Source: an uncultured cyanobacterium (lineage in GTDB: Bacteria; Cyanobacteriota; Cyanobacteriia; Pseudanabaenales; Pseudanabaenaceae). Taken from it: 64,000 nt of DNA. Within the stretch, counting starts at the first letter, position 1. Every line of letters begins with the position of its first letter. The stretch covers positions 4,288,001-4,352,000 of the forward strand of contig OY969811.1 in NCBI GenBank assembly GCA_963703315.1, in the 5' to 3' direction. The notes beneath the pieces are model-generated. The model did not search any database, was not told the origin of the DNA, and saw only the letters and a program-made list of their open reading frames with translations. A program made the translations under genes and the position numbers. Below are positions 1 through 64,000 of the stretch, piece by piece.

Positions 1-130
1 GCAGCGACTTCTCTAAAACACCCTCAACCCAAGCAGTCCTAACGTTATTCAGCAGCGCTTTACGATTGCGATACTCGTGCTTCGTTGGAGGAGGAAACTT
101 TACCCGCTCCTCCCATTCGGGCGGCTGGAG
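1..130 (-). CDS. Partial N-terminal region of a probable NACHT/STAND NTPase, continuing in frame after the UGA of the 131..553 ORF and running off the window edge
   Basis: Manual translation of 130->1 gives LQPPEWEERVKFPPPTKHEYRNRKALLNNVRTAWVEGVLEKSL, open with no ATG/GTG/TTG. EYRNRxALLxxVxxxWVxGVLEKSL resembles the segment preceding the P-loop in cyanobacterial NACHT proteins. The NTPase domain itself is outside the window. Confidence 0.6.
87..122 (-). promoter_or_regulatory. Predicted H-type RNA pseudoknot 8 nt downstream of the UGA stop (candidate recoding stimulator)
   Basis: On the minus strand GCCCG (122-118) pairs with CGGGU (106-102), and GGAGGAG (113-107) pairs with CUCCUCC (93-87); the stems are interleaved. 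Confidence 0.45.
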
Positions 131-553
131 TCAGTTAAATGTAACAGGAGCGTTAAAGACTGGATTCTGAAAATTATTTTTTATTTCGTCGGCTAATTTG
201 CTGTAGTTCTGAATTATAGTGGGTTGCCCATTAACAGTCTGTACAGTTGTTTGAATTTTCTGTAATAACTCATGATCAGCTTTCACCACCGCCTCAACTG
301 CCAAAATTGCCTGAGAAACTTCATTATCAGTCTTAGCCACAGATTCTAACTCTGACACCGCCAGTTTAAAATCCGCCGATGGTTCAGCTTGAGCGATCGC
401 CTCAGTCTTAGCCAGTGGCTTTTTCTTCAGCAAATTTACTAAATTACCGACTTGATGACTAACCGCCTCACCGAGCTTGTCCCCAGTCTTTTCAAATGCT
501 TTTTTTAGAATTAACGTCCCAACGGCGATCGCGGCTGTAGTCAGTGGCTCCAT
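131..553 (-). CDS. Small helical protein, NLR-associated effector-like (Bell/HeLo-like), with an N/Q/F-rich C-terminal motif
   Basis: 140 aa. Hydrophobic N-terminal helix MEPLTTAAIAVGTLILKKAFEKTG, helical body, C-terminal KNNFQNPVFNAPVTFN resembling amyloid-signalling tails. GAGAGG RBS-like sequence upstream. Confidence 0.6.
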   Translation of the reverse strand: MEPLTTAAIAVGTLILKKAFEKTGDKLGEAVSHQVGNLVNLLKKKPLAKTEAIAQAEPSADFKLAVSELESVAKTDNEVSQAILAVEAVVKADHELLQKIQTTVQTVNGQPTIIQNYSKLADEIKNNFQNPVFNAPVTFN

Positions 554-705
554 AAAAACCTCTCAATATTTGGTGTTAACGCCTTACTACAAAAATTTTA
601 CCTTGAAATCTTGAAATCATTCTGAGCGATCGCCATTTACTTTTACAGAGATTAAAGAGGCGATCACCCATCAGAGAAATGTGGAATTGAATATGTCTAT
701 CAAGT

Positions 706-1026
706 TCATTCTTCAACAATTGTAACTTGACCTTTACTGGCGGAATCTAGAGCCGCTAAAAGTTTTGATACTAAAGGCTTGAGCGCCGCCAAGCTATTTG
801 ATGGTGCTTGCAAAACCACTACAGCAATATCGAATTGTGGCAAATTCTGTTGAAAAGATAAATTGCGATCAACCGTCACAAAAACATCAAACTCTTCTAC
901 TGCAAGAGCTAAAAGCTTTCCGTTTTTGACTCCTGCCCATCCCATCTGCGGAACTGTTTTTACTTCATAGCCAATAATTTCTCTAGCAAATCGGCGATCG
1001 ATACATTCATCTAAAAGAATCCTCAT
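706..1026 (-). CDS. DUF5615 PIN-like (VapC45-type) toxin
   Basis: MRILLDEC...GW.G.KNG.LL..A...FDVFVTVDRNL..QQNL motif; start trimmed to the ATG at 1026; directly downstream of DUF433. Confidence 0.85.
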   Translation of the reverse strand: MRILLDECIDRRFAREIIGYEVKTVPQMGWAGVKNGKLLALAVEEFDVFVTVDRNLSFQQNLPQFDIAVVVLQAPSNSLAALKPLVSKLLAALDSASKGQVTIVEE

Positions 1027-1027
1027 A

Positions 1028-1246
1028 TTATGCCGCCACACTCAACAAGCTTCTTCCTAACTCTTCTAAAAAGTAAATTACCTGTTCCTTAGTCACAGTT
1101 GGAAAACCATCTAAAAAATCATCAATGGATTCTCCATCCTTGAGATAATCCAAAAGCGTCTGCACGGGAACTCTAGTATTCGCAAATACAGTTGTACCAC
1201 CCATAACATCGGGAGATCTGCTAATAAACTTTGAGTCTCTAAACAT
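1028..1246 (-). CDS. DUF433 family antitoxin
   Basis: ISRSPDVMGGTTVFANTRVPVQTLLDYLKDGESIDDFLDGFPTV is a typical DUF433 sequence; start trimmed to the ATG at 1246. Confidence 0.9.
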   Translation of the reverse strand: MFRDSKFISRSPDVMGGTTVFANTRVPVQTLLDYLKDGESIDDFLDGFPTVTKEQVIYFLEELGRSLLSVAA

Positions 1247-1319
1247 AAATTTGTGATATTTAGATATATTTAATATTTTAGCAACTATTGCTCTAGCGAT
1301 CGCCATCATCAAAAAACAA

Positions 1320-1643
1320 CTAAGCGACTTTAGATAAATCCTTTATTTGAATCTTGATAGAAGCACTTTCTAAACTGCTAAAAGTAAACTCAGTCCTAAA
1401 TCCCAGCTTATCCAACATCGAAAACAGCATATCCAAAGTAAACTTATCAATTTTTCCATTCACAATGTCCGACACACGCGGCTGAGTAACCGCCAACCTT
1501 TCAGCCGCCTCTTTCTGTGTCCAACCTCTATTCTCAATTATGTCTCGAATCATAATCGTCAAGTCAGCCTTCAAAACCGACTTACTAGCGACTTCAGGCT
1601 CCTCGATCGCCTGAAACGGACTTTCGTAAAACTTGATTGCCAT
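1320..1643 (-). CDS. XRE/HTH_37 (HigA2-like) antitoxin or regulator, no adjacent toxin
   Basis: KADLTIMIRDIIENRGWTQKEAAERLAVTQPRVSDIVNGKIDKFTLDML; start trimmed to the ATG at 1643. Confidence 0.85.
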   Translation of the reverse strand: MAIKFYESPFQAIEEPEVASKSVLKADLTIMIRDIIENRGWTQKEAAERLAVTQPRVSDIVNGKIDKFTLDMLFSMLDKLGFRTEFTFSSLESASIKIQIKDLSKVA

Positions 1644-1658
1644 AAATACTAAGCGTTT

Positions 1659-1694
1659 TGTCAAATTATACAAAATTTTATATAATTAGTCAAA
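1659..1694. promoter_or_regulatory. Imperfect inverted repeat, probable autoregulatory operator of the HigA-like gene
   Basis: ttgtcaAATTATAcAAAA/TTTTaTATAATTagtcaa immediately upstream of the start codon. Confidence 0.5.
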
Positions 1695-1777
1695 TAAACA
1701 AAAAGATTTGGAGTACTAAATTTAAGCGATCGCCACATCCATAAACCTATCAACAAACAGCGATCAGCTTTTTAATA

Positions 1778-2173
1778 CTAAGAAACACCTAAAAACTTCC
1801 TAAGTGCATTTTTATATACTTTTGGTAAACGTTTTGAAACTATCCCACCTTGCTGTATTTGCGACAGAATAGTAGGAGAAAAACGGCACTTTGGCATACG
1901 GCTACCCACACAAATTACTCTAGCTAATTGCTCACTATCCATCTCACGAGCATCCAGATAATTTATCACCGACTCACGCTTCACAAAATTAGGCACACCT
2001 TCTGTATTGGGTTGAAGAATACAACTAAGATCAGACTTGGCTCTGCGCGTAGTCACATTCACAAATAAATACTTATCGGGAGCAGTTTCCGCGATCGCAA
2101 TATAAAGGTGTTGATCATTCGGAGGTGTCTCCAACAAAAAAGCATCACCCAAATTCACGTTGATGCTTGTCAT
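1778..2173 (-). CDS. Putative toxin partner of the Panacea antitoxin (PemK/MazF-like fold suspected)
   Basis: Start overlaps the stop of the DUF4065 gene. GDAFLL...HLYIAI...LFVNVTT...SVINY pattern resembles MazF-like barrels. Confidence 0.5.
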   Translation of the reverse strand: MTSINVNLGDAFLLETPPNDQHLYIAIAETAPDKYLFVNVTTRRAKSDLSCILQPNTEGVPNFVKRESVINYLDAREMDSEQLARVICVGSRMPKCRFSPTILSQIQQGGIVSKRLPKVYKNALRKFLGVS

Positions 2174-2733
2174 TACGCACTCAGAACCTTATCTAAATAA
2201 GCCTCTCTAGCCGCCTCTTGTCTTATTGCCGCAATCTCCTCAGTAGTCTTGCCCATAAACCTCAACACATCATCAACCACAATCGGAATACGCGAACCAT
2301 CAGGATCTTTCCATTCAGGTAGATCGTGCGTCCATTCAGCAACGTCAAAGGGATTAAGATGTCCAAAAGTTCGATAAACCTCTTGAATGATTTCCTCTTC
2401 TTCTTCACAAAGATGATCAGTGCTAGGATCTCTTAATAGATAGATATTGTGGTTAACATCACGGATAGAAATAAACTTTTTCCAAAGTGGTAAAGCACCA
2501 TCAACAGACTTCCCCTTAATCAGATCATACACACCACTGAGAACAGGACCATAATCCATTGAGAAATAACAATCGCCAGTAATTGTTTGTTCTATACGTT
2601 CTAAAGCTATGCGATCGGCTATATAAAGCATCTTCAGCAAACCTAGATATTTCATAGGCTTACCGTGTAACTTTAAAAACATTGCTGCGGCTTCAACAGC
2701 TTTTTGAGGATGAAACCGAAATAAAATCGCCAT
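2173..2733 (-). CDS. Panacea (DUF4065/GepA/SocA-like) antitoxin
   Basis: LLKMLYIADR...ITGD.Y.SMDYGPV...VYDLIK...WTHDLPEW motif; start trimmed to the ATG at 2733. Confidence 0.85.
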   Translation of the reverse strand: MAILFRFHPQKAVEAAAMFLKLHGKPMKYLGLLKMLYIADRIALERIEQTITGDCYFSMDYGPVLSGVYDLIKGKSVDGALPLWKKFISIRDVNHNIYLLRDPSTDHLCEEEEEIIQEVYRTFGHLNPFDVAEWTHDLPEWKDPDGSRIPIVVDDVLRFMGKTTEEIAAIRQEAAREAYLDKVLSA

Positions 2734-2896
2734 AACTGGTTTCCTACTCTCAAGGCTCTCAATACTATTATAAAACTTTAACCTTGATAACGATCGCTTT
2801 GAGCATTGCATCGCAGGAGCGCGATCGCTTAAATTTGTCTAGATATCACCATTACTGTTAATCTCTAGTGCAGACGATGATTAACAGGTTTTTTCT

Positions 2897-5488
2897 ATGC
2901 TCTCCAAAGTCCGTTTGCCCTCGTGGGTGACATCTCCGACCTTTATTTTGGGCTTGTTGTGGTTGTTAACCGCGATCGCGGATCGGTTGTGGTTTTCCCT
3001 CGATAATGCCCCACCCGCATGGGATCAAGGTGAGCATCTGAATAAAGCCCTCAATTTCTGGCGGGTATTACAATCACCAGAGCGATTTTCGACTAACTGG
3101 TGGACAGACTTTTGGCAACAGGCTCCCACCTATCGCGCTCCTTTAACTTATCTATTTACGGTTCCGATTTTGCAGTGGATAGGACAAACCTATGATGCGG
3201 CTACCTCTGTCAATCTAATTTTCACAGCGATTTTATTAGCTTCGGTCTATCACTTAGGTAAACATTTATTTTCAGCAACGGTGGGACTTTGGGCGGCTGT
3301 TTTTTGCGCGATCGCCCCATTTCTAGTATTTCAGCGTACAGATTATTTATTGGACTATCCCCTTGCCGCGATCGCTACCTTTAGCTATCTGTGTATGAGC
3401 AAGTGGCGCGATGCTAGAGGTTGGCGGCAGTGGACTTGGGCGATCGCTTCAGGGATTGGGGTTGGAGCTTGTTTTTTAACTCGCGGCACAGGCATTATTT
3501 TTATCTTTCTCCCCTGCCTATGGATAGTGGCGGGGACATTATGGCGCAGACAGTGGATAAGACTGATCCAGTTAGTTTTTCTATTTGTCGCTGCATGGTT
3601 CGTGATTGGCGGCTGGTTTACGACTAACTGGCTAACGATCATTAGTTCGACCTTGCAGACCAATGCCCTTGGCAACACCTTCTATAAGGCTCCTCAGGCT
3701 AATACCCTCGCGGGATGGTTGTTTTACGCGCAAATGTTGCCTGATATGTTTTCACCATTTTTGCTGTTTTCTAGTCTAGGCTGTTGGCTATTATTTAGCG
3801 GTCGCTGGGTTTGGCGAAAGTTAGCGATCACACCTCAGTTAGTGAAGGTAACAACAGAAGAAGCAGAGACATCTCTAGAGGATGCTCCTCAAGATTCCAA
3901 GATTTCAAAAGCTTCAAAAACTGGCTATTCCCCAACTAAATCTAATGCAAGAACTTGGCGCTGGTTAGCCCTATTTACATTAGGAACCTACATTCTCATT
4001 TCTTTGGGAACGCACAAACTTAATCGATTTATTCTGCCTTACTTACCTTCAATGGCGATCGTCCTAGCCTATGGTTTCTCCTTGGGTAAAGGATTATGGT
4101 GGAACGGATTCCGTTATCTCGCAGTATCCCTTGCGGCTCTATCAGTTTTTGTGCATCAGTTCCCTGTCTCCGCAGGTATGGGCGTAATTGGTGATCGCCA
4201 TTTTCCTGATTTAGGGGCAATCTATCCCCATGTAGAACTGATTAATACGATTACCCAAAAGCAACCCTATTTACGTTCTAATTTGGGAGTTCTCACCAAT
4301 ACCGCCCAACTTAATCCGATGACTTTTGATTTTTTTGGCGCAAGTACGGGCTTTCAAGTCTACGGTAGACAAGTTGGCATGAATCCCAAGTATGCAGATC
4401 AAGATGGGCGATCGCTGACTTGGTATATCACTAAAACTGGCGATCAGGGTGACTACACTAATCTAGAAGCAGGACAGGTCGCCCTAAAACAAAAACTGGA
4501 AAGCAGTTCTGATCTTCCAATCGCCCAACAGTGGAAGCTTCCCGATGGTAGTGACTTACGACTCCATCAGCGCGAGCCTTTGCCGCTTACAGTAACGCCT
4601 GTTCAGGGTGCTGCAAAAAGCGATCGCATCCAACTAATATCGGTAAATGTGCCAACGCAAGCCCCAAGTGGTCAGCCTGTTCCCGTCACCTATACATGGC
4701 AGGGCAATTGGGAAAATCTCAAAAATGCGATCGTGGTGCTGACATGGCAACAGCAGAATGGTAAAGCCTATTGGATTCATGATCATGCGATCGCCTTTGG
4801 CAATCTCTATCAAACGCCTACGAGTAATGGAAATACCAATAGTGGAGAATTTCGGGTTACAGAAGTTACGGCTATGTTGCCCCCCGCCACTTTACCGAAT
4901 GATACCTACGTTCTCAAAGCCACAGTTCTAGATCGGAAAACAGGATCTTCTTCATCTTTAAATATTCCTTCTGTGCAAATGCAATTAGCGCCCGTTTTAC
5001 CTCAACCTGCGCCAGAGTTAGATCTACAAACACAGTTAAGTCAGCTTACAACTCTCTTACCTGCTGGCAAACTTGATCCCATCTTTGTGGAACTCGCCAC
5101 AATTAATCAATACGATCCCACTCAAGATTATGTCTTACAAGCAGAAAAGAGTCTGAACTATCGTGTGCAGCAAGCAGATCCTAACGATCCTAATACGATT
5201 CCCCTGCTTTATAATTTGGCTTTCACTTATATTCTGCAAAAACAACCGCAACCCGCGATCGCTACCTTTGAGAAGCTGACCACCCTTGATGCTAAAAACC
5301 CATATTCTTGGACATATTTAGGATTCGTACATTTATATAACTGGCAAGGCGCACAGGCTCAAGCTGCCTTTGACAAAGCGGCTCAAATTGCACCACAATT
5401 ACCTGAATTGCGAACCCTAAATATTGTTGCTGCCGTCATGCAATTTAACATTCCTAAAGCATTGCAATTGCTAAATGCCCCAAAATGA
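2897..5488 (+). CDS. GT-C fold membrane glycosyltransferase (GT39/PMT-like) with C-terminal TPRs
   Basis: Multiple TM segments, PPAWDQGEHL luminal motif, YLLDYPL, C-terminal TPR helices. Confidence 0.8.
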   Translation: MLSKVRLPSWVTSPTFILGLLWLLTAIADRLWFSLDNAPPAWDQGEHLNKALNFWRVLQSPERFSTNWWTDFWQQAPTYRAPLTYLFTVPILQWIGQTYDAATSVNLIFTAILLASVYHLGKHLFSATVGLWAAVFCAIAPFLVFQRTDYLLDYPLAAIATFSYLCMSKWRDARGWRQWTWAIASGIGVGACFLTRGTGIIFIFLPCLWIVAGTLWRRQWIRLIQLVFLFVAAWFVIGGWFTTNWLTIISSTLQTNALGNTFYKAPQANTLAGWLFYAQMLPDMFSPFLLFSSLGCWLLFSGRWVWRKLAITPQLVKVTTEEAETSLEDAPQDSKISKASKTGYSPTKSNARTWRWLALFTLGTYILISLGTHKLNRFILPYLPSMAIVLAYGFSLGKGLWWNGFRYLAVSLAALSVFVHQFPVSAGMGVIGDRHFPDLGAIYPHVELINTITQKQPYLRSNLGVLTNTAQLNPMTFDFFGASTGFQVYGRQVGMNPKYADQDGRSLTWYITKTGDQGDYTNLEAGQVALKQKLESSSDLPIAQQWKLPDGSDLRLHQREPLPLTVTPVQGAAKSDRIQLISVNVPTQAPSGQPVPVTYTWQGNWENLKNAIVVLTWQQQNGKAYWIHDHAIAFGNLYQTPTSNGNTNSGEFRVTEVTAMLPPATLPNDTYVLKATVLDRKTGSSSSLNIPSVQMQLAPVLPQPAPELDLQTQLSQLTTLLPAGKLDPIFVELATINQYDPTQDYVLQAEKSLNYRVQQADPNDPNTIPLLYNLAFTYILQKQPQPAIATFEKLTTLDAKNPYSWTYLGFVHLYNWQGAQAQAAFDKAAQIAPQLPELRTLNIVAAVMQFNIPKALQLLNAPK

Positions 5489-5518
5489 TAATTTAACGCG
5501 CAGTCAAATAAGGAACCA

Positions 5519-5557
5519 GATTTTCAGTGGCGCGGCTTCGCCGCGCCACTGAAAATC
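5519..5557. repeat. Perfect palindrome, 18-bp arms, GC core, 3-nt loop
   Basis: gattttcagtggcgcggc-ttc-gccgcgccactgaaaatc. Confidence 0.9.
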
Positions 5558-5620
5558 GGTTTTTTATCAAATCGCACAACCCTTATCACTCAACAAATAC
5601 ATTCAAATAGAAAATAACTT

Positions 5621-6565
5621 ATGCTTCCCAAATACTCCTTCATTGTGCCAATTTACAATGAAGAAGAAGTAATTCCAGAGCTTTATGCTCGGATTACAGC
5701 GATTATCGATCAGCTAGATAGTTCCTCTGAACTAATTTTTATTAACGATGGTAGTCGCGATCGCTCTTTGTCAATGCTGAGAGAACTTCAGTCAAAAGAT
5801 CAACGGATTTGTTACTTGAGTTTGGCTCGCAACTTTGGGCATCAGATCGCTGTTACCGCAGGATTAGCTTTTGCTAGAGGACAGGTGTGCATCGTTCTGG
5901 ATGCCGATTTGCAAGATCCTCCTGAATTAATCCCCGACATGATCAAACTGTGGGAACAAGGCTATCAAGTCGTTTATGCTCAAAGACTACAGCGCCATCA
6001 AGAGAGTTTATTCAAACGCTTGACGGCTCATATTTTCTATCGCATTCTTAAAAGTCTTGCCGATGTAGATATTCCCACCGATACGGGTGATTTTTGCCTG
6101 ATGGATCGACAGGTTGTGGATGTTCTCAATAAAATGCCAGAGCGCAATCGCTATATTCGTGGTTTGCGATCGTGGGTAGGATTTAAACAAACTGCGATTC
6201 CCTTTGACCGTGACCCACGCTTTGCAGGAAAAGTAAAATATACATTTCGTAAATCTTTTTCCTTAGCTCTGAATGGTTTAGTTTCCTTTTCCAAATCACC
6301 CTTGCGCTTATCCACCTATTTAGGATTGATTGCGGCTTTAGTCGCCATATTTATGGCGCTACTCGTAATTTATTGGCGGATTCAAGAACCCAAATCTCCT
6401 GTAACTGGCTATACGATTATTGCTAGTGCCATCTTTTTCTTGGGGGCAGTGCAGTTATTCTGTATCGGCATTTTGGGCGAATATATTGGCAGGATCTATG
6501 ATGAGGTGAAATGCCAACCTCTATATACACTGGCGGAAGTTAGTGGTTTTGATCAAAGTGAGTGA
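5621..6565 (+). CDS. GT2 polyprenol-phosphate glycosyltransferase (GtrB/DPM1-like)
   Basis: [39 protein letters not shown] and two C-terminal TM helices; probably supplies the lipid-sugar donor for the upstream GT-C. Confidence 0.9.
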
Positions 6566-6708
6566 TATCGCAATCCAAAATGGTGGAAAGGGTACCCGCA
6601 GGATTCGCTTTCCACAACTCTAGTTAAGTAAGCGGCGATCGCGATCGCGCCAAAATTTGTAGAATAAGTCAAACTAGCTAGTTATAAACTTCGGTTGAGG
6701 TCAACTCT

Positions 6709-7479
6709 ATGGTTCTGCAAGCCCCACCTATCAAAACCGAACCAATCATTACTTGGGAACCCTTACCCACCGACTTTGTTTTACCCGATGATCCTGTGGA
6801 AAATATTCAACAACCCATTCTTGCGGCGGCGCTTACCGATGCCTTAGGAGCCGCAGGTCTCATTCGTCCTGAAATGCTGATTGTCTCTAACTTTGGACTA
6901 GTTGCCACAGTCAACTATAAAACCATCGTCAAAGCTCCTGATTGGCTATACGTCTCTAAAGTCGATCCCATCTCCAAAAATATTGTCCGCCGTAGCTATA
7001 CCCCCAACTTCGAGGGAGAGCCTGTTGGCATCGTCATGGAATTTCTCTCCGACACAGAATGCGGTGAACTCTCAGTGCGATCCACCCCACCCTACGGCAA
7101 GCTCTATTTCTACGAGCGTATCCTTCAAGTCCCGACCTATGTGACCTATGACACCTCCGCCTCCAGCCTAGAAGTACGTCGTCTCCAAAATGGTCGTTAT
7201 GTGATCCAAGAAGCCAATGCTCAAGGACAGGTATGGATTCCAGAACTAGAGTTGTTTTTGGGCGTGTGGACTGGTGAAAGGCTGAGCCAAACAATGAATT
7301 GGCTGCGTTGGTGGGACAAATCAGGTAATTTATTGACTTGGAGTTCAGAGCAAGCAAAGCAGGAACGTCAACGGGCTGAGCAAGAACGTCAGCGTGCTGA
7401 GCAAGAACGTCAACGCGCCGAAGCCTTAGCTGCGAAATTACGTGAACTAGGTGTCGCTCCTGACCAGCTTGGGGCGTGA
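6709..7479 (+). CDS. Uma2 (DUF820) family endonuclease-like protein
   Basis: KAPDW.YV, IVMEFLS, GKLYFYERILQVPTY, WLRWWD and a C-terminal EQERQRA coiled-coil repeat. Confidence 0.9.
   Translation: MVLQAPPIKTEPIITWEPLPTDFVLPDDPVENIQQPILAAALTDALGAAGLIRPEMLIVSNFGLVATVNYKTIVKAPDWLYVSKVDPISKNIVRRSYTPNFEGEPVGIVMEFLSDTECGELSVRSTPPYGKLYFYERILQVPTYVTYDTSASSLEVRRLQNGRYVIQEANAQGQVWIPELELFLGVWTGERLSQTMNWLRWWDKSGNLLTWSSEQAKQERQRAEQERQRAEQERQRAEALAAKLRELGVAPDQLGA
7359..7421 (+). repeat. Three tandem 21-nt coding repeats (QERQRAE)
   Basis: caggaacgtcaacgggctgag / caagaacgtcagcgtgctgag / caagaacgtcaacgcgccgaa. Confidence 0.85.
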
Positions 7480-7489
7480 CCAAAAGAAT

Positions 7490-8776
7490 ATGGCGATTAA
7501 AATTCTGCATCTTTCCGATATTCATCTTGGTAGTACGACTCATGGCAAGGTTAATCCTCAAACAGGACTAAATACGCGCCTAGAAGACTTTGTGGCAGCT
7601 TTGACTATCTGTATCGATCGCGCCATTAAGGAACCTGCCGACTTAGTTCTCTTTGGTGGCGATGCCTTTCCTGATGCCACGCCGCCACCCTTAGTCCAGC
7701 AAGCCTTTGCGAAGCAATTCCGTCGCCTTGCCGATGCAGGAATTCCCACCGTGCTATTGGTGGGCAATCATGACCAACATTCACAGGGCGTGGGTGGCGC
7801 GAGTCTTGCCATTTATCGTAGCCTCGCTGTGCCGAATTTCACGGTGGGCGACACGATCGCTACTCACCGCATTGCTACAGAGGCGGGAGAGATTCAGATT
7901 ATTACTTTGCCTTGGATTACGCGATCGACTTTGCTCACCAAGACTGAGACGGAAGGATTTTCGATGACGGAGGTGAGTCAATTTTTAATCGATCGCTTGC
8001 AAGTAGTTCTCGAAGGTGAAATCCGACAACTTGATCCCCAGTTACCGACAATTCTGCTAGCTCATGTGATGGTGGATACGGCAACCTATGGAGCAGAGAG
8101 GTTTTTAGCCGCAGGTAAAGGTTTCACAATTCCCTTATCAATGTTGACCCGCGAAGCCTTTGACTATGTGGCGCTTGGTCATGTCCATCGTCATCAAATT
8201 CTGGCAACGCAGCCGCTTGTGGTTTACCCCGGAAGCATTGAGCGTGTAGATTTTGGGGAAGAGAATGAAGCAAAGGGTTATTGCTGGTTAGAAGTTGAGA
8301 AGGGGAATGTGAAGTTTGAGTTTTGTGCAATTCCTACTCGTGCTTTTCGGACAATGGAAGTGGATGTCACCCAGTCAGAAGATCCGCAAGGGAAGTTACT
8401 CAAGGCAATCCAAAAGGGAAAAATCGATCAGGCGATCGCCCGCTTAATCTACAAAATCAAAGCTGAGCAGTTGGCTTTAATTGACGATCGCCTCCTCCAT
8501 GAAGCAATGGTAAGCGCTCATAACTATGCCCTAATTCCCGAAGTCGTGAGCCAAAATCTACGGACTCGCTTACCCGATCTCAGCACTGCTGAAGCCCTCG
8601 ATCCGATGACTGCGCTGAGAACCTATCTCAGTACCCGCGAAGATCTAAAAAATCTCGAACCTGAAATGCTCAATGCTGCCCAAGAATTACTTAGTGAAAT
8701 TGGATTGGGCATGGATAGCCTCGATCTCGCACCAGAATCAACTCAAGCTAGTCAGTTGCTGATAAGTTTTGAGTAG
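7490..8776 (+). CDS. sbcD: Exonuclease SbcCD subunit D
   Basis: Metallophosphoesterase motifs LHLSDIHLG, GGDAF, VGNHD, ALGHVH and YPGSIERVDFGE; start trimmed to the ATG at 7490. Confidence 0.9.
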   Translation: MAIKILHLSDIHLGSTTHGKVNPQTGLNTRLEDFVAALTICIDRAIKEPADLVLFGGDAFPDATPPPLVQQAFAKQFRRLADAGIPTVLLVGNHDQHSQGVGGASLAIYRSLAVPNFTVGDTIATHRIATEAGEIQIITLPWITRSTLLTKTETEGFSMTEVSQFLIDRLQVVLEGEIRQLDPQLPTILLAHVMVDTATYGAERFLAAGKGFTIPLSMLTREAFDYVALGHVHRHQILATQPLVVYPGSIERVDFGEENEAKGYCWLEVEKGNVKFEFCAIPTRAFRTMEVDVTQSEDPQGKLLKAIQKGKIDQAIARLIYKIKAEQLALIDDRLLHEAMVSAHNYALIPEVVSQNLRTRLPDLSTAEALDPMTALRTYLSTREDLKNLEPEMLNAAQELLSEIGLGMDSLDLAPESTQASQLLISFE

Positions 8777-9400
8777 TTGTACTTGCAAATTCTCTATGGG
8801 AACTTGACGCAATGCGGCGGCGCGAGTATAAATCTGCTCAATACTCAGATCATGACGATCATCGGTTTCTAAAAGAAATTTGCCATCAGGTATCGTGGCG
8901 ATCGCCTCAAGCACAGGAGAGCGATCGCTTAAAATTGTGGCTCCAAATGACAAGTAGAAATCATGTTTGAGCAATTCTCGAAACACTTCCATTTTTTTGT
9001 GGAAGCCGTGAATAATCCAAGGAATAGTAGATTTAGTATTCTTTTTAAGAGAAACTAATTCGGCAAAGGCTCTGACACAATGAATTACTAACGGTTTTCT
9101 TAGTGTTTCTGCAAGCTGAATATGCTTTTGAAAAATTGCAATTTGTACTTCCATTGGCAAAGCAATATTCCGATCTAATCCACATTCACCGATCGCACCT
9201 ACCTTTGATGATTTTGCTAATACTTCAAGATTTGTCCATGCATCTTCCCATGATGATAGTTCCACAAACCAAGGATGCAAACCTAAACTACAAATACTGG
9301 GTAACGCAGTTTCTTGTAATTTAGACGTAACATGAATTGTTTGTAGATTAATCAGATCAGGAGATTGGCGATCGCTATGGCTATGAAAATCGATAAACAT
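8738..9400 (-). CDS. tatD: TatD family DNase
   Basis: DFHSH, GLHPW, IGECGLD, IHCVRA, HGF, LETD. Confidence 0.85.
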   Translation of the reverse strand: MFIDFHSHSDRQSPDLINLQTIHVTSKLQETALPSICSLGLHPWFVELSSWEDAWTNLEVLAKSSKVGAIGECGLDRNIALPMEVQIAIFQKHIQLAETLRKPLVIHCVRAFAELVSLKKNTKSTIPWIIHGFHKKMEVFRELLKHDFYLSFGATILSDRSPVLEAIATIPDGKFLLETDDRHDLSIEQIYTRAAALRQVPIENLQVQLLKTYQQLTSLS

Positions 9401-9417
9401 TTGCAGTTTTCTGAGAA

Positions 9418-10479
9418 CTACTCTCCCAGTTTCTCTTCTAATTCAGCAATTCTCTTTTCCAATTTGCGAACAGTACGCAGTAAATCAGGAAGCTGACGTT
9501 CGGCGACAATGATCCGTTTCCAACTCTTTTCAGGAACAACAGGATAGCCCATCATCGTTACACCTGCGGGAATATCCGTCACCACACCAGACTTGGGCCC
9601 TAAAATTGTGCCATCACCAATCGTCATGTGGTCAGCGACACCTACTTGTCCGCCCATGATCACATGATGACCGAGAATCACTCCTCCCGATAATCCAACT
9701 TGAGCCGCTAGCACTGAATGCGCTCCCACTTCCACTCCATGCGCGATTTGTACAAAGTTATCGATTTTTGCGCCTTTATGAATCACTGTAACTCCACTAG
9801 AAGGACGGTCTACAGCACAGAAACAACCAAGTTCCACATAATCTTCGATTACTACGTGTCCGATTTGTGGCACTTTGTACCAAGTTCCATTAGTTGCTAG
9901 CTCAAAGCCAAAGCCATCGCCACCTAAAACCGTACTGGGATGCAAGATGCAATTTGCGCCAATTTGGGTGCGATCGCTGATTACACAATTGGCATGAATC
10001 GTCGTATTTGCACCAATCTCCACATCATTGTAAATCGTGACATTGGGATAGATAGTGACGTTATCAGCGATTTTAACGCGATCGCTAATTACTACATAGG
10101 GGGCGATCGCTACATTCTCTCCCAACTGCACATCTGCACCTAAAATCGCAGTAGGATGAATACCCGTTGGCGAAGTAGGTAGTTGATCAAATTTTTCAAG
10201 AACCTTAGCAAAGACGATGCGGGGATTGGAAGTGCGAATGCAAGGTAGAGGCGAAGGTGTTTTGAGGTCAATGATCACAGCACTGGCTTGAGTGTCTTTA
10301 AGCTGTGCCACAAATTTTTGTGAGGATACAAAGGTAATCTCTCCCGCTACTGCTTTATCGATCGCTGCGACACCTGTAATTATTGGATCATCACCATGGG
10401 ATTCAAATTGACAATCGGGAAATGTGGCGGCGATCTCAGCAGCGAGTTCGGAGAGTTTGAAAGAAATTTTTGGTGTCAT
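9418..10479 (-). CDS. lpxD: UDP-3-O-(3-hydroxymyristoyl)glucosamine N-acyltransferase
   Basis: Hexapeptide repeats, GGDGFGF, KVPQIG, KIDNFVQIAH, GGQVGVADH. Confidence 0.92.
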   Translation of the reverse strand: MTPKISFKLSELAAEIAATFPDCQFESHGDDPIITGVAAIDKAVAGEITFVSSQKFVAQLKDTQASAVIIDLKTPSPLPCIRTSNPRIVFAKVLEKFDQLPTSPTGIHPTAILGADVQLGENVAIAPYVVISDRVKIADNVTIYPNVTIYNDVEIGANTTIHANCVISDRTQIGANCILHPSTVLGGDGFGFELATNGTWYKVPQIGHVVIEDYVELGCFCAVDRPSSGVTVIHKGAKIDNFVQIAHGVEVGAHSVLAAQVGLSGGVILGHHVIMGGQVGVADHMTIGDGTILGPKSGVVTDIPAGVTMMGYPVVPEKSWKRIIVAERQLPDLLRTVRKLEKRIAELEEKLGE

Positions 10480-10522
10480 AGATCTGATTTTGTATCAAGC
10501 AATCGCGATTAACATAATCTTA

Positions 10523-10652
10523 TAGGACTTACGCAAATCAACCAAGAACTCAAGTTCTTGGCTCAAAGCTAAAGTTAGCTAAAGCAAACTAAAAATCTCA
10601 TCTAGTCAACCCGTTTCAACGGGTTTAAGCTTTCAGCCCGTAATTTATTGTA
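10523..10652. repeat. Degenerate REP-like element overlapping the dusA 3' end
   Basis: Begins TAGGACTTACGCA and contains short palindromes ccaagaact-ca-agttcttgg and aacccgtt-tc-aacgggtt. Confidence 0.5.
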
Positions 10653-11677
10653 GAGATATTGCTACTACTACGCACAGCCGCGATCGCTTCACGAACCACT
10701 TCAGAACCTGCACCAGCAATACAAGATTTATCCGTAAGAATGCGCTTCCAGATCCGACTACCTGCTTGACCATGAAATAGTTGTAATAAATGGCGAGTGA
10801 TTTTATGTAACTTCAATCCCTTGGCAGTCCATGCATCAATATAGGGAATCATTGCTTCAGCAACTTCTACTCGACTGCGAATGGGAGTCTCATCACCAAA
10901 GAATTCGCGATCGCTTGTTGCAAAGAGATAGGGATTATCATAGGCAGCCCGACCAATCATCACTGCATCGACATACTGTAACTGCTCATGGGCTTGCTCT
11001 AGGGTCGTAAATCCGCCATTAATTTCAATAAATAAATGAGGGAATTCCTTCTTCAATTGATGTACATCAGCATAACGCAACGGTGGAATTTCGCGATTGT
11101 CTTTAGGGCTTAAGCCTTGTAGCCATGCCTTTCTTGCATGAACAGAAAATCTCTGACAACCTGCTTCTGAAAGCATCCTGACAAACTTTTGCATATCTTC
11201 ATAACTATCTAAGTCATCAACACCGATACGATGCTTAACTGAAACAGGAATCTTGGTTGCGGCAGTCATTGCTTCAATGCATTTGGCAACTAGATCGGGA
11301 GTCTTCATTAAGCAAGCGCCAAAATGTCCACTCTGGACACGATCACTGGGGCATCCCACATTCAAATTAATTTCGTCATAGCCCAGCGCTTCCGCAATTC
11401 GCGCACATTCCGCCAGATCTTGAGGATTGTCACCACCCACCTGTAAAGCGATCGGATTTTCCATTGGTGAGAAACCCAATAGATATTCTTTATCACCATG
11501 CTTAATTGCCGCACTCGTCACCATTTCCGTATACAGCAAAGTCCGCCGCGTAATTTGGCGCATGAAATAGCGATAATGGCGATCGGTACGATCCATCATT
11601 GGGGCAATGCTGAGGGGATAGGTAAGGCGATCGCCAGCTTTCTGTGTAGAAATTGGCATTTCCGATAAAGTAGTCAT
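10625..11677 (-). CDS. dusA: tRNA dihydrouridine(20/20a) synthase
   Basis: APMMDRTDRH.RYF.R, LYTEMV, INLNVGCPSDRVQSG.FGACLM, VHARKAWLQGLSPK.NREIPPL. Confidence 0.95.
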   Translation of the reverse strand: MTTLSEMPISTQKAGDRLTYPLSIAPMMDRTDRHYRYFMRQITRRTLLYTEMVTSAAIKHGDKEYLLGFSPMENPIALQVGGDNPQDLAECARIAEALGYDEINLNVGCPSDRVQSGHFGACLMKTPDLVAKCIEAMTAATKIPVSVKHRIGVDDLDSYEDMQKFVRMLSEAGCQRFSVHARKAWLQGLSPKDNREIPPLRYADVHQLKKEFPHLFIEINGGFTTLEQAHEQLQYVDAVMIGRAAYDNPYLFATSDREFFGDETPIRSRVEVAEAMIPYIDAWTAKGLKLHKITRHLLQLFHGQAGSRIWKRILTDKSCIAGAGSEVVREAIAAVRSSSNISTINYGLKA

Positions 11678-11785
11678 GGCAAAATCAGGGCGTTATAGTT
11701 GCGGCGCAAAACAAAGCACTGCAACTATATAGTAAACTTGGGTCTGCATTTTTTGTTTGGATTTGTTGAGAGGCATCGAAGATTT

Positions 11786-12373
11786 GTGAGCGTAAAGGTG
11801 TTAGCTGTATTGGCTTCAGGAAGTGGTAGTAATCTGGAGGCGATCGCGAAGGCGATTAGTGATGGAAACCTGCAAGCCAAAATCGCGGTAGTCATTTATA
11901 ACGAGACTGATGCTTTTGCCCGTCACCGCGCCGAAAAATTTGGTATTCCCGCAATTCTCGTCAATCACCGTGATTACAAATCTCGTAAAGCTCTTGATCT
12001 GGCGATCATCGATATTCTCCAGCAATACAATGTCGATCTTGTGATCATGGCAGGCTGGATGCGAATCGTCACGCAAGTTTTGATTGATGCCTTTCCCGAA
12101 CGGATTCTGAATATTCATCCCAGTTTGCTACCGAGCTTTAAAGGGATTCATGCGATCGAGCAAGCCTTTAACTATGGTGTGAAAATTACGGGCTGCACAG
12201 TGCATTTACTCAGTCTCGAAGTTGATAGCGGCAAAATCCTTAAACAAGCCGCAGTTTCCATCCTGCCTGACGATACCCTCGAAGATTTACAAAAGCGGAT
12301 TCAAGTTCAAGAACATATTATTTATCCAGAGGCGATCGCTGAATATATAAATACCTTCTATAACAATGCTTGA
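11786..12373 (+). CDS. purN: Phosphoribosylglycinamide formyltransferase
   Basis: ASGSGSN, AGWMR, NIHPSLLP, GCTVH, VDSG; GTG start chosen at 11786. Confidence 0.93.
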   Translation: MSVKVLAVLASGSGSNLEAIAKAISDGNLQAKIAVVIYNETDAFARHRAEKFGIPAILVNHRDYKSRKALDLAIIDILQQYNVDLVIMAGWMRIVTQVLIDAFPERILNIHPSLLPSFKGIHAIEQAFNYGVKITGCTVHLLSLEVDSGKILKQAAVSILPDDTLEDLQKRIQVQEHIIYPEAIAEYINTFYNNA

Positions 12374-12453
12374 TAAATTAGCAAGTTTTCCTAGATTTTA
12401 TAAAATGTGCGATGATGCTATAATAGCTTTCGCAAAAAATCTGCGTTTAACTT

Positions 12454-12525
12454 GCCGATGTAGCACAGGGGTAGTGCAGCTGATTCGTAATCAGCAGGTC
12501 GTGAGTTCAAATCTCATCATCGGCT
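12454..12525 (+). tRNA. trnT: tRNA-Thr(CGT)
   Basis: Acceptor stem GCCGATG/CATCGGC, anticodon arm GCTGA-TTCGTAA-TCAGC, T arm GTGAG-TTCAAAT-CTCAT; CCA not encoded. Confidence 0.95.
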
Positions 12526-12531
12526 TAGCTC

Positions 12532-12588
12532 TTATTTCCATACACCTAAAAGCCTTGTAATTCAAGGCTTTTAGGTGTATGGAAATAA
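12532..12588. terminator. 26-bp perfect inverted repeat directly after the tRNA
   Basis: ttatttccatacacctaaaagccttg-taatt-caaggcttttaggtgtatggaaataa. Confidence 0.7.
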
Positions 12589-12624
12589 TGGGATTATATA
12601 TCTGTTGCCAGTTTTGTTAGGACA

Positions 12625-12667
12625 AAACCCAGAAGAAGAGTGGCGGTGCCACTCTTCTTCTGGGTTT
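12625..12667. repeat. Palindromic element
   Basis: aaacccagaagaagagtggc-ggt-gccactcttcttctgggttt, preceded by the family flank gccagttttgttaggac. Confidence 0.85.
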
Positions 12668-12723
12668 GCTAATTATTTCTTGGCTATAGAGTCTTGCAAG
12701 CGCATTGCCCTTACAAACCTTGG

Positions 12724-12829
12724 TAAGTAGCTCAGCATAGTTAAAACCCAAAACCTAGAAGCTTGTGCCTCCCGCGTAGCGGGAGGCACAAGCTTCTAGG
12801 TTTTAAGTTTACTTATGCCTAGCTACTTA
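12724..12829. repeat. Nested palindromic element (core 12750-12804)
   Basis: aaaacctagaagcttgtgcctcccgc-gta-gcgggaggcacaagcttctaggtttt, with outer arms taagtagct...agctactta. Confidence 0.85.
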
Positions 12830-12830
12830 A

Positions 12831-13319
12831 TTAGTTAGCGGGACTTGGTGATGGACTTGCCGTTGCCTGTGGAGTAACAGGTGGAGTTACTACCTGTGGC
12901 TGTGCAGTTACAGTTACCCTTGGTGCAGGAATCGGCTCTACTGCTGGAGGTTGAGTGATTGTCACGGGTGGTAAATTAATTTCAACTTTAGGAGTAGGCT
13001 GTGGCTGCTGGGTTGCAGGGCTAACTTCCTTAATAGTTGTATTGTTCCGCTCGATGATTGTTGACTTATTCTCTTTTACTGTGTCATTTGCATTGGGAAC
13101 CAAGATTGGTGTCGGTGTTGGACGATAGTTGACAAAATAGGCGATCGCCCCTGCACTAGCTGCCAAAACTAGCAACACAATAATTGCTAATCCATTCACA
13201 GTACTATTATTATTACTCACTCTAGTAGTACGTTCTTCCGAGACTCTACTTCCATTTACAGAATTGTTCGGAAGTGATGTTACTTTTCTTGTAACTTCTC
13301 TATCAATTTCGTCAGACAT
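12831..13319 (-). CDS. Single-pass membrane protein with Pro/Thr-rich C-terminus
   Basis: One TM helix (LAIIVLLVLAASAGAIAYFV), low-complexity P/T/Q tail, AAGGA RBS upstream. Confidence 0.7.
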   Translation of the reverse strand: MSDEIDREVTRKVTSLPNNSVNGSRVSEERTTRVSNNNSTVNGLAIIVLLVLAASAGAIAYFVNYRPTPTPILVPNANDTVKENKSTIIERNNTTIKEVSPATQQPQPTPKVEINLPPVTITQPPAVEPIPAPRVTVTAQPQVVTPPVTPQATASPSPSPAN

Positions 13320-13358
13320 ATATTTTTAATCCTTTTGTTTGTATAAATTCGGTTGTAA

Positions 13359-13604
13359 CTAAGCTGACTTGATCAGGCGTAAGCCAAATAGCAGAACGAC
13401 TGCGCCAATGGTTGCAACGAGCAAACTGCCAAGTAAGCCGCCACCACTAGATAAACCTAAGGCGCTGAATAGAAAACCACCAAGTAATGCGCCAATTACG
13501 CCCACAATGATGTCTCCAAGTAATCCAAAGCCGCCGCCTTTAACGAGTTGACCCGCTAGCCAACCAGCAGCCAAACCAATCAAAATAAACCAAATAAAAT
13601 CCAT
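13359..13604 (-). CDS. GlsB/YeaQ/YmgE (transglycosylase-associated) stress membrane protein
   Basis: FILIGLAAGWLAG...GDIIVGVIGALLGG...ATIGAVVLL. Confidence 0.9.
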   Translation of the reverse strand: MDFIWFILIGLAAGWLAGQLVKGGGFGLLGDIIVGVIGALLGGFLFSALGLSSGGGLLGSLLVATIGAVVLLFGLRLIKSA

Positions 13605-13655
13605 GTCATTACATCCTTAAGTTATGGGGGAGTGCTGAAGATAGCAGGTTTGATT

Positions 13656-13693
13656 GTTAGGGATAGTCAATACTTCGTAGAACTATCCCTAAC
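13656..13693. terminator. Intergenic stem-loop
   Basis: gttagggatagt...actatccctaac, 12-bp arms. Confidence 0.5.
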
Positions 13694-13719
13694 GATTATG
13701 GAATTAGGTAAATGAGAAC

Positions 13720-14175
13720 TTACTCAAGAAATTCTTTGACTTTATCTTTCGCATCTTCTAGCAAGTTACGAGTCTTTGATTCCACTTGCTTAGATTTGCC
13801 AGCTAGCTGATTTTGGCGATCGCCTACGACATTACCGATCGCCTCTTGAGCCTTACCTTCGAGATCTTTAGCGCCCGATTTTACTCGTTCTGGCACGTTG
13901 GTTTTAATAGCTTCAGCCGCATTGCGAACATCCGCTTCAGCTTGTTTCGCTTTGCCAATGATTTGATTTTTAGGGTCACCCGTAATATTCCCGATCGCTT
14001 CTTGAGTTTTTCCCTCAAGATCTTTTGTAATTGATTTCACTTTCTCTAGTGAGGCGATCGGTATCAATGGAGCTTCTGCCCAACTATCACTAATAGGTAT
14101 TCCCAATACTAGGGTAAATAAGAAGAATGAAATTAAGCCAATATTCAACAATGATTTATAAATTTTAGAAATCAT
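13720..14175 (-). CDS. CsbD family protein with two CsbD repeats and an N-terminal signal/TM segment
   Basis: KDLEGK.QEAIGN..GD..NQ..GK.KQ.E occurs twice. Confidence 0.85.
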   Translation of the reverse strand: MISKIYKSLLNIGLISFFLFTLVLGIPISDSWAEAPLIPIASLEKVKSITKDLEGKTQEAIGNITGDPKNQIIGKAKQAEADVRNAAEAIKTNVPERVKSGAKDLEGKAQEAIGNVVGDRQNQLAGKSKQVESKTRNLLEDAKDKVKEFLE

Positions 14176-14382
14176 GATTATTACTCTAATATTTTTATTG
14201 AGATAGATGAAATTTACTTTGATTAATCTAAAATCTGTTTACATAACTATACAAACAAATTTTGTAGGTAACTTTTCTAGATAAAAGCTCAAAATATATT
14301 GAAGTATCTAAGTAGCCTAATTTTATTAAAATTAAACTACTTAAATCTTCTTAGTAATTATCTAGTTTTTAGATGTCTAACT

Positions 14383-14601
14383 TTAAGAATTTTTGATATC
14401 TTTAGCAGTTTTTTTGACAGCATCAGCTACATCTTGAGCTTTACTTTTTACATCTTCGGCTGTATTCAAAACAACAGCTTCTGCCTGTTTTGCTTTTCCT
14501 TCAAGTTGTTTCTCAGGGTCGCCAGTAACATTGCCGACAGCCTCTTCGACTTTACCTTCAATATCTTTAGCAACAGCTTTAGCACGTTCTTGTAAACTCA
14601 T
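14383..14601 (-). CDS. CsbD family protein
   Basis: AKDIEGKVEEAVGNVTGDPEKQLEGKAKQAE; AAGGAG RBS upstream. Confidence 0.9.
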   Translation of the reverse strand: MSLQERAKAVAKDIEGKVEEAVGNVTGDPEKQLEGKAKQAEAVVLNTAEDVKSKAQDVADAVKKTAKDIKNS

Positions 14602-15064
14602 AATAAATCTCCTTTTTTGTATTAATATTTAATGAAATGCTACAAAAGATAAAATTAAATTTATGACTTCTTTTCTAACATTACTATTGTCATTTATTTG
14701 ATTAACTTATTCATCCCTCTAAAGGTATAAGATATGAATATATGTTAGAAAAATTTAGTTGATAAATAAATTTGATTGAAATTGCGATGAACTTGTATGA
14801 TATGTATTGTTTGATAAATAAAAAATAAAAATTCAGCCATTGGAATAGGCTTCATTTTAATAAGTGTGTAGAGAAATATAAATCTAGTTTAGATTTTTCT
14901 TGTTTTTTATGACAATCTTTTTTGTAAGACTGTGAATTTTTTATTCATACTCAACTACTTTGACAGAGGCGTGATTGAGTTATTGCATGAATTGATGGAT
15001 TACAACACAAAATGTAATAAAGAAGAAATCTGTCAAACCTAACCCTTTATAAAGGAACCAAACA

Positions 15065-16540
15065 ATGTCTAAGCAAAACGGCGTGATGATGCAATACTTT
15101 CACTGGTATCTGCCAGGTGACGGTAGTTTATGGAATCAAGTAGCAGAGAAAGCTGAGGAATTAGCCAAGATTGGAATTACATCTCTGTGGCTACCACCTG
15201 CTTATAAAGGTACTGGTGGAGGTATGGATGTTGGCTATGGTATTTACGATTTGTTTGATCTGGGTGAATTTGATCAAAAAGGCTCGATCCGCACAAAATA
15301 TGGCACTAAAGATGAATACATTCGTGCCATTAAAGCAGCGCAGAAGGCAGGCATTAGTATCTATGCCGATGTGGTGTTTAATCACAAATTGGGAGCAGAT
15401 CAGACAGAAGAAGTAGAAGCGACACCATTTAGTACCGAAAACCGTAATGAGGCGATCGGTGAGTATCAAAAGATCAAAGCTTGGACTCACTTCACCTTTG
15501 AAGGGCGCAAGGGTAAATATTCGACGATGGAATGGCATTGGTGGCATTTTGATGCGATCGATTACAACGTATATAACGAGGGTGAAGATGCTATCTATTT
15601 ACTCAAGGGCAAATCCTTTGACCAAAATGTTGATCTCGAAAAAGGGAACTTCGATTACTTAATGGGTTGTGACCTCGATATGCAAAATTCTGAGGTAAAG
15701 GGAGAACTCAAGTATTGGGGAGAGTGGATTTATGACACGACTCAGGTGGATGGCTTCCGATTTGATGCGGTTAAACACGTTTCAGCAGAATTCTTTCAGG
15801 AATGGTTAGAACACGTCCGTCGTCATGCCAAACGTGATCTATTTGCTGTAGGAGAATATTGGTCTTACGAAGTTGAAGCTTTGCATCATTTCATTGAGGT
15901 TACTGAAGGCAAGGTTGATCTATTCGATGCACCCTTGCACCTAAATTTCCATCTCGCTAGTCAAGCTGGCAAAGATTATGACCTCACCCAAATTTTTGAA
16001 AACACCTTAGTCAAAGATCAACCAACTCTTGCAGTTACCTTGGTAGAAAACCATGACTCTCAACCATTGCAGTCATTAGAATCAATTGTCGAGTCTTGGT
16101 TTAAGCCCCTTGCCTATGCGCTGATTTTATTGCGGCAAGAAGGATATCCTTGTATTTTTTACGGTGATTACTACGGCGCACATTACAAAGATTGGGGTAA
16201 AGACGGCAATGAGTATGAAATTTGGATGGAAAGCCATCAATGGTTACTAGATAAGTTCCTATTTGTCCGTCAGACTTACTCCTATGGTGAGCAGATTGAC
16301 TATTTTGACCATCCTAATACGATTGGCTGGACGAGATTGGGCGATGAGGAGCATTCTGGGGGGATGGCAGTAGTATTGAGTAACGGTGAGGACGGACGAA
16401 AATGGATGAATGTCGGGCATCCTAACAGCATCTATATCGACATTACTGAGCATATCGATGAGTCTGTAACAACTAATGACGAAGGCTGGGCGGAGTTTTG
16501 CTGCAATGGAGGCTCAGTATCCGTATGGGTTAAGCAATAA
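15065..16540 (+). CDS. amyA: Cytoplasmic alpha-amylase (GH13)
   Basis: MMQYFHWY, WLPPAYKG, DVVFNH, GFRFDAVKH, VGEYW, VENHD; no signal peptide. Confidence 0.92.
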   Translation: MSKQNGVMMQYFHWYLPGDGSLWNQVAEKAEELAKIGITSLWLPPAYKGTGGGMDVGYGIYDLFDLGEFDQKGSIRTKYGTKDEYIRAIKAAQKAGISIYADVVFNHKLGADQTEEVEATPFSTENRNEAIGEYQKIKAWTHFTFEGRKGKYSTMEWHWWHFDAIDYNVYNEGEDAIYLLKGKSFDQNVDLEKGNFDYLMGCDLDMQNSEVKGELKYWGEWIYDTTQVDGFRFDAVKHVSAEFFQEWLEHVRRHAKRDLFAVGEYWSYEVEALHHFIEVTEGKVDLFDAPLHLNFHLASQAGKDYDLTQIFENTLVKDQPTLAVTLVENHDSQPLQSLESIVESWFKPLAYALILLRQEGYPCIFYGDYYGAHYKDWGKDGNEYEIWMESHQWLLDKFLFVRQTYSYGEQIDYFDHPNTIGWTRLGDEEHSGGMAVVLSNGEDGRKWMNVGHPNSIYIDITEHIDESVTTNDEGWAEFCCNGGSVSVWVKQ

Positions 16541-16546
16541 GTAAAA

Positions 16547-16679
16547 TAAGTGCAAGGGCGGCACGCCGCCCCTGCACTTATAGCAAAGCTACAAACAAAA
16601 AACCAGAAAGAGAGTTGCGGCGCTCCGCGCCGCAACTCTCTTTCTGGTTTTTTGTTTGTAGCAAAACTTTTTTGCTATA
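16547..16679. repeat. Two adjacent palindromes, the second a TATAGC...GCTATA-bounded element with 36-bp perfect arms (16588-16662)
   Basis: gctacaaacaaaaaaccagaaagagagttgcggcgc-tcc-gcgccgcaactctctttctggttttttgtttgtagc. Confidence 0.9.
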
Positions 16680-16699
16680 TTTTAAGAAAAATCTTCATT

Positions 16700-17257
16700 A
16701 TGTCAGATCCTAACCCTGCCCAAATCTTGCAAAATCGTCTGAGCTATCACGGCAGCAAGTTTTCCTTTCATGTCGATCGCATTAAATTGCCCAATGGCGT
16801 TATTGGTGAATATTCTTATATCAAACATCCAGGGGCGGGGATGGCGGTTCCTATAACCGATGATGGAAAGTTTGTGTTAGTAAAGCAATATCGATTTGCA
16901 ATTCAACGCTACTTATTAGAATTTCCTGCGGGAACCTTAGAAGTTGGTGAAGAGCATGATGTGACGATTAAGCGAGAAATTGAGGAAGAAACTGGCTATA
17001 GTGCAAGTAAATGGCAGTATCTTGGAGGTTTCTATATTTGCCCCGGATATTCTGATGAGATTATTCATACCTATTTGGCACAAGACTTAACGAAATTAGA
17101 AAATCCACCTGCTCAAGATGAAGATGAAGAGATAGAAGTAGTTCTACTCAGCCGTGAAGAAATTGAAGCGTTATTGCGATCGCCAAGTGCTGACACTAGC
17201 CTTGATGCTAAGTCTATTACCGCCTTTCATCTAGCTTTGCAAGCTTTATCGCTATAG
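16700..17257 (+). CDS. NUDIX hydrolase (ADP-ribose pyrophosphatase-like)
   Basis: QYR...LEFPAGTLEVGE...KREIEEETGY Nudix box; start trimmed to the ATG at 16700. Confidence 0.9.
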   Translation: MSDPNPAQILQNRLSYHGSKFSFHVDRIKLPNGVIGEYSYIKHPGAGMAVPITDDGKFVLVKQYRFAIQRYLLEFPAGTLEVGEEHDVTIKREIEEETGYSASKWQYLGGFYICPGYSDEIIHTYLAQDLTKLENPPAQDEDEEIEVVLLSREEIEALLRSPSADTSLDAKSITAFHLALQALSL

Positions 17258-17373
17258 ACAGGATTATTTACCCGCCGAAGGCGGGTAAATAATCCTGTCT
17301 ACCTCTCTTGCTTTGCTATAGCTAGTGAATAATTAGTGGTGCGCGGCGGAGCCGCGCACCACTAATTATTCAC
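17255..17373. repeat. Two perfect palindromes (17255-17301, 17325-17373) between convergent genes
   Basis: tagacaggattatttacccgcc-gaa-ggcgggtaaataatcctgtcta and gtgaataattagtggtgcgcggc-gga-gccgcgcaccactaattattcac; each includes a stop codon of a flanking gene. Confidence 0.9.
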
Positions 17374-18185
17374 TTCAAAGTTAAAAATTTCTCAAGTGCC
17401 GTAACCAAAGATGGGGGCCATCGACGAATATTTTTGACCCAATTGATATCCTGATAACGCGGATCAAGATTGGCGACCGATACCCAATTACTCTCTGCTT
17501 CACCTTGCTTTTTATCAGCCCAAAGTGCCGCAGTCAAGGCAGCGCGAACATCCGTGAAGTTAGGATATTTGCGTAATATATTCTTCATCGCTTTAATCGC
17601 TGGATCGGTGTTGCCATTTTGAGAACCGACTTCATACAAGGCGATCGCATTATTCCCAAAGGCAGTACTAAAGCGCGAGTTAACATTCATTGCGGTTTGA
17701 TAATCAGCGATCGCCTCTTGCCATTTACCTAAACCTGCCTTAGCATTGCCCCGATTGTTATAGGCAGCAGCATCTTTAGGATCAAGTTCTAAAACGCGAT
17801 CGTAATCAGCGATCGCCTCTTGCCATTTACCTAAACTTTCTAATGCAGTACCCCGATTGAGATAGGGATCGGGATAATTGGGTGCAAGCTCTACGGACTT
17901 GTTGTAGTCTCCGAGGGCTTCCTGAGGGCGATTTTGACTCATCCTTGAGTTACCGCGATTGCTCCAACCTGCGGCATTTTCTGGATAGAGGTTAATCAAA
18001 TCTGTCCAATAGCCTTCCGCCTCTGTAAAGTCACCTGCATCAGTCGCATCAAAGGCTTTTTTTACCAGTGTATCGAGTTGAGTGGCTTCTGCCTCGGTAA
18101 TGTTTAGTTGTGCCTGTGCAGGGGCGATCGCCGCAGGATGAAATAGTAAAAATAAAACCAGAAAAATTGCAAATATCGAACGCAT
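17370..18185 (-). CDS. Exported TPR protein (conserved cyanobacterial type)
   Basis: Signal peptide ending AQA, several TPRs, C-terminal DPRY....WV..IRRWPP. Confidence 0.85.
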   Translation of the reverse strand: MRSIFAIFLVLFLLFHPAAIAPAQAQLNITEAEATQLDTLVKKAFDATDAGDFTEAEGYWTDLINLYPENAAGWSNRGNSRMSQNRPQEALGDYNKSVELAPNYPDPYLNRGTALESLGKWQEAIADYDRVLELDPKDAAAYNNRGNAKAGLGKWQEAIADYQTAMNVNSRFSTAFGNNAIALYEVGSQNGNTDPAIKAMKNILRKYPNFTDVRAALTAALWADKKQGEAESNWVSVANLDPRYQDINWVKNIRRWPPSLVTALEKFLTLK

Positions 18186-18361
18186 TGATATGTAATCCGT
18201 GGGCTATATCTAACTAAAAGGTAAAAGTTATCCAGTTGATTTATGATATCAATAAGTGATATCTTTGGGCTGCCAAAATGTTACTAAGCTAAATTCTTGA
18301 ATGATAAATAGACGCAACTCAACATATAAAGCGGTTATAAAACTTTGAGTACCATCAAAAT

Positions 18362-18709
18362 ATGAGCATTATTACTTATAAAGGATATACAGGGAAAATT
18401 GAAGTTGATATCGAGTCAGCTATTTTGCATGGTCGAATTTTAGATATTAACGATGTAATTACATTTCAAGGAAAAACTATTGAAGAGGCAACACAGGATT
18501 TTAGAGATAGTGTCGATGACTATTTAGAGTTTTGTGCAGAAATGGGCAAAGAGCCAGAGAAGCCTTATTCTGGCAAGCTTCCTTTTCGTACAACTCCTGA
18601 CCATCATAAACTGATTTCCCTCGCGGCAAAACAAGCAGATAAAAGTATTAATGCTTGGATGGATGAGGTACTAACTATGACAGCTAAAAAAAATCTGAAT
18701 GTTAATTAA
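18362..18709 (+). CDS. hicB: HicB family antitoxin, no adjacent hicA
   Basis: YKGYTG.IE.D....ILHG....I.DVITFQG...F..SVDDYLEFC...GKEPEKPYSGK plus an RHH tail. Confidence 0.88.
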   Translation: MSIITYKGYTGKIEVDIESAILHGRILDINDVITFQGKTIEEATQDFRDSVDDYLEFCAEMGKEPEKPYSGKLPFRTTPDHHKLISLAAKQADKSINAWMDEVLTMTAKKNLNVN

Positions 18710-19188
18710 GCGCTTGGTTGAATCGTGATGTTGCCTCGCATTCCTGCTTCGGCGTGACCAGCGATCGCGCAGTGCAGTTCATAAGTACCTGATTTAATTG
18801 GTACGAAAGTCCATTCGGCGGTAGTGTTGGGGCGTAATTCTAGTTCGCGGATACTGCCCTTAATTTCGACATTGCCCGCCACGACATTTTGTGTCCAGAC
18901 TGCATCGGCAAAATCTTTGCTGGTGAAATAATGCTTCATGCCGCTAGGATTGCTCAGCACTAGTTTGTAACGTTTACCAGATTCAAAAGTAAAGCGATCG
19001 GGAATGAACTTTAGTTCATTAGCGGTATTGCTAAGACTGACGTTGACGGCGATCGCCTGTTGTTTGGTGAAATCAACTGATGATGCGTTTTTGGTGTTAA
19101 CTGGTGCAGCGATCGCGAGATTGGGGCTAATCAGCATCCAAAAAATGCCCAATATGGCGATTAGCAAAGTTTGCAAGGTACGGTGCAT
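18706..19188 (-). CDS. Exported cupredoxin (blue-copper) domain protein
   Basis: Signal peptide; H in KHYF and YELHCAIAGHAEAGMRG Cu ligands. Confidence 0.85.
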   Translation of the reverse strand: MHRTLQTLLIAILGIFWMLISPNLAIAAPVNTKNASSVDFTKQQAIAVNVSLSNTANELKFIPDRFTFESGKRYKLVLSNPSGMKHYFTSKDFADAVWTQNVVAGNVEIKGSIRELELRPNTTAEWTFVPIKSGTYELHCAIAGHAEAGMRGNITIQPSA

Positions 19189-19210
19189 AATATTCCTCTT
19201 ACTTCCAAAA

Positions 19211-19234
19211 AGAAGGGTGCTTTAGCACCCTTCT
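19211..19234 (-). terminator. Probable intrinsic terminator of fabG
   Basis: agaagggtgct-tt-agcacccttct with a T-run on the minus strand. Confidence 0.6.
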
Positions 19235-19239
19235 CTAAT

Positions 19240-20016
<777 letters not shown>

Positions 20017-20085
20017 TTATTGATTTTGGATGGTTTGTACTTTGCTTTGTGCCACACAAACTATCAACTTATGTAAATGTAAGCT

Positions 20086-20180
20086 TATAGCGTTTCACAG
20101 TCTAGTGAAGTACGGGATTGTTTCCCCGCCGAAGGCGGGGAAACAATCCTCTGCATCTTGTTTAGTTCAAAAGCGCTATA
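20086..20180. repeat. TATAGCG...CGCTATA-bounded palindromic element
   Basis: Core ggattgtttccccgcc-gaa-ggcggggaaacaatcc; the same arms occur at 61927-61981. Confidence 0.88.
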
Positions 20181-20350
20181 TAACAATCTTAAAGCGCAAT
20201 CGCTAAGTAAATCGGCATTGATCAAACCCCAAATATATCTCTGACGTGCGCCAGAGATATTTGGTAATTCAGCCTACTTATTTAGAGCGCAAACTCGATC
20301 TCAGTCCTTTGTTCAGAGAAACAAGACATTAATTTAAACTTTAAGAAGAG

Positions 20351-20551
20351 GTGATCACTGTGAACAGCATCAATAGCAATAGCAATATCAATATCAATAA
20401 TCCTTATGTAAATAATCGCAAATTTCGCCATATCAGCATGGGATGGATTGGTTACTGCGTGAACATTTCAGGCAAGGATGCCTATTTATTTATCCCCGAA
20501 CAAGATCGGATTGCTTGTGTTGGTATCGGTGAACTTGTAGAGATTCGTTAA
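20351..20551 (+). CDS. Hypothetical small protein
   Basis: 66-aa ORF after a purine-rich AAGAAGAG stretch, followed by a hairpin; start uncertain. Confidence 0.45.
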   Translation: MITVNSINSNSNININNPYVNNRKFRHISMGWIGYCVNISGKDAYLFIPEQDRIACVGIGELVEIR

Positions 20552-20595
20552 TAGCAAAACTAAAAATGGCTACGCCATTTTTAGTTTTGCTATTA
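20549..20595. repeat. Perfect palindrome or terminator
   Basis: taatagcaaaactaaaaatggc-tac-gccatttttagttttgctatta. Confidence 0.85.
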
Positions 20596-20702
20596 GTGAT
20601 TCGTGGCTTTGTAGCGCATCACTAAATTATTCACTGGGAAAGGAGTAACTGGCGATCGCAATTTAGAATTAATCCCATAGAAAGTTAGAGTGAAGAAGCA
20701 AA

Positions 20703-21383
20703 ATGTACGTCCTTATTGGTGGTGCAGGTATGATGGGTCGCGACTTGGCAAAGAACTTGCTGCACAGTTCACACACGATCGCCGTCATCGATACTGATCC
20801 CCTTGCCTGTCGCTATGCGCGTGAAAAAATTGGTGTCATGGCTTTTGAGGGTAGTGCAGTCAATACGACTGTGTTAATAGAATCAGGAATTCGTAAGGCT
20901 AGTGCCGTAATCGCTACCCTGAGAGAAGATGCGCTTAATCTAGCTTTGGTGACTCTATCCAAACATTACGGCGTGCCGCAAATTATTGTGCGAATGAGCG
21001 ACTCGGACTTTGCCGAACCCTATCAACTCGCAGGTGCAACCCATATCATTAGCACCATTGAATTAGCAAATAATCGAATTGTCAATGCGATCGAATATCC
21101 TCAAGTTGATGCAATGATGCACTTTGAGCAGGAACAGATTGAAGTACTCAAACTTTCTATTCCACAAAATTGTTATGTGGTGGGCAAGAGTGTGGCAGAA
21201 GTTGCCCAAGACTCGCAATTTCCCTCAGGAACATTAATTATTGGCTATCAGGCTCATCCCCATGAGGATTTGATTATTCCTAATGGTAATACTGTTCTAG
21301 AGAGTGGTTCTACAATTTTAGCGGTCACAAAGCCAAACCTTGTCAAACAACTCATTAACTTTATCGGTCTATGTTCTGCTTAG
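20703..21383 (+). CDS. TrkA family (RCK_N + RCK_C) potassium uptake regulatory protein
   Basis: LIGGAGMMG Rossmann motif, IAVID.D, C-terminal IIPNGNTVL. Confidence 0.88.
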   Translation: MYVLIGGAGMMGRDLAKNLLHSSHTIAVIDTDPLACRYAREKIGVMAFEGSAVNTTVLIESGIRKASAVIATLREDALNLALVTLSKHYGVPQIIVRMSDSDFAEPYQLAGATHIISTIELANNRIVNAIEYPQVDAMMHFEQEQIEVLKLSIPQNCYVVGKSVAEVAQDSQFPSGTLIIGYQAHPHEDLIIPNGNTVLESGSTILAVTKPNLVKQLINFIGLCSA

Positions 21384-21391
21384 TTCCGCAC

Positions 21392-21436
21392 AGCAATTTT
21401 TTGGAGCGCGGCTACGCCGCACTCCAAAAAATTGCT
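21392..21436. terminator. Palindrome or bidirectional terminator between convergent genes
   Basis: agcaattttttggagcgcggc-tac-gccgcactccaaaaaattgct, one mismatch. Confidence 0.75.
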
Positions 21437-23058
21437 TAATCATCTTTAAGATTGAACAGTCTTTCATCAAGGTCTTGAATGTAAGACTGAGCCAAATCTT
21501 CTGGAAGCAAGCCTTTAAAAATGGCATCGTTAACGGCTCCCTTTTCAGCGAGGTAAAGGCGGCGGCGTAACCCATCTAATAGGTTTTGTTCTTCGATATC
21601 GTTGGATATGTAATTAATCCTTTGATTGTAAAATTCTCGTAGTTCTTTTTCAGAGGTGGCAATTCGTGCTTGATAGGATGCAAATAGCTCCTCATACAGA
21701 AATTTCGGCAAGCTTCCAGATTGTAAAAGATTCTTCAATTCCTCCTGCGCGGCTTTCGCGGCAATCAGATTGAGTTGTAAAGCTTGAATTTTTTGGCGAG
21801 TTGGTGAAGGTTTAGACAATTGCAACCATCTAACTAAAGAGGTGAGACTCAAGCCCTGAGATACTAGCGACACAAATACAGTACTAAATACAAGCGCAAT
21901 CATCTGCATCCGATCAGGTAAGGTGAAAGGCAAACTAATCGCTAATGCCATCGAAAGAGAACCTTTGACATTCCCAAAGATCAAAATATGCTGCCACTTT
22001 AAGGGTAGCGATCGCTCAAATATCCGCAAAATCCAGAGTAATGGATAAATAGCAAAGCTGCGCCCAATCTGATAAGCCAATATAACAAAAAGCGCAGTGG
22101 GAATTAATCCTAAGAGAACTGGAGAATCGATTTCGATACCCACAAATAAGAAAATAAAGGTGTTAACGCCAAAGCCTGCATATTCCCAAAAGTTGAGTAA
22201 CGTTACTTTGCTAGAGGCAGAAGTTGTGCGAAAACCCAGATTGCCAATCACCAGTCCTGCAATCACGACAGCGATCGCACTAGATACTCCCAAAATATTA
22301 CCAATTTGAAAAGTTCCTAGAGATACAGCAACAGTAAGCAACATTTTGCTGAGAGAATCATCCAATTGTCGAAACAGACCAATACATAAATATCCCAAGC
22401 CTAATCCGAGAACACTACCTCCCACACAGGCAATAAAGATTTGCGTAATGCCGCCAACAATCGAAAATGAACCTTGCAGATGAACACTCGTTACCAAACT
22501 CAGTAATACGAGGGCTACCCCATCATTAAACAGACTTTCGCCTTCAACAATTGTCGCTAATCGGCTAGGTACGGATACATTTCTGAAAGTAGCAATAACA
22601 GAAACAGTATCAGTTGGTGCTAAGACCACGCCAACAGCACAGGCGGTAATCCATTCCAAACCTAAACCAAACTTGAGCAGAGCTGATGTAATTGTGGCGG
22701 AGATGATCACCCCAGGTCCTGCCAATAATAGAATCGTCTTGATTGTGCCGCGTAGTCGGCTGACATCAGTATTAATTGATGCTTCAAAAATCAAGATTGG
22801 CAGAAACAAATTCAAAATCACATCAGGATTTAACCCAATCGAGTGGGGTAATGCTTGCTTAGGAATGGCTAAACCCGCTAGTACCAACCCAATTACATAG
22901 GGAATCCGCAACCAACGTGTAACAAGAGCAACTACAGTTGCGACTAAGAGCAGCAGAATTAATGTGCTTACTAGTCCTGTAAATTCTCCAGAATGCGCTC
23001 CAGTCGCTTGTGCTGACGGTAAGTTGCTCAGTAAACTTGTCAGTAAAAAGTTAGTCAC
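21436..23058 (-). CDS. CPA1 (NhaP-type) Na+/H+ antiporter
   Basis: FLPILIFEA, PTDTVSV, IVEGESLFNDG; about 12 TM helices plus a cytoplasmic tail. Confidence 0.9.
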   Translation of the reverse strand: MTNFLLTSLLSNLPSAQATGAHSGEFTGLVSTLILLLLVATVVALVTRWLRIPYVIGLVLAGLAIPKQALPHSIGLNPDVILNLFLPILIFEASINTDVSRLRGTIKTILLLAGPGVIISATITSALLKFGLGLEWITACAVGVVLAPTDTVSVIATFRNVSVPSRLATIVEGESLFNDGVALVLLSLVTSVHLQGSFSIVGGITQIFIACVGGSVLGLGLGYLCIGLFRQLDDSLSKMLLTVAVSLGTFQIGNILGVSSAIAVVIAGLVIGNLGFRTTSASSKVTLLNFWEYAGFGVNTFIFLFVGIEIDSPVLLGLIPTALFVILAYQIGRSFAIYPLLWILRIFERSLPLKWQHILIFGNVKGSLSMALAISLPFTLPDRMQMIALVFSTVFVSLVSQGLSLTSLVRWLQLSKPSPTRQKIQALQLNLIAAKAAQEELKNLLQSGSLPKFLYEELFASYQARIATSEKELREFYNQRINYISNDIEEQNLLDGLRRRLYLAEKGAVNDAIFKGLLPEDLAQSYIQDLDERLFNLKDD

Positions 23059-23079
23059 GATGTTCTTATTCTTTTCCCA

Positions 23080-23327
23080 GTAAGTAAGTTAGTGATGCGC
23101 GGCGGAGCCGCGCATCACTAACTTACTTACCTTATACCAACTCAAAACCTCACTAGAAATCTCATATAAAAATCCAAAACCTGTGGCGCACGCGCAGCGT
23201 GCGCCACAGGTTTTGGATTTTAATTATGTCCAGATACTTAGTTGCGTGTATAGCAAAGCAATTTAAGACATAAAACCCAAAAGAGAGTTGCAGCGCGGAG
23301 CGCTGCAACTCTCTTTTGGGTTTTATG
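23080..23327. repeat. Cluster of three palindromic elements (23080-23130, 23169-23221, 23269-23327)
   Basis: Cores gcgcggc-gga-gccgcgc, ggcgcacgc-gca-gcgtgcgcc and ttgcagcgc-gga-gcgctgcaa, each with 24-28-bp perfect arms. Confidence 0.9.
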
Positions 23328-23543
23328 CCCTATGCCTTAAGGAATGTCTTGGTATGGTTTTGGCAGATTTGAGAAATTTAAAATAAATTTAACAAATTAA
23401 TAAAAAGCTGAAAAAGGCTGTCAATCATTGCGATCGCTCTATTACAAGCATCAAAAAAGCAGTTTGATTTTGTCATCTTAGCTTCTTGACGTTTATAGGA
23501 ACTTTGCGTCAAACTGTTTAGTAATTAACTAACTAGAACCATC

Positions 23544-23777
23544 ATGGAAACTCTGGAATTCATTATTTACCCAGATGGTCGAGTCGAAGAACGGGTCACA
23601 GGCATAGTCGGTTCTAGTTGTGCTGAGGTGACAGCGGCGATCGAAGCAAAATTAGGGATAGTTGCTCATCGCGAGTTAACTTCCGAAAATTTTGCTCAAC
23701 AGCAACTCACATCTCAGTCAACTACGCAATTCGATCGTGTGTCAGATGTGGACGCTTCTAGATTTAGTCAATGGTAA
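23544..23777 (+). CDS. DUF2997 family protein
   Basis: METLEFIIYPDGRVEERVTGIVGSSCAEVTAAIEAKLG. Confidence 0.9.
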   Translation: METLEFIIYPDGRVEERVTGIVGSSCAEVTAAIEAKLGIVAHRELTSENFAQQQLTSQSTTQFDRVSDVDASRFSQW

Positions 23778-23879
23778 TAAAGACTTGAAAATCCAAGTTT
23801 TCGACAGATTATCAATAAATTAAAAGACTAATTAAGTTTTCCGTCCCTTTCCCCTTAGATCGCAGTCAGGATAAACCCT

Positions 23880-24266
23880 ATGTCACATTTTAGCCAAGTC
23901 AAAACCCAAATCCGTAGTTTAGAACCATTGCAAAAGGCGCTAACTGATTTAGGAGTCAACTGGAAGTCAGGTGAGTCACCTATGCGTGGTCATCAAGGTG
24001 CTACCACTGAGGCTGAAGTGGTAATTGCCCAAGACAATGGTTATGATGTCGGCTTTCAGTGGAATGGCTCTGAATATGCCCTCGTTGCGGATATGCAGTT
24101 TTGGCAACAGTCTTGGACGGTGGAAAGCTTTTTGCAAAAGGTGACTCAGCGCTACGCGATCGCCACCGTCATGAGTGAATCTAGCAATCAAGGTTTTGCT
24201 TTGTCTGAGCAACAAGTCCGTGAAGATGGCTCAGTTCGCCTAGTTCTCCAACGTTGGCATGGATAA
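23880..24266 (+). CDS. ycf35: DUF1257 (Ycf35) family protein
   Basis: MSHFSQVKTQI...GF.WNG.EY.LVAD.QFWQQ...TQRYA...DGS.RLV.QRW. Confidence 0.88.
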   Translation: MSHFSQVKTQIRSLEPLQKALTDLGVNWKSGESPMRGHQGATTEAEVVIAQDNGYDVGFQWNGSEYALVADMQFWQQSWTVESFLQKVTQRYAIATVMSESSNQGFALSEQQVREDGSVRLVLQRWHG

Positions 24267-24657
24267 TTTATCGACACATACTGTGACCTTAACCAGTTCA
24301 GAGTCAGAGATCAGCGATCGCACTGGCTTTGAACCAGAACTTGGCGGCGACTTACGGCAAAACGCAGTTTTTGTTGACGAAACAGTATGTATCGGTTGTG
24401 GACATTGCGCCCATACTGCCCGTAGTACTTTCTTTTTAGAGCAAGAATATGGGCGTGCTAGGGTGATTGCCCAAGATGGTGATGATGAAGACTTAGTGCA
24501 AGAGGCGATCGATACTTGTCCCGTTGACTGTATTGCTTGGGTAAACTACAACGATCTCAACAAGCTCGAAGAAGCAAGAAAGCATCAAGTTATTAAAAAT
24601 ATCGGCATTACGGGTATTGGTGCATCTGCAAAACGTGACAGCATTCCCAGAAATTAA
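24259..24657 (+). CDS. Ferredoxin (Fer4_13 type)
   Basis: VDE..CIGCGHCAH.A...AIDTCPVDCI. Confidence 0.9.
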   Translation: MDNLSTHTVTLTSSESEISDRTGFEPELGGDLRQNAVFVDETVCIGCGHCAHTARSTFFLEQEYGRARVIAQDGDDEDLVQEAIDTCPVDCIAWVNYNDLNKLEEARKHQVIKNIGITGIGASAKRDSIPRN

Positions 24658-24720
24658 AAGGGAGCGCTAAGCGCTCCCTTTTCGCAAAAAAGAGTCGGCA
24701 CAAAGTGCCGACTCTTTTTT
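24656..24720. terminator. Two tandem bidirectional terminator hairpins
   Basis: aaaagggagcgc-taa-gcgctccctttt and aaaaaagagtcggcac-aaa-gtgccgactctttttt between convergent genes. Confidence 0.8.
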
Positions 24721-24722
24721 AA

Positions 24723-25055
24723 TTAATAACGGTTGCGACCACCGCCGCCGCCAGAAGGACGACCACCGCCGCCCTTGAAGCCGCCTCTGCCGCCACCAAA
24801 GGAATCAGAACTTTCACGAGGCTTAGCCTTGTTCACTTTGAGTGAACGACCGAGCCATTCAGCTTCGTCGAGTGCTTCGATCGCGGCATCTTCTTCCTTT
24901 TCATCATTCATTTCCACGAATGCAAAACCGCGTGGGCGACCTGACTCGCGATCAATAGGGAGATGAACTCGTGTGATTTTGCCATATTCAGCAAATACAC
25001 CTTTTAAATCATCTTCTGTAACCTCATAAGAGAGGTTACCAACATAAATAGACAT
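24723..25055 (-). CDS. rbp: RRM RNA-binding protein with glycine-rich tail (Rbp)
   Basis: RNP2 IYVGNL, RNP1 RGFAFVEM, G-rich C-terminus; start trimmed to the ATG at 25055. Confidence 0.95.
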   Translation of the reverse strand: MSIYVGNLSYEVTEDDLKGVFAEYGKITRVHLPIDRESGRPRGFAFVEMNDEKEEDAAIEALDEAEWLGRSLKVNKAKPRESSDSFGGGRGGFKGGGGRPSGGGGGRNRY

Positions 25056-25096
25056 AATACTTGCTTCAACAATCAGAGATGTGTAGAGATAGAGAT

Positions 25097-25153
25097 TTCG
25101 GAAAGAAGCCTGCCACGATGAAACAGAAGACAACTGTCAATACTGAAAACAAA
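25097..25153 (-). promoter_or_regulatory. Conserved cyanobacterial rbp 5' leader boxes
   Basis: Minus strand TTTGTTTTCAGT (25153-25142) and TTTCCGAA (25104-25097) resemble box II and box I as I recall them from cold-regulated Anabaena rbp genes. Confidence 0.55.
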
Positions 25154-25523
25154 CATACGATCAAGAAATACTCATCCGCGTATATTCTAGCGCAGTCATC
25201 TTAAATTAGTTAATTATCTGCAAAATATTTACGCTTTCTAATTAGAAAAGTTAATTGAATGATGGCAGAAGGTAAACTGGTCTGTAGGATTCAGGATCTG
25301 TCAATATTTTTAATTAATTTATGTGAAACAAAAAAGTAGTAGATGATACTATGTTTCTTAAAAATAAACCAAAGAAGGAAAATTTGAACTGGCGATCGCT
25401 TTCTCTGGAAAATCATTCATAAAAGAAAGAATATGCAATATATAAGGATATCGCCATTGATATTTAGGATAACCCCCAAATAGAAAGAATCTTCTAATTA
25501 CTTAGCAATCAAGTAATTATACC

Positions 25524-25567
25524 AAAACCCTAAAACCTGTAGCGTGCGCTACAGGTTTTAGGGTTTT
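25524..25567. repeat. Perfect palindrome or terminator
   Basis: aaaaccctaaaacctgtagcg-tg-cgctacaggttttagggtttt. Confidence 0.85.
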
Positions 25568-26087
25568 ATTTAGTCGAAATAAGTACTTTTACTGGTGATG
25601 ATGTCTCAACATCCATAGATAAAACTTTGGCTAATACATGATCTATAGCTGTATCGATCGCATATTTACCACCACCATAAATCATAAAAAAGGCAAAAGA
25701 GGCGGCATAAATTGACGATAGCTCAATGGATGGAATTGAAAATCCACCAATCAGGATGTGGTGATAGTTGGCAACTAACATGGTGGCAAACAAGCCTAAA
25801 GCGGCGGGTCTCGTTAAAAAACCTAAAATTAGTAAAGGTGAAGCCACTAACTCGGTAATTGCCGCGCAGTAAGCAAAGAAAATTGGAAATGGAATCCCGA
25901 TCGCCGCAACATAGGCTTCAGCAAATCCTGAAATGTCCGCAAGTTTGTCCAAACCGTTATGGATCATCACTGTTCCTAGGACAACCCTTAATAAAAGCAA
26001 TGAAGCTTGAGTTAGGGAAACGGGAAAAGTATTAGATCCTAAAATGAGGCGACCAATTGAAGCAGCAATTCTGACGGTGTTATTCAT
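25566..26087 (-). CDS. DoxX family membrane protein
   Basis: LLLRVVLG..MIHNGLDKL...E....LLILGFLTRPAA...GGGKYAID. Confidence 0.9.
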   Translation of the reverse strand: MNNTVRIAASIGRLILGSNTFPVSLTQASLLLLRVVLGTVMIHNGLDKLADISGFAEAYVAAIGIPFPIFFAYCAAITELVASPLLILGFLTRPAALGLFATMLVANYHHILIGGFSIPSIELSSIYAASFAFFMIYGGGKYAIDTAIDHVLAKVLSMDVETSSPVKVLISTK

Positions 26088-26254
26088 AACTGGTAAAATT
26101 TCTTAATAAAAATTAAAGTATCGAAATAACTTATAACTTAGATATATAAATCTTAACACAATTTTTATTGAGAGAATGTCATTACAGTCGCTAAATATGT
26201 GGTGTCGATCGCTGTTATGAAAAAATATAGTTGCCACCTGTCTTGTTAGAACTT

Positions 26255-26309
26255 AAAACCCAAGAAGCGAGTGGCGGCGCTTCGCGCCGCCACTCGCTTC
26301 TTGGGTTTT
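26255..26309. repeat. Perfect palindromic element, 26-bp arms
   Basis: aaaacccaagaagcgagtggcggcgc-ttc-gcgccgccactcgcttcttgggtttt. Confidence 0.9.
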
Positions 26310-26442
26310 GTGCAAATGGCGAGAAACAAAAATTTAAGGGCGATCGCCATAAATTTGATTGTGTTACGATCGCAAAACAATATTTGTGTATTGCACCCAA
26401 CACTTACAACATCTATATCTAGATTTTTTTAGAGCAAAGCTT

Positions 26443-27531
26443 ATGTCCGCATTACCTGCAATTGCTGTTCTTGCGATTCTGATTTTGGTTCACGAACTCG
26501 GACACTTTATGGCAGCCCGCCTACAGGGTATCCATGTAAATCGATTTTCGATTGGGTTTGGACCAGTCCTCTGGAAATATCAGGGTAAGGAGACGGAATA
26601 TGCGCTGCGGGCAATTCCCCTCGGTGGTTATGTAGGCTTTCCTGATGATGACGAAGAAAGTGATATTCCTGCTGATGATCCTAACTTGATGAAAAACCGT
26701 CCTCTTATTGATCGCGCGATCGTGATCAGTGCAGGTGTCATCGCTAACTTCGTGTTTGCTTATCTCGTTTTATTAGTGATGACCTTGAGTGTGGGTATCG
26801 GCACTGTTGATCAAGCAGGCGTAAGAATTAGCAAAATCCTTGAACCCAATGCTCCTGCTGCGGTATCGGGTTTACAGGCTGGAGATGTGATCTTGTCAGC
26901 CAATGCCACTAAATTTGATACAAGTTTGACAACCCTAGATCGCTTCCAGTCCTTAATTGCTAAAAATGCCAATCAAACTGTAGATTTGCAGGTAATGCGC
27001 GATGGCAAACTGTTCCAAGTCCCCATCTTGCCCAATGGCGAATCTGGTAAAGGCAGAATTGGCGTAAGACTCGACTTTACTGGCAAGCCCCATCGTCGTG
27101 CTGTGCATAATATTGGTGAAGCTTTTGATAATGCCACTCAAAGTTTTGAGCGTCTCGTTGTCATGACGGTGCAAGGTTTAAAACAACTGGCTACTAATTT
27201 TCAAAATACGGCTTCTCAGTTATCAGGACCAGTCGCGATCGTGGCAATGGGTTCAGAACTAGTTAAGTCCGATGCGGCGGCATTGTTTGATTTCACGGCA
27301 ATTATCAGTATTAACCTCGCGATTATCAATATTTTGCCTTTGCCTGCCCTTGATGGTGGTCAATTAGTATTTTTAGCGATCGAGGCATTACGCGGCGGTA
27401 AGCCTTTGCCTGAAGAATTACAAAATAATGTCATGCAAGGTGGACTAGTTATTTTGCTGGGCTTAGGCGTAGTGATGATTTTTAAAGACTCATTTAACTT
27501 GCTCCAGCAAAGTGGTTTAAGTCCTTTGTAA
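26443..27531 (+). CDS. rseP: RIP metalloprotease RseP
   Basis: HELGH, PDZ domain, NILPLPALDGG; start trimmed to the ATG at 26443. Confidence 0.93.
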   Translation: MSALPAIAVLAILILVHELGHFMAARLQGIHVNRFSIGFGPVLWKYQGKETEYALRAIPLGGYVGFPDDDEESDIPADDPNLMKNRPLIDRAIVISAGVIANFVFAYLVLLVMTLSVGIGTVDQAGVRISKILEPNAPAAVSGLQAGDVILSANATKFDTSLTTLDRFQSLIAKNANQTVDLQVMRDGKLFQVPILPNGESGKGRIGVRLDFTGKPHRRAVHNIGEAFDNATQSFERLVVMTVQGLKQLATNFQNTASQLSGPVAIVAMGSELVKSDAAALFDFTAIISINLAIINILPLPALDGGQLVFLAIEALRGGKPLPEELQNNVMQGGLVILLGLGVVMIFKDSFNLLQQSGLSPL

Positions 27532-27550
27532 CCAAAGCTTTTTACTAATC

Positions 27551-27621
27551 AAAATAAAGGCAGCACTTAGTGCTGCCTTTATTTTTGTATTTATGATCAC
27601 TCCAAGTGGTCATAAATACAA
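27551..27621 (+). terminator. Terminator hairpin(s) after rseP
   Basis: aaaataaaggcagcac-tta-gtgctgcctttatttt followed by tgtatttatgatcact...agtggtcataaataca. Confidence 0.7.
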
Positions 27622-27692
27622 AGTTTTTTGACAAATTCGAGCATAATAGATAAAGAAATAATAAGTTTTTCGATCAACTCGATACATCACCC

Positions 27693-29486
27693 ATGTCTCT
27701 CCCCATCCGCAACGTCGCCATCATCGCCCACGTCGATCACGGCAAAACCACTCTAGTAGACGCACTCCTCAGACAGTCTGGCGCTTTTCGTGAAGGTGAA
27801 GCCCTTGTCGAATGCGTGATGGACTCCAACGACCTAGAGCGTGAACGCGGCATTACCATTCTTTCCAAAAATACTGCTGTTAAATACAAAGATACGCTGA
27901 TCAACATCGTTGATACCCCTGGACACGCTGACTTTGGCGGCGAAGTTGAGCGGGTACTTGGCATGGTCGAAGGCTGTTTGCTGATCGTCGATGCTAACGA
28001 AGGACCAATGCCCCAGACTCGCTTTGTGTTGAAAAAAGCGCTGGAAAAAGGCTTACGTCCTCTAGTCGTAATCAACAAAATCGATCGCGAATTTGCCGAT
28101 CCCCACGTTGCTGTTAGCAAAGTACTTGATCTGTTCCTCGAACTCGGCGCAGATGATGACCAGTGCGACTTCCCTTACCTATTTGCTTCGGGCATGGGCG
28201 GCTTTGCTAAAGAAAAATTAGAAGATCCTAATGTGGATATGCAGCCTCTATTTGAAGCAATCTTGCATCACGTCTCTCCACCCGTAGGCAATCCAGACAA
28301 GCCTTTGCAGTTGCAAGTTACTACCCTTGACTACTCCGAATATCTCGGTCGGATTGTGATCGGCAAAATCCACAACGGTACGATTACCTCTGGTCAGCAA
28401 GCGGCTCTGATCACTGAAGATGGCTCCATCGTCAAAGGTAAAATCACCAAACTCTTAGGGTTTGACGGTCTAAAACGGGTGGAGATGCAAACCTCATCCG
28501 CAGGTAACATCGTCGCTGTTTCAGGCTTTGCCACCGCCAACATCGGTGAAACGATTACCTGTCCTAATGAGCCTTTAGCTTTGCCAATGATTAAAGTGGA
28601 TGAACCCACTTTGCAGATGACCTTCTGCGTTAATGACTCGCCCTTTGTTGGTCAAGAAGGCAAATTAGTTACCACTCGTCAAGTACGCGATCGCCTATTG
28701 CGCGAACTTGAAACCAACGTAGCGCTGCGTGTTACCGAAGATCCTGAATCTCCCGATCGCTTTGCGGTAGCTGGACGCGGTGAACTGCATTTGGGCATCT
28801 TGATTGAAACCATGCGTCGTGAAGGCTATGAGTTCCAAGTCACGCAGCCTCAAGTTATTTACCGCGAAATCAACGGTCAAAAGTGCGAACCCTACGAGGC
28901 TCTTGTCCTTGATGTTCCTGAAGATGCCGTCGGTGGATGTATCGAGCGTCTTGGTCAACGTCGTGCCGAAATGATCGATATGCAAATGTCTAGCACTGGA
29001 CGCTCTCAGCTAGAGTTCGTCGTGCCTGCACGCGGCTTGATCGGCTTCCGTGGCGACTTCATGCGGGCAACTCGTGGTGCGGGCATCATGAACCACAGCT
29101 TCCTCGATTACCGTCCTACGGCTGGTGAAATTAGCGCCCGTCGTAATGGTGTTTTGATCTCCTTTGAAGAAGGTGTCGCCACTGAATTCTCCTTGAAGAA
29201 TGCTGAAGATCGCGGTGTGTTCTTTATTAAACCTGGTACGAAGGTTTATAAGGGCATGATCATTGGGGAAAACAACCGTCCTCAAGATATGGACTTGAAC
29301 GTATGTAAGAGCAAGCAGCTTACCAATATGCGGGCGGCTGGTGCTGATGACATCGTGCAGTTGCAAGCTCCGATCGAAATGAGCCTCGAACGGGCGCTTG
29401 AATACATTGGTCCTGATGAAATCCTTGAGGTTACGCCAGAATCGATTCGGTTACGCAAGATGACCAAGAAGTTTGCGAAGCGCTAA
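27693..29486 (+). CDS. typA: Translational GTPase TypA/BipA
   Basis: [53 protein letters not shown]. Confidence 0.97.
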
Positions 29487-29491
29487 AATTT

Positions 29492-29530
29492 ATCAATAAA
29501 AAAGGGCGCTAAGCGCCCTTTTTTATTGAT
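29492..29530 (+). terminator. Intrinsic terminator of typA
   Basis: atcaataaaaaagggcgc-taa-gcgcccttttttattgat. Confidence 0.8.
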
Positions 29531-29582
29531 CGGTATATTTGCTAGACTATTCTCACAAATTTAAGGTGGGGTTGTCATACTT

Positions 29583-29750
29583 ATGCATCAAGTTGTCCTC
29601 GAAATATCTGGCAATCGCAAAGTTCATGTTATCTCTGAACATGATACTAAGGAGGAGGCTTTGAATAAGTATGTCAAGCTGGTAGAAGCAAACAAAGGTT
29701 CGCCAATTACAGCTAATGGCAAATATACTATTCGCAAAAAGCCAGTCTAG
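29583..29750 (+). CDS. Hypothetical 55-aa protein, not in the ORF track
   Basis: Manual translation MHQVVLEISGNRKVHVISEHDTKEEALNKYVKLVEANKGSPITANGKYTIRKKPV; stop is 11 nt before the J-domain gene. Confidence 0.6.
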   Translation: MHQVVLEISGNRKVHVISEHDTKEEALNKYVKLVEANKGSPITANGKYTIRKKPV

Positions 29751-29761
29751 TTATTTTCTCT

Positions 29762-30433
29762 ATGCATATATCCGAATGCTATCGACTTTTAGGAATTCCC
29801 CGCAATGCGACTTTAGATGATATTAAAGTGGCTTATCGTCGTCTTGCGAGAAAATATCATCCTGATGTCAATCAAGATGATCCTACAGCAACGGATAAAT
29901 TTCGCCTTGTGCAAGAAGCTTATAAAATGCTCAAGGATGCTGATAAGGGAGATGTCGCCAAGGATGCATTTGTGAATAACTCAGGGCGATCGCCGTCTTC
30001 CACTTCAACGCCTACACCCCACCCTCCGAAAAAGCCGCCCCATCCTAAGTCACCGCCTCCTTCCCATCCCAAAATTAAAGTTGAGGTGAAGCAGGTTAAT
30101 AATCAAGTTGATCCCATTAATAGCAATCCTGAACTCAAGCTCAAATTAGATATGCTGCGGCGTGTGCAGGATTTGCTGAAACAGAAAAAGTATATCGTCG
30201 CGATCGCCGTTGTCGAAGGAATGAGCGAGAGATTTCCCAATACTCCAGAGGTAATCCATTGGCAAGCGGTGACTTACCATCGTTGGAGCAGCGAGTTGAT
30301 TTTGAATGGGAAATTACGCGAAGCAGAAATCTATCTCAATAAAGCTTTAAATACTGATCCGAAAAATCGCGAACTTATTTTTGAAGTGAAGCGCGATTTG
30401 GAACGAGTGCAACAACTCAAAAATAAGAGCTAA
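29762..30433 (+). CDS. J-domain (DnaJ type III) protein with Pro-rich linker and TPR-like C-terminus
   Basis: Y.LLGI...A....IK.AYRRLARKYHPD; TPR-like helices. Confidence 0.9.
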   Translation: MHISECYRLLGIPRNATLDDIKVAYRRLARKYHPDVNQDDPTATDKFRLVQEAYKMLKDADKGDVAKDAFVNNSGRSPSSTSTPTPHPPKKPPHPKSPPPSHPKIKVEVKQVNNQVDPINSNPELKLKLDMLRRVQDLLKQKKYIVAIAVVEGMSERFPNTPEVIHWQAVTYHRWSSELILNGKLREAEIYLNKALNTDPKNRELIFEVKRDLERVQQLKNKS

Positions 30434-30437
30434 TACC

Positions 30438-30574
30438 AAAGCTAAAAATGGCGTTGCCATTTTTAGCTTTTATAGCCATAGACAAGCAAGTTAAAATATA
30501 AAACCAAAAGAGAGTGGCGGCGCAAAGCGCCGCCACTCTCTTTTGGTTTTCTAACATAACTGACTATAGCTATA
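30438..30574. repeat. Hairpin (30438-30470) plus a TATAGC...GCTATA-bounded element (30471-30574)
   Basis: Core aaaaccaaaagagagtggcggcgc-aaa-gcgccgccactctcttttggtttt; ends tatagccatag / ctatagctata. Confidence 0.9.
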
Positions 30575-30655
30575 AAATCCTTACGGCGATCGCAGATGGG
30601 ATTAGCGTAGAATTATTTTAGGGGATTTGGTATTCAATTATCCTAAACAAAACCA

Positions 30656-33040
30656 ATGCTATTACAAAACAGCATTTATATTGACCTCGCTATTGATCGT
30701 TACCCGATCATGATTTCTCCAGAAATTTCAGTACTGGAAGCGATTAGGTTGATGAATCAATCAATTGACTCATCAGTACTTGAAACATCTGGCAATCGCA
30801 GCAGATTACTAGAAGCTAGAGCAAGCTGTGTCTTGATAGTTCAATCCAGAAAGCTGTTAGGAATCTTTACTAAATGGGATGTACTACATCTCGTTGAACA
30901 GAACGCTGATTTTCAAAAATTGCAAATTGCTGACGTAATCATCGATCCACCGATTGTAATTAGGCGATCGCAAGTGCAAGATTTGACATTCATGCTCAAC
31001 TTATTACAGCAATTTCGCTGTCGTCATCTGCCTATACTTGATGATTGCGATCAGATAATTGGCATAGTAACTCAAGAAAGTATTCTCTTTGCCGAAAGTC
31101 AACGCACTGAAGATACGTTAAATAACATTGAAGCCCAAAAAAAAGCAGTTTTAACAGCTATTCCAGACTTGATTTATCGGATTCATGCTAATGGTACTTA
31201 TTTAGAATGCTTTTCAAGCAACTATGTTGCTGATTTACTTCCATCTGATCTCGATATTATAGGTAAACATCTTTCGGAAGTTTTACCTAAGGATCTCGCA
31301 ATCAGAAAATTACACGCGATTAATCAGGCGATCGCTACTGGTGAGATTCAGTCCTTTGAGCAGAAATGTTATATCAATGGAAAAGTACAATATGAAGAAA
31401 TTCAGGTTGTCAAAGTAAATGATCAAGAAGCCTTAACGATAATTCGCAATATTAGCAGTCATAAAGAAGCACAGGAAGCTTTACGTGAATCAGAAATGCG
31501 GTTTAGAAGTGTATTTAATACGGCAGCAGTTGCAATTTCCTTAGCGGCTCCTGACGGCAGACATATTGCCGTCAATCAAGCTCTATGTCAAATGCTCGGA
31601 TATACAGAGGTCGAACTGCAAGAATTGACATTTCAAGCTATTACCCATCCTGATGATTTAGAACTTGATCTTTATCACTATCAAAAGCTCCTCAGAAATG
31701 AAATTAATAGTTTCCATATTGAGAAGCGATTTCGCCATAAAAATGGGCAATTTATTTGGGGACTGCTGAGTGTGTCATTAGTACGCGATTCTCAGGGACA
31801 ACCTCTTTACGATATTGCCTTAATTCAAAATATCAACGAACTAAAATTTGCTCAACAAGAACTATCTAGTCTTAATCAAGAACTAGAAATTAGAATTCAG
31901 CAAAGAACAGCCGCACTTGCTGAAAGTGAAACCCGTAAACAAGAAATACTCAATGCAATTCCTGACTTAGTATTGCGTCTGAAATTGGATGGAACTTGCC
32001 TTGATTGCATATTACCGCGTATTCCAGATAAAGAAACATTTGTGCCAATATTTAATCATATTTCTGAGGTTTTATCGCCTTCAGTGCTTGCTGATCAACT
32101 TGCAGCCTCTCATCTTGCGATCGCCACAGGAGAAGTCCAAATCTACGAACACAAACTTAAGAAGTATGGTGAATGGGTATATGAGGAAGTGCGAATTAGT
32201 CCCTGTAGTAAGGATGAAGTCTTAGTATTGGTCAGGAATATCAGCGATCGCAAACAGGCTGAAGAAGCATTACAGTTAAGTAATGAGAAGTTGATTGCCA
32301 CTAATAAAGAACTAGAAAGAGTTACCCGTCTCAAGGACGAGTTTCTAGCGACGATGAGCCATGAATTGCGGACTCCTCTCAATGCAATTTTAGGGATTTC
32401 TGAAGGATTGTTAGAAGAGGTTTTTGGCGAACTTAATCAACGTCAAAACAACTCGTTAGTCACAATTCACAAAAGTGGACAACATCTTTTAGAACTGATT
32501 AATGACATATTAGATGTTGCCAAGATTGAATCAGGAATGTTTAATTTAGAGCTAACATCAGTACCAGTAAAGTATCTATGTGATGGGAGTATTAGCTTTG
32601 TTAAGCACCAAGCATCTCAAAAGAATATTCAATTAAATCTAGTGATTCATCAAGATGTACCATCTGCAATCATGATCGATGAACGCAGAATGCGGCAGTT
32701 ACTGATTAATTTGTTAAGTAATGCTGTTAAGTTTACACCGAAGGATGGCATCGTGACGCTAGAGGCGAAATTAAATGTTGGCGTAGAAAGCAAAGCTCAA
32801 AAGGAACTTATCTTTGCTGTTTCAGACACGGGTATAGGTATTGCTACGGAAGATATTCATAAACTCTTTCATCCATTTGTCCAAATTGATAGTAGCCTCA
32901 ATCGTCAATACGCAGGTACGGGATTAGGACTCAATTTAGTGAAAAAACTTGCAGAATTACATGGTGGCAAGGTGAGTGTAAAAAGCAGTATTGGGAAAGG
33001 TAGCTGCTTCACGGTTAGCTTGCCGCATAATATCAAGTGA
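30656..33040 (+). CDS. Cytoplasmic sensor histidine kinase (CBS pair, three PAS domains, HisKA, HATPase)
   Basis: CBS motifs LLGIFT and RHLPILD, PAS/PAC ITHPDD, H-box FLATMSHELRTPL, NLLSNAVKFT, DTGIGI, GTGLGL. Confidence 0.92.
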   Translation: MLLQNSIYIDLAIDRYPIMISPEISVLEAIRLMNQSIDSSVLETSGNRSRLLEARASCVLIVQSRKLLGIFTKWDVLHLVEQNADFQKLQIADVIIDPPIVIRRSQVQDLTFMLNLLQQFRCRHLPILDDCDQIIGIVTQESILFAESQRTEDTLNNIEAQKKAVLTAIPDLIYRIHANGTYLECFSSNYVADLLPSDLDIIGKHLSEVLPKDLAIRKLHAINQAIATGEIQSFEQKCYINGKVQYEEIQVVKVNDQEALTIIRNISSHKEAQEALRESEMRFRSVFNTAAVAISLAAPDGRHIAVNQALCQMLGYTEVELQELTFQAITHPDDLELDLYHYQKLLRNEINSFHIEKRFRHKNGQFIWGLLSVSLVRDSQGQPLYDIALIQNINELKFAQQELSSLNQELEIRIQQRTAALAESETRKQEILNAIPDLVLRLKLDGTCLDCILPRIPDKETFVPIFNHISEVLSPSVLADQLAASHLAIATGEVQIYEHKLKKYGEWVYEEVRISPCSKDEVLVLVRNISDRKQAEEALQLSNEKLIATNKELERVTRLKDEFLATMSHELRTPLNAILGISEGLLEEVFGELNQRQNNSLVTIHKSGQHLLELINDILDVAKIESGMFNLELTSVPVKYLCDGSISFVKHQASQKNIQLNLVIHQDVPSAIMIDERRMRQLLINLLSNAVKFTPKDGIVTLEAKLNVGVESKAQKELIFAVSDTGIGIATEDIHKLFHPFVQIDSSLNRQYAGTGLGLNLVKKLAELHGGKVSVKSSIGKGSCFTVSLPHNIK

Positions 33041-33046
33041 ATGCAG

Positions 33047-33077
33047 ATTGATAGCGGCGCTTTGCGCCGCTATCAAT
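33047..33077. terminator. Palindrome between convergent genes
   Basis: attgatagcggcgc-ttt-gcgccgctatcaat. Confidence 0.8.
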
Positions 33078-33081
33078 TTGA

Positions 33082-34287
33082 TTAGCGATGTCTAATTAGA
33101 AATGAGGGTAAATCCACCTTAGAATTTGGACGTACCGATCGCACTGGTGTTGTTTCTATCAATGCTTGGGGCGATCGCTCTGAGCCATATTCATAAACAG
33201 ACTCATCAGATTGGTTACTTTGAGTCAAATGCTTGACTGGTCTTTCCGCCAACAAACGCTCCAAAGCGCCACTAAGCTGTAAAGCATGATGCTGATGACG
33301 TACTGATTGCTCTTTCCAATGCTGAATCGCTGCCTCATATTCAGATGCTTTTGAAGCTTGATGTAGAACTTGAGACTGCAACTCTTCAATCTGTTGTTGT
33401 AAATCTTGTACTCGCGTAAGATCGCTAACATATTCATTCTCTAAACCACGCAGAGATTGTTGCAACTGTGCTTGATTGGAAAGATGCCGAATTAGTTCTT
33501 CCTCAGACTGTTCCCTTTGATTGGTGGCTTCTGATAACTTGATTTGAGCAATCTCAAGGGTTTTAGTAGATTCTTTAAGCAAAATTTGAGTTGATTCTAA
33601 CTCTTCGGTTAAGGTTTGTTGCAGAATATCTAACGCAGTATTTTTACTCTGTAATTGATTAATTAACTCAGCTTTGTCATGAATCTCTTGCAAATATTGC
33701 TGACTAATTTTCTGGGCTTCAATTTCTAGGGCGATCTCCAAACGATGCTGAAATTCTTCTTCTAGTTGTAAAACGTGAATTGCTAAGCGATCGCTTAATT
33801 CTTGATCAGCTAAAACTGGCGGATGATCTGGCAAATCTGAGATTTGTTTTTGTAGTTGTTCAAGCTGAGTGGCGAGTTCTGTAACTTGGCGATCGCGATC
33901 ATTGGTAACACTAATAATTTCTTGTTCTAGTTGATCGACATATTCACATTCAAATTGGTGTTGCGATCGCAGATCTTCGAGTTCTTTGTGGAGGCGATCG
34001 CGTTCTATAGTTAATTCGGCAATTTCAGGTGGGGGAGTTTGCTCAATATTCGGTGATGTGTGACCTAATTCAAGGGGCGCATCTACAAGCCAGTCATCAG
34101 CGAAAGCATCAACCGCAAAATCATCGACATCATCTAAATGCTCTAGCAACATATTCGTAATTTCGGCGATCGCTTGCTCTTCTAATACACCACCATTAAG
34201 GAGAGCCTCAAGCTCATCGTCTTCATTAACAGGTTCTGCCTTAACTGCAACTTCTCGTAGTGCTGCTTCGCGGTTTAATTCACTCAC
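33082..34287 (-). CDS. Acidic coiled-coil protein of unknown function
   Basis: E/Q/L-rich heptads over most of the length; GTG start at 34287 preceded by GTGAGG. Confidence 0.75.
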   Translation of the reverse strand: MSELNREAALREVAVKAEPVNEDDELEALLNGGVLEEQAIAEITNMLLEHLDDVDDFAVDAFADDWLVDAPLELGHTSPNIEQTPPPEIAELTIERDRLHKELEDLRSQHQFECEYVDQLEQEIISVTNDRDRQVTELATQLEQLQKQISDLPDHPPVLADQELSDRLAIHVLQLEEEFQHRLEIALEIEAQKISQQYLQEIHDKAELINQLQSKNTALDILQQTLTEELESTQILLKESTKTLEIAQIKLSEATNQREQSEEELIRHLSNQAQLQQSLRGLENEYVSDLTRVQDLQQQIEELQSQVLHQASKASEYEAAIQHWKEQSVRHQHHALQLSGALERLLAERPVKHLTQSNQSDESVYEYGSERSPQALIETTPVRSVRPNSKVDLPSFLIRHR

Positions 34288-34400
34288 GGATAACCTCACC
34301 TACAATACCGAGGTATTTTTACAAGACAAACATTACCAGACTTTGCCTAGTTTGCAATTATTTTTCTGATGTTCAGGGCTTTGATAGTTCTGGGGCAGAT

Positions 34401-34739
34401 TTAATTGATGATCACGCTAAAGGTTTGCGTAACCAAATTCACAAAATCCTCTGGCAAAACTTCTCCCGTTGTTTTCCACCAACGTTGATTAAGATCAAGC
34501 GATCGCACTTGCTCGGCAATAACCGAACCCTGTATTTTGAAACCTTCAGGAAGGGGAATCATCAACTTAATGTCAGGCTTAATGGTACTGGTAATTGGCA
34601 TCACAATCACAATGCCTTGACGACTGGCGTTATATTTTGTGTGACTAATTACTAGACATGGACGCGCATTGCCCGATTGCTCCCTGCCTTGAGTGGGATT
34701 CAAGTTAACTCTGATAATTTCCCCTCGTTGAATATTCAT
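34401..34739 (-). CDS. mazF: PemK/MazF family endoribonuclease toxin
   Basis: RGEII.VNLNPTQGREQSG..RPCLVIS...YN...V.PITS...EQVRSLD...R. Confidence 0.93.
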   Translation of the reverse strand: MNIQRGEIIRVNLNPTQGREQSGNARPCLVISHTKYNASRQGIVIVMPITSTIKPDIKLMIPLPEGFKIQGSVIAEQVRSLDLNQRWWKTTGEVLPEDFVNLVTQTFSVIIN

Positions 34740-34987
34740 AGTATTTCTTGACCAACTGGTTCACTGGCTATGAAATCATTTACATCTTCGGGGTAACGAA
34801 AATCATTAGGAATTGTTGATAGCAACTCATCAAGAGTTAATGTTTTTGTCTTTTTCGTAATTATTAGGGTTCCCTTGAACTCCGTAAGTTCAATTGTTGA
34901 ATTTTCATCAATCCCAAAACTCTCAGCGATTTTGTGTGGAATTAGGAATCCAATACTATTTCCCCATTTTTTAAGTTGAATATCCAT
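34736..34987 (-). CDS. mazE: AbrB/MazE antitoxin
   Basis: LKKWGNSIGFLIP...TLDELL...PVGQE; 4-nt overlap with mazF; start trimmed to the ATG at 34987. Confidence 0.9.
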   Translation of the reverse strand: MDIQLKKWGNSIGFLIPHKIAESFGIDENSTIELTEFKGTLIITKKTKTLTLDELLSTIPNDFRYPEDVNDFIASEPVGQEIL

Positions 34988-35009
34988 AGAATTAATGATA
35001 GTCAATTAG

Positions 35010-35024
35010 TTATACAATGTATAA
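35010..35024. promoter_or_regulatory. Probable mazEF operator palindrome
   Basis: TTATACA-a-TGTATAA just upstream of mazE. Confidence 0.6.
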
Positions 35025-35145
35025 TAACATTCTAAACCTGTGATTGTGGTTATCATGTTGTTTTAAATCAACTTGCCAAATTAGCGATCGCCTTAAGCAG
35101 ACCAAATAGCCAATAATAGTAGGATAGCTCCTACTAACTCAATAT

Positions 35146-36255
35146 ATGTTAAACAGAATCTACATAGATAATTTTCGCTCTCTTGTCAATTTTGAGATTT
35201 CCTTTGATTCTATTAACCTATTCCTAGGTGCAAATGGTTCAGGTAAATCAACTGTCTTTGATGCTATTCATAAGATTAAAGTATTAACTTCAGGTACATC
35301 CAAATTAGAGACTTTATTTGTTGTTACTGATTGCTGTCGCTGGCAGATATCTAAAGTTCAAAATTTTGAGATAGAAATAAATGGGAATGGAGGTATATAC
35401 AAATATGAACTTTCTATAAATCATGATAGTCAACACAAAACAGCTATTGTCTATGAACGACTATGGTTTAATAATAACCCCTTACTGAAGTTTGATTTAG
35501 GAGACCTTTATATATACAATGACGATCATATAGAAACATCAAGAATTACTGAATTTACTCCACTAACATCAGTGATTGCTCTTTTTGCTCCTTTACACAA
35601 AAAATCATCTTGGTTTCAAACATATATATCTAAATTTATAGTCATACAGATTGTTCCATCTTTGATGGTCAATAGTAGTGATTGGGAGACTTTTTCTGTA
35701 TCTCCTAACATGGAAAACTATGCATCTTGGTATAGATACCTTTCACAAGATCAAGGAAAAATATTTGAGATTACAAAAATTTTAAGAGATGTTTTAGATA
35801 AATTTTTAGCATTTAAATTTGAAAGATATAGTGATGTAGATTATGCTCTAAAGCTAGTCTTTACAAGTGAACTATATGACAAAAAAATAATTGAATATTA
35901 CTTTGATGAACTGTCTGATGGGCAAAGAGTAATTATAGCTTTATATACATTAATCTATGGAACTCAGAATGAAGACTATACATTATTAATTGATGAGCCA
36001 GAAAACTTTTTAGCACTACCAGAAGTACAACCTTGGCTAGATCAATTGTATGATCTTTGTAGTGAAAAGAAGTTGCAAGCTATTCTCATTTCTCACCATC
36101 CTAAACTCATTAATTTTCTAGCAGCAGATGCAGGCTACTGGTTTGAACGCAAGGGCAATTCTCCAGTAAGAGTTAGGCGGATCAAAGACGAGGATGATAC
36201 TGGATTACCAATCTCTGACCTAGTAGAACGTGGTTGGCTGTATGACCCAGAATAG
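35146..36255 (+). CDS. AAA_21/AAA_15 family ABC-type ATPase
   Basis: IDNFRS, Walker A GANGSGKS, signature LSDGQR, Walker B LLIDEPE, H-loop SHHP; visibly AT-rich. Confidence 0.9.
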   Translation: MLNRIYIDNFRSLVNFEISFDSINLFLGANGSGKSTVFDAIHKIKVLTSGTSKLETLFVVTDCCRWQISKVQNFEIEINGNGGIYKYELSINHDSQHKTAIVYERLWFNNNPLLKFDLGDLYIYNDDHIETSRITEFTPLTSVIALFAPLHKKSSWFQTYISKFIVIQIVPSLMVNSSDWETFSVSPNMENYASWYRYLSQDQGKIFEITKILRDVLDKFLAFKFERYSDVDYALKLVFTSELYDKKIIEYYFDELSDGQRVIIALYTLIYGTQNEDYTLLIDEPENFLALPEVQPWLDQLYDLCSEKKLQAILISHHPKLINFLAADAGYWFERKGNSPVRVRRIKDEDDTGLPISDLVERGWLYDPE

Positions 36256-36772
36256 ACAAACTATCGTAATTTTATGTGAGGATAGCCAGCAGTATCTCTT
36301 TGCTCGATATTTTCTCCAGAGAAAAGGATTTACTGGACACTTTGTAGCTCAAATCTGCCCTAGTGGAAAACAATCGGGAGAGCAATACGTTCGTGAAAAC
36401 TATGCAGCAGAAGTTAAAGGCTATCGTAGCCAAAAAAATCGAAAAAAAATTTGCTTGGTAGTGGTTATCGATGCAGATACACTTACTGTTGCAGAACGGA
36501 TTCGGCAATTGGAGATGACTCTGCAAGAAAAACGTCAGCTTAAAGAGAATATCGCAATATTTGTCCCCAAAAGAAATATTGAGACTTGGATACATTATCT
36601 CCAATCAGGAGAACCTATTGATGAAATTGCTGCTTATAGCAAACTTATAAATCAAGGAGAATGCAAGCCATTTGTTGAAAAGCTAGCCGATCAATGTGTA
36701 CAAAGTTTACCTACTAATGCACCGCCATCACTGCATGATGCTTGTATGGAACTAAAGCGAATCATTGAGTAG
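36242..36772 (+). CDS. TOPRIM-like protein (DUF4276/DUF4435/RloB-like), partner of the ATPase
   Basis: ILCED...VVIDAD...RNIETW fits the TOPRIM E...DxD...E pattern; overlaps the ATPase stop. Confidence 0.65.
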   Translation: MTQNRQTIVILCEDSQQYLFARYFLQRKGFTGHFVAQICPSGKQSGEQYVRENYAAEVKGYRSQKNRKKICLVVVIDADTLTVAERIRQLEMTLQEKRQLKENIAIFVPKRNIETWIHYLQSGEPIDEIAAYSKLINQGECKPFVEKLADQCVQSLPTNAPPSLHDACMELKRIIE

Positions 36773-37537
36773 TTGTTTGATTCTTTCGGGACTTAATATA
36801 TTTATATATCTTTCCAAAGCAAATAAAACTTTTTCAGCAATTAGCAAAACAAAATCTTCTTTATTCCTCTCAGATTGTACCTTTTCTAAAGCGTCATAAT
36901 AAGCCATCCGACTATCATAATCACCACCAATAATTGCTAAGGGAAAACCATATTGCAACAGAATTAAATTCATGATTAAGCGCGAAGTTCTACCATTGCC
37001 ATCAATAAAAGGATGAATAGTCACTAACCTTTCGTGCATTTCTGCTGCTAAAACTACTGGATGCAGATGATCCTTTGCTTGATCATAAAATCGGAAATAT
37101 TCCTCCATCAAATCCTGTAATAAATAGGGTTGTGGCGGTAAATGCTTACTTCCTGCGATCGCTACGGGTAACTTACGATAAACTCCTGCATTTTCGCGAT
37201 CGATTCCATACAGGACTATTCCATGAATTTGTTTAAGAATATATTCTGACAAATCGACCTTTTGAGAAACAAGATCATCAATAAACAAAATTGCCTCTTT
37301 ATGATTAATTGCTTCCAAATGCTCACGCATACTCTTGCCACTAATCGTCATTCCTTCATTGATGACTAATTGAGTTTCACGTAACGTTAAAGTATTACCT
37401 TCGATGCGATTACTTTCATACAAAAATTCAACTTCTAAAGCTTCTTTAATCGTGGCATTATCTAAAGATTGACGCAAAATATCTAGCTCTACTTTGAGTC
37501 GATCAATATCAGCAAGGATTGATTCTATTGTTCTCAT
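36752..37537 (-). CDS. Fic family AMP transferase (class II, N-terminal autoinhibitory motif)
   Basis: HPFIDGNGRTSR catalytic motif and SNRIEGN inhibitory motif; start trimmed to the ATG at 37537. Confidence 0.92.
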   Translation of the reverse strand: MRTIESILADIDRLKVELDILRQSLDNATIKEALEVEFLYESNRIEGNTLTLRETQLVINEGMTISGKSMREHLEAINHKEAILFIDDLVSQKVDLSEYILKQIHGIVLYGIDRENAGVYRKLPVAIAGSKHLPPQPYLLQDLMEEYFRFYDQAKDHLHPVVLAAEMHERLVTIHPFIDGNGRTSRLIMNLILLQYGFPLAIIGGDYDSRMAYYDALEKVQSERNKEDFVLLIAEKVLFALERYINILSPERIKQLLNDSL

Positions 37538-37553
37538 AAATTCAGAATGTAAA

Positions 37554-39053
37554 TTACATCGCACCTAAAGCCTTTAACAAAGCTGCAAATTTAATCGTAG
37601 TTTCACTTTGCTCATTTTCCACTTGCGAATTTGCCACAATTCCTGCACCTGCAAAAATTCTTGCCCGATCGCCTTGAATATATCCCGATCTAATTCCGAC
37701 ACCAAAAGTCCCTTCACCATTACTATTTAGCCAACCAATTGGAGCCGCATACCAACCGCGATCGCAAGCCTCCCATTGCTGCATAAAACAAACTGCGCGA
37801 TCTCGTGGCACACCACCCACTGCCGCCGTCGGATGTAACTGCTGTAAAATATCGAGAGCAATTAACCAATCGGGATTATTAATTTGAGCCGTAATCGGTG
37901 TGTGTAAATGCTGCACATTAGATAGTTTGAGCAAACTTGTTTTTACACGCGGATCGATCGCTGCTCCCATACTTTGAAGGCGATCGCAAATGGAACGAAT
38001 CACAAACTGATGCTCGCGCATATCTTTGTCACTATTGAGCAAATAATCACCTAGCATTTGATCTTCTTGCACTGATTTACCACGCTGAATTGAACCTGCT
38101 AGGGCATCACTGCGTAAACAGAGGCGATCGCCTTGCATTTTAAATTGCAAAACCACTTCAGGAGTTGCACCCAAAAATGTTTTTCCCATGCCGCAATCTA
38201 ACAAAAAAGAGATGCACTCAGGATATTCACAGCGCAAGACGTGCAGCACCTGAAACGGGTCAAAATCGCGATCGGCAAGAACATCGATCGCCCTTGCTAA
38301 GACGACTTTTTGGAAATGACCTTGATTAATTAAAGTTAAAGCTTGCTCGACAATTTTTGTCCAAACCTGTGACCCTTGCACCTCAATAATTTTACTTACT
38401 TCATGTAAAGTCGGTGCTTGGTAATGGGAGCTTTCATGCAAATGCGATCGCATATTTTGTAAAAGTTCCAACACTTCATCAGCATCATCCCAAGGCTGAA
38501 TGTAATGATTTAAAGTTAAAGTGCAGTTGGTCGAGCTATGACGCACCATCCACCGAGGAATAAAGAATAGGAGTGTGGGAAACTCAATCTCCGTGGGTTC
38601 AATCGGCATCTGTGGAAAATCGAGACATTCATCGCCATCACTACCATTGCGATAAAATGAAAACGCCCCAAAAATATGAATAGAACTTGCCGATGCTGAT
38701 AATTCCAGATCGGGATTTTGAGCGATGATCGCTTTATCTAAATGCTTCTTAATAAATTTCTTGACACAAGCAAAGCGATCGCTTAAATCATGGTTTGGAA
38801 CAGGTGTCTGAGCAATCGATCCCGCGCCTGCTAAAACCAAATTAGTATTTGGACGTTCCCAGTAAAATTTGGGCTGTTGGGGATCAGACTTACTTGCCAA
38901 CAACAATAAAGGATTATTGCACTCCCAATTTTGAGAGTAACTAAATAAAATCGATGATCCTGTGATCTGCGCTTTAGCGATCGCTTTAACAATCCAATCG
39001 TGCAGAGATTTAGAATCGATGTTGCTATAAGTGACACTCTGACGAACTTGCAT
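37554..39053 (-). CDS. menF: Isochorismate synthase
   Basis: KVVLAR, FLGATPE, ALAGS..RG, KDMREH, QHLHTPI, LHPTAAVGG, RGWYAAPIGW, AGAGIV. Confidence 0.88.
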   Translation of the reverse strand: MQVRQSVTYSNIDSKSLHDWIVKAIAKAQITGSSILFSYSQNWECNNPLLLLASKSDPQQPKFYWERPNTNLVLAGAGSIAQTPVPNHDLSDRFACVKKFIKKHLDKAIIAQNPDLELSASASSIHIFGAFSFYRNGSDGDECLDFPQMPIEPTEIEFPTLLFFIPRWMVRHSSTNCTLTLNHYIQPWDDADEVLELLQNMRSHLHESSHYQAPTLHEVSKIIEVQGSQVWTKIVEQALTLINQGHFQKVVLARAIDVLADRDFDPFQVLHVLRCEYPECISFLLDCGMGKTFLGATPEVVLQFKMQGDRLCLRSDALAGSIQRGKSVQEDQMLGDYLLNSDKDMREHQFVIRSICDRLQSMGAAIDPRVKTSLLKLSNVQHLHTPITAQINNPDWLIALDILQQLHPTAAVGGVPRDRAVCFMQQWEACDRGWYAAPIGWLNSNGEGTFGVGIRSGYIQGDRARIFAGAGIVANSQVENEQSETTIKFAALLKALGAM

Positions 39054-39133
39054 GATTATATTTTAGCCATACAACGCCGTTCAGCCACAAAAAGCCTTTG
39101 ATAAATTAGAGAGGTTGACTACGCCCCTTGAAT

Positions 39134-40240
39134 TTATGCAACTAGGTCGTCACCCGTAGCACTTGCCAATTCCTGTAAACGCTCCTGTTGATCTTTAGAA
39201 ATACAACTTTGAATTACTTCCTCCAATTCACCTTCCAGAATTGGGGGCAAAGTAAAGTTCTGTCCCAGACGATGCTCCGTGAGGCGACTATCTTTATAGT
39301 TATAAGTGCGAATTTTTTCGGAGCGAGAACCAGTACCAACCTGCGATCGCCGCATGGATGTAATTTCGGCTTGTTGTTCTCGCAACTTGATTTCATAGAG
39401 CTTTGCCCGCAAAATCTGCATTGCGCGCTCTTTGTTTTGTAACTGCGATCGCTCTTCCGTACAGAAAATTCTAATCCCCGTCGGTTTGTGAAATAAGTCG
39501 GCGGCTGTTTCCACCTTGTTGACGTTCTGACCGCCCGCACCACCCGATCGCGCCGTGGACATTTCAATATCTTTAGGATCGATATGCACTTCAACCGCAT
39601 CTACTTCGGGCATCACTGCCACTGTTGCTGTTGATGTATGCACACGTCCTTGTGACTCAGTTGCTGGGACGCGCTGAACTCGATGCACGCCTGACTCAAA
39701 CTTGAGTTTGCTATAAACGCGATCGCCCTGCACTTCAATGATCGCTTCTTTAAAGCCACCCATTTCTGCCAAAGTCTCACTGACCATCTTCACTCGCCAG
39801 CCTTGACGCTCGGCATAGCGCGTATATAGCCGCACCAAATCTCCAGCCCAGATTCCAGCCTCATCACCACCTGTACCCGCACGAATTTCCAGCATGATGT
39901 TCTTGTCATCATTAGGATCTTGGGGTAGTAATAAGATTTGGAGTTTCTGCTCTAGTTCTTCTAATTTAGTGGATAATTCCTCGACCTCCAGAGCCGCCAT
40001 TTCCTTAAGTTCAGGGTCATTAGACTCCTTCAGGATTTCTTGTGACTCTTTATAATCCTGCTCCGCCTTCCGAAAAGTCTCGTAGGTCAGTACTGTCTCT
40101 TCCAACGAAGCCCGCACCTTCGCAATGCGCTGAAACTCGCCGTGATCGGTCGCCACGTCAGGATCACCCATCCGACGAGTCAGTTCATTGAAGGTTTGTT
40201 CAACAGATTCAAGCTTTTTGATTAAATAAGCAGCAGGCAT
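39134..40240 (-). CDS. prfA: Peptide chain release factor 1
   Basis: GGQ motif, VPAT (RF1 PxT motif), RSEKIRTYN. Confidence 0.96.
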
Positions 40241-40331
40241 GGGTTTGGAAATACCACAAAGGAACGTAAAAAATTAGTAAGCCAACAAAACAATGAATTA
40301 ATCCTAAAATTAATTTTAATGGTGGCTATAA

Positions 40332-40559
40332 CTATGCGTCTTTGGCGTTTTCGTCAAACATACCGTACTTACGCAAGAAGCGTTCTACACGACCTTCAGT
40401 ATCGATAATCTTTTGTGTGCCTGTATAGAAAGGGTGATTGCCCGACCATACATCAACATTAATTTCAGGATGAGTAGAACCAATCGTTGCTACCACTTCA
40501 CCGTTACAAATTACTTTTGCATCGGGATACCACTTCGGGTGAATTCCAGCTTTAGGCAT
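40332..40559 (-). CDS. rpmE: 50S ribosomal protein L31
   Basis: MPKAGIHPKWY...DVWSGNHPFYTG...DTEGRVERF; start trimmed to the ATG at 40559. Confidence 0.95.
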   Translation of the reverse strand: MPKAGIHPKWYPDAKVICNGEVVATIGSTHPEINVDVWSGNHPFYTGTQKIIDTEGRVERFLRKYGMFDENAKDA

Positions 40560-40654
40560 AGTCTTAGCTATAAAAATCAAAAATTAAGCTTTTCTAGACT
40601 AGCATAGAATTATGCAATTAAAAATGCTAATTAGACTGCAATGGAGATAAACCT

Positions 40655-41326
40655 ATGGTCGTTGCTCAAGTCAAGCCAACATTGCCGAATAAATCTCTAG
40701 ATTCTAAGGATGTAGACTCTAGCTCTCCAGAGCCAAAAGTTTTTGTGACTGTGGAGGAATATCGGGCGATCGCCGAAACCGCCGAAGCACATCTTGAATA
40801 TCGCAACGGAGAAATTATTACTATGTCTGGAGGTTCACCCGCACACAGTCGGATTGCTGTTGATGTCACAACTTTTCTAAATCTTGCCGTTCGCGACACC
40901 AATTTTGAAATTTACAACGGCGATATGCGGATTTGGATTCCTGAGCATCAATGTGGAACCTACGCTGACGTTTTAGTAATCGACGGTGAGCCAGAGTTTA
41001 ATGGCGAGTCCCAAAGGGATGCGTCCCGCCGCACTGATGAAATTCTTAATCCTTTATTGATTGTCGAGGTTTTATCACCATCTACTGAAGGATACGATCG
41101 CGGTGAAAAGTTCAGAAAATATCGCTCTATGCCTAGCTTTTGTGAATATCTCCTCGTTAGTCAAGTAGAACCATATATCGAGCATTATTCTAAGCTTGAG
41201 GGCGATCGCTGGCAGTTAGAAATAAGCGATCGCCTAGATCAAAAAATCACTTTGCCCAGCCTCAAGGTAGATCTGCCAATGCAAGAAATCTATCGGCGCA
41301 TTAAATTTTCAGACACTTCATCGTAA
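40655..41326 (+). CDS. Uma2 family endonuclease-like protein carrying an apparent 7-aa insertion
   Basis: EY..GEII.MSGGS..H, YADVLV, VEVLSPST..YDRG.KF..Y. Confidence 0.9.
   Translation: MVVAQVKPTLPNKSLDSKDVDSSSPEPKVFVTVEEYRAIAETAEAHLEYRNGEIITMSGGSPAHSRIAVDVTTFLNLAVRDTNFEIYNGDMRIWIPEHQCGTYADVLVIDGEPEFNGESQRDASRRTDEILNPLLIVEVLSPSTEGYDRGEKFRKYRSMPSFCEYLLVSQVEPYIEHYSKLEGDRWQLEISDRLDQKITLPSLKVDLPMQEIYRRIKFSDTSS
41007..41027. repeat. 21-nt in-frame insertion in a degenerate HIP1 site (SDR5-like small dispersed repeat)
   Basis: GCG-[agtcccaaagggatgcgtccc]-GCCGC; internal alternative hairpins tccc/ggga/tccc. Confidence 0.55.
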
Positions 41327-41384
41327 GTAATGGTTTACGGTTTTTGGTATGAGAATCACGTAGACTGCACTTAAAATATACTTC

Positions 41385-42026
41385 TCAGACAAGACTTTCA
41401 AGGCGCTCAATCCAACTATTAAACATTAGGCACTCTTGACGAATAGTGACTAAGCCAATATCTAGAGCTATATTTAAGCCATCAGTAATTTTTTCGTATT
41501 TACTGCATATTTGAATAATGCGCTTAGAAGGAGCAGTGTTATACCCGCCATTGATATGCTCTGGGGAATCAAATTCATTTCGGATCTTGATTAATTTACT
41601 GATCATTCTTTCATCATCAAACCAAATTCTAAACATTTCTGGTTTGCTAAACAAAAGGCTTTCAAACTCATGGACTACGATATTAGCAATGAAGTTAGGT
41701 TGTGCAATATCTTCCTGAAATTCTTCTTCAATTGCCTTTGCTCTTTTGATTGAAGATAAACCAGTCGTGAGTTTTGATCTAGGAAAATCTGATGGTAATC
41801 CATAAAAATCAATTAGCGTTGTCACCCACGCAGTAGGGTCTTCTTTACACTTCCTTTCAACTTGAGATTTGACTTTGCCATAAGTTGATATGCCACCTTT
41901 TTGACTGCCATTACTTAAAACAATTGCATTAAGCAAAATACCTAGTTCGACAAAATAGCTAAACAAGACTCTTTTAACAAAAGTTTCTTCAGTTGGTCCT
42001 TCGCAAAAAATATGGACTCTGATCAT
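41385..42026 (-). CDS. DUF4276 family (TOPRIM-like) protein
   Basis: IFCEGPTEETFV..VL, TTLIDFYGLP.DFP, HEFESLLFS, PE.IN.G..TAPSKRI. Confidence 0.88.
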   Translation of the reverse strand: MIRVHIFCEGPTEETFVKRVLFSYFVELGILLNAIVLSNGSQKGGISTYGKVKSQVERKCKEDPTAWVTTLIDFYGLPSDFPRSKLTTGLSSIKRAKAIEEEFQEDIAQPNFIANIVVHEFESLLFSKPEMFRIWFDDERMISKLIKIRNEFDSPEHINGGYNTAPSKRIIQICSKYEKITDGLNIALDIGLVTIRQECLMFNSWIERLESLV

Positions 42027-42028
42027 AT

Positions 42029-43108
42029 CTATGGTCTACCACCCAACAGATTTTTTTGCCATAGTTCACCCAAAGAGTATTCCTCCAGCCAGTCAGACAG
42101 AGCATTTTCATCAAGACGGCGTAGATGGGTTGCTCCTTCAATGCGATCGCACACAATCACATCAGAGACATCAAACTCGTTAAGTAGTGCTACTGACTGG
42201 GTAGAAACTATGACTTGTTTAGATTTGGCTGTGGAGCGCAGCAATGAAGCCAGAACATTAATGGCATAAGGGTGTAACCCCAACTCTGGCTCATCAATTA
42301 AAATCATTTCAGGTTGTTCATCTTCTGGTTGCATTAACACAGTTGCCAAGCAAATAAACCGCAAAGTCCCATCAGAGAGTTGATAAGCTTTGAAAGGAAT
42401 ATCTTCACCTTTTTCAAACCATTCCAGTTCAATTTGCTCTGGGCTATTAAGACAAGGACGCAGGTTAAAATCACCAAAAAATGGAGCAACTAACTGGATA
42501 GTTTTGACGATTCTTTGATAGTGATTTTGATATTGATCTTTCAGTAAGTAAAGGTAAGCCGCCAGATTTTGAGCATCTGGTCGTAAATAAATATTGTCAT
42601 TAATAGCTTGCCGTTGCTTTACCAGAGCGCTATCGCCAGTGTCATGAAAGTGATAAAGTCGCCAGTTCTTCATCACTGGCACAGTGTAACCGTAGATTCC
42701 TGTCTCACGACCCCTCGTTTCTACCTTAGTCTCAAAATGCCCTTTTCCAATTTTCCAGTTGCCAATTTTTTCCCACCAAAAATTTTCATCAGCAAAAACC
42801 ATGCGATTATCTTGAGTCGGCTCCAACATAAATTTATAGCCATTCCTACCAAAGTAAAGTTCAGAAGCGATCTGTTTAGTTTTTTTTCTCCCAAAATGCA
42901 GTAAAGAGTCTGGACCTCCTTGCTTGCTAACATGAAGTTGTAAATTACTTGTGAGTATTTGCTGTATTAGACGAAATACGGCGATAAAATTTGACTTGCC
43001 AGAGCCATTAGCCCCAATTAATACATTTAGTTCTTTTAATTCCAGATCGCACTCACGGATTGATTTGAACCCTTTCAGTACAATTCTCGATAACTGATCT
43101 TGGTTCAT
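42029..43108 (-). CDS. AAA_21 family ABC-type ATPase
   Basis: KGFKSI, GANGSGKS, YHFHDT, LSDGTLRF, LIDEPELGLHP, STQS. Confidence 0.92.
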   Translation of the reverse strand: MNQDQLSRIVLKGFKSIRECDLELKELNVLIGANGSGKSNFIAVFRLIQQILTSNLQLHVSKQGGPDSLLHFGRKKTKQIASELYFGRNGYKFMLEPTQDNRMVFADENFWWEKIGNWKIGKGHFETKVETRGRETGIYGYTVPVMKNWRLYHFHDTGDSALVKQRQAINDNIYLRPDAQNLAAYLYLLKDQYQNHYQRIVKTIQLVAPFFGDFNLRPCLNSPEQIELEWFEKGEDIPFKAYQLSDGTLRFICLATVLMQPEDEQPEMILIDEPELGLHPYAINVLASLLRSTAKSKQVIVSTQSVALLNEFDVSDVIVCDRIEGATHLRRLDENALSDWLEEYSLGELWQKNLLGGRP

Positions 43109-43117
43109 GATTATGAC

Positions 43118-43615
43118 CTATGGATACCAAAACATACCTTTAATGCCTTCGGGATCGGCGTTGAAACCTAGCTGGTTGTAAAATTCGACCACATGGGCAT
43201 CGGCGAATAGACTAATGTTACTGATGTCGGATTTGCGTAACTCGCGGATCATTTCTTCCATCATCGCTTTGCCTAAACCCCTGCCTTGAAAATCGGGGTG
43301 AATCACCACATCCCATAATGTCGCGTTAAAGGCGTAGTCAGAGGTAGCACGCGCAAAACCAATTAAACGTCGAAAACCGCCGCGATGCTCCCACATCGAA
43401 AGGACGACAAAGCTATGCTGCAAGGCAATCCGAACTTTACGAATTGGTCGCCTCGCCCACCCCACAGAGTCACATAATTCTTCTAGTTCGTAGAGATCAA
43501 GATCTTTTTCGGTGCTAAAGAAAATTTGTCCGCTTTGGTTTGGCACTTGGCGAAGTTTTGTTTTTTTTGTTGGTTCGAGGGTGTCAGAACCAAATAAGCT
43601 TTTCCAGAACCCCAT
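43118..43615 (-). CDS. GNAT acetyltransferase (Ycf52/NSI-like)
   Basis: [50 protein letters not shown]. Confidence 0.9.
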
Positions 43616-43766
43616 TTGCCTAATTTATATATAGCAGCGATCGCCCTGTTTGTTGTAGACATTCTAAACGCTTTTGTATTGTATCTGCTTTTGTTGAAAT
43701 CAAGCGATCGCAAATACTAAAATGCTGGTATTTCATGATATCGCTATCACTAGTAATTTCAGGGCA

Positions 43767-43816
43767 AAACCCAAAAGAGAGTTGCGGGCTTCGCACCATA
43801 ACTCTCTTTTGGGTTT
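43767..43816. repeat. Palindromic element with decayed core
   Basis: aaacccaaaagagagtt-(gcgggcttcgcaccat)-aactctcttttgggttt; arms match those at 23269. Confidence 0.8.
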
Positions 43817-44076
43817 GTGGCGATCATTAATAGTTAGGTATAGTTGGTCTGATTCAGTCCCGTCTTTATATTGGTAGAATTAGGTCATCATTGCTGCGCC
43901 TTTAACCGAGCCATAGATATTAGATTTTATTTTTAACTCCTGAACCAAGCAATGTTAAATCTGAGCGCACTATTTCAGACATATACACAGACAGATAGAG
44001 AGCCAATATTGGCTCTCTCACCGATCGCGATATTCTGGATGGTGAAATGCGATTGTGAGCGAGCAGGAGGTTGGCA

Positions 44077-44793
44077 ATGACGTTTGGGCTAAAAACCTCA
44101 ACGATCGAGTTACTGAAGCGTTTCAATACTAGCTTTCCACAGTTTTACGAACAATTTGTTAGTAGTGACATTCAACTGCAAAATCTGCGATTGGCTTACC
44201 AGCTTTATCAGACTAAGGAAGCTGTAATTGAGCTGAAGTCTGAAAGCAGCAAGAGTGTGCTTTATTTTGCCTATCGCAATCAGTCTTTTCTGTTAAACGA
44301 TATTTTTGGCGTGTTAGCTGCCTATGGCTTGACAATTCACAGTCTGAGCCTATATGGACAGATCCATACACCAATGTTGGTATTTATTAAGCTGGTGATT
44401 TCTCGCGGCGGTAAGGCTCTGCCCCAAAAGACTGCCGAAAATGTGCGGAAGGCAATCAAGGAGACATTATTGGGGCGCTTTGAGGTCGAGGAGATGCTAG
44501 CGTTGGAGTTTAACCTCGATAGTGGGCTTAAAAAAGTAGAGACTAACTTTTATGTCGATCGCGTGTTTCATTTACCAGCATTGTTAGTGGAGGCAGATAG
44601 CCAACCAGGGTTGTTTTATAAGGTGATGAATGCAATCTGGCAGGAGGATTTGTTGGTGGTGAATGCTAATTTGTTAGTATGGCGCGGGCGGACACGTTTG
44701 ATTTTGTATTTGTTAGGTCCTAATGAAAATTTGATACCTGAATATTTAGGAACAAAAATTGCTGAAAGTCTGAAACAACGTTTGTCAGATTAA
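44077..44793 (+). CDS. Conserved hypothetical protein with tandem ACT-like domains
   Basis: NQSFLLNDIFGVLAAYGLTI and DSQPGLFYKV..AI....L.V resemble the two ACT domains at the GlnD C-terminus. Confidence 0.6.
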   Translation: MTFGLKTSTIELLKRFNTSFPQFYEQFVSSDIQLQNLRLAYQLYQTKEAVIELKSESSKSVLYFAYRNQSFLLNDIFGVLAAYGLTIHSLSLYGQIHTPMLVFIKLVISRGGKALPQKTAENVRKAIKETLLGRFEVEEMLALEFNLDSGLKKVETNFYVDRVFHLPALLVEADSQPGLFYKVMNAIWQEDLLVVNANLLVWRGRTRLILYLLGPNENLIPEYLGTKIAESLKQRLSD

Positions 44794-44794
44794 C

Positions 44795-44819
44795 AAAAAT
44801 GGCGCGTTACGCCATTTTT
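44795..44819. terminator. Bidirectional terminator-like hairpin
   Basis: aaaaatggcg-cgtta-cgccattttt between convergent genes. Confidence 0.6.
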
Positions 44820-44821
44820 AT

Positions 44822-46249
44822 CTAATTCTTGAGTTGGGCGATCGCCTCATAGAAAGGTTGCCAATCGTCATCAACGGTAATCTTTTCCCAGATTTCCTCA
44901 ATTTTGGGGCGCAAGAAAATGATCGTGGGGTTAGCTTGCTGGAGTTGCTGGGCAATATTGGCTAATTCAGCGATCGGTTGACGGATCAGAAGTTGATGAT
45001 AAACTTCGCGCCATTTCTCTAATAGCGGTAACTGCTCCTCCTTGATTTCCCAATCATGGTTAGCAAAAATGTTACTTACATCTTCGCGCCAATTAAAATG
45101 AAAAGATTGACGCAGATTAACGAAGAATTGGTTATAGCCGATCGCCTGTACTCCTGACAATAATTCTAAAGTTGCGCCGATTAAGTCCTCAGTCTCAGGC
45201 TCGGAGAGGGTAGCAAAACCTAAACGCTTCAGCATCATTTCGCAATAAGCATCGCGATAGAAGTCTTTGAATTTCTGTAATGAAGCTTGCATATCATCTT
45301 TATCCATCACCATGCTGAGGGGATCTTGTAGCTTTTCTAAGTTCCAATAGCAAGCTGCTGGTTGATTGGCATAGCTATAGCGTCCTGCATAGTCAAAATA
45401 AGCCGCCGTAAAACGTGGATCGTAATTGGGAATAAAAGCAAAAGGTCCATAATCAAAACTTTCGCCTGTAATCGACATATTATCGGTATTGAGAACAGCG
45501 TGACAGAAGCCCACTGCCATCCATTGAGCGCAAAGTCTAGCAACTCGTTCCACTAGTTCTAAATAGAAAATTCCATCTTGATTCTCTTTTTCCCAAATAT
45601 GAGGATAGTAAATTTGCAGTACATGATCGAGTAATTTGCGCGTGAGATCATCTCGTCCAATCCAGCGTAGACGCTCGAATGTGCCGAACCGAATATGCGA
45701 TCGCGAAAAGCGCACCATTACCGATGATCTAGTAGGTGAAGGTTCATCACCACGATAGAGTTGTTCCCCTGTTTCGACAAGACTAAGACATCGCGAAGTT
45801 TTCACACCCATACGGTGCAAAGCTTCTGAGGCAATGATTTCCCGCACGCCGCCCTTGAGGGTGAGCCGACCATCGGCAGTACGCGAATAGGGAGTTCTGC
45901 CTGAACCTTTAGTTCCAAAATCATAGAGTTCGCCATCAATGCCGCGCACTTGACCATAGATAAAGCCACGTCCATCACCGAGTTGGGGGTTATATTCACC
46001 AAATTGATAGCCGTGATAGCGGAGGGCGAGGAATGGGCGTACAGCTTGAAAATGTCCAAAGGCTTCGATAAAGTCATCATCGCTAACCTGTGCAGGTGCG
46101 AGTCCTAGAATCGGCAAAATATCATCATTACGCCAACGTAATTTGTGAAGCGGAAATTCGGCGGCGGTCACGACATCGTGATAGTCTGCTAGGGATTCGA
46201 TCGCGGGTTCGTAGTTGAGATTTAGGAAAGGGTTGCTAGAGTGACTCAT
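44822..46249 (-). CDS. selO: Protein adenylyltransferase SelO/YdiU
   Basis: YHGYQFG.YNPQLGDGRG, KGSG.TPYSR..DGR, SHIRFGTFE, GF.H.VLNTDNMSI.GESFDYGPF. Confidence 0.93.
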   Translation of the reverse strand: MSHSSNPFLNLNYEPAIESLADYHDVVTAAEFPLHKLRWRNDDILPILGLAPAQVSDDDFIEAFGHFQAVRPFLALRYHGYQFGEYNPQLGDGRGFIYGQVRGIDGELYDFGTKGSGRTPYSRTADGRLTLKGGVREIIASEALHRMGVKTSRCLSLVETGEQLYRGDEPSPTRSSVMVRFSRSHIRFGTFERLRWIGRDDLTRKLLDHVLQIYYPHIWEKENQDGIFYLELVERVARLCAQWMAVGFCHAVLNTDNMSITGESFDYGPFAFIPNYDPRFTAAYFDYAGRYSYANQPAACYWNLEKLQDPLSMVMDKDDMQASLQKFKDFYRDAYCEMMLKRLGFATLSEPETEDLIGATLELLSGVQAIGYNQFFVNLRQSFHFNWREDVSNIFANHDWEIKEEQLPLLEKWREVYHQLLIRQPIAELANIAQQLQQANPTIIFLRPKIEEIWEKITVDDDWQPFYEAIAQLKN

Positions 46250-46285
46250 GCTAAAGAAATCAAGAAAATATTAGATGCTTCTGCC

Positions 46286-47893
46286 ATGATACTTGCTTCA
46301 GAGAGCAATCAAGCTGTTAGCTATTGGTATGAGGGAATTTGTCCCTATAGTGGTGATTTGGTAAGGTTGCCTCGCACTTTGGAAATAGAGGCGATCGCTA
46401 AAAATTTAATGCAAGAAATTTCTCTAGCGCAGCCTGATGGATTAGAAGGGAAAATGTATGGGGTGCTATTAGCGGAATCAGCTACAGGAGAAAGATCAAT
46501 TCTCAAAGCTTTTTCGGGTTTGCTCAATGGCAAAAGCCACATTGACGGATGGGTTCCACTGATCGCAGGTCGAGAGAAGGTAGCAATTGAGGAATCAATT
46601 ACTTTAAATAAATTAGCGGTAATTAAGCAGGAACTAATTGATTTAAGTGAGATTCCTGAACGTTGGGAATATGCCAATCAATCCCAAGAATATGAGTTAC
46701 AATTGCAAGCTTTACGCGATCGCCATCAAGTTTCTAAACAGGAAAGGCAAGCTAAGCGATCGCAAAATGATCCAGATTTGGAAGCTCTAGATCGAGAAAG
46801 TCAATTGGAGAAAATTGCAAGGCGCAATTTTAAACGCGATCGCGATTTGGTTCTATCACCTTTGCAAGAATTGATCGCTGAGGCTGACAGCAAAATGCAA
46901 GTTCTCAAAAAGCAGCGTCGTGAATTATCGCGCACTTTGCAAACCCAGATGCATCATGCTTATGTGTTGACTAATTTTGCGGGGGAAACGCGATCGCTAC
47001 GAGAGTTAATTACGGAAGGAGCAATGCCAACGGGGATGGGAGATTGTTGCGCTCCCAAGTTGTTACATTATGCCGCAACTCATAACCTCACACCTTTGGC
47101 AATGGCTGAGTTTTGGTGGGGAAGTCCTTCACCTGATGGTTATAAAATTCAAGGTGAGTTTTATGGTGCTTGTGTAGAAAGGTGTCAGCCATTAATGGGC
47201 TTTTTATTGTCGGGTAGGAGATCCCCCTCAATCCCCCCTACTATTGAAAATTTTGCTTCGCAAAATTTTCAACTCATCTATGAAGATCAGTATCTAATTG
47301 CGATCGCCAAACCTCCCGAACTTCTATCAGTCCCCGGACGATATTTAGATACTCAAGACAGTGTGCTAAGTCGATTACGTCAATATTTCGGCAATCAAAG
47401 AGAACTATATCCAGTGCATCGCCTTGATCGCCAAACTTCAGGGATTTTATTATTTGCCTGTGATTTAGAGTCATTGCGTAGTTTAAGTGACCAATTTCAA
47501 AAAAGAGAAATTCACAAAATCTATGAGGCGTTGCTATCGGGTAAGCTGGAACGTGAAAATGGAACGATTGATTTGCCACTGTGGGGTAATCCTGAAAATC
47601 GCCCCCGTCAACAGGTGGACTATCAACGAGGTAAGCCTAGTGTGACTAAGTTTCGCGTAATAGCACAGGAGGGGAATTATTCGCGAATTGAATTTATCCC
47701 CTTAACAGGACGTACTCATCAATTGCGAGTTCACTCTGCCGATCCACAGGGGGTAGGAATACCGATTTTAGGCGATCGCCTTTATGGTTGTCAGGCTGCT
47801 ACAAGTCGCTTACATCTCCATGCAAGGGACTTAACTTTTAGACATCCGCGATCGCAAGAATTAATCCATTTACAAATACCAGTTCCTTTTTGA
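46286..47893 (+). CDS. Long-form RluA family pseudouridine synthase
   Basis: C-terminal KP..LLSVPG, VHRLDRQTSG, TGRTHQLRVH, GDRLYG; N-terminal extension with GKMYGVL and G.CCAPKLL.YA; start trimmed to the ATG at 46286. Confidence 0.9.
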   Translation: MILASESNQAVSYWYEGICPYSGDLVRLPRTLEIEAIAKNLMQEISLAQPDGLEGKMYGVLLAESATGERSILKAFSGLLNGKSHIDGWVPLIAGREKVAIEESITLNKLAVIKQELIDLSEIPERWEYANQSQEYELQLQALRDRHQVSKQERQAKRSQNDPDLEALDRESQLEKIARRNFKRDRDLVLSPLQELIAEADSKMQVLKKQRRELSRTLQTQMHHAYVLTNFAGETRSLRELITEGAMPTGMGDCCAPKLLHYAATHNLTPLAMAEFWWGSPSPDGYKIQGEFYGACVERCQPLMGFLLSGRRSPSIPPTIENFASQNFQLIYEDQYLIAIAKPPELLSVPGRYLDTQDSVLSRLRQYFGNQRELYPVHRLDRQTSGILLFACDLESLRSLSDQFQKREIHKIYEALLSGKLERENGTIDLPLWGNPENRPRQQVDYQRGKPSVTKFRVIAQEGNYSRIEFIPLTGRTHQLRVHSADPQGVGIPILGDRLYGCQAATSRLHLHARDLTFRHPRSQELIHLQIPVPF

Positions 47894-47903
47894 TTTAATT
47901 CTC

Positions 47904-48019
47904 TATAGCAATACTTGAGTTAGTTAGGACAAATCAAAACCCAAAAGGAGAATGGCGGCGCTTTGCGCCGCCATTCTCCTTTTAGGTTTTATGTCCTCAG
48001 CAAAACTTGCATTGCTATA
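47904..48019. repeat. MITE/REP-like element with 9-bp terminal inverted repeats
   Basis: TATAGCAAT...ATTGCTATA ends; core aaaaggagaatggcggcgc-ttt-gcgccgccattctcctttt; subterminal aggac/gtcct. Confidence 0.88.
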
Positions 48020-48081
48020 TCATGCTAATGTGAAAAGCTCTAGGTTCAATCTTCGATAAATTTATAAATAACAAATAATAT

Positions 48082-48423
48082 ATGTCTGACAATTGGATGG
48101 ATAAGCTCAAGTACGATGAGAAAGGATTGATTCCTGCGATCGCCCAAGATGCGGAAGATGGCACAATTTTGATGATGGCATGGATGAATCGGCAAGCACT
48201 AGAATTAACGGTGTCAACTGGTGAAGTGCATTACTGGAGCCGATCGCGTCAGGAGCTATGGCATAAGGGCGCAACTTCTGGGCATATTCAAAAACTTAAG
48301 AAAATATATTACGACTGCGATCGCGATGTTATCTTAGTCAAAATTGAGCAAATTGGTGATATTGCCTGTCATACAGGTGCAAGAAGTTGTTTCTTTACAG
48401 AAGTACCTCTTACATCCAATTAA
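48082..48423 (+). CDS. hisI: Phosphoribosyl-AMP cyclohydrolase
   Basis: YWSRSRQELWHKGATSG, DCDRD, ACHTGARSCF. Confidence 0.95.
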   Translation: MSDNWMDKLKYDEKGLIPAIAQDAEDGTILMMAWMNRQALELTVSTGEVHYWSRSRQELWHKGATSGHIQKLKKIYYDCDRDVILVKIEQIGDIACHTGARSCFFTEVPLTSN

Positions 48424-48467
48424 AGAGATAGCGGCGCTTTGCGCCGCTATCTCTTTAATTGGATGTA
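48411..48467. repeat. Perfect 27-bp-arm palindrome that includes the last codons of both hisI and cheA
   Basis: tacatccaattaaagagatagcggcgc-ttt-gcgccgctatctctttaattggatgta. Confidence 0.92.
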
Positions 48468-51145
48468 GTTTTTAATTCGATGAGAGCATTCACTTTATTG
48501 ACTAATTCCAATGTCGAGAATCCCTTAGTTAGATAATCAGTCGCGCCCAGACGACTGGTTTCCCTTGACCATTCCTCAGCTAGTCGCGATGAAATTACCA
48601 GAATCGGCATTGAAAAACCTGCTTGACGACAGCGATCAATTAATGTGAATCCATCCATGTGAGGCATCTCAATATCGGTAATTAATAAAGCAGGTTGATT
48701 ATGGCGTTGTAGCCATTGCCAAGCTTCCATGCCATCATCACAAGTGGCGATTTCGTATCCTTGGGGTGATAAGCTGCTCTCAATACGACGACGCATCAAG
48801 GCAGCATCATCTACTACTAAGATTTGCCGATCGCTAGATGGATCTAAGAAAGATTTATTTACTTGAGAACTAGAAGTTATGAGCATCTCCGATGGTGATG
48901 AGCAGAAAGCTTCCACAAAGGAAAGTGCATCAATCACGGGAATAAGCTTCCCATCGGGCATTAAGCTCATCCCAATTAAACCAATCGGAGCTACTAGAGG
49001 CGATGGCATTGGATTAACCAATAAATCACTCTGTCCAATTAGGGTATCTGCAATTAACCAAACTCCGCGATCGCCATTTAGTTTATTTGCTACTTTCTGA
49101 GTACGCACCGCGATCGCTGTCGGTAAGATTGATCTGGTGGCGGTTTGTCCTTGCCAATATTGATAGAGATCGATCGCAGGTACAGTTCCATGATCTTCCT
49201 TCACTTCAATAGTGTAATCAGAACGGTCTGTTTTTTGCCAGAGCAAGCCCTCCACTAACATTGTGGTATAGATTTCGGAGGTAGGTACTGCAAATGTGCG
49301 ATCGCCAGCTTGCAGTAACATACAGCGTACAAATAGATGCGGTACAGGAATTTGGATCGTAAAATTTGTGCCTTTGCCTAGTTGGGAAGCAAGACTCAGT
49401 TTGCCATTCATTAACTCAACTTGGCTAGCGACCACATCCATACCGACACCGCGACCTGAGATGTCGCTGACTGATTTCGCAGAAGTGAAGCCCGACTGAC
49501 AGAGGACATTCAATAATCGCTCGGTGGTACTAGTATCTGTAAGTGGTAATCCCTTTGATTTGGCAATTTGGTTGATGCGATCGGGATCGATTCCCTTTCC
49601 ATCATCGCGAATGCTAAGCTCAAACATACTACCGCGACGTTTTAGAGCTAGTTCCATTTGTCCCTGTATGGATTTACCTAACTTCTCGCGCTCAACCGAG
49701 TCTTCAATCCCATGATCATAGGCATTACGCAGTAAATGCAGCAGAACGGGTTCTAAACTCCGCAACGTACCTGCATCAAGTTCTAATTGTTCCCCAATAA
49801 TCGTCAACTGCACTTGCTTGCCAACACGAGTAATCAAATCTCGCAAAATCCCTCTCGCTCTAAATGCTAAAGTTGCAAAAGGAACGAGACGACTTTCTTC
49901 GATGGTTTGTTGGAGATTGCGTAAACTGCGATCGAGTACTTGAATGCTCTCAGCAGTGCGCCTTGCAGATTCCCCTGTTTCCGAGCCTAATTCAATTAGA
50001 CGTAGACTGATTTCCAATAAACGGTTAATGGCAGTATAGCCTTGACGATAGCGTTCTACTTTTAGTCCATCTTGTTCTCCTGAAGCATCTAGCAAGGCGT
50101 AATCATCTTGGACTTCACGCAGTTGCGTAATATACTGCACACTATTCTGAGCAAGGGATACGAGGGGTAATAAATTAGCATAAACTGATTGATAAAACCC
50201 CTGTGTAGCGCGGGTTGCCATCAAGGTTTCCACCAGATATTGCGACGATCGCTCTAGACGATCAAGAGGTACAGGGATTTGAATGTCTGCCGCCGTAAAA
50301 ATCGGCGCATTAATTGGCGCATTAGTTGAAGACAGGACTTCATTGCTAATACTTGAGGCATCGATCGCTAAAGATGGAACCTGTTCTATCTGAATTTCAA
50401 AAACTCCACCTTGACGAGCGCTGTCTTTGAGCTTTTTGAGAAAGGGCATCCATTCCGACTGCCATAGCTCACAATCAAGGCGATCGCAAAAGTCTCGCCC
50501 TTGCTGTAAAAAGTCTTGCCACTCCGTAGTGAGATTAATTTCTGTACCAATTTCTTGTAACTGAGCAATGGTTTGTTTTGCAATTTCGCAAGTCTCCTCT
50601 GGCACTGTCCCCGTTGGTGGTAACTCCTCGATCGCCATTTCTAAGTCGAGTGTTACTAAGTCAAATCCTTGATCCGCAAATTCCTGTTGGATTTGGCGAA
50701 TTTCATTCCATTCAGGTAAATATTCTGCTTGAATGCGATCGCGCAAAGTTTGAATATACTGCACCGCCGAGTCCGCATCACTAGGTTTCGCCATCTGGGG
50801 ATTAGCAACCTGTACTGTTCCGATCAGTAATTCCCCCGCTTCGATCAAAGCTTTAGATAGTTCGCCATCAGCTAGGGGCGGAGCAACTTCGAGATAGCGC
50901 AGATCAGAAAGTAAATCTTCTAATATTGTCGAAACTTGCAATACGGCTTGAAATCCAACGGTGACCGAGCCACCTTTAATCGTATGCACACAACGATAAA
51001 GTTGCTGGATATCTTCGCGCCAGTTAGCTGCACTTAGCTGATGGACAGTCTGTACATATAATTGCAAATATTTCTGGGTATCTAATTCAAATAGAGTACG
51101 CAGTTCTTCTTGCAGTTGTAAATCATCAAACTCTGAGCTTGCCAT
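48455..51145 (-). CDS. cheA: CheA-like hybrid kinase (Hpt, HATPase, CheW, REC)
   Basis: VHTIKGGS, HLLRNAYDHGIE, DDGKGID, SGRGVGMDVV, C-terminal VVDD...ITDIEMP.MDG...K. Confidence 0.92.
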   Translation of the reverse strand: MASSEFDDLQLQEELRTLFELDTQKYLQLYVQTVHQLSAANWREDIQQLYRCVHTIKGGSVTVGFQAVLQVSTILEDLLSDLRYLEVAPPLADGELSKALIEAGELLIGTVQVANPQMAKPSDADSAVQYIQTLRDRIQAEYLPEWNEIRQIQQEFADQGFDLVTLDLEMAIEELPPTGTVPEETCEIAKQTIAQLQEIGTEINLTTEWQDFLQQGRDFCDRLDCELWQSEWMPFLKKLKDSARQGGVFEIQIEQVPSLAIDASSISNEVLSSTNAPINAPIFTAADIQIPVPLDRLERSSQYLVETLMATRATQGFYQSVYANLLPLVSLAQNSVQYITQLREVQDDYALLDASGEQDGLKVERYRQGYTAINRLLEISLRLIELGSETGESARRTAESIQVLDRSLRNLQQTIEESRLVPFATLAFRARGILRDLITRVGKQVQLTIIGEQLELDAGTLRSLEPVLLHLLRNAYDHGIEDSVEREKLGKSIQGQMELALKRRGSMFELSIRDDGKGIDPDRINQIAKSKGLPLTDTSTTERLLNVLCQSGFTSAKSVSDISGRGVGMDVVASQVELMNGKLSLASQLGKGTNFTIQIPVPHLFVRCMLLQAGDRTFAVPTSEIYTTMLVEGLLWQKTDRSDYTIEVKEDHGTVPAIDLYQYWQGQTATRSILPTAIAVRTQKVANKLNGDRGVWLIADTLIGQSDLLVNPMPSPLVAPIGLIGMSLMPDGKLIPVIDALSFVEAFCSSPSEMLITSSSQVNKSFLDPSSDRQILVVDDAALMRRRIESSLSPQGYEIATCDDGMEAWQWLQRHNQPALLITDIEMPHMDGFTLIDRCRQAGFSMPILVISSRLAEEWSRETSRLGATDYLTKGFSTLELVNKVNALIELKTTSN

Positions 51146-51222
51146 TAGTTTTGCGATTAATTGATGTGATCAACTTATGTGATCCATTTATGATTTGCGT
51201 GCGGGGTGATTATTCGCTCAGA

Positions 51223-52845
51223 TCAACGAATAATCTCAAATTTCTCAACTTCAAAGGATTCTATATCGTCAACTTCCGTGATATTAGATTCCAGTATGGG
51301 TGGCAATCGGAAAAACTGTACTCTTTCTAATAACTGACGTGCTAACATCCCCATTTTTCCAGATTGTTCGCGAGTAAATTGTGCCTGAGACGCGGAGCGC
51401 TCGGCGATCGCTTCAATATCTTGGATCGAGCTTAAGCTAAATTTGACTGCTTCCGCGATCGCTTTAGAAGAATCGGCTACGGAGATGCCAATTTCCGATA
51501 ATTCCTCGGTTACAGTTGCAATATTCGTAAATGACTGCTCAGAGCTATTCACACTATTGGTAAAGTCCGACACCAGACTATTCACATCGCGTACATCTTG
51601 ATCAATCCCCAATACGACCACATCCACAAATCCTGTCCGTTGTTGCAGCACAATTAGTCCTTGATTGGTTTGGGTTGCTAAGGTGTTTACCTGTGAGGCG
51701 ATCGCTTCAAATTCCCTTGCCACCGAGACAAATTGTTCAGGGTCACGTTGCTCTAAGGCGCGGGCGGCAACCATTGAGGCGTTGGTAGCTAGAACCTGAG
51801 TCAAGGATGCTAAACGTTTTTGATCTAATACAAATTGTTTGGCAAGTGCCACGAATTCCCCCAAGTTTTTAATTCTTTGTACCATCTGCACCGTCGCAGC
51901 TTGGAGCGACTCAATCGAAGCTGTCAGATAAATAATTTGCTCTTCCCCCTGTCTTACTGCCGATCTCACCCTTTGTACCGCTTTATTTGCGGCGATCGCC
52001 TGTTGGGCAGCGTCCTGTGCTAATTGGTTCACATCCTCAATTCCTAAACGGGCTTGCACCACTAACGCTTCCTGTTGTTCCGCATTTTGGGATACGGCGA
52101 TCGCTAACTGCTCTAGGCGATCGGTACGCAGCGTTACTTGCTTAGCGGTCTGTAAAACGGCAGCGAGTACTTCCGCTAGCTGTTCAGACAGACGATTGAG
52201 CGTATCGGCAATTAAACCTGTGGCATGGGGACTAACCTCCGCCTTTGACGTAAGGTCTCCTAGCTCAAGATCGGAAACCACATCCAGTAAATGGGAAATT
52301 TCATCTTGAAAAATATTGTTTTGAGCTTCTGCTTCAACTTGGGCTGTGGACTGATCTTGTTTGTTTTGAGCAAGATTGAAAGTCATTAGGTGAAACACTT
52401 CGGCTAACTTGCCAATCTCATCCTGAGCGCCAAGTTCCACCGTTGAGCTAAACTTCCCTTCAGCATATTCTCTGGCGATCGCTTCTAGTCCCTGAATTCT
52501 TTTGCTCAGGGTGCTACCAATAAATAAACCGAATAGGGAGCTGATCACAATCAAACTAAAACCTAAACCAAACACAAATAGGGTGGTATTCGCTAGTTGA
52601 TTTTGAGCCTCTTGGTTCACAATTGGGATGAGACTACTGTTTAAATACAAAGCTGCGATCGTAAAACCGATTAACGAGAGGAAACTCGTTGAACCAATGG
52701 CAAAGAGAATCTTGCTACTAATTGGTAAATTATTTAACCAACTACTTCGATTAGATGCACGTTTAGATATTGGGGCGGCAGCAACAGCCTTCCGTTTTCT
52801 TTTGGCATTAGTTTTTTTGCGTGAAGAGGGAGGTTTATTTGCCAT
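51223..52845 (-). CDS. Methyl-accepting chemotaxis protein (2 TM with tiny periplasmic loop, HAMP, divergent signalling domain)
   Basis: DEIGKLAEVFHLM HAMP, GDLT..AEV, hairpin tip LTQVLATNASMVAARA. Confidence 0.85.
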   Translation of the reverse strand: MANKPPSSRKKTNAKRKRKAVAAAPISKRASNRSSWLNNLPISSKILFAIGSTSFLSLIGFTIAALYLNSSLIPIVNQEAQNQLANTTLFVFGLGFSLIVISSLFGLFIGSTLSKRIQGLEAIAREYAEGKFSSTVELGAQDEIGKLAEVFHLMTFNLAQNKQDQSTAQVEAEAQNNIFQDEISHLLDVVSDLELGDLTSKAEVSPHATGLIADTLNRLSEQLAEVLAAVLQTAKQVTLRTDRLEQLAIAVSQNAEQQEALVVQARLGIEDVNQLAQDAAQQAIAANKAVQRVRSAVRQGEEQIIYLTASIESLQAATVQMVQRIKNLGEFVALAKQFVLDQKRLASLTQVLATNASMVAARALEQRDPEQFVSVAREFEAIASQVNTLATQTNQGLIVLQQRTGFVDVVVLGIDQDVRDVNSLVSDFTNSVNSSEQSFTNIATVTEELSEIGISVADSSKAIAEAVKFSLSSIQDIEAIAERSASQAQFTREQSGKMGMLARQLLERVQFFRLPPILESNITEVDDIESFEVEKFEIIR

Positions 52846-52941
52846 AGTCTTTGCATATCAAATTATTTTACCTGCAATACTATCAACATACAGCTTCACG
52901 TTGCGCCCCTTGAGTATGCTTCGCAACAATGTGAAAAATAA

Positions 52942-53107
52942 TATAGCAAAGCAAGTTTTGCTTAGGACAAAAACCAGAAATGATTGGCGGCGCTTCGCGC
53001 CGCCAATCATTTCTGGTTTTTTGGTTTGTACTAGCTAATAGCAACAGGACATAAAACCCCAAAGATTAATAGCGGCGCTTTGCGCCGCTATTAATCTTTG
53101 GGGTTTT
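52942..53107. repeat. Two palindromic elements inside the chemosensory operon (cores 52969-53021, 53053-53107)
   Basis: aaaaaccagaaatgattggcggcgc-ttc-gcgccgccaatcatttctggttttt and aaaaccccaaagattaatagcggcgc-ttt-gcgccgctattaatctttggggtttt; TATAGC start. Confidence 0.9.
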
Positions 53108-53116
53108 GATTTGTAC

Positions 53117-56100
53117 TCAAGCATTAATTGAGCTATTTGGCTTAGGAGAATTAGTCTCGTTCTCTAAGGTGATATTTTGCTCAGGCTTTGGCTTGGGAGT
53201 TACCTTTGTAGGCTCTTCTATTTCTAGTGCGCCTGACAGAAAATCATCTATTTCCGCTCTCGCCAGATCGATTGAATCTGCATCCTCTTCATTAAGCTCA
53301 TCAAACTCATTAAAAGAATCAAAGTTAAACTCAGGAGCCTTATCATTATCCTCAAAGGTTAAAATCTCAGAATTAAAATTAGAAGGAGTGCTAGGCTCTG
53401 GCAAGTTTTCTTCCACAGATAGATCCGCGAGATCCGCAAACTCATCTTCAGAGTCATCAATGAGATTATCTAATAAATTATTAGCAAAGCCATAGCTATC
53501 GTCAGCAGAGATTTCCTCCATAGAAGATGAGTTGCCAATAGATAAATCAGGTAAGTTGGTAAAACTATCATTTACCTCCTCATTATCAGCGACTTCCGAA
53601 AGCCAATCATCAGGAAAGTCTAGCGAAATATCAGAATTAGATTCCGTAAGTTCTGAATTGAACTGATTAGGCTCAGATATGGTGAATTCCTCCGAATAGT
53701 TAGAATCTAAGGATTCCTCTAGAACTAGATCGTTTGCCATTGATTCAAATATTGCTGCCTCTTCTAAATCCAAAGTATTTATGGAAGTAGAAGCTTCAGC
53801 CAAGAACGGATCACTAAATTCACCTAACCCAGCACTAGTCTCTAGCCCTTCGGTAAATCCTGCGATCGCCTCTTGATCATTGGCTAGATCTAAGACGTTT
53901 TCTTCAAGGTTCGTGAATACAGCATTAGAGTCAAATGTAGGTTCTTCGTCAAAGCTCATACTGAAGGCAGAGTCATTGGGGTCACTCAATAATCCATCAA
54001 CGGAACCTATAGAATAGGCTTCAGATTGCAATTGATCATTTAAAGAATCTGATAGAGAACTAAAGTCATTGGATAGATCAAAGTTAAACTCTTCATCCAC
54101 TAAGGCATCGTCAGGCTCTACTATCGATGACAGATCTGGTAATTCAAAATCTCCACTAAAGCTATCTGGTAAATCAGAAATCTGAACTTGGGCGAAGTTA
54201 TCTAAAGAGTCAGCGATGTCAATATTATCAGTGGCGATCGCGTCAGGTTGCCAGATTGATTCTGAAACCTCGAAATCTTCTACATCTTGGTCAAACTCTG
54301 CATCTTGGTCAAACCCTGCATCTTGATCAAACAAGGAGGGAAAAGATGTGTTTGATTCTGCTTCTGATAGATTATCTAGGATTGGTGTTTCTGCCAATGC
54401 TTCTTGAGTTGCCGTCTCCAAAGCGATCGCTATTTCTGGAGTAAAAGCATCTTCATCTTGCAGATCTGGAGTAAAAGCATCTTCATCTTGCAGATCTACA
54501 GATTCATCTTGCAGATCCATAGAGTTAGCAAAGGCATCAGCAAAACTCTCGTCGTCGTCTTGAGTTTGCAAGTTTTCAAAGGGATCTGATAATTGCTCAA
54601 AAGTGTCGGACAGTTCAGACATCCCAGAGTCTAGCCCCTCCGATATCCATGCTGAATCAACAGCATCTACTTGCTCAAGCTGATTGTCTAGAGCATTATC
54701 TAGCTCATCTGCCTCACTAACATTAAACAAAGCCGAAATATCTGCATCTACATCTTCATCAGCTTCAGGCAGAATTGATGATTCTTGGAGGTTAGGCTCG
54801 GTGGCGATCGCATATTCTTGCTCATCGTATTGAATACTTGTGGAAATATCCAATTGGTTGCCTAAATCAACCAGTTCTTCACTCTCGGGAACAAAACTAG
54901 AGCTAAAGAAATTATCATCAGTTTCCGAATCTTCAGTTACATCGGATAAACCAGAGTCGCTAATCGATAAGTCGTCTAAATCAAAAGAGAACTCTTGTTC
55001 ATCATCCGTTAGATCCGTTAGATCCGTAGGTAATTCTGGGAACTGTGATTGTTCTGTGTCACTAACATTAAACAAAGCCGAAATATCTGCATCTACTTCT
55101 TCATTAGATTCAGGCAGGATTGATGACGCTTGGATGTTAGACTCAGTGGCGATCGCATATTCTTGCTCATCGTATTGAAGACTTGTGGAAACATCCAAAT
55201 CTGACAAGTTATTGTCTAAATCAAAAGAAAACTCTTGTCCGTCATCTAGATCTGTAGATAACTCTGGGAATTGCGATTCTGAGTCTAATTCAGGAATAAA
55301 GGCGTTGGGATCTGGTAGATCTATAGGAGTGTCAAAGTCATCAGCATAACTTGCAAACTCTGAGGCGATCGCATACTCTTGCTCATCATCTTGAATATAT
55401 GCAGGAATATCAAAGGGATTAGCGATGTCAATCAGTTCTTCACTCTCTTGAGCAGGATTAGACTCAAAGAAATTATCAGCTTCTACGAGATCCTCAGAAG
55501 AGTCGGTCAGTATGTTCTCTTCTGGCTCAAAACTAAAGTCTTCTGAGAACGAATCATCTAATGAATCTTCAAGATAAATATCAGGGATTTGAACTGGTAA
55601 ATCAACTAATTCTTCTTGAGTTTCAAGATTATCAGCTAGAAAGTCCTCTGGCTGATCCATAGCATATAATTCATCGACATTTTGACTAGAGAATTCATCT
55701 TCTTGGATTACTTGATCTAAGCCTTGAGCCAATCCTTGATCTAGAGAAATGGCTTCATCAAATGCTCTGTCAAATGGTGATTCATCAAAGGATGTGTTAA
55801 ATGTATCCGTAAAAGCTTCATTGGATGGATGCTCTAGAGAATCATCTAAGGATTCGTTAATTGTTTCGTTAGATCCATAGTTACTATAGTCATCAAATGC
55901 ATGAGAGATCGAGTCTTCCGAAAGACTATCGCCAAAATTTTCAGAACTAAATTCATCTATGGTATTTGCTGCAAATACATCATCTGTATAGCTATTATCT
56001 GGTGACTCTACGGCTTGCTCACTGTAAAAAGGATCAAATTCTGAGGTGATTTGATTAGACTCTGATGGCTCTAATGACTCAGCATCAAAGAATGAGTGAG

Positions 56101-59100
56101 AATCATCTAATGCAGATTCTATGTTGATATTCGGGATATGGAAATCATCATCTAGATCAGGAATTGAAAAGTCTACTGAAGTTGGTAAATTAGCATTGAT
56201 ATCATCTTCAGAAAGCGGTGATGCAACTGTATTAAACGTTGTATTTTCTAAGAATGAAGAAGTTGCTGAGACGATTAATGGATCGCTAGAGACTGCATCA
56301 ATGTCAGACTCGTTAACGCCTTCCATCGGATTTTTGAAGGTTGTCTCATCACTGTAGGCATTATCTTCAAGCGAAGATTCATCATAAACTTCTTGTTTAA
56401 GATCCGCAAGGAGTGATTCTTCAATTAAGGAAATATCTGTCAGATCAGAATACATTGTTGAAGGATGATTTTGGCTTGCAGCAACATTTTGAGTAATGAA
56501 GTTTTCTGGTGCAGCGATGAAATTTTGCTCTTCTGAGAATTCTGCTCCATTGGCTGCCATTAGATCAGGTTGTGTCTGATCCCTGTTGATGCCCTCGTCA
56601 ATGAGATTCTCAAGATATCTATTATCGAGAGCAGTGTTATCTACTTCTTCATTAGGTACTGTAGAGTCAGGGGTTGGTTGTTGTGAGAATGCAACCGCAG
56701 TTGCTGCTGCCGCTACGGCGATCGCTGGTACTGCCACACCTAGATTATTAATGCCATTACTATTTGATGCTGTCGTATCGACAAAGTTGTTAACAGATGT
56801 GGTGTGATCAACAAAGGATTCGGGCGCGACTCTGGCAGGACTCGCAACTCCAGATGGTAATCGGAAGAACTGAATTCCCTGTAGTAGTTGCTGAGCTTGA
56901 TTGCCCATTGCTTCAGCTTGTTGCCTTGCCGATCGCGTGAGGTCGGCAGTGCGATCGGCTAGCTGCGCGATTTCACTAATATAGCTAGCCGTTGATCCTG
57001 CGGCATCAGCGATTTCGGTACTAGATTCCGTAATTGTTTGTCCAATTTGTACAACTTCTTCAGTAGCAGTTTGAATGCTATTAAAGGCAGATTGTGAAGC
57101 CTCTACGCCCGATGTAAATCCTGAAACTAGTCCACTTAAGTTCTGAACTTCGGCATCGATCGCGGTTACGACGGTTTGGATTTGTGATGTGCGTTGTTGT
57201 AGCACCGTCAAGCCGTCATTGGTTTGAGTTGCTAAGTCATTTACTTGACCTGCGATCGATTCAAATTCACGAGCCACACTCGCAAATTGTTGTGGATCTT
57301 TCTGTTCTGCGGCACGCGCTGCGACAAGAGTGGCATTGAGCGCGAGAACTTGGGTTAAAGATGCGATTTGACCTTGATCTTGCACAAATTGCTCGGCTAA
57401 GCCCACAAATTCGCCTAAAGTCTTCATGCGTTGAACAATCTGGGCAGAGCCTGTCTGAAGCACAGTGATACTGTCAGTCAGAGTATTAATTGAGGTTTGT
57501 CCAGAGGCAACGGTGTCACGCACTTCTTGGAGGGATTGGTTCGCTACATTTACCTGTGCTGCCGATCGCTGGGCGATCGCAGCTACTTGTTCGGTCAGAG
57601 CTTGACCTTGGGCAACCGACTGAGCTTGTTCGGCGGTATTCTGCACTACAGTTTGCGCTAATGCTTCGAGATCAGACGCACCCTGTGCCACCTGTTGTGC
57701 TGTACCTAAAACGCTGGAGATAATCTCCACCAGTTTTTCCCGTAGGCGATTGAGAGTATCGGCGACTAGTCCTGTAGCGCGATCGTTTACCTGCGCCTCA
57801 ACGGTGAGATCCCCTTCTTCCATTGAGGAAACAACATCTAGCAGATCGCCGACTTCTGCTTCCATTAACTCCGATTCTGCAAAGTTTTGTTGAATCTGGG
57901 CGGCAGTTGAAGTGTTATCTGAAGCAGAGGTTTGGCTTAGCTCATTCCGTAAGCGAATCTCATTAGTTTTGACTTGCTGGAAAGTACTCTTTAAAGACAA
58001 ACCTAGATGCTCAATTTCATCTTTACCCGCAGCATTGACACCTGCATTTCCTTGCTGAGTTAAGAAACGATCGCATTCTTCGGTTAGGGGCTGGAGGCGT
58101 TTTTTGAGAGAGTTGACAAATCCTAGTACCGCGATCGCCAAAATAGCACTAATACCAACGGCGGCTCCACCAACTAAAATCAACAATTTGTTGGTGATTT
58201 CCGCTTCTGGCATATAGGCAGCGACTAGCCAATCACTACCCGCAATTTTGCGATATGCCCAGAGATTGCCTCCTGTTTGGGTGATACCTGTAGGTTGAGC
58301 TTTTGCTTGCTGCGCCAGACTAGTTAGAGATTCTGAATTTGGACTTTGATAGGCTTCCGCAGCCGAAATGATTTTGCCACTCGCATCGATAACGACAAAT
58401 CCAACTTTGATTTCACTAGCAGGGACAGGAGTGGCGGGTGCTAGGGACAGGAGACTATCGGAGATCGCATCCGCATTGACAATGCCGATGACCTTTTGAC
58501 CATCGCTAATAGGGGCGCTATAGGTGATGATGTTTTTACCCGAAGCACTATAGGGCTGTGACCAAGAGGCTTGCCCTTTAAGCGTTCCCTGATAAAATGG
58601 CGCTTTTTGAATGTCAGGGCGATCGCTCGCCAACAATTTGTCATAGGGTGCTGCTAACTTTTGTCCAGCGTTAGCAGGTTTTAAGCCAGATTGTTCTTTC
58701 CAAATATAGGGTGCAATCGGTTTTGGCACAGGAAACAGCAAGTTACCATTGGTAGTAATCCCCATCCCTGCAATCGGCTTAGAGCTTTCTAGCCCCTCAA
58801 TTACCAGTCTTTGATAAGGTTCGCTTCCCCGTGGCTTAGGCTGCTGTTGTGACAGGATTTTTGCCCCACTTGCCACACCATCGACAACCTGTTGTACATT
58901 TGTAAGCCGACCCTCAATCTGACGAGTCTGGGCTTCGGCAGAGCGATCAACTTCGCGCCGCGCACTACCGAGTAATTCCTGATAAAACAAATATCCTAAA
59001 CCACCCAAACCTACTAGCGATGTCCCAATGGCAATAAGTAGCAAACCTAATCCCATAGAACCTTTGGGCTTGTTTTGCTTGGGGGCACTGGGAGCTTTAG

Positions 59101-59173
59101 GCGATCGCTTAGAAGCTGCCTGATCGCCTTTGCCCACAGAAGTTGCTCGGTCTTTTTTAGATGTGCTTGCCAT
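53117..59173 (-). CDS. Giant MCP: TM, Cache-like sensor, TM, HAMP, signalling domain and an acidic low-complexity tail of about 1,200 aa
   Basis: Cache motif WSQPY...ITYSAPI....KVIGIV.AD, DEIEHLG HAMP, LTQVLALNATLVAARA tip; after QFFRLP the chain is dominated by D/E/S/F. Confidence 0.85.
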   Translation of the reverse strand: MASTSKKDRATSVGKGDQAASKRSPKAPSAPKQNKPKGSMGLGLLLIAIGTSLVGLGGLGYLFYQELLGSARREVDRSAEAQTRQIEGRLTNVQQVVDGVASGAKILSQQQPKPRGSEPYQRLVIEGLESSKPIAGMGITTNGNLLFPVPKPIAPYIWKEQSGLKPANAGQKLAAPYDKLLASDRPDIQKAPFYQGTLKGQASWSQPYSASGKNIITYSAPISDGQKVIGIVNADAISDSLLSLAPATPVPASEIKVGFVVIDASGKIISAAEAYQSPNSESLTSLAQQAKAQPTGITQTGGNLWAYRKIAGSDWLVAAYMPEAEITNKLLILVGGAAVGISAILAIAVLGFVNSLKKRLQPLTEECDRFLTQQGNAGVNAAGKDEIEHLGLSLKSTFQQVKTNEIRLRNELSQTSASDNTSTAAQIQQNFAESELMEAEVGDLLDVVSSMEEGDLTVEAQVNDRATGLVADTLNRLREKLVEIISSVLGTAQQVAQGASDLEALAQTVVQNTAEQAQSVAQGQALTEQVAAIAQRSAAQVNVANQSLQEVRDTVASGQTSINTLTDSITVLQTGSAQIVQRMKTLGEFVGLAEQFVQDQGQIASLTQVLALNATLVAARAAEQKDPQQFASVAREFESIAGQVNDLATQTNDGLTVLQQRTSQIQTVVTAIDAEVQNLSGLVSGFTSGVEASQSAFNSIQTATEEVVQIGQTITESSTEIADAAGSTASYISEIAQLADRTADLTRSARQQAEAMGNQAQQLLQGIQFFRLPSGVASPARVAPESFVDHTTSVNNFVDTTASNSNGINNLGVAVPAIAVAAAATAVAFSQQPTPDSTVPNEEVDNTALDNRYLENLIDEGINRDQTQPDLMAANGAEFSEEQNFIAAPENFITQNVAASQNHPSTMYSDLTDISLIEESLLADLKQEVYDESSLEDNAYSDETTFKNPMEGVNESDIDAVSSDPLIVSATSSFLENTTFNTVASPLSEDDINANLPTSVDFSIPDLDDDFHIPNINIESALDDSHSFFDAESLEPSESNQITSEFDPFYSEQAVESPDNSYTDDVFAANTIDEFSSENFGDSLSEDSISHAFDDYSNYGSNETINESLDDSLEHPSNEAFTDTFNTSFDESPFDRAFDEAISLDQGLAQGLDQVIQEDEFSSQNVDELYAMDQPEDFLADNLETQEELVDLPVQIPDIYLEDSLDDSFSEDFSFEPEENILTDSSEDLVEADNFFESNPAQESEELIDIANPFDIPAYIQDDEQEYAIASEFASYADDFDTPIDLPDPNAFIPELDSESQFPELSTDLDDGQEFSFDLDNNLSDLDVSTSLQYDEQEYAIATESNIQASSILPESNEEVDADISALFNVSDTEQSQFPELPTDLTDLTDDEQEFSFDLDDLSISDSGLSDVTEDSETDDNFFSSSFVPESEELVDLGNQLDISTSIQYDEQEYAIATEPNLQESSILPEADEDVDADISALFNVSEADELDNALDNQLEQVDAVDSAWISEGLDSGMSELSDTFEQLSDPFENLQTQDDDESFADAFANSMDLQDESVDLQDEDAFTPDLQDEDAFTPEIAIALETATQEALAETPILDNLSEAESNTSFPSLFDQDAGFDQDAEFDQDVEDFEVSESIWQPDAIATDNIDIADSLDNFAQVQISDLPDSFSGDFELPDLSSIVEPDDALVDEEFNFDLSNDFSSLSDSLNDQLQSEAYSIGSVDGLLSDPNDSAFSMSFDEEPTFDSNAVFTNLEENVLDLANDQEAIAGFTEGLETSAGLGEFSDPFLAEASTSINTLDLEEAAIFESMANDLVLEESLDSNYSEEFTISEPNQFNSELTESNSDISLDFPDDWLSEVADNEEVNDSFTNLPDLSIGNSSSMEEISADDSYGFANNLLDNLIDDSEDEFADLADLSVEENLPEPSTPSNFNSEILTFEDNDKAPEFNFDSFNEFDELNEEDADSIDLARAEIDDFLSGALEIEEPTKVTPKPKPEQNITLENETNSPKPNSSINA
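54283..55390 (-). repeat. Internal coding repeats in the MCP tail
   Basis: 30-nt tandem duplicate at 54435-54494; about 125-nt near-duplicates at about 54715-54842 and 55060-55190; DEQEYAIA three times; 9-nt and 18-nt tandem units. Confidence 0.8.
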
Positions 59174-59324
59174 ATGCATTCGCTATAGGGAAAGGATCGG
59201 ATATTTTTGTGAGAGCTATCCTACACTATACCTGACCCATTCATTAAGCCCCATAGATAGATCTTCTGTAGATATCGCAAGGATTCGCTTAATGATTTGC
59301 GGCTGCCTTACTAGTTGACTAGCA

Positions 59325-59918
59325 TTAGCTAGAAAGTTGCCAACGTTGTGGTTGCCAAATATGGGTAGGAATACTGGATAAGATAATTTCAATGGGAGTA
59401 TACTCGTTCTCCTTAATATTCGCTACTGTTTGATTTATTTTTATTGTCGAGTTTGCGGCGGCGATCGCAGGAGATGGGAGATTGGATCTCCCTGATGAGC
59501 GCCCTGACAAACCGAGATCCAATTCTTGATACTCATCGATGGTCAGACTGCCAGCCACGCGATCGACAATGATCCCCACCCCACCAAGCTGTGTGTTGCT
59601 CAACTCATCAGCAATCTTACTCAGCCGCACCACAGTTAAAGATTCTGTGATTAAGGTGCGTTGCTCGCCTATTAATAGTCTTAACAACAGCAAAGGCATA
59701 ATACTCGCCTGATGATGCGTTACACCAATGATTGCAGCTTCGTAAAATGGTAAAGCCAGAATTGAGTTGCGCTCCAGAATGATAATTTCGGAAACCAATA
59801 CATCAGGAAAAGTAATTGAGCGATCGCCAACTTTTGCCAAAATATATCGGTTACTAGGCGCAATTAGCTGACTAGTTTTTTGGGGTTGACTGGCTTGGCT
59901 GATCTCCGAAATACTCAT
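59325..59918 (-). CDS. cheW: CheW-like adaptor
   Basis: V.EI......I.ALPFYE.AIIGV.HHQ..I.PL; GIIVDRV.G; operon position. Confidence 0.8.
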   Translation of the reverse strand: MSISEISQASQPQKTSQLIAPSNRYILAKVGDRSITFPDVLVSEIIILERNSILALPFYEAAIIGVTHHQASIMPLLLLRLLIGEQRTLITESLTVVRLSKIADELSNTQLGGVGIIVDRVAGSLTIDEYQELDLGLSGRSSGRSNLPSPAIAAANSTIKINQTVANIKENEYTPIEIILSSIPTHIWQPQRWQLSS

Positions 59919-60292
59919 TTCACCTGTTGTGGTAGTTTTTGCAATACCTCGGACAAGGACTCACGGCTGACAGGTTTTGGCAAGTAGTCGTTAGCTTTGG
60001 CACGTCTTAAACCGTAGTCAATTTCCAGTTTGGTACTTTTAGTAGAGCAGAGAATCACATATTGGTCAGCAATCTGACGATGCGATCGCACCTCGCGGAG
60101 AAATCTATAACCATCTTGATCTGGCAGGACGATATCTAAAAATACAGCAGCGTAGTGATTACTAGTAATTTTCTCTAAAGCACCAATAGTTGATTCACAG
60201 ACATCGACAATATGTCCGAGATCTTGCAAGAAAGAACTTAGTAAGTGCCTTTGAGTTGCAGAATCATCAATTATTAAAAAACGTTCACTCAT
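59915..60292 (-). CDS. Single-domain CheY-like response regulator
   Basis: IIDDS, FLDIVLPDQDG, CST, YLPKP; start trimmed to the ATG at 60292. Confidence 0.9.
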   Translation of the reverse strand: MSERFLIIDDSATQRHLLSSFLQDLGHIVDVCESTIGALEKITSNHYAAVFLDIVLPDQDGYRFLREVRSHRQIADQYVILCSTKSTKLEIDYGLRRAKANDYLPKPVSRESLSEVLQKLPQQVK

Positions 60293-60480
60293 AATTTTAA
60301 TGTGCAACTTTAAATAGTTATTTGGCAGTGATTGGAATGCAACGACTTAAGTATAAAAATATCTATTTAGCTTTATACCGTAAGCATATTCTGGATTTTG
60401 ATTTGGTTCTAATATGACTGGTTATATCAGCAACGTGATTAGCAAAAAGATGATTTCTAGCAAATAGATGGATCGAAATT

Positions 60481-61698
60481 TTAGACTAGCCTATCGGTCG
60501 ATAAAGGTGCAAGCTCTCTCAACAAGTTACGCAATTCCTCGCGGAATTTTGGTGAATCCGATGCTGAGCGTGGCTTCGCGAGAAATCGACTATTTGCCCA
60601 TCTTGCCCGAAAGTTATTCGTCATACTGTTTTCAGCAGTAACTAATACTAGAGATAGCGAAGATAGCTCTCGCTGACGACGGATTTGTTTAATTAGATCA
60701 AAGCCATTAAGACTTGGCATATTGATGTCAATAAATACAATCGTTGGTTTGTAGTTTAAGATTTTTTCAGTTGCTAGTTCAGCATTATCTGTAGAGTCAA
60801 CTTGATAGCCCCAACTAGTCAATAAACGTTGCATTTGTTGCAATAAAACAGGCGAATCATCAACGATAAAAACCTTAGGCTCGTCCTTAGAAATTTTTGG
60901 TGCGGTTATTTGAGAGCGATTGCCAATATCACTATCTGACTTGCGTTCTGGTAGTGGCACAATTGATACGATATCTTTTTGCGCTAATTTATCTAACAAT
61001 AAGGCAGTGCGATAAATTGGTTGTTTAAATGTATCAGCGATCGCGCAAATCCGATCTTGCCCCGTAGTGACCTTTGCAAACAGTGGAAAGTTATCATTAC
61101 CAACCCTAGCTAACAAATTTGCGGCATCAATGAGCTGGACTAATTGATAAGGATGTTTGATGCGTTCAAATTTTTGCCATTGGCGCACTTCGTTGGCGAT
61201 CGTACTTTCCAATGCAGATAGCTGCCAAACTGGCAGATTAATTTGTAAGTCATTAGCTGGCTTCCAGACAAAAGAAAAACCATCTTCTAAATGCAATGCT
61301 AACAAGTTTTCTAAGATAATTTCCTTGAGAACATCTTTAGTAATATCAGGATATTTCTTGTAAACATTACTCACAAACGGATAGCAGTAAGGTCGATTGG
61401 TTTGGCGTTGTTCCCACTCAGGAATGCGGGAAAAACTGACACCTTTATTAATATATTTGCGAACCAATGTTGGTATTACTTGACCTTCTTCTTCTGCTAA
61501 TACTAATCCTCCACCCGTAAGTAATAATTTCCACCGATGATATTTAGTCTCTACGCGGATCACTCCTGTAGATCGACTCATGACGCGCATAGCTGCTAAC
61601 AGGATATGTAATGTGGCATTCCTCACTACCTGTCCGTCCGTCAAGTTGTTAGACACAAGGTCTGATGAATTAGGCAAGGAACCTGTCATAGCAAGCAT
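60481..61698 (-). CDS. PatA-type response regulator (PATAN-like N-terminus plus REC)
   Basis: C-terminal IVDDS, FIDINMP.LNG, FLAKP; first gene of a PatA-CheY-CheW-MCP-MCP-CheA cluster. Confidence 0.82.
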   Translation of the reverse strand: MLAMTGSLPNSSDLVSNNLTDGQVVRNATLHILLAAMRVMSRSTGVIRVETKYHRWKLLLTGGGLVLAEEEGQVIPTLVRKYINKGVSFSRIPEWEQRQTNRPYCYPFVSNVYKKYPDITKDVLKEIILENLLALHLEDGFSFVWKPANDLQINLPVWQLSALESTIANEVRQWQKFERIKHPYQLVQLIDAANLLARVGNDNFPLFAKVTTGQDRICAIADTFKQPIYRTALLLDKLAQKDIVSIVPLPERKSDSDIGNRSQITAPKISKDEPKVFIVDDSPVLLQQMQRLLTSWGYQVDSTDNAELATEKILNYKPTIVFIDINMPSLNGFDLIKQIRRQRELSSLSLVLVTAENSMTNNFRARWANSRFLAKPRSASDSPKFREELRNLLRELAPLSTDRLV

Positions 61699-61907
61699 GG
61701 TTTTTGACTGGGAAGCACTTGGACAGCAAAAGTATTACAAAAAAACGGATCGCTCCAGATTAGATCGTAGCAACCTGAGACAAACTAGATTGGTTATCTA
61801 AGATACATTGCTTTAAATTTAACCTAGAAATCTCCTTGCACCTACAATAGGTCAGCAAAATAGCTGAGTAAATGGCGGCGCAAATCGCCTTCACTCATTT
61901 CTTTAGT

Positions 61908-61995
61908 TACAGCGCTTTGCGTTTTTCTGAAGTATGGGATTGTTTCCCCGCCTTCGGCGGGGAAACAATCCCATACTTCAGCGCTTTGCGCTATA
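61908..61995. repeat. Palindromic element (core 61927-61981), sister of 20086-20180
   Basis: ctgaagtatgggattgtttccccgcc-ttc-ggcggggaaacaatcccatacttcag. Confidence 0.9.
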
Positions 61996-62023
61996 TAACT
62001 AGTAAGACTATAAGAATTTATTT

Positions 62024-62884
62024 TTGATGAGTAGCGATCGCCGTTTAAAAGTTCTCTGTTTGCATGGACATCCCGGTAATAGCGAGGCAATGCAGATATT
62101 TGGACAACATTTTCAGGAGCAAGGAATAAAGGTAATTGCGCCAGATTTGCGCGGTTATGGAAATTGTCAGGCTAGCTCTAGCTTCACCATGTTGGATCAT
62201 ATAGAGGATCTCTGGGATTTATTGATGCGCGATCGCCAGTTAGAGCCAGATAGTGAATATTTAATTTTGGGATGGTCTTTGGGTGGAATTTTAGCGATCG
62301 AGTTGGCTCTGCGTATTTTTGAGGCACAAAATTTGCGATCGGTAAATAATCCTAGTCCGAAAATTATTGGCTTGATTTTAATTGCAACTGCCGCTAAGCC
62401 TCGCAGCAGTTTACCGAAAATTGCTTGGTGGGAATATCTCAATTTGGCGATCGCCGTAATTCTCCATTTACTCTTGTCCAAAATTGCCCCAAAAACCCGT
62501 TGGCATATTGATTGGTTTGGTAAGCGATCGCTGATCAAATATTTAATCCAGCAGCATACTCAGACTGCTTACGATCAAATTTCGACTACGGGGGCAAAAG
62601 CCTATTTACAAACTTCGCGCTATGCTCAAATCGCCTTAATCCAAGCCCTCAGACAAGGCTACGATCGCACCGCCGATTTAGCCAAAATTCAAATTCCTTG
62701 CTTAGCGATCGCCGCCGAGCAAGATCGCCATATTACGGCGGCGGCAACGGCGGAAACAGCTAAATTATTACCAAATTGCGAATTTATTTGTTACCCCAAT
62801 ACTGCCCATTTATTGCCTTGGGAAATTGGCGATCGCCTGCTAGCAGATATTGATGCATGGTGCAAAGTGTCATTTTCATTGTGA
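62024..62884 (+). CDS. Alpha/beta fold hydrolase
   Basis: LHGHPG, APDLRGYG, nucleophile elbow GWSLGG, D in EQDRH, H in TAHL. Confidence 0.9.
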   Translation: MMSSDRRLKVLCLHGHPGNSEAMQIFGQHFQEQGIKVIAPDLRGYGNCQASSSFTMLDHIEDLWDLLMRDRQLEPDSEYLILGWSLGGILAIELALRIFEAQNLRSVNNPSPKIIGLILIATAAKPRSSLPKIAWWEYLNLAIAVILHLLLSKIAPKTRWHIDWFGKRSLIKYLIQQHTQTAYDQISTTGAKAYLQTSRYAQIALIQALRQGYDRTADLAKIQIPCLAIAAEQDRHITAAATAETAKLLPNCEFICYPNTAHLLPWEIGDRLLADIDAWCKVSFSL

Positions 62885-62899
62885 AAATGACACTTTGCA
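62861..62899. terminator. Perfect palindrome overlapping the hydrolase 3' end
   Basis: tgcaaagtgtcattttca-ttg-tgaaaatgacactttgca. Confidence 0.7.
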
Positions 62900-62956
62900 T
62901 TACTTTCATTGTGATAATTTAAATCTATTGGCTTGCTTCAACATCTATAACAACCT

Positions 62957-64000
62957 ATGTTTCCCCAAAAATTTCTGACGAGAATGGCACAGATCCATCA
63001 GCTTTCTGCCGATCAGGAAAGTGTATTTCTCTTACGGTTTGGGGAAGATCGCGAAGATCGTGAAGTGGCAAGCTTTCTAGGGATTTCTGAAGAAGCCTAT
63101 CGCAAGCGGATGGGCGAAATTTATCGCAAGTTTGATATTAGTGGCAAAGGTCCGGGGAAAAACAACCGCCTCTTGCATATTTTACAAAATTACTTAGATG
63201 CGGAAACCACTTCCCAGAACGACCAGAACCTGACAAATCCATCATCTAGTGTCAAAATTGCTGACTCAAATATCGATATTGAGGAACTCGTCCAGCAATT
63301 ACGTTACCGCAGCCGCCAAGTCATTCAAGAACGTTGCGCCACAATGCGAGTCTTGGATATGTCGCATCCTATCGGTTTAGAAGAAATCTATACAGGAACC
63401 GATGTCTTAGAAAAAATTACTAGCCGTCGTCGTTTGGGAATTGCCGATCTATTGGCTACCTATCACGGGCGCGATCGCCTCGGCACATCAGCGATCGATG
63501 AAAGCCGCGTTTCGAGTATGGATGCGCTTAGCCGTTATAGCAAATTAATGTTGCTAGGCAAACCAGGGGCAGGTAAAACCACATTATTGAAATATACAGC
63601 CCTAAAATGCTCTCAGGGAGATATTTTTAGTGAGTTAGTGCCAGTTTTTGTGACCTTGCGACAATATGCGGGGGCAGAAGCTCAACCAAATCTCTTAGAT
63701 TATATTTCTCAAGACTTTCGCGCCTATAGCATTGGTGATGAACTAACGGTCAAACAACTGCTCCATCATGGTCGCGCCATTCTATTTCTCGATGGACTGG
63801 ATGAAGTTCGGGAAGATGATTTGCATCGCGTACTGGAAGATTTAAGAAGTTTTTCTGAGCAGTACTATAAAAATCGCTTTGTGATTACCAGTCGCTTGGG
63901 AGCGCAGGAATATGTGTTTGAGAAATTTACGGAAGTTGAGGTAGCGAACTTCCAGCCCTTGCAGATTTCCCATTTTGCTCAGCGTTGGTTTATTGGTAAT
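62957..64000 (+). CDS. HTH-NACHT NTPase (partial, runs off the window; absent from the ORF track)
   Basis: Manual translation MFPQKFL...VASFLGISEEAYRKRMGEIYRKF (LuxR/sigma4-like HTH), RC.TMRVLDM..PI.L..IY, Walker A LLGKPGAGKTT, Walker B FLDGLDEV, sensor VITSR. Confidence 0.88.
   Translation, partial: MFPQKFLTRMAQIHQLSADQESVFLLRFGEDREDREVASFLGISEEAYRKRMGEIYRKFDISGKGPGKNNRLLHILQNYLDAETTSQNDQNLTNPSSSVKIADSNIDIEELVQQLRYRSRQVIQERCATMRVLDMSHPIGLEEIYTGTDVLEKITSRRRLGIADLLATYHGRDRLGTSAIDESRVSSMDALSRYSKLMLLGKPGAGKTTLLKYTALKCSQGDIFSELVPVFVTLRQYAGAEAQPNLLDYISQDFRAYSIGDELTVKQLLHHGRAILFLDGLDEVREDDLHRVLEDLRSFSEQYYKNRFVITSRLGAQEYVFEKFTEVEVANFQPLQISHFAQRWFIGN

Follow-up and report, generated by a model that had tools for sequence, protein, structure and literature searches.

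The closest described relatives of the locus reported here are the Bell/BASS pairs that lie beside NLR genes in filamentous bacteria (Dyrka et al., 10.1101/2020.01.06.895854). In the part of that source available to us, the effector of such a pair is a helical protein of 120-140 aa with a hydrophobic N-terminal helix, an acidic residue at position 2 and a C-terminal G/N/Q-rich motif, and its gene is collinear with, and directly upstream of, that of a NACHT or NB-ARC NLR in multicellular cyanobacteria; all of these features recur at our locus. It also shares with Bab/Agp (BASS11) of E. coli ECOR25, which is reported to act in antiphage cell death (abortive infection), a small Bell-type effector with an MEP.. 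helix and a C-terminal, putatively amyloid motif of the kind templated by the sensor (10.1101/2024.11.07.622273, available part). The closest orthologs of the gene studied here are themselves textbook Bell/BASS pairs, in which the NLR carries the motif a second time. That a downstream RNA element can stimulate programmed stop-codon readthrough is textbook knowledge for viruses of eukaryotes; to our knowledge, no such structure-stimulated mechanism has been established for bacteria, and the literature that we searched contained no bacterial example of it. In the viral type II signals UGA-CUA/CGG is followed by a structure about 8 nt downstream, and in gammaretrovirus gag-pol a spacer of 8 nt separates the UAG from a compact pseudoknot (Firth and Brierley 2012, PMC3542737, available part).

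Here we describe a locus at the edge of the window, that is, of the whole stretch of 64,000 nucleotides that was analysed, from an uncultured cyanobacterium. We judge it fairly probable, on comparative sequence evidence, that this locus is a one-frame Bell-effector/NLR immune module expressed by programmed stop-codon readthrough. The features to which the text refers are as follows.

134..553, minus strand: Bell-like effector ORF of 140 aa (ORF translation)
134..199, minus strand: C-terminal motif region KLADEIKNNFQNPVFNAPVTFN of the Bell-like ORF (alignment and junction comparison)
131..133, minus strand: in-frame TGA, then C (UGA-C) (sequence; re-assembled contig; 97/100 distinct junctions)
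123..130, minus strand: 8-nt spacer CUCCAGCC, consensus CUN SAG YC (junction alignment)
102..122, minus strand: stem 1, GCCCG (122-118) with CGGGU (106-102), loop AAUGGGAGGAG (117-107) (RNAalifold)
87..113, minus strand: proposed stem 2 (pseudoknot), GGAGGAG (113-107) with CUCCUCC (93-87) (duplex energy)
94-101, minus strand: A-rich connector AAAGUUUC between stem 1 and the 3' arm of stem 2
1..130, minus strand: start-less continuation with linker LQPPEWEERVKFPPPTKH and pre-NACHT helix EYRNRKALLNNVRTAWVEGVLEKSL, extending 1820 bases beyond the window (650 codons in total)
74..265, minus strand: junction cassette diverging from the closest orthologs (pairwise DNA alignment with G016)
706-1041, minus strand: neighbour, DUF5615 (Pfam scan)
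1028-1312, minus strand: neighbour, DUF433 (Pfam scan)
1320-1673, minus strand: neighbour, HTH_37 (Pfam scan)
1778-2173, minus strand: neighbour, 131-aa ORF without a family (Pfam scan)
2173-2811, minus strand: neighbour, SocA_Panacea (Pfam scan)

The original prediction, made from the letters alone, described a 140-aa ORF ending in PVTFN-UGA-C whose frame stays open to the window edge without ATG, GTG or TTG, and this description is accurate. The ORF starts with the ATG at 553 on the minus strand and ends with ...NAPVTFN, the TGA at 133-131 and a C; the frame past the TGA reads LQPPEWEERVKFPPPTKHEYRNRKALLNNVRTAWVEGVLEKSL up to base 1 of the window. In the whole-genome sequence this frame continues uninterrupted for 650 codons, and its earliest canonical start is an ATG 65 codons downstream, beyond the conserved pre-NACHT helix. 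Public gene calls begin the NLR at that ATG, giving a protein of 585 aa, and treat the locus as two genes. The Bell-like ORF and the NLR lie on the same strand with zero spacing, as the collinearity and adjacency of a BASS pair entail. The TGA, which was to be confirmed, is present in a second, independent assembly of what is probably the source run, one contig of which spans the junction with 0 differences, although this contig comes from the same sample and hence is not independent data. The predicted toxin-antitoxin modules next to the locus correspond to the toxin-antitoxin-like genes that the Pfam scan located at 706..2811 on the minus strand; they are context and lie outside the element.

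The downstream frame had been expected to encode a NACHT domain with Walker motifs. Residues 237-387 of the read-through translation match PF05729 (NACHT) at 46.8 bits against a cut-off of 26.7, and Walker A (GEPGSGKT) and Walker B (LLLLDGLDE) are visible in the translation, which identifies the frame as that of a NACHT NTPase, a bacterial NLR-like STAND protein. The C-terminal region of the NLR matched no repeat family; judged by eye from the translation, its last ~270 residues contain Gly-rich hydrophobic segments resembling several membrane spans. When the 45 start-less codons were compared with those of four orthologs, synonymous and non-synonymous codons numbered 9:4, 6:2, 10:2 and 10:3, so that the differences are mostly synonymous and place the start-less stretch of this genome under purifying selection, a point that the original prediction had asked to be checked.

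The 140-aa protein begins with MEPLTTAAIAVGTLIL, a hydrophobic N-terminal helix with Glu at position 2, and so has the size and N-terminus of a Bell domain (~120-140 aa, hydrophobic helix, acidic residue 2 or 3). All 55 distinct aligned relatives begin with MEP[LIVM][ST], MDP[ILV][ST] or, in two cases, MEL, although these relatives had been chosen for an M[ED][PLQ] start. The MEP/MDP starts correspond to the 'MEPIS' N-terminal signature of Bell/Hell domains (10.1101/2024.11.07.622273, available part). The protein matched no Pfam or NCBIfam family above cut-off. An AlphaFold2 model of it is all-helical over residues 6-107 with a disordered tail, at a low mean confidence (pLDDT 59.4). A Foldseek search of this low-confidence model against the PDB gave no match at E <= 0.001, the non-significant top rows including an Rx CC domain (E 0.47) and MLKL (rank 20). 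The motif region KLADEIKNNFQNPVFNAPVTFN, for which the model likewise gives low pLDDT, is homologous to the motif found again on the NLR of two-gene relatives, and its position would make it a BASS-like, amyloid-type motif. Fused relatives of the 140-aa protein, with a sense codon in place of the stop, numbered 0 among 1872 candidates at E <= 0.001, which is weak evidence; their absence fits selection for the stop, yet also means that no natural fusion attests the function of the fused protein.

In the orthologs nearest by sequence the junction is of a different kind: motif, TAA, spacer, start and second motif stand in place of motif, TGA and structure. Their identity to our locus is 80-85% in the Bell domain, ~86% over the first 285 NACHT-side residues and 66-67% over the whole NACHT protein. 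At the DNA level, the cassette at 74..265 aligns with that of G016 near-randomly and with gaps, whereas the flanks match mostly at 24-30 of 30 bases per interval compared; this pattern marks the difference as a natural swap of the junction. The NLR side at our locus does not begin with the shared motif of a BASS pair, as what comes after the stop is LQPPEWEERVKFPPPTKH, and only through readthrough would the sensor carry that motif. The predicted sharing of one motif between sensor and effector fits with this arrangement, in which there is no second, NLR-side copy of the kind present in two-gene relatives. Neither the two-gene junction of the closest orthologs nor the conserved RNA structure 8 nt past the stop, described below, had been part of the original prediction.

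Two junction types were apparent among 71 Bell-like ORFs at loci from 401 cyanobacterial genomes. In type 1, the known two-gene arrangement, the ORF ends in TAA or TAG, the NLR has a separate start and the amyloid-type motif appears again on the NLR. In type 2, found here, there is a single stop, the frame remains the same, no start is present and the motif is not repeated on the NLR. Type 2 accounts for 30-31 of the 71 ORFs, 30 of which end in TGA with the same frame open into a STAND NTPase; ORFs ended by TAA or TAG that run start-less into an NTPase were found in 0/31 cases in this survey. We compiled 100 distinct type-2 junctions from many genera, whose counts overstate independence because the sequences are related. 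All 100 retain a stop, as the original prediction anticipated: 97 have TGA, 3 TAG, none TAA and none a sense codon. The +4 base is C in 94/100, and the codon right after the stop is CTG in 42, CTA in 41, CTC in 5 and another in 12, so that CUN follows in 88. In this genome, by comparison, the 1789 long frames include 241 that end in TGA and just 39 that end in TGA-C. Such a recurrence of the type-2 junction is far beyond chance. The junction sets drawn from the genomes with G handles and from the named loci appear to overlap, with at least one locus on the same contig.

The frame relationship tells the two types apart as well. At loci with the RNA element the NLR lies in frame 0 of the effector in 29/29 cases, whereas at 28 loci without it frames 0, 1 and 2 are used 10, 3 and 15 times, respectively. 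The P-loop lies 48 to 123 codons past the stop across type-2 loci, which implies many indels with the frame kept in all of them. In 94/100 junctions the first ATG, GTG or TTG comes no earlier than codon 17 or is missing altogether, and in 6/100 it comes earlier, making the general use of an independent start unlikely. Moreover, when the Bell tail was scored locally against the start of the NLR, 29 type-2 loci gave a median of 17 (range 13-30) and 29 two-gene loci a median of 56. In Logan, the junction is crossed by two contigs of relatives, one from a metatranscriptome and one from DNA, and none of the differences listed for them falls at the stop; the metatranscriptome contig, from a 92%-identical relative, covers both ORFs, which is not a certain sign of transcription or of translation.

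A conserved RNA structure follows the stop. Stem 1 begins 8 nt 3' of it, has 5 bp and was predicted by RNAalifold unaided; 96.8% of its cells are paired, and three of the five pairs show compensatory changes, in 15, 15 and 3 sequences. The arms of stem 1 code for differing peptides (SPEQERVK, SSASGSDK, SAGGAPPK), which indicates that the pairing is conserved and not the peptide. For the whole structure with both helices, covariation was 0.334 against 0.139 in shuffled alignments, and 0/500 shuffles reached this value. The single-sequence fold at the locus is not unusual (z = -0.71) and favours a stem-2-like helix, a preference from which the pseudoknot idea arose. In stem 2 the loop of stem 1 would pair downstream, with a duplex energy of -13.2 kcal/mol at our locus, where both stem 1 and the 7-bp stem 2 are intact. 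Over 57 combinations that had not been used in conceiving the pseudoknot, the own partner gave -6.45 kcal/mol compared to -5.24 +/- 0.22 for permuted partners (0/1000 as low), a gain of only ~1.2 kcal/mol, with little or none at 5 junctions. Stem 2 is therefore supported, not proven, and the element probably folds into an H-type pseudoknot. A candidate lower stem that involves the UGA itself (UGACU with AGUYA) has 88% of cells paired and no covariation. Rfam contained no family matching the junction at E <= 1.

A covariance model, R1, trained on TGA junctions only, found a single site in the whole genome, at 54 bits, and 27 matches in 151 genomes; outside the training set, 16 of 17 matches showed the same architecture, including some with a second N-terminal domain family, of which five proteins gave nothing above cut-off in Pfam. 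R1 matches 70 of the 80 named loci, always at the end of the Bell ORF; culture-collection strains, e.g., of Nostoc, Calothrix, Scytonema, Leptolyngbya and Microcystis, are represented among the named loci. The junction combines a leaky stop in a favourable 3' context, a conserved structure about 8 nt downstream and a coding downstream frame that depends on the upstream ORF, to judge from the uniform frame, the dearth of early starts and the mostly synonymous divergence described above; these are the properties of type II/III-like readthrough signals.

We propose the following mechanism. The ORF of the 140-aa Bell-like effector, including the amyloid-type motif at its C-terminus, would lie on a single mRNA, and most ribosomes would stop at UGA-C and release free effector. 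From the junction comparison we infer that a minority would decode UGA, most likely with near-cognate Trp-tRNA as the source of the inserted residue, at an efficiency raised by the weak UGA-CUN context and by the compact RNA structure 8 nt downstream (5-bp stem, H-type pseudoknot). The readthrough product would comprise 791 residues in the order effector, motif, linker, NACHT and membrane tail. Its NLR part would sense a trigger and oligomerise, and the motifs thereby clustered on the N-terminal side would act as a template for the abundant free effector. The N-terminal helix of the effector would then attack the membrane, with cell death or abortive infection as the outcome. Templating and killing are suggested by analogy with Bab/Agp and with fungal HET-S/NWD2, a comparable system. 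A wider proposal, towards which we lean only slightly, is that UGA-CUN, the 8-nt spacer and the compact H-type pseudoknot form a portable recoding cassette of filamentous and colonial cyanobacteria. This cassette would program readthrough on bacterial ribosomes, convergently with retroviral and alphaviral signals, and would have been swapped repeatedly for the junction of stop, new start and second motif in Bell-NLR modules, one frame yielding a free pore-forming effector and a rare fusion with the identical polymerising motif.

A competing explanation, which we consider unlikely, is that two separate proteins are made: ribosomes would always stop at UGA, and the NLR would be translated on its own, possibly after re-initiation at a non-canonical codon close behind the stop or further in at a GTG, TTG or ATG. 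The RNA would then be an intercistronic device, e.g., a coupling or stand-by site, a regulator binding site, or a signal for processing or stability through which the ratio of effector to sensor is set. As a rule, Bell and NLR genes are distinct and closely spaced, with gaps of 10 bp or less in 57% and overlaps in 42% (10.1101/2020.01.06.895854, available part), and public gene callers annotate two genes here too. The loops of stem 1 are often purine-rich and Shine-Dalgarno-like, e.g., GGGAGGAG at our locus, although some (CUUCCGGCU) are not. In one Nostoc-type subfamily a GTG lies three residues ahead of the conserved FVGR motif (23/100 junctions) and may serve as an internal start, and TTG or GTG is the codon directly past the stop in 2/100. 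However, the CUA or CUG that follows the stop in 83/100 junctions is unusable as a general start, and the first start lies beyond FVGR in 30/100 junctions and 65 codons in at our locus. Production of two proteins moreover leaves unexplained why the frame is shared at 29/29 loci, against about one third elsewhere, and why the stretch is stop-free; it also accounts neither for the lack of TAA (0/100) nor for the choice of the rare TGA-C, and it would yield an NLR without the motif that two-gene relatives need.

In bacterial SECIS elements the UGA is closely followed by a hairpin with a G in the loop, and the conserved hairpin here, with its loop G, matches this layout; in addition, ARAGORN calls a 'tRNA-SeC' in this genome. 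That UGA encodes selenocysteine or another non-standard residue, with a SECIS-like hairpin, is nevertheless extremely improbable, and we rejected this reading. In this 99.67%-complete, single-contig genome selA was not found and matches to selB and selD were below cut-offs, and a selB match above cut-off or any selA match occurred in 0/5 other element-carrying genomes, so that the machinery was detected in none of the six genomes checked. TAG replaces TGA at three junctions, and the called tRNA lies within a long opposite-strand ORF, has mismatched stems and coincides with no Rfam tRNA at E <= 1. It is likewise very improbable that our locus is a decaying pseudogene or its TGA an error, and its likeness to other loci inherited junk. 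Some loci of the same type are plainly damaged (in L037 the frame is lost after 32 codons, in L035/L147 an extra TAA interrupts the Bell ORF, and in L182 another stop follows two codons further on), and the nearest orthologs have the other junction type. However, both ORFs are intact here (140 and 650 codons), as are stem 1 and the 7-bp stem 2, substitutions in the start-less part are mostly synonymous, and an open in-frame NTPase is kept in 62 of the 69 named loci with the element (TGA and R1 match). A nonsense mutation or sequencing error was rejected because the junction recurs and the re-assembled contig agrees. We also rejected a -1 or +1 frameshift, the NLR being in frame 0, and tRNA hopping over the stop, as the pre-stop codon (AAC, TTT, ATT, GTT and others) seldom agrees with the CUN on the other side of the stop. 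Programmed readthrough, in turn, withstood every in-silico refutation test that we ran, which supports the original interpretation at the level of sequence comparison.

If real, the recoding cassette proposed above would be the first conserved readthrough signal in cellular bacterial genes that is stimulated by structure and does not involve selenocysteine, and the natural variants among the 100 distinct junctions would offer a tractable system for studying mRNA structure versus release factor 2. The motif absent from the sensor would then come from translation and not from a second gene copy; with the motif supplied in this way, a low sensor:effector ratio would be fixed, which would suit a nucleated, all-or-none death switch. 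Searches for motif pairs would miss type-2 Bell-like genes, and gene callers give the NLR an internal start codon; such loci can be re-annotated with the help of the covariance model and the junction pattern.

No description of a leaky-stop Bell/NLR junction was found in the literature that we searched. Compared with Bell/BASS pairs, the NLR at the 100 junctions considered here has no motif copy and no start and lies in the effector frame past a leaky stop and an RNA structure. In the available text of the study describing these pairs, the terms 'stop codon', 'readthrough' and 'read-through' have 0 occurrences, and its pair-finding requires the motif on both proteins, so that type-2 junctions are missed (10.1101/2020.01.06.895854). 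Bab/Agp differs in consisting of two genes with the motif on each, in a sensor that is not an NLR and in the lack of recoding ('readthrough' has 0 occurrences in the available text), while Avast2 and bNACHT02/11/23 are directly fused Bell/MEPIS NLRs whose domain order the readthrough product would share (10.1101/2024.11.07.622273). The order common to these proteins, to HET-S/NWD2 and to the readthrough product proposed for our locus is that of membrane-targeting helical domain, NTPase and sensor; the former are plain fusions or pairs, whereas here one frame would give both effector and fusion.

With regard to recoding, UGA in the coat/A1 gene of phage Qbeta in E. coli is reportedly read as Trp, which gives a minor extended protein with its own function. 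That case, which is not known to depend on more than context or to involve a conserved downstream pseudoknot, also differs from ours in being a phage gene and not a cellular one. The viral signals resemble the present element in UGA-CUN, in the 8-nt spacer with conserved bases and in a compact, GC-rich, probable H-type pseudoknot (PMC3542737, available part). Their outcome, much short product and a little C-terminally extended product, parallels the one that we propose here from sequence only. In contrast, the viral signals act on eukaryotic ribosomes and eRF1, whereas the genes described here are bacterial and chromosomal, and their UGA is read by RF2.

The left edge of the window reads as the original prediction described it, with a 140-aa ORF that ends in TFN-TGA-C and a start-less continuation to the edge. 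The features of this region are:

window 134-553, minus strand: effector ORF, 140 codons, ATG at 553, ending ...FNAPVTFN before TGA
window 133-131, minus strand: in-frame TGA, next base C (sequence read directly)
window 706-2811, minus strand: toxin-antitoxin-like cluster adjoining the module, with DUF5615/DUF433, HTH_37 and SocA_Panacea (Pfam)

Beyond the TGA the frame reads LQPPEWEERVKFPPPTKHEYRNRKALLNNVRTAWVEGVLEKSL up to the window edge, and ATG, GTG and TTG are all absent. As the window (bases 4288001-4352000) belongs to one contig of 4,565,174 bp, the frame could be followed past this edge. In the whole contig the open frame 3' of the TGA comprises 650 codons, its earliest canonical start being an ATG 65 codons on. 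The downstream part matches PF05729 (NACHT NTPase) with 46.8 bits (cut-off 26.7) and its translation contains GEPGSGKT and LLLLDGLDE, which bears out the NACHT identity that had been proposed; C-terminal to NACHT, a Gly-rich hydrophobic region looks like several membrane spans. The re-assembled contig was identical across the junction, and an error was rejected on this ground. Public gene calls consist of the 140-aa protein and a 585-aa NLR begun at the internal ATG 65 codons past the stop, C-terminal of the conserved pre-NACHT stretch. The 140-aa protein had no family above cut-off in Pfam and NCBIfam; its fold model was of low confidence (pLDDT 59), and a structural search with this model gave no significant matches.

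Relatives of the 140-aa protein were found in 86 of the 401 genomes of its class. We retrieved 72 loci, placed the Bell-like ORF by HMM and counted 71, since one ORF ran off its contig end.

Stop codons of the Bell-like ORFs and continuation into the NLR
TGA: 40/71 ORFs; 30 continue in frame into a P-loop NTPase (NACHT or NB-ARC-like), stop-free and lacking an early start
TGA, locus L037: one more of the 40; same junction, frame lost after 32 codons
TAA: 21/71 ORFs; none continues without a start
TAG: 10/71 ORFs; none continues without a start

Among the 31 TAA/TAG ORFs, two have the NLR in frame; in both the motif is repeated and codon 3 is an ATG. The locus L035, tallied as TAA, is a single-stop-type junction whose Bell ORF is interrupted by an additional TAA. 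When all retrieved loci were scanned by pattern plus ORF, with TGA, TAG and TAA permitted, the scan yielded 100 distinct junctions after manual removal of 11 matches (6 TAA, 3 TAG, 2 TGA) that lay on the opposite strand or not at the end of a Bell-like ORF. In this set, which was picked by stem geometry and which overlaps the locus set and contains related sequences, so that counts are not independent events, the stop was TGA at 97 junctions and TAG at three, never TAA or a sense codon. The next codon was CTG (42), CTA (41), CTC (5), CCA (5) or another (7). The stop in use is a rare, leaky one, because TGA-C terminates just 39 of the 1789 open frames of at least 300 codons in the source genome (TGA as a whole, 241). 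Judged by this comparison, the in-frame stop recurs, is under selection and is conserved in homologs. Damage was seen in the element-bearing loci L182 (a Brasilonema MAG), L037/G340, L035 (the same as L147/G189) and L209, the kinds being TGA CTG TAG (a second stop two codons on), a frame that is lost 30-32 codons on, and an additional TAA within the Bell ORF; turnover of the modules seems to be fast.

The NLR lies in the effector frame at 29/29 loci with a single-stop junction (L035 set aside); in loci without such a junction, frames 0, 1 and 2 occur 10, 3 and 15 times. The P-loop follows the stop by 48-123 codons, which implies many indels with the frame kept in all.

First in-frame ATG/GTG/TTG after the stop (100 junctions)
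codon 0-2: 2
codon 3-16: 4
codon 17-29: 58
codon 30-59: 30
codon 60 or later: 4
none within 130 codons: 2

At 30/100 junctions the first start lies beyond FVGR, a conserved motif. In one Nostoc-type subfamily (23/100 junctions) it is a GTG three residues N-terminal of FVGR, and therefore an internal start is possible there. For the 45 codons from EY to the first ATG, the synonymous:non-synonymous ratios against four orthologs were 9:4, 6:2, 10:2 and 10:3; by this measure the start-less codons are still under protein-level selection, so that the check on purifying selection suggested for the downstream frame comes out positive for this stretch. The last 30 effector residues have no counterpart in the pre-P-loop NLR of the single-stop type (median local score 17, range 13-30, n=29); at two-gene loci a counterpart is present (median 56, n=29).

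Among the 61 genomes compared, the top matches were in the ortholog-bearing G016 and G020, with 80-85% identity over effector residues 1-124; for the NACHT protein the identity is 66-67%. Their junction reads ...AKLAEKIGLVVQGGKVEIQNFSF, TAA, a further stop three codons on, ATG or GTG, then NQFGKLAEKIGILVQKGGKV..., and the NLR N-terminus repeats the motif that the small protein carries at its C-terminus. This is the Bell/BASS pair (an amyloid-type motif pair of Bell effector and NLR) as outlined by Dyrka et al. (10.1101/2020.01.06.895854). In the DNA alignment with the closest orthologs, flanks mostly identical at 24-30/30 bases enclose an unrelated stretch of ~130-190 nt (window ~74-265), so that the junction has evidently been swapped as a cassette. 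This natural experiment suggests that the two-gene and single-stop solutions are interchangeable.

NACHT-plus-membrane-tail homologs with other N-terminal domains fused in frame were also observed (loci L010, L011, L013; L012, L018, L020; L026), the domains being, by reading of motifs, Ser/Thr kinase-like (HRDIKPSN), nucleotide cyclase-like and trypsin-like. All retain the pre-NACHT segment (Q)EYRNRQ.LL.KV..FW..GVLE.SL, and its retention in in-frame fusions shows, on comparative grounds, that this segment is translated. The C-terminal 75-80 residues of the NACHT protein (...GRIPCNYAKFLDWASDKLFLQKVGGGYIFIHRSLMEHFAEM; locus L006:3181-3420, minus strand, outside the window) are conserved, and residues ~711-789 often match alone in other genomes (46-64% identity). 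The hydrophobic Gly-rich region N-terminal to this end is variable, pointing to a membrane insert that varies and is flanked by conserved NACHT-associated parts. A second NACHT-like gene begins close to the right end of the window and runs past its edge (63515-64000, plus strand); it aligns to query residues 228-432 (E 2.7e-8) and has an open frame of 766 aa.

The toxin-antitoxin-like cluster, in which the SocA_Panacea protein is paired with a 131-aa protein lacking a family assignment, would fit a defence or addiction island. Approximately 75-110 nt upstream of the effector ATG, a ~40-nt stretch (window 626-665) has four further genome copies with 84-93% identity and many-fold raised contig depth in 3/3 DNA runs; it looks like a small dispersed repeat containing the GCGATCGC palindrome.

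The first 31 junctions share the layout TGA CTN SAG YC, a GC-rich 5-bp stem (stem 1) with a loop of mostly 8 nt, and then (A/C)AAAGTYAA. RNAalifold predicted stem 1 unaided. Three of its five pairs are altered on both sides (in 15, 15 and 3 sequences), 96.8% of cells are paired (at most 46.5% upon partner sliding), and covariation of the whole given structure, both helices included, was 0.334 versus 0.139 when shuffled, with 0/500 shuffles as high. Since the arms (GCCCG/CGGGU, GCCUG/CAGGU, GUCGG/CCGAC, GUCCG/CGGAC, GGCGG/CCGCC, GUCUC/GGGAC and others) encode differing peptides, it is the pairing and not the peptide that is conserved. The covariance model of this element, R1, was trained on TGA junctions only; its single match in the source genome is the TGA junction here (54 bits). 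Over 151 genomes it gave 27 matches in 23 genomes; ten of the matches were training sequences. Of the 17 new matches, 16 had the same architecture (13 TGA, 3 TAG), eleven of them behind a second family of small N-terminal domains starting M..DPLT or MLEPLS; the remaining, weak match (E 0.008) lacked this architecture. Among the 80 best named relatives, R1 matches 70, always at the Bell ORF end; TGA plus element is found in 69, and 62 of these retain the in-frame P-loop. Titles among the 80 include Nostoc, Nodularia, Anabaena, Tolypothrix, Scytonema, Calothrix, Microcystis, Brasilonema, Leptolyngbya, Phormidesmis and Stenomitos, the closest being titled Pseudanabaena. A known RNA family was rejected, as the Rfam search of the junction returned none at E <= 1. 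The second small helical protein family (L123-L138; 143-158 aa, start M.DPLTL or MLEPLS) has a C-terminal motif of the NVQ..GGQGLQVNDPN.PVIQ type and the same stop-plus-structure junction before NB-ARC-like NLRs; in Pfam it matched nothing above cut-off.

In the single-locus fold the loop GGGAGGAG pairs with downstream CCUCCUCC, and the junctions as a group show loop complementarity to bases that lie 6-11 nt past stem 1. The helices of this stem 2 differ in sequence: GGAGGAG/CUCCUCC here (-13.2 kcal/mol), and GAGCUU/AAGCUC, GCAUCU/AGAUGC, CGGGAU/AUCCCG, CGGC/GCCG, GGGGGU/ACCCCC, GCAGGAA/UUCCUGC, AGAGA/UCUCU, CAGGA/UCCUG and GGGA/UCCC elsewhere. Loops paired with their own downstream sequence at a mean of -6.71 kcal/mol, versus -5.27 +/- 0.19 when permuted (86 combinations, 0/1000 as low); for the 57 combinations outside the alignment that gave the idea, the values were -6.45 and -5.24 +/- 0.22 kcal/mol (0/1000 as low). 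The gain is modest because every loop is G-rich and every partner C-rich. At five junctions there is little pairing, and the sequences are not independent, being related; thus, stem 2 is supported but unproven. A real stem 2 would make the element an H-type pseudoknot, with a 5-bp stem 1, a predicted 7-bp stem 2 abutting it and an A-rich connector in the source genome.

We found no earlier description of a single-stop Bell-NLR junction in the literature, mostly outside subscription journals. 'Stop codon', 'readthrough' and 'read-through' do not occur in the two BASS papers (10.1101/2020.01.06.895854, 10.1101/2024.11.07.622273), and by the search listing neither 'readthrough' nor 'in-frame stop codon' occurs in the bNACHT preprint or in two eLife papers on these conflict systems; a survey of prokaryotic in-frame stops mentions no cyanobacteria, NACHT, NB-ARC, hairpins or pseudoknots. 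The BASS preprint pair tables may list some single-stop loci as unpaired Bell genes.

Selenocysteine insertion was rejected: the source genome has no selA, with selB and selD below cut-offs, 0/5 other carrier genomes had selB over cut-off or any selA match, and three junctions carry TAG. The tRNA-SeC(tca) called by ARAGORN (94 nt, G000:C1:2474203-2474296, source genome, outside the window) is a false call in a long opposite-strand ORF, with mismatched anticodon and variable-arm stems and no Rfam tRNA match at E <= 1; it advises caution when genomes are screened for selenocysteine use. Frameshifting is at odds with an NLR in frame 0, and a hop over the stop with flanking codons that do not match. 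As the main alternative, the NLR might be made separately, the RNA structure being an intercistronic device, a reading favoured by purine-rich loops and by the GTGs close to FVGR in one subfamily. It leaves unexplained why the frame is obligatorily shared, why TAA is avoided, why the rare TGA-C context is used and why the NLR motif is missing, and we consider it rather unlikely. To all other explanations together we give very little weight. The layout matches known readthrough signals, and on evidence that is comparative throughout, for the element as for its function, programmed readthrough probably explains the junction.

With programmed readthrough, the majority of ribosomes would stop at the UGA and release free effector, while some would decode the UGA, probably as Trp, and proceed into the NLR. 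Free effector and fusion would thus share one motif, in place of the second copy of two-gene relatives; oligomerisation, amyloid templating and membrane attack could follow translation, all by analogy with Bab/Agp and fungal systems. As established for recoding signals, a structure 8 nt 3' of the stop is located at the ribosome mRNA entrance while the stop occupies the A site. In enterobacteria, UGA is described as leaky and decoded as Trp (PMC7918605). As summarised in Firth and Brierley (PMC3542737), type II readthrough signals have UGA followed by CGG or CUA and structures from ~8 nt 3' of the stop, and the gammaretroviral signal has UAG, an 8-nt spacer and a compact pseudoknot; the junction described here resembles them in its leaky stop in UGA-CUN, its 8-nt conserved spacer and its compact structure.

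Follow-up and report, generated by a model that had tools for sequence, protein, structure and literature searches.

The locus and its downstream element

The window, a stretch of 64,000 nucleotides of cyanobacterial DNA, holds at its beginning, on the minus strand, a small open reading frame that ends on UGA and runs in frame into a much longer one. The upstream ORF (131–553, minus strand) encodes 140 residues, a Bell-like helical effector with an amyloid-motif tail that would constitute the short product of the locus. It opens with MEPLT, its first helix is hydrophobic, and the predicted structure is helical over residues 6–108 and falls below a pLDDT of 50 in the tail; the start resembles the MEPIS-like start of effectors described in the available part of 10.1101/2024.11.07.622273. 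No Pfam family matched at cut-off, neither a fold search (best Z 5.6) nor a PDB sequence search gave a specific match, and the structural neighbours in the Atlas are unnamed or, at 18%, HetE-N. The features of a Bell domain (a helical bundle of about 100 residues, a hydrophobic first helix, an acidic residue 2) fit in a comparison made without a Bell profile, and the protein is termed Bell-like on these features rather than on a profile or structural match. Residues from about 113 to 140 (134–217, minus strand) form a BASS5-type amyloid signalling motif, near-identical to motifs in class C07, the BASS5 sequences, in the accessible part of the PMC8086366 supplement, as judged by eye. On the Bell side of that class, BASS5 tails are identical to those of loci of the present type such as L100 and L141; such genes are thus within the published set, recoding being unremarked in the part of it at hand.

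Past the UGA, the host genome (G000) has another 650 codons in the same frame, which begin in the window (1–130, minus strand), run beyond its edge and end at G000:C1:4286181. This candidate sensor consists of a linker, a NACHT NTPase (PF05729, E 7.8e-12) and about six hydrophobic segments, its closest named homologs come from Pseudanabaena, and its first in-frame ATG, GTG or TTG is codon 66. Upstream of the pair (706–2733, minus strand) lie small toxin–antitoxin-like genes, namely a DUF433/DUF5615 pair, an HTH_37 protein and a Panacea (SocA-like) antitoxin with a 131-residue partner, and another DUF433-like ORF follows the sensor. The neighbourhood is a defence-island-like setting, in which PADLOC returned weak matches only.

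The original prediction had described a stop, a spacer and an H-type pseudoknot at minus-strand positions 133–87, and all parts are found there. The in-frame UGA (131–133), in a UGA-C context, is the proposed recoded codon and is followed by an 8-nt spacer (123–130) whose length is invariant across the junction alignments A6 and A7. The 5′ arm of stem 1 (118–122) is separated by a 4-nt loop (117–114) from the 5′ arm of stem 2 (107–113), which lies within the stem 1 loop; then come the 3′ arm of stem 1 (102–106), an A-rich linker loop of 8 nt (94–101) conserved in sequence across the family alignments, and the 3′ arm of stem 2 (87–93), all on the minus strand. With a GC content of 0.62 against 0.42 for the upstream ORF, the element is also the GC-rich patch it was said to be. 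Its stem 2, with 7 bp, is the longest in the family, 4–5 bp being typical elsewhere, and the Shine–Dalgarno-like GGAGGAG arm is peculiar to this copy among the junctions compared. An internal start driven by this arm was considered and rejected, as a start codon is absent downstream of the motif.

Taken alone, the window copy is not beyond chance. The nested-fold z score is 0.15, from a folding program that cannot form pseudoknots, and a loose rule combining stop, stem 1 and stem 2 is satisfied after 82 of 3666 ORF stops in the host genome, which carries one copy only and no second, paralogous junction. A search of window positions 1–700 against Rfam gave no match at gathering score and a single match at E 4.4. 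These single-copy statistics stand at chance level, and support for the element comes from its homologs, where the same loose rule is satisfied by 167 of 200 distinct junctions. In metagenome run X1, possibly the source of this DNA, one contig is identical to the window junction.

Conservation of the element and its context in homologous junctions

The main set comprises 200 distinct junctions from 208 loci, all cyanobacterial, after exclusion of L145 and L166 (without the element) and of L127 (a duplicate); the two weakest rows of covariance model R2 (L246, L247) and two weak rows of model R3 (L353, L355) were set aside as non-elements. Want of structural conservation in homologs had been named as the finding that would speak against the original prediction; the opposite is seen, with compensatory changes across the 200 junctions. 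The predicted pseudoknot holds unevenly: stem 1 covaries and is firm, whereas stem 2 is usually conserved but short, shifts register and is missing at a few loci. Stem 1 begins 8 nt past the stop throughout the family, and its partners pair in 98.3% of cells in 70 distinct junctions and in 97.1% of cells in 98 more diverse ones, compared with 24–60% for slid partners. Both sides change at four of the five pairs, and the covariation score was reached by none of 500 shuffles. On a tree of 196 upstream proteins, joint changes number at least 25, at least 16 and at least 9 at stem 1 pairs 2, 4 and 5; non-partner columns on the same tree range from 0 to 13, and the signal is therefore partly block inheritance. 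The third position of codon +3, which is paired, is G in 197 of 200 junctions against a downstream background of about 10%. For stem 2, 58 of 70 junctions allow at least 4 bp at the expected offset, as opposed to 1–23 at 13 other offsets, the observed score was reached by none of 2000 partner shuffles, and independent-looking variants occur at L112, L143, L169, L251, L265 and L390, while the stem is absent at L058, L132 and L168. Stem 2 is thus weaker than stem 1 but supported.

The reading frame is conserved along with the structure. In 182 of 200 junctions the frame downstream of the stop is open for at least 200 codons or as far as the locus extends, whereas in the other frames this holds for none of the 200; in the remaining 18 it closes earlier, decay being common. 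Loops of 5, 8 and 11 nt within stem 1 all preserve the frame, and five loci with a 9-nt loop have lost one base further on, with the peptide altered and stems and frame kept. An ATG, GTG or TTG lies within 15 codons of the stop in only 4 of 200 cases. Codon +1 is CTA in 108 and CTG in 71 (together 179 of 200) and CCN in 9; UGA-C and UGA-CUA are leaky contexts according to the available text of PMC7026636. Directly 5′ of the stop, nearly all 200 junctions have C or T regardless of the amino acid encoded, which is possibly part of the signal.

To assess the stop itself, we relied on searches blind to it. A profile of the upstream motif matched in 71 of the 389 genomes of the family to which genome G420 belongs (79 rows, 72 loci retrieved), and together with four loci from another search TGA stands at 75 of the 76 examined, the exception being a frameshifted motif; in the host genome TGA makes up 290 of 2164 stops. 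Covariance model R2, which includes the stop, found the element in 71 of 151 genomes of G420's family, with at most five per genome, and in 13 of 151 genomes across the class. Model R3, built without the stop, found it in 73 of the same 151 family genomes (135 rows). Of these rows, the 132 with E no higher than 1e-4, assigned to loci by hand from their coordinates, all follow TGA, and the three weaker rows are one true element after TAA (L390) and two non-elements. Across the class, R3 matched in 18 of 151 genomes from nine families, its 20 rows comprising 17 with TGA and three with TAG (L399, L400 and L408, all outside the main family). As this stop-blind model finds mostly TGA, plus three TAG and one TAA, the element is strongly UGA-biased, yet not UGA-specific, and the four loci with TAG or TAA could serve as natural controls. 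R3 gave no match in 101 genomes of a Streptomyces family or in five other non-cyanobacterial genomes, searches run with no positive control and which a GC-rich version would escape, and none of 173 pattern matches in viral contigs was confirmed. A DNA pattern scan that demanded TGA, and which we do not count as evidence of stop bias, returned 26 loci, 19 of them cyanobacterial and the other seven chance matches without a Bell ORF.

What the element joins varies on both sides. Upstream, it follows CHAT domains at L227 and L231 and, at L283, an ORF without a Pfam match that we take from its motif to be hydrolase-like; the effector tails of the 200 junctions are enriched in N, G, I, T and F. Downstream ORFs are of NB-ARC-TPR, NACHT, kinase and membrane-anchored types. 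The element behaves as a portable joint between varied effectors and sensors, and the loci, being related, may stem from the shuffling of one module. At L242 a protein kinase domain follows the element, with a Bell-like ORF before it. At L199 (on a plasmid of Tolypothrix sp. PCC 7601), L107, L110, L122, L143 and L150, the partner is a membrane-anchored ORF of 212–221 codons and not an NTPase; RefSeq labels this ORF PsbP-related and places its start 90 nt past the stop. Paired loci of the present type occur 4–8 kb apart at G422:C123, G531:C14 and G486:C255 (L422-like tandem arrays), and tandem two-gene pairs at G421:C424 and G513:C82.

Close to the window locus a different layout is found. Six relatives with 80–90% identity over both flanks have a two-gene junction instead: TAA or TAG closes the small ORF, and the NACHT gene has a separate start (ATG or GTG) with a copy of the tail motif after it. 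More distant loci (47–55% identity) are arranged as in the window, with the same tail, a TGA, a spacer of 8 nt, the same stem of 5 bp, its loop 5, 8 or 11 nt long, and, in frame, a NACHT lacking its own start. The two-gene layout is the Bell/BASS-NLR arrangement published in 10.1101/2020.01.06.895854, as described in its available text. Two-gene pairs that belong to the same motif families but have a separate start number 18, and their stops are TAA (10), TAG (4) and TGA (4). A census of 74 Bell-like rows from 61 genomes, made with a profile biased to the element-bearing type and with classes assigned by eye, placed 40 next to an R3 element, 3 next to a divergent one, 18 in the two-gene pairs just mentioned and 13 as orphan or broken. 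Among the matches listed, metagenome runs X2 and X5 each hold both junction types (compared at L001:10052–10254), with contigs across the window-type junction at about 90–97% identity and a contig bearing 278 other letters instead, the length of the two-gene type.

The two layouts also differ in the amyloid motif, which is repeated downstream in 1 of 200 junctions of the element-bearing set and in 9 of 9 two-gene controls; at L328, an element-bearing junction, a second amyloid-like motif copy lies in the downstream ORF. A natural fusion, P0021, has Trp exactly at the stop position where its ortholog L321 has TGA. It is a single sequence, the one fused protein among two matches for the NB-ARC type; for the window type no fused protein was found among 19 matches.

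A readthrough model and its alternatives

The junctions have a conserved stop, spacer, stems and frame, and their sensors lack both a start and a second motif; a two-gene alternative and one Trp fusion complete the picture. This points to programmed, pseudoknot-stimulated stop-codon readthrough, yielding from one frame an effector and an effector–sensor fusion, as in gag/gag-pol, a reading to which we assign a probability of roughly 0.84. The bacterial cis-acting recoding stimulator of the original prediction is likewise favoured by the conserved spacer, covarying stems and in-frame start-less sensors. Most ribosomes would terminate at the UGA, giving the small Bell-BASS5 effector on its own. 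A smaller share, delayed by the stem or pseudoknot 8 nt past the stop and helped by the weak UGA-C context, would accept a near-cognate tRNA, probably that for Trp, and make Bell-BASS5-X-linker-NACHT-TM. Spacers of this length are thought to position the structure at the ribosome's mRNA entry channel (available part of PMC13517186). We infer readthrough itself, its rate, the inserted residue and the folding of the pseudoknot in vivo from comparison of the junctions. Because the sensor's amyloid motif would come from the effector's own coding sequence, the two motifs would always match and the effector would be in excess. On activation the NTPase would oligomerise, cluster the motifs and template amyloid folding of free effector, which might then damage the membrane in abortive infection; templating, cell death and an anti-phage role are proposed by analogy only, with Bab/Agp and fungal systems.

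Termination at the UGA followed by reinitiation, at a CUG just past the stop or at a later GUG or UUG, with the structure coupling or damping the restart, has a small chance of being correct. CTG at codon +1 in 71 of 200 junctions speaks for it, as do the GTG, TTG or ATG codons that precede the FxGR motif in 70 of 132 NB-ARC-type loci, where an internal start is possible, and databases annotate such starts (P0022–P0025 and L199), the sensor of P0022 beginning at codon +1. CTA and CCN together replace CTG at more junctions than have it, however, and there is hence no conserved start; the annotated starts conflict within one cluster, one of them falling inside Walker A, and in the window the first start, codon 66, comes after a helix that is conserved in two-gene and kinase-fused homologs. 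Moreover, a separately started sensor would miss the amyloid motif present in its two-gene sisters and would have no need of +1/−1 indels to keep frame with the upstream ORF. A-to-I editing of the mRNA, with the structure as recognition signal for conversion of the stop to UGG, would agree with the Trp of P0021, and all three stops found are convertible to UGG by A-to-G changes. This is nonetheless quite improbable, for the stop sits outside any loop, 8 nt before the stem, the fixed spacer fits the ribosome entry channel, and bacterial TadA edits in a UACG context, in which the stop here does not lie.

The same fused in-frame product is expected from translational bypass, in which the ribosome would skip the stop together with some of the element and resume in frame; known bypass signals, such as that of T4 gene 60, include a stop and a structure. 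We consider bypass highly improbable: there is wide variation in the codon preceding the stop, the element itself almost never contains an in-frame stop (1 of 200, at L187), as expected if it is decoded, and the Trp fusion is colinear. A UGA followed by a hairpin recalls selenocysteine insertion with the hairpin as SECIS, and ARAGORN calls a tRNA-SeC in the host genome. Against this, the host has neither a SelA/SelB domain nor an RF01852 match over cut-off, SelA is absent in five of five other carriers, and the element also follows UAG and UAA, so that selenocysteine is excluded in practice. The ARAGORN candidate (G000:C1:2474203–2474296; L063:10203–10296) was rejected as a false call, being a palindromic repeat antisense to a 1140-residue ORF; this ORF is restriction-modification-like, with several such in-frame repeat insertions. 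That the junction is the remnant of a nonsense mutation or deletion beside a chance structure would agree with the unremarkable single-sequence statistics and with the six close relatives that have a two-gene junction, and is given next to no weight, since stop position, spacer and covarying stem recur at 200 distinct junctions, across nine families.

Significance and relation to known systems

Structure-stimulated readthrough is a hallmark of eukaryotic viruses and is mainly known from retroviruses. We found no report of this element in the literature, although a mention in subscription papers or bioRxiv supplements is possible. The terms 'readthrough', 'read-through' and 'stop codon' are absent from the available texts of 10.1101/2020.01.06.895854 and 10.1101/2024.11.07.622273, word searches in the accessible text of PMC8195603, PMC7159879, PMC13506858 and PMC7918605 found no mention of the element, and reviews list, in the parts available, few bacterial readthrough examples and none such family. 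Both ingredients are of known kinds; their union, and a family of readthrough pseudoknots in bacterial genes, appear new. The Bell-like effector, BASS5 motif and start-less sensor, which the original prediction had not seen, give the proposed recoding a purpose. Readthrough would provide a third layout for amyloid NLR signalling, one that prevents sensor and effector from diverging, would account for Bell-BASS genes whose adjacent NLR is motif-less, and would imply incorrect, truncating start annotations for many cyanobacterial NLR genes. At 45 nt and with 200 variants occurring in nature, the element offers a direct way to test the mechanism on bacterial ribosomes, and it is a possible tool for making two products at a fixed ratio. 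More speculatively, these elements could be the first pseudoknot family that stimulates readthrough in bacteria: a portable module, carried by roughly half the genomes in a single large family of cyanobacteria, that assembles amyloid-signalling immunity within one frame, with the readthrough level itself regulated by RF2 level, stress or infection. We hold this wider proposal only tentatively and think it rather doubtful as a whole; if true, recoding would be a control point of bacterial cell-death immunity.

Among known systems, bacterial SECIS elements likewise pair a UGA with a structure just downstream, but they differ in that SelA, SelB and tRNA-Sec were not found here and that the present element is not restricted to UGA. 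Phage Q-beta A1, B. subtilis SacB and cat-86 use a leaky UGA without a dedicated tRNA, at a few per cent, and known bacterial readthrough consists of isolated cases, with no conserved family of downstream pseudoknots described in the available parts of PMC7026636 and PMC13517186. With the gag-pol signal of MoMLV, as covered in the same parts of these two sources, the element shares an in-frame stop, an 8-nt spacer, stem 1 at +12 and H-type topology; an excess of short product with low-level fusion is known for MoMLV and, by analogy, predicted here. Unlike that signal, it resides in bacterial chromosomal and plasmid genes, in a Bell/NACHT context and not in retroviral gag-pol, has mostly UGA-C where MoMLV has UAG-G, no sequence likeness being claimed, and has smaller stems (5–6 bp and 4–7 bp) with an 8-nt linker. 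It would thus resemble an MoMLV-type signal in its working, yet is no member of that class.

The Bell/BASS-NLR (10.1101/2020.01.06.895854) and Bab/Agp (10.1101/2024.11.07.622273) systems, in the available texts, have in common with the present loci a helical effector with a MEP start, a C-terminal BASS motif and an adjacent NB-ARC or NACHT gene. The likeness to Bell/BASS-NLR extends to the motif classes (BASS5 in the window, BASS7- and BASS9-like at other loci) and to CHAT and hydrolase-like alternative effectors, whereas the window sensor has membrane segments instead of TPR or WD repeats. The layouts given for Bell/BASS-NLR in the accessible text comprise gene pairs in which the motif is duplicated, and all-in-one proteins. 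The loci with the element, in contrast, have a single motif and an in-frame stop and lack a second start, and the matching motif that a separately started NLR carries in the two-gene controls is, in all but the one junction, absent from their sensors; on our reading, this missing sensor motif would be supplied by readthrough instead.
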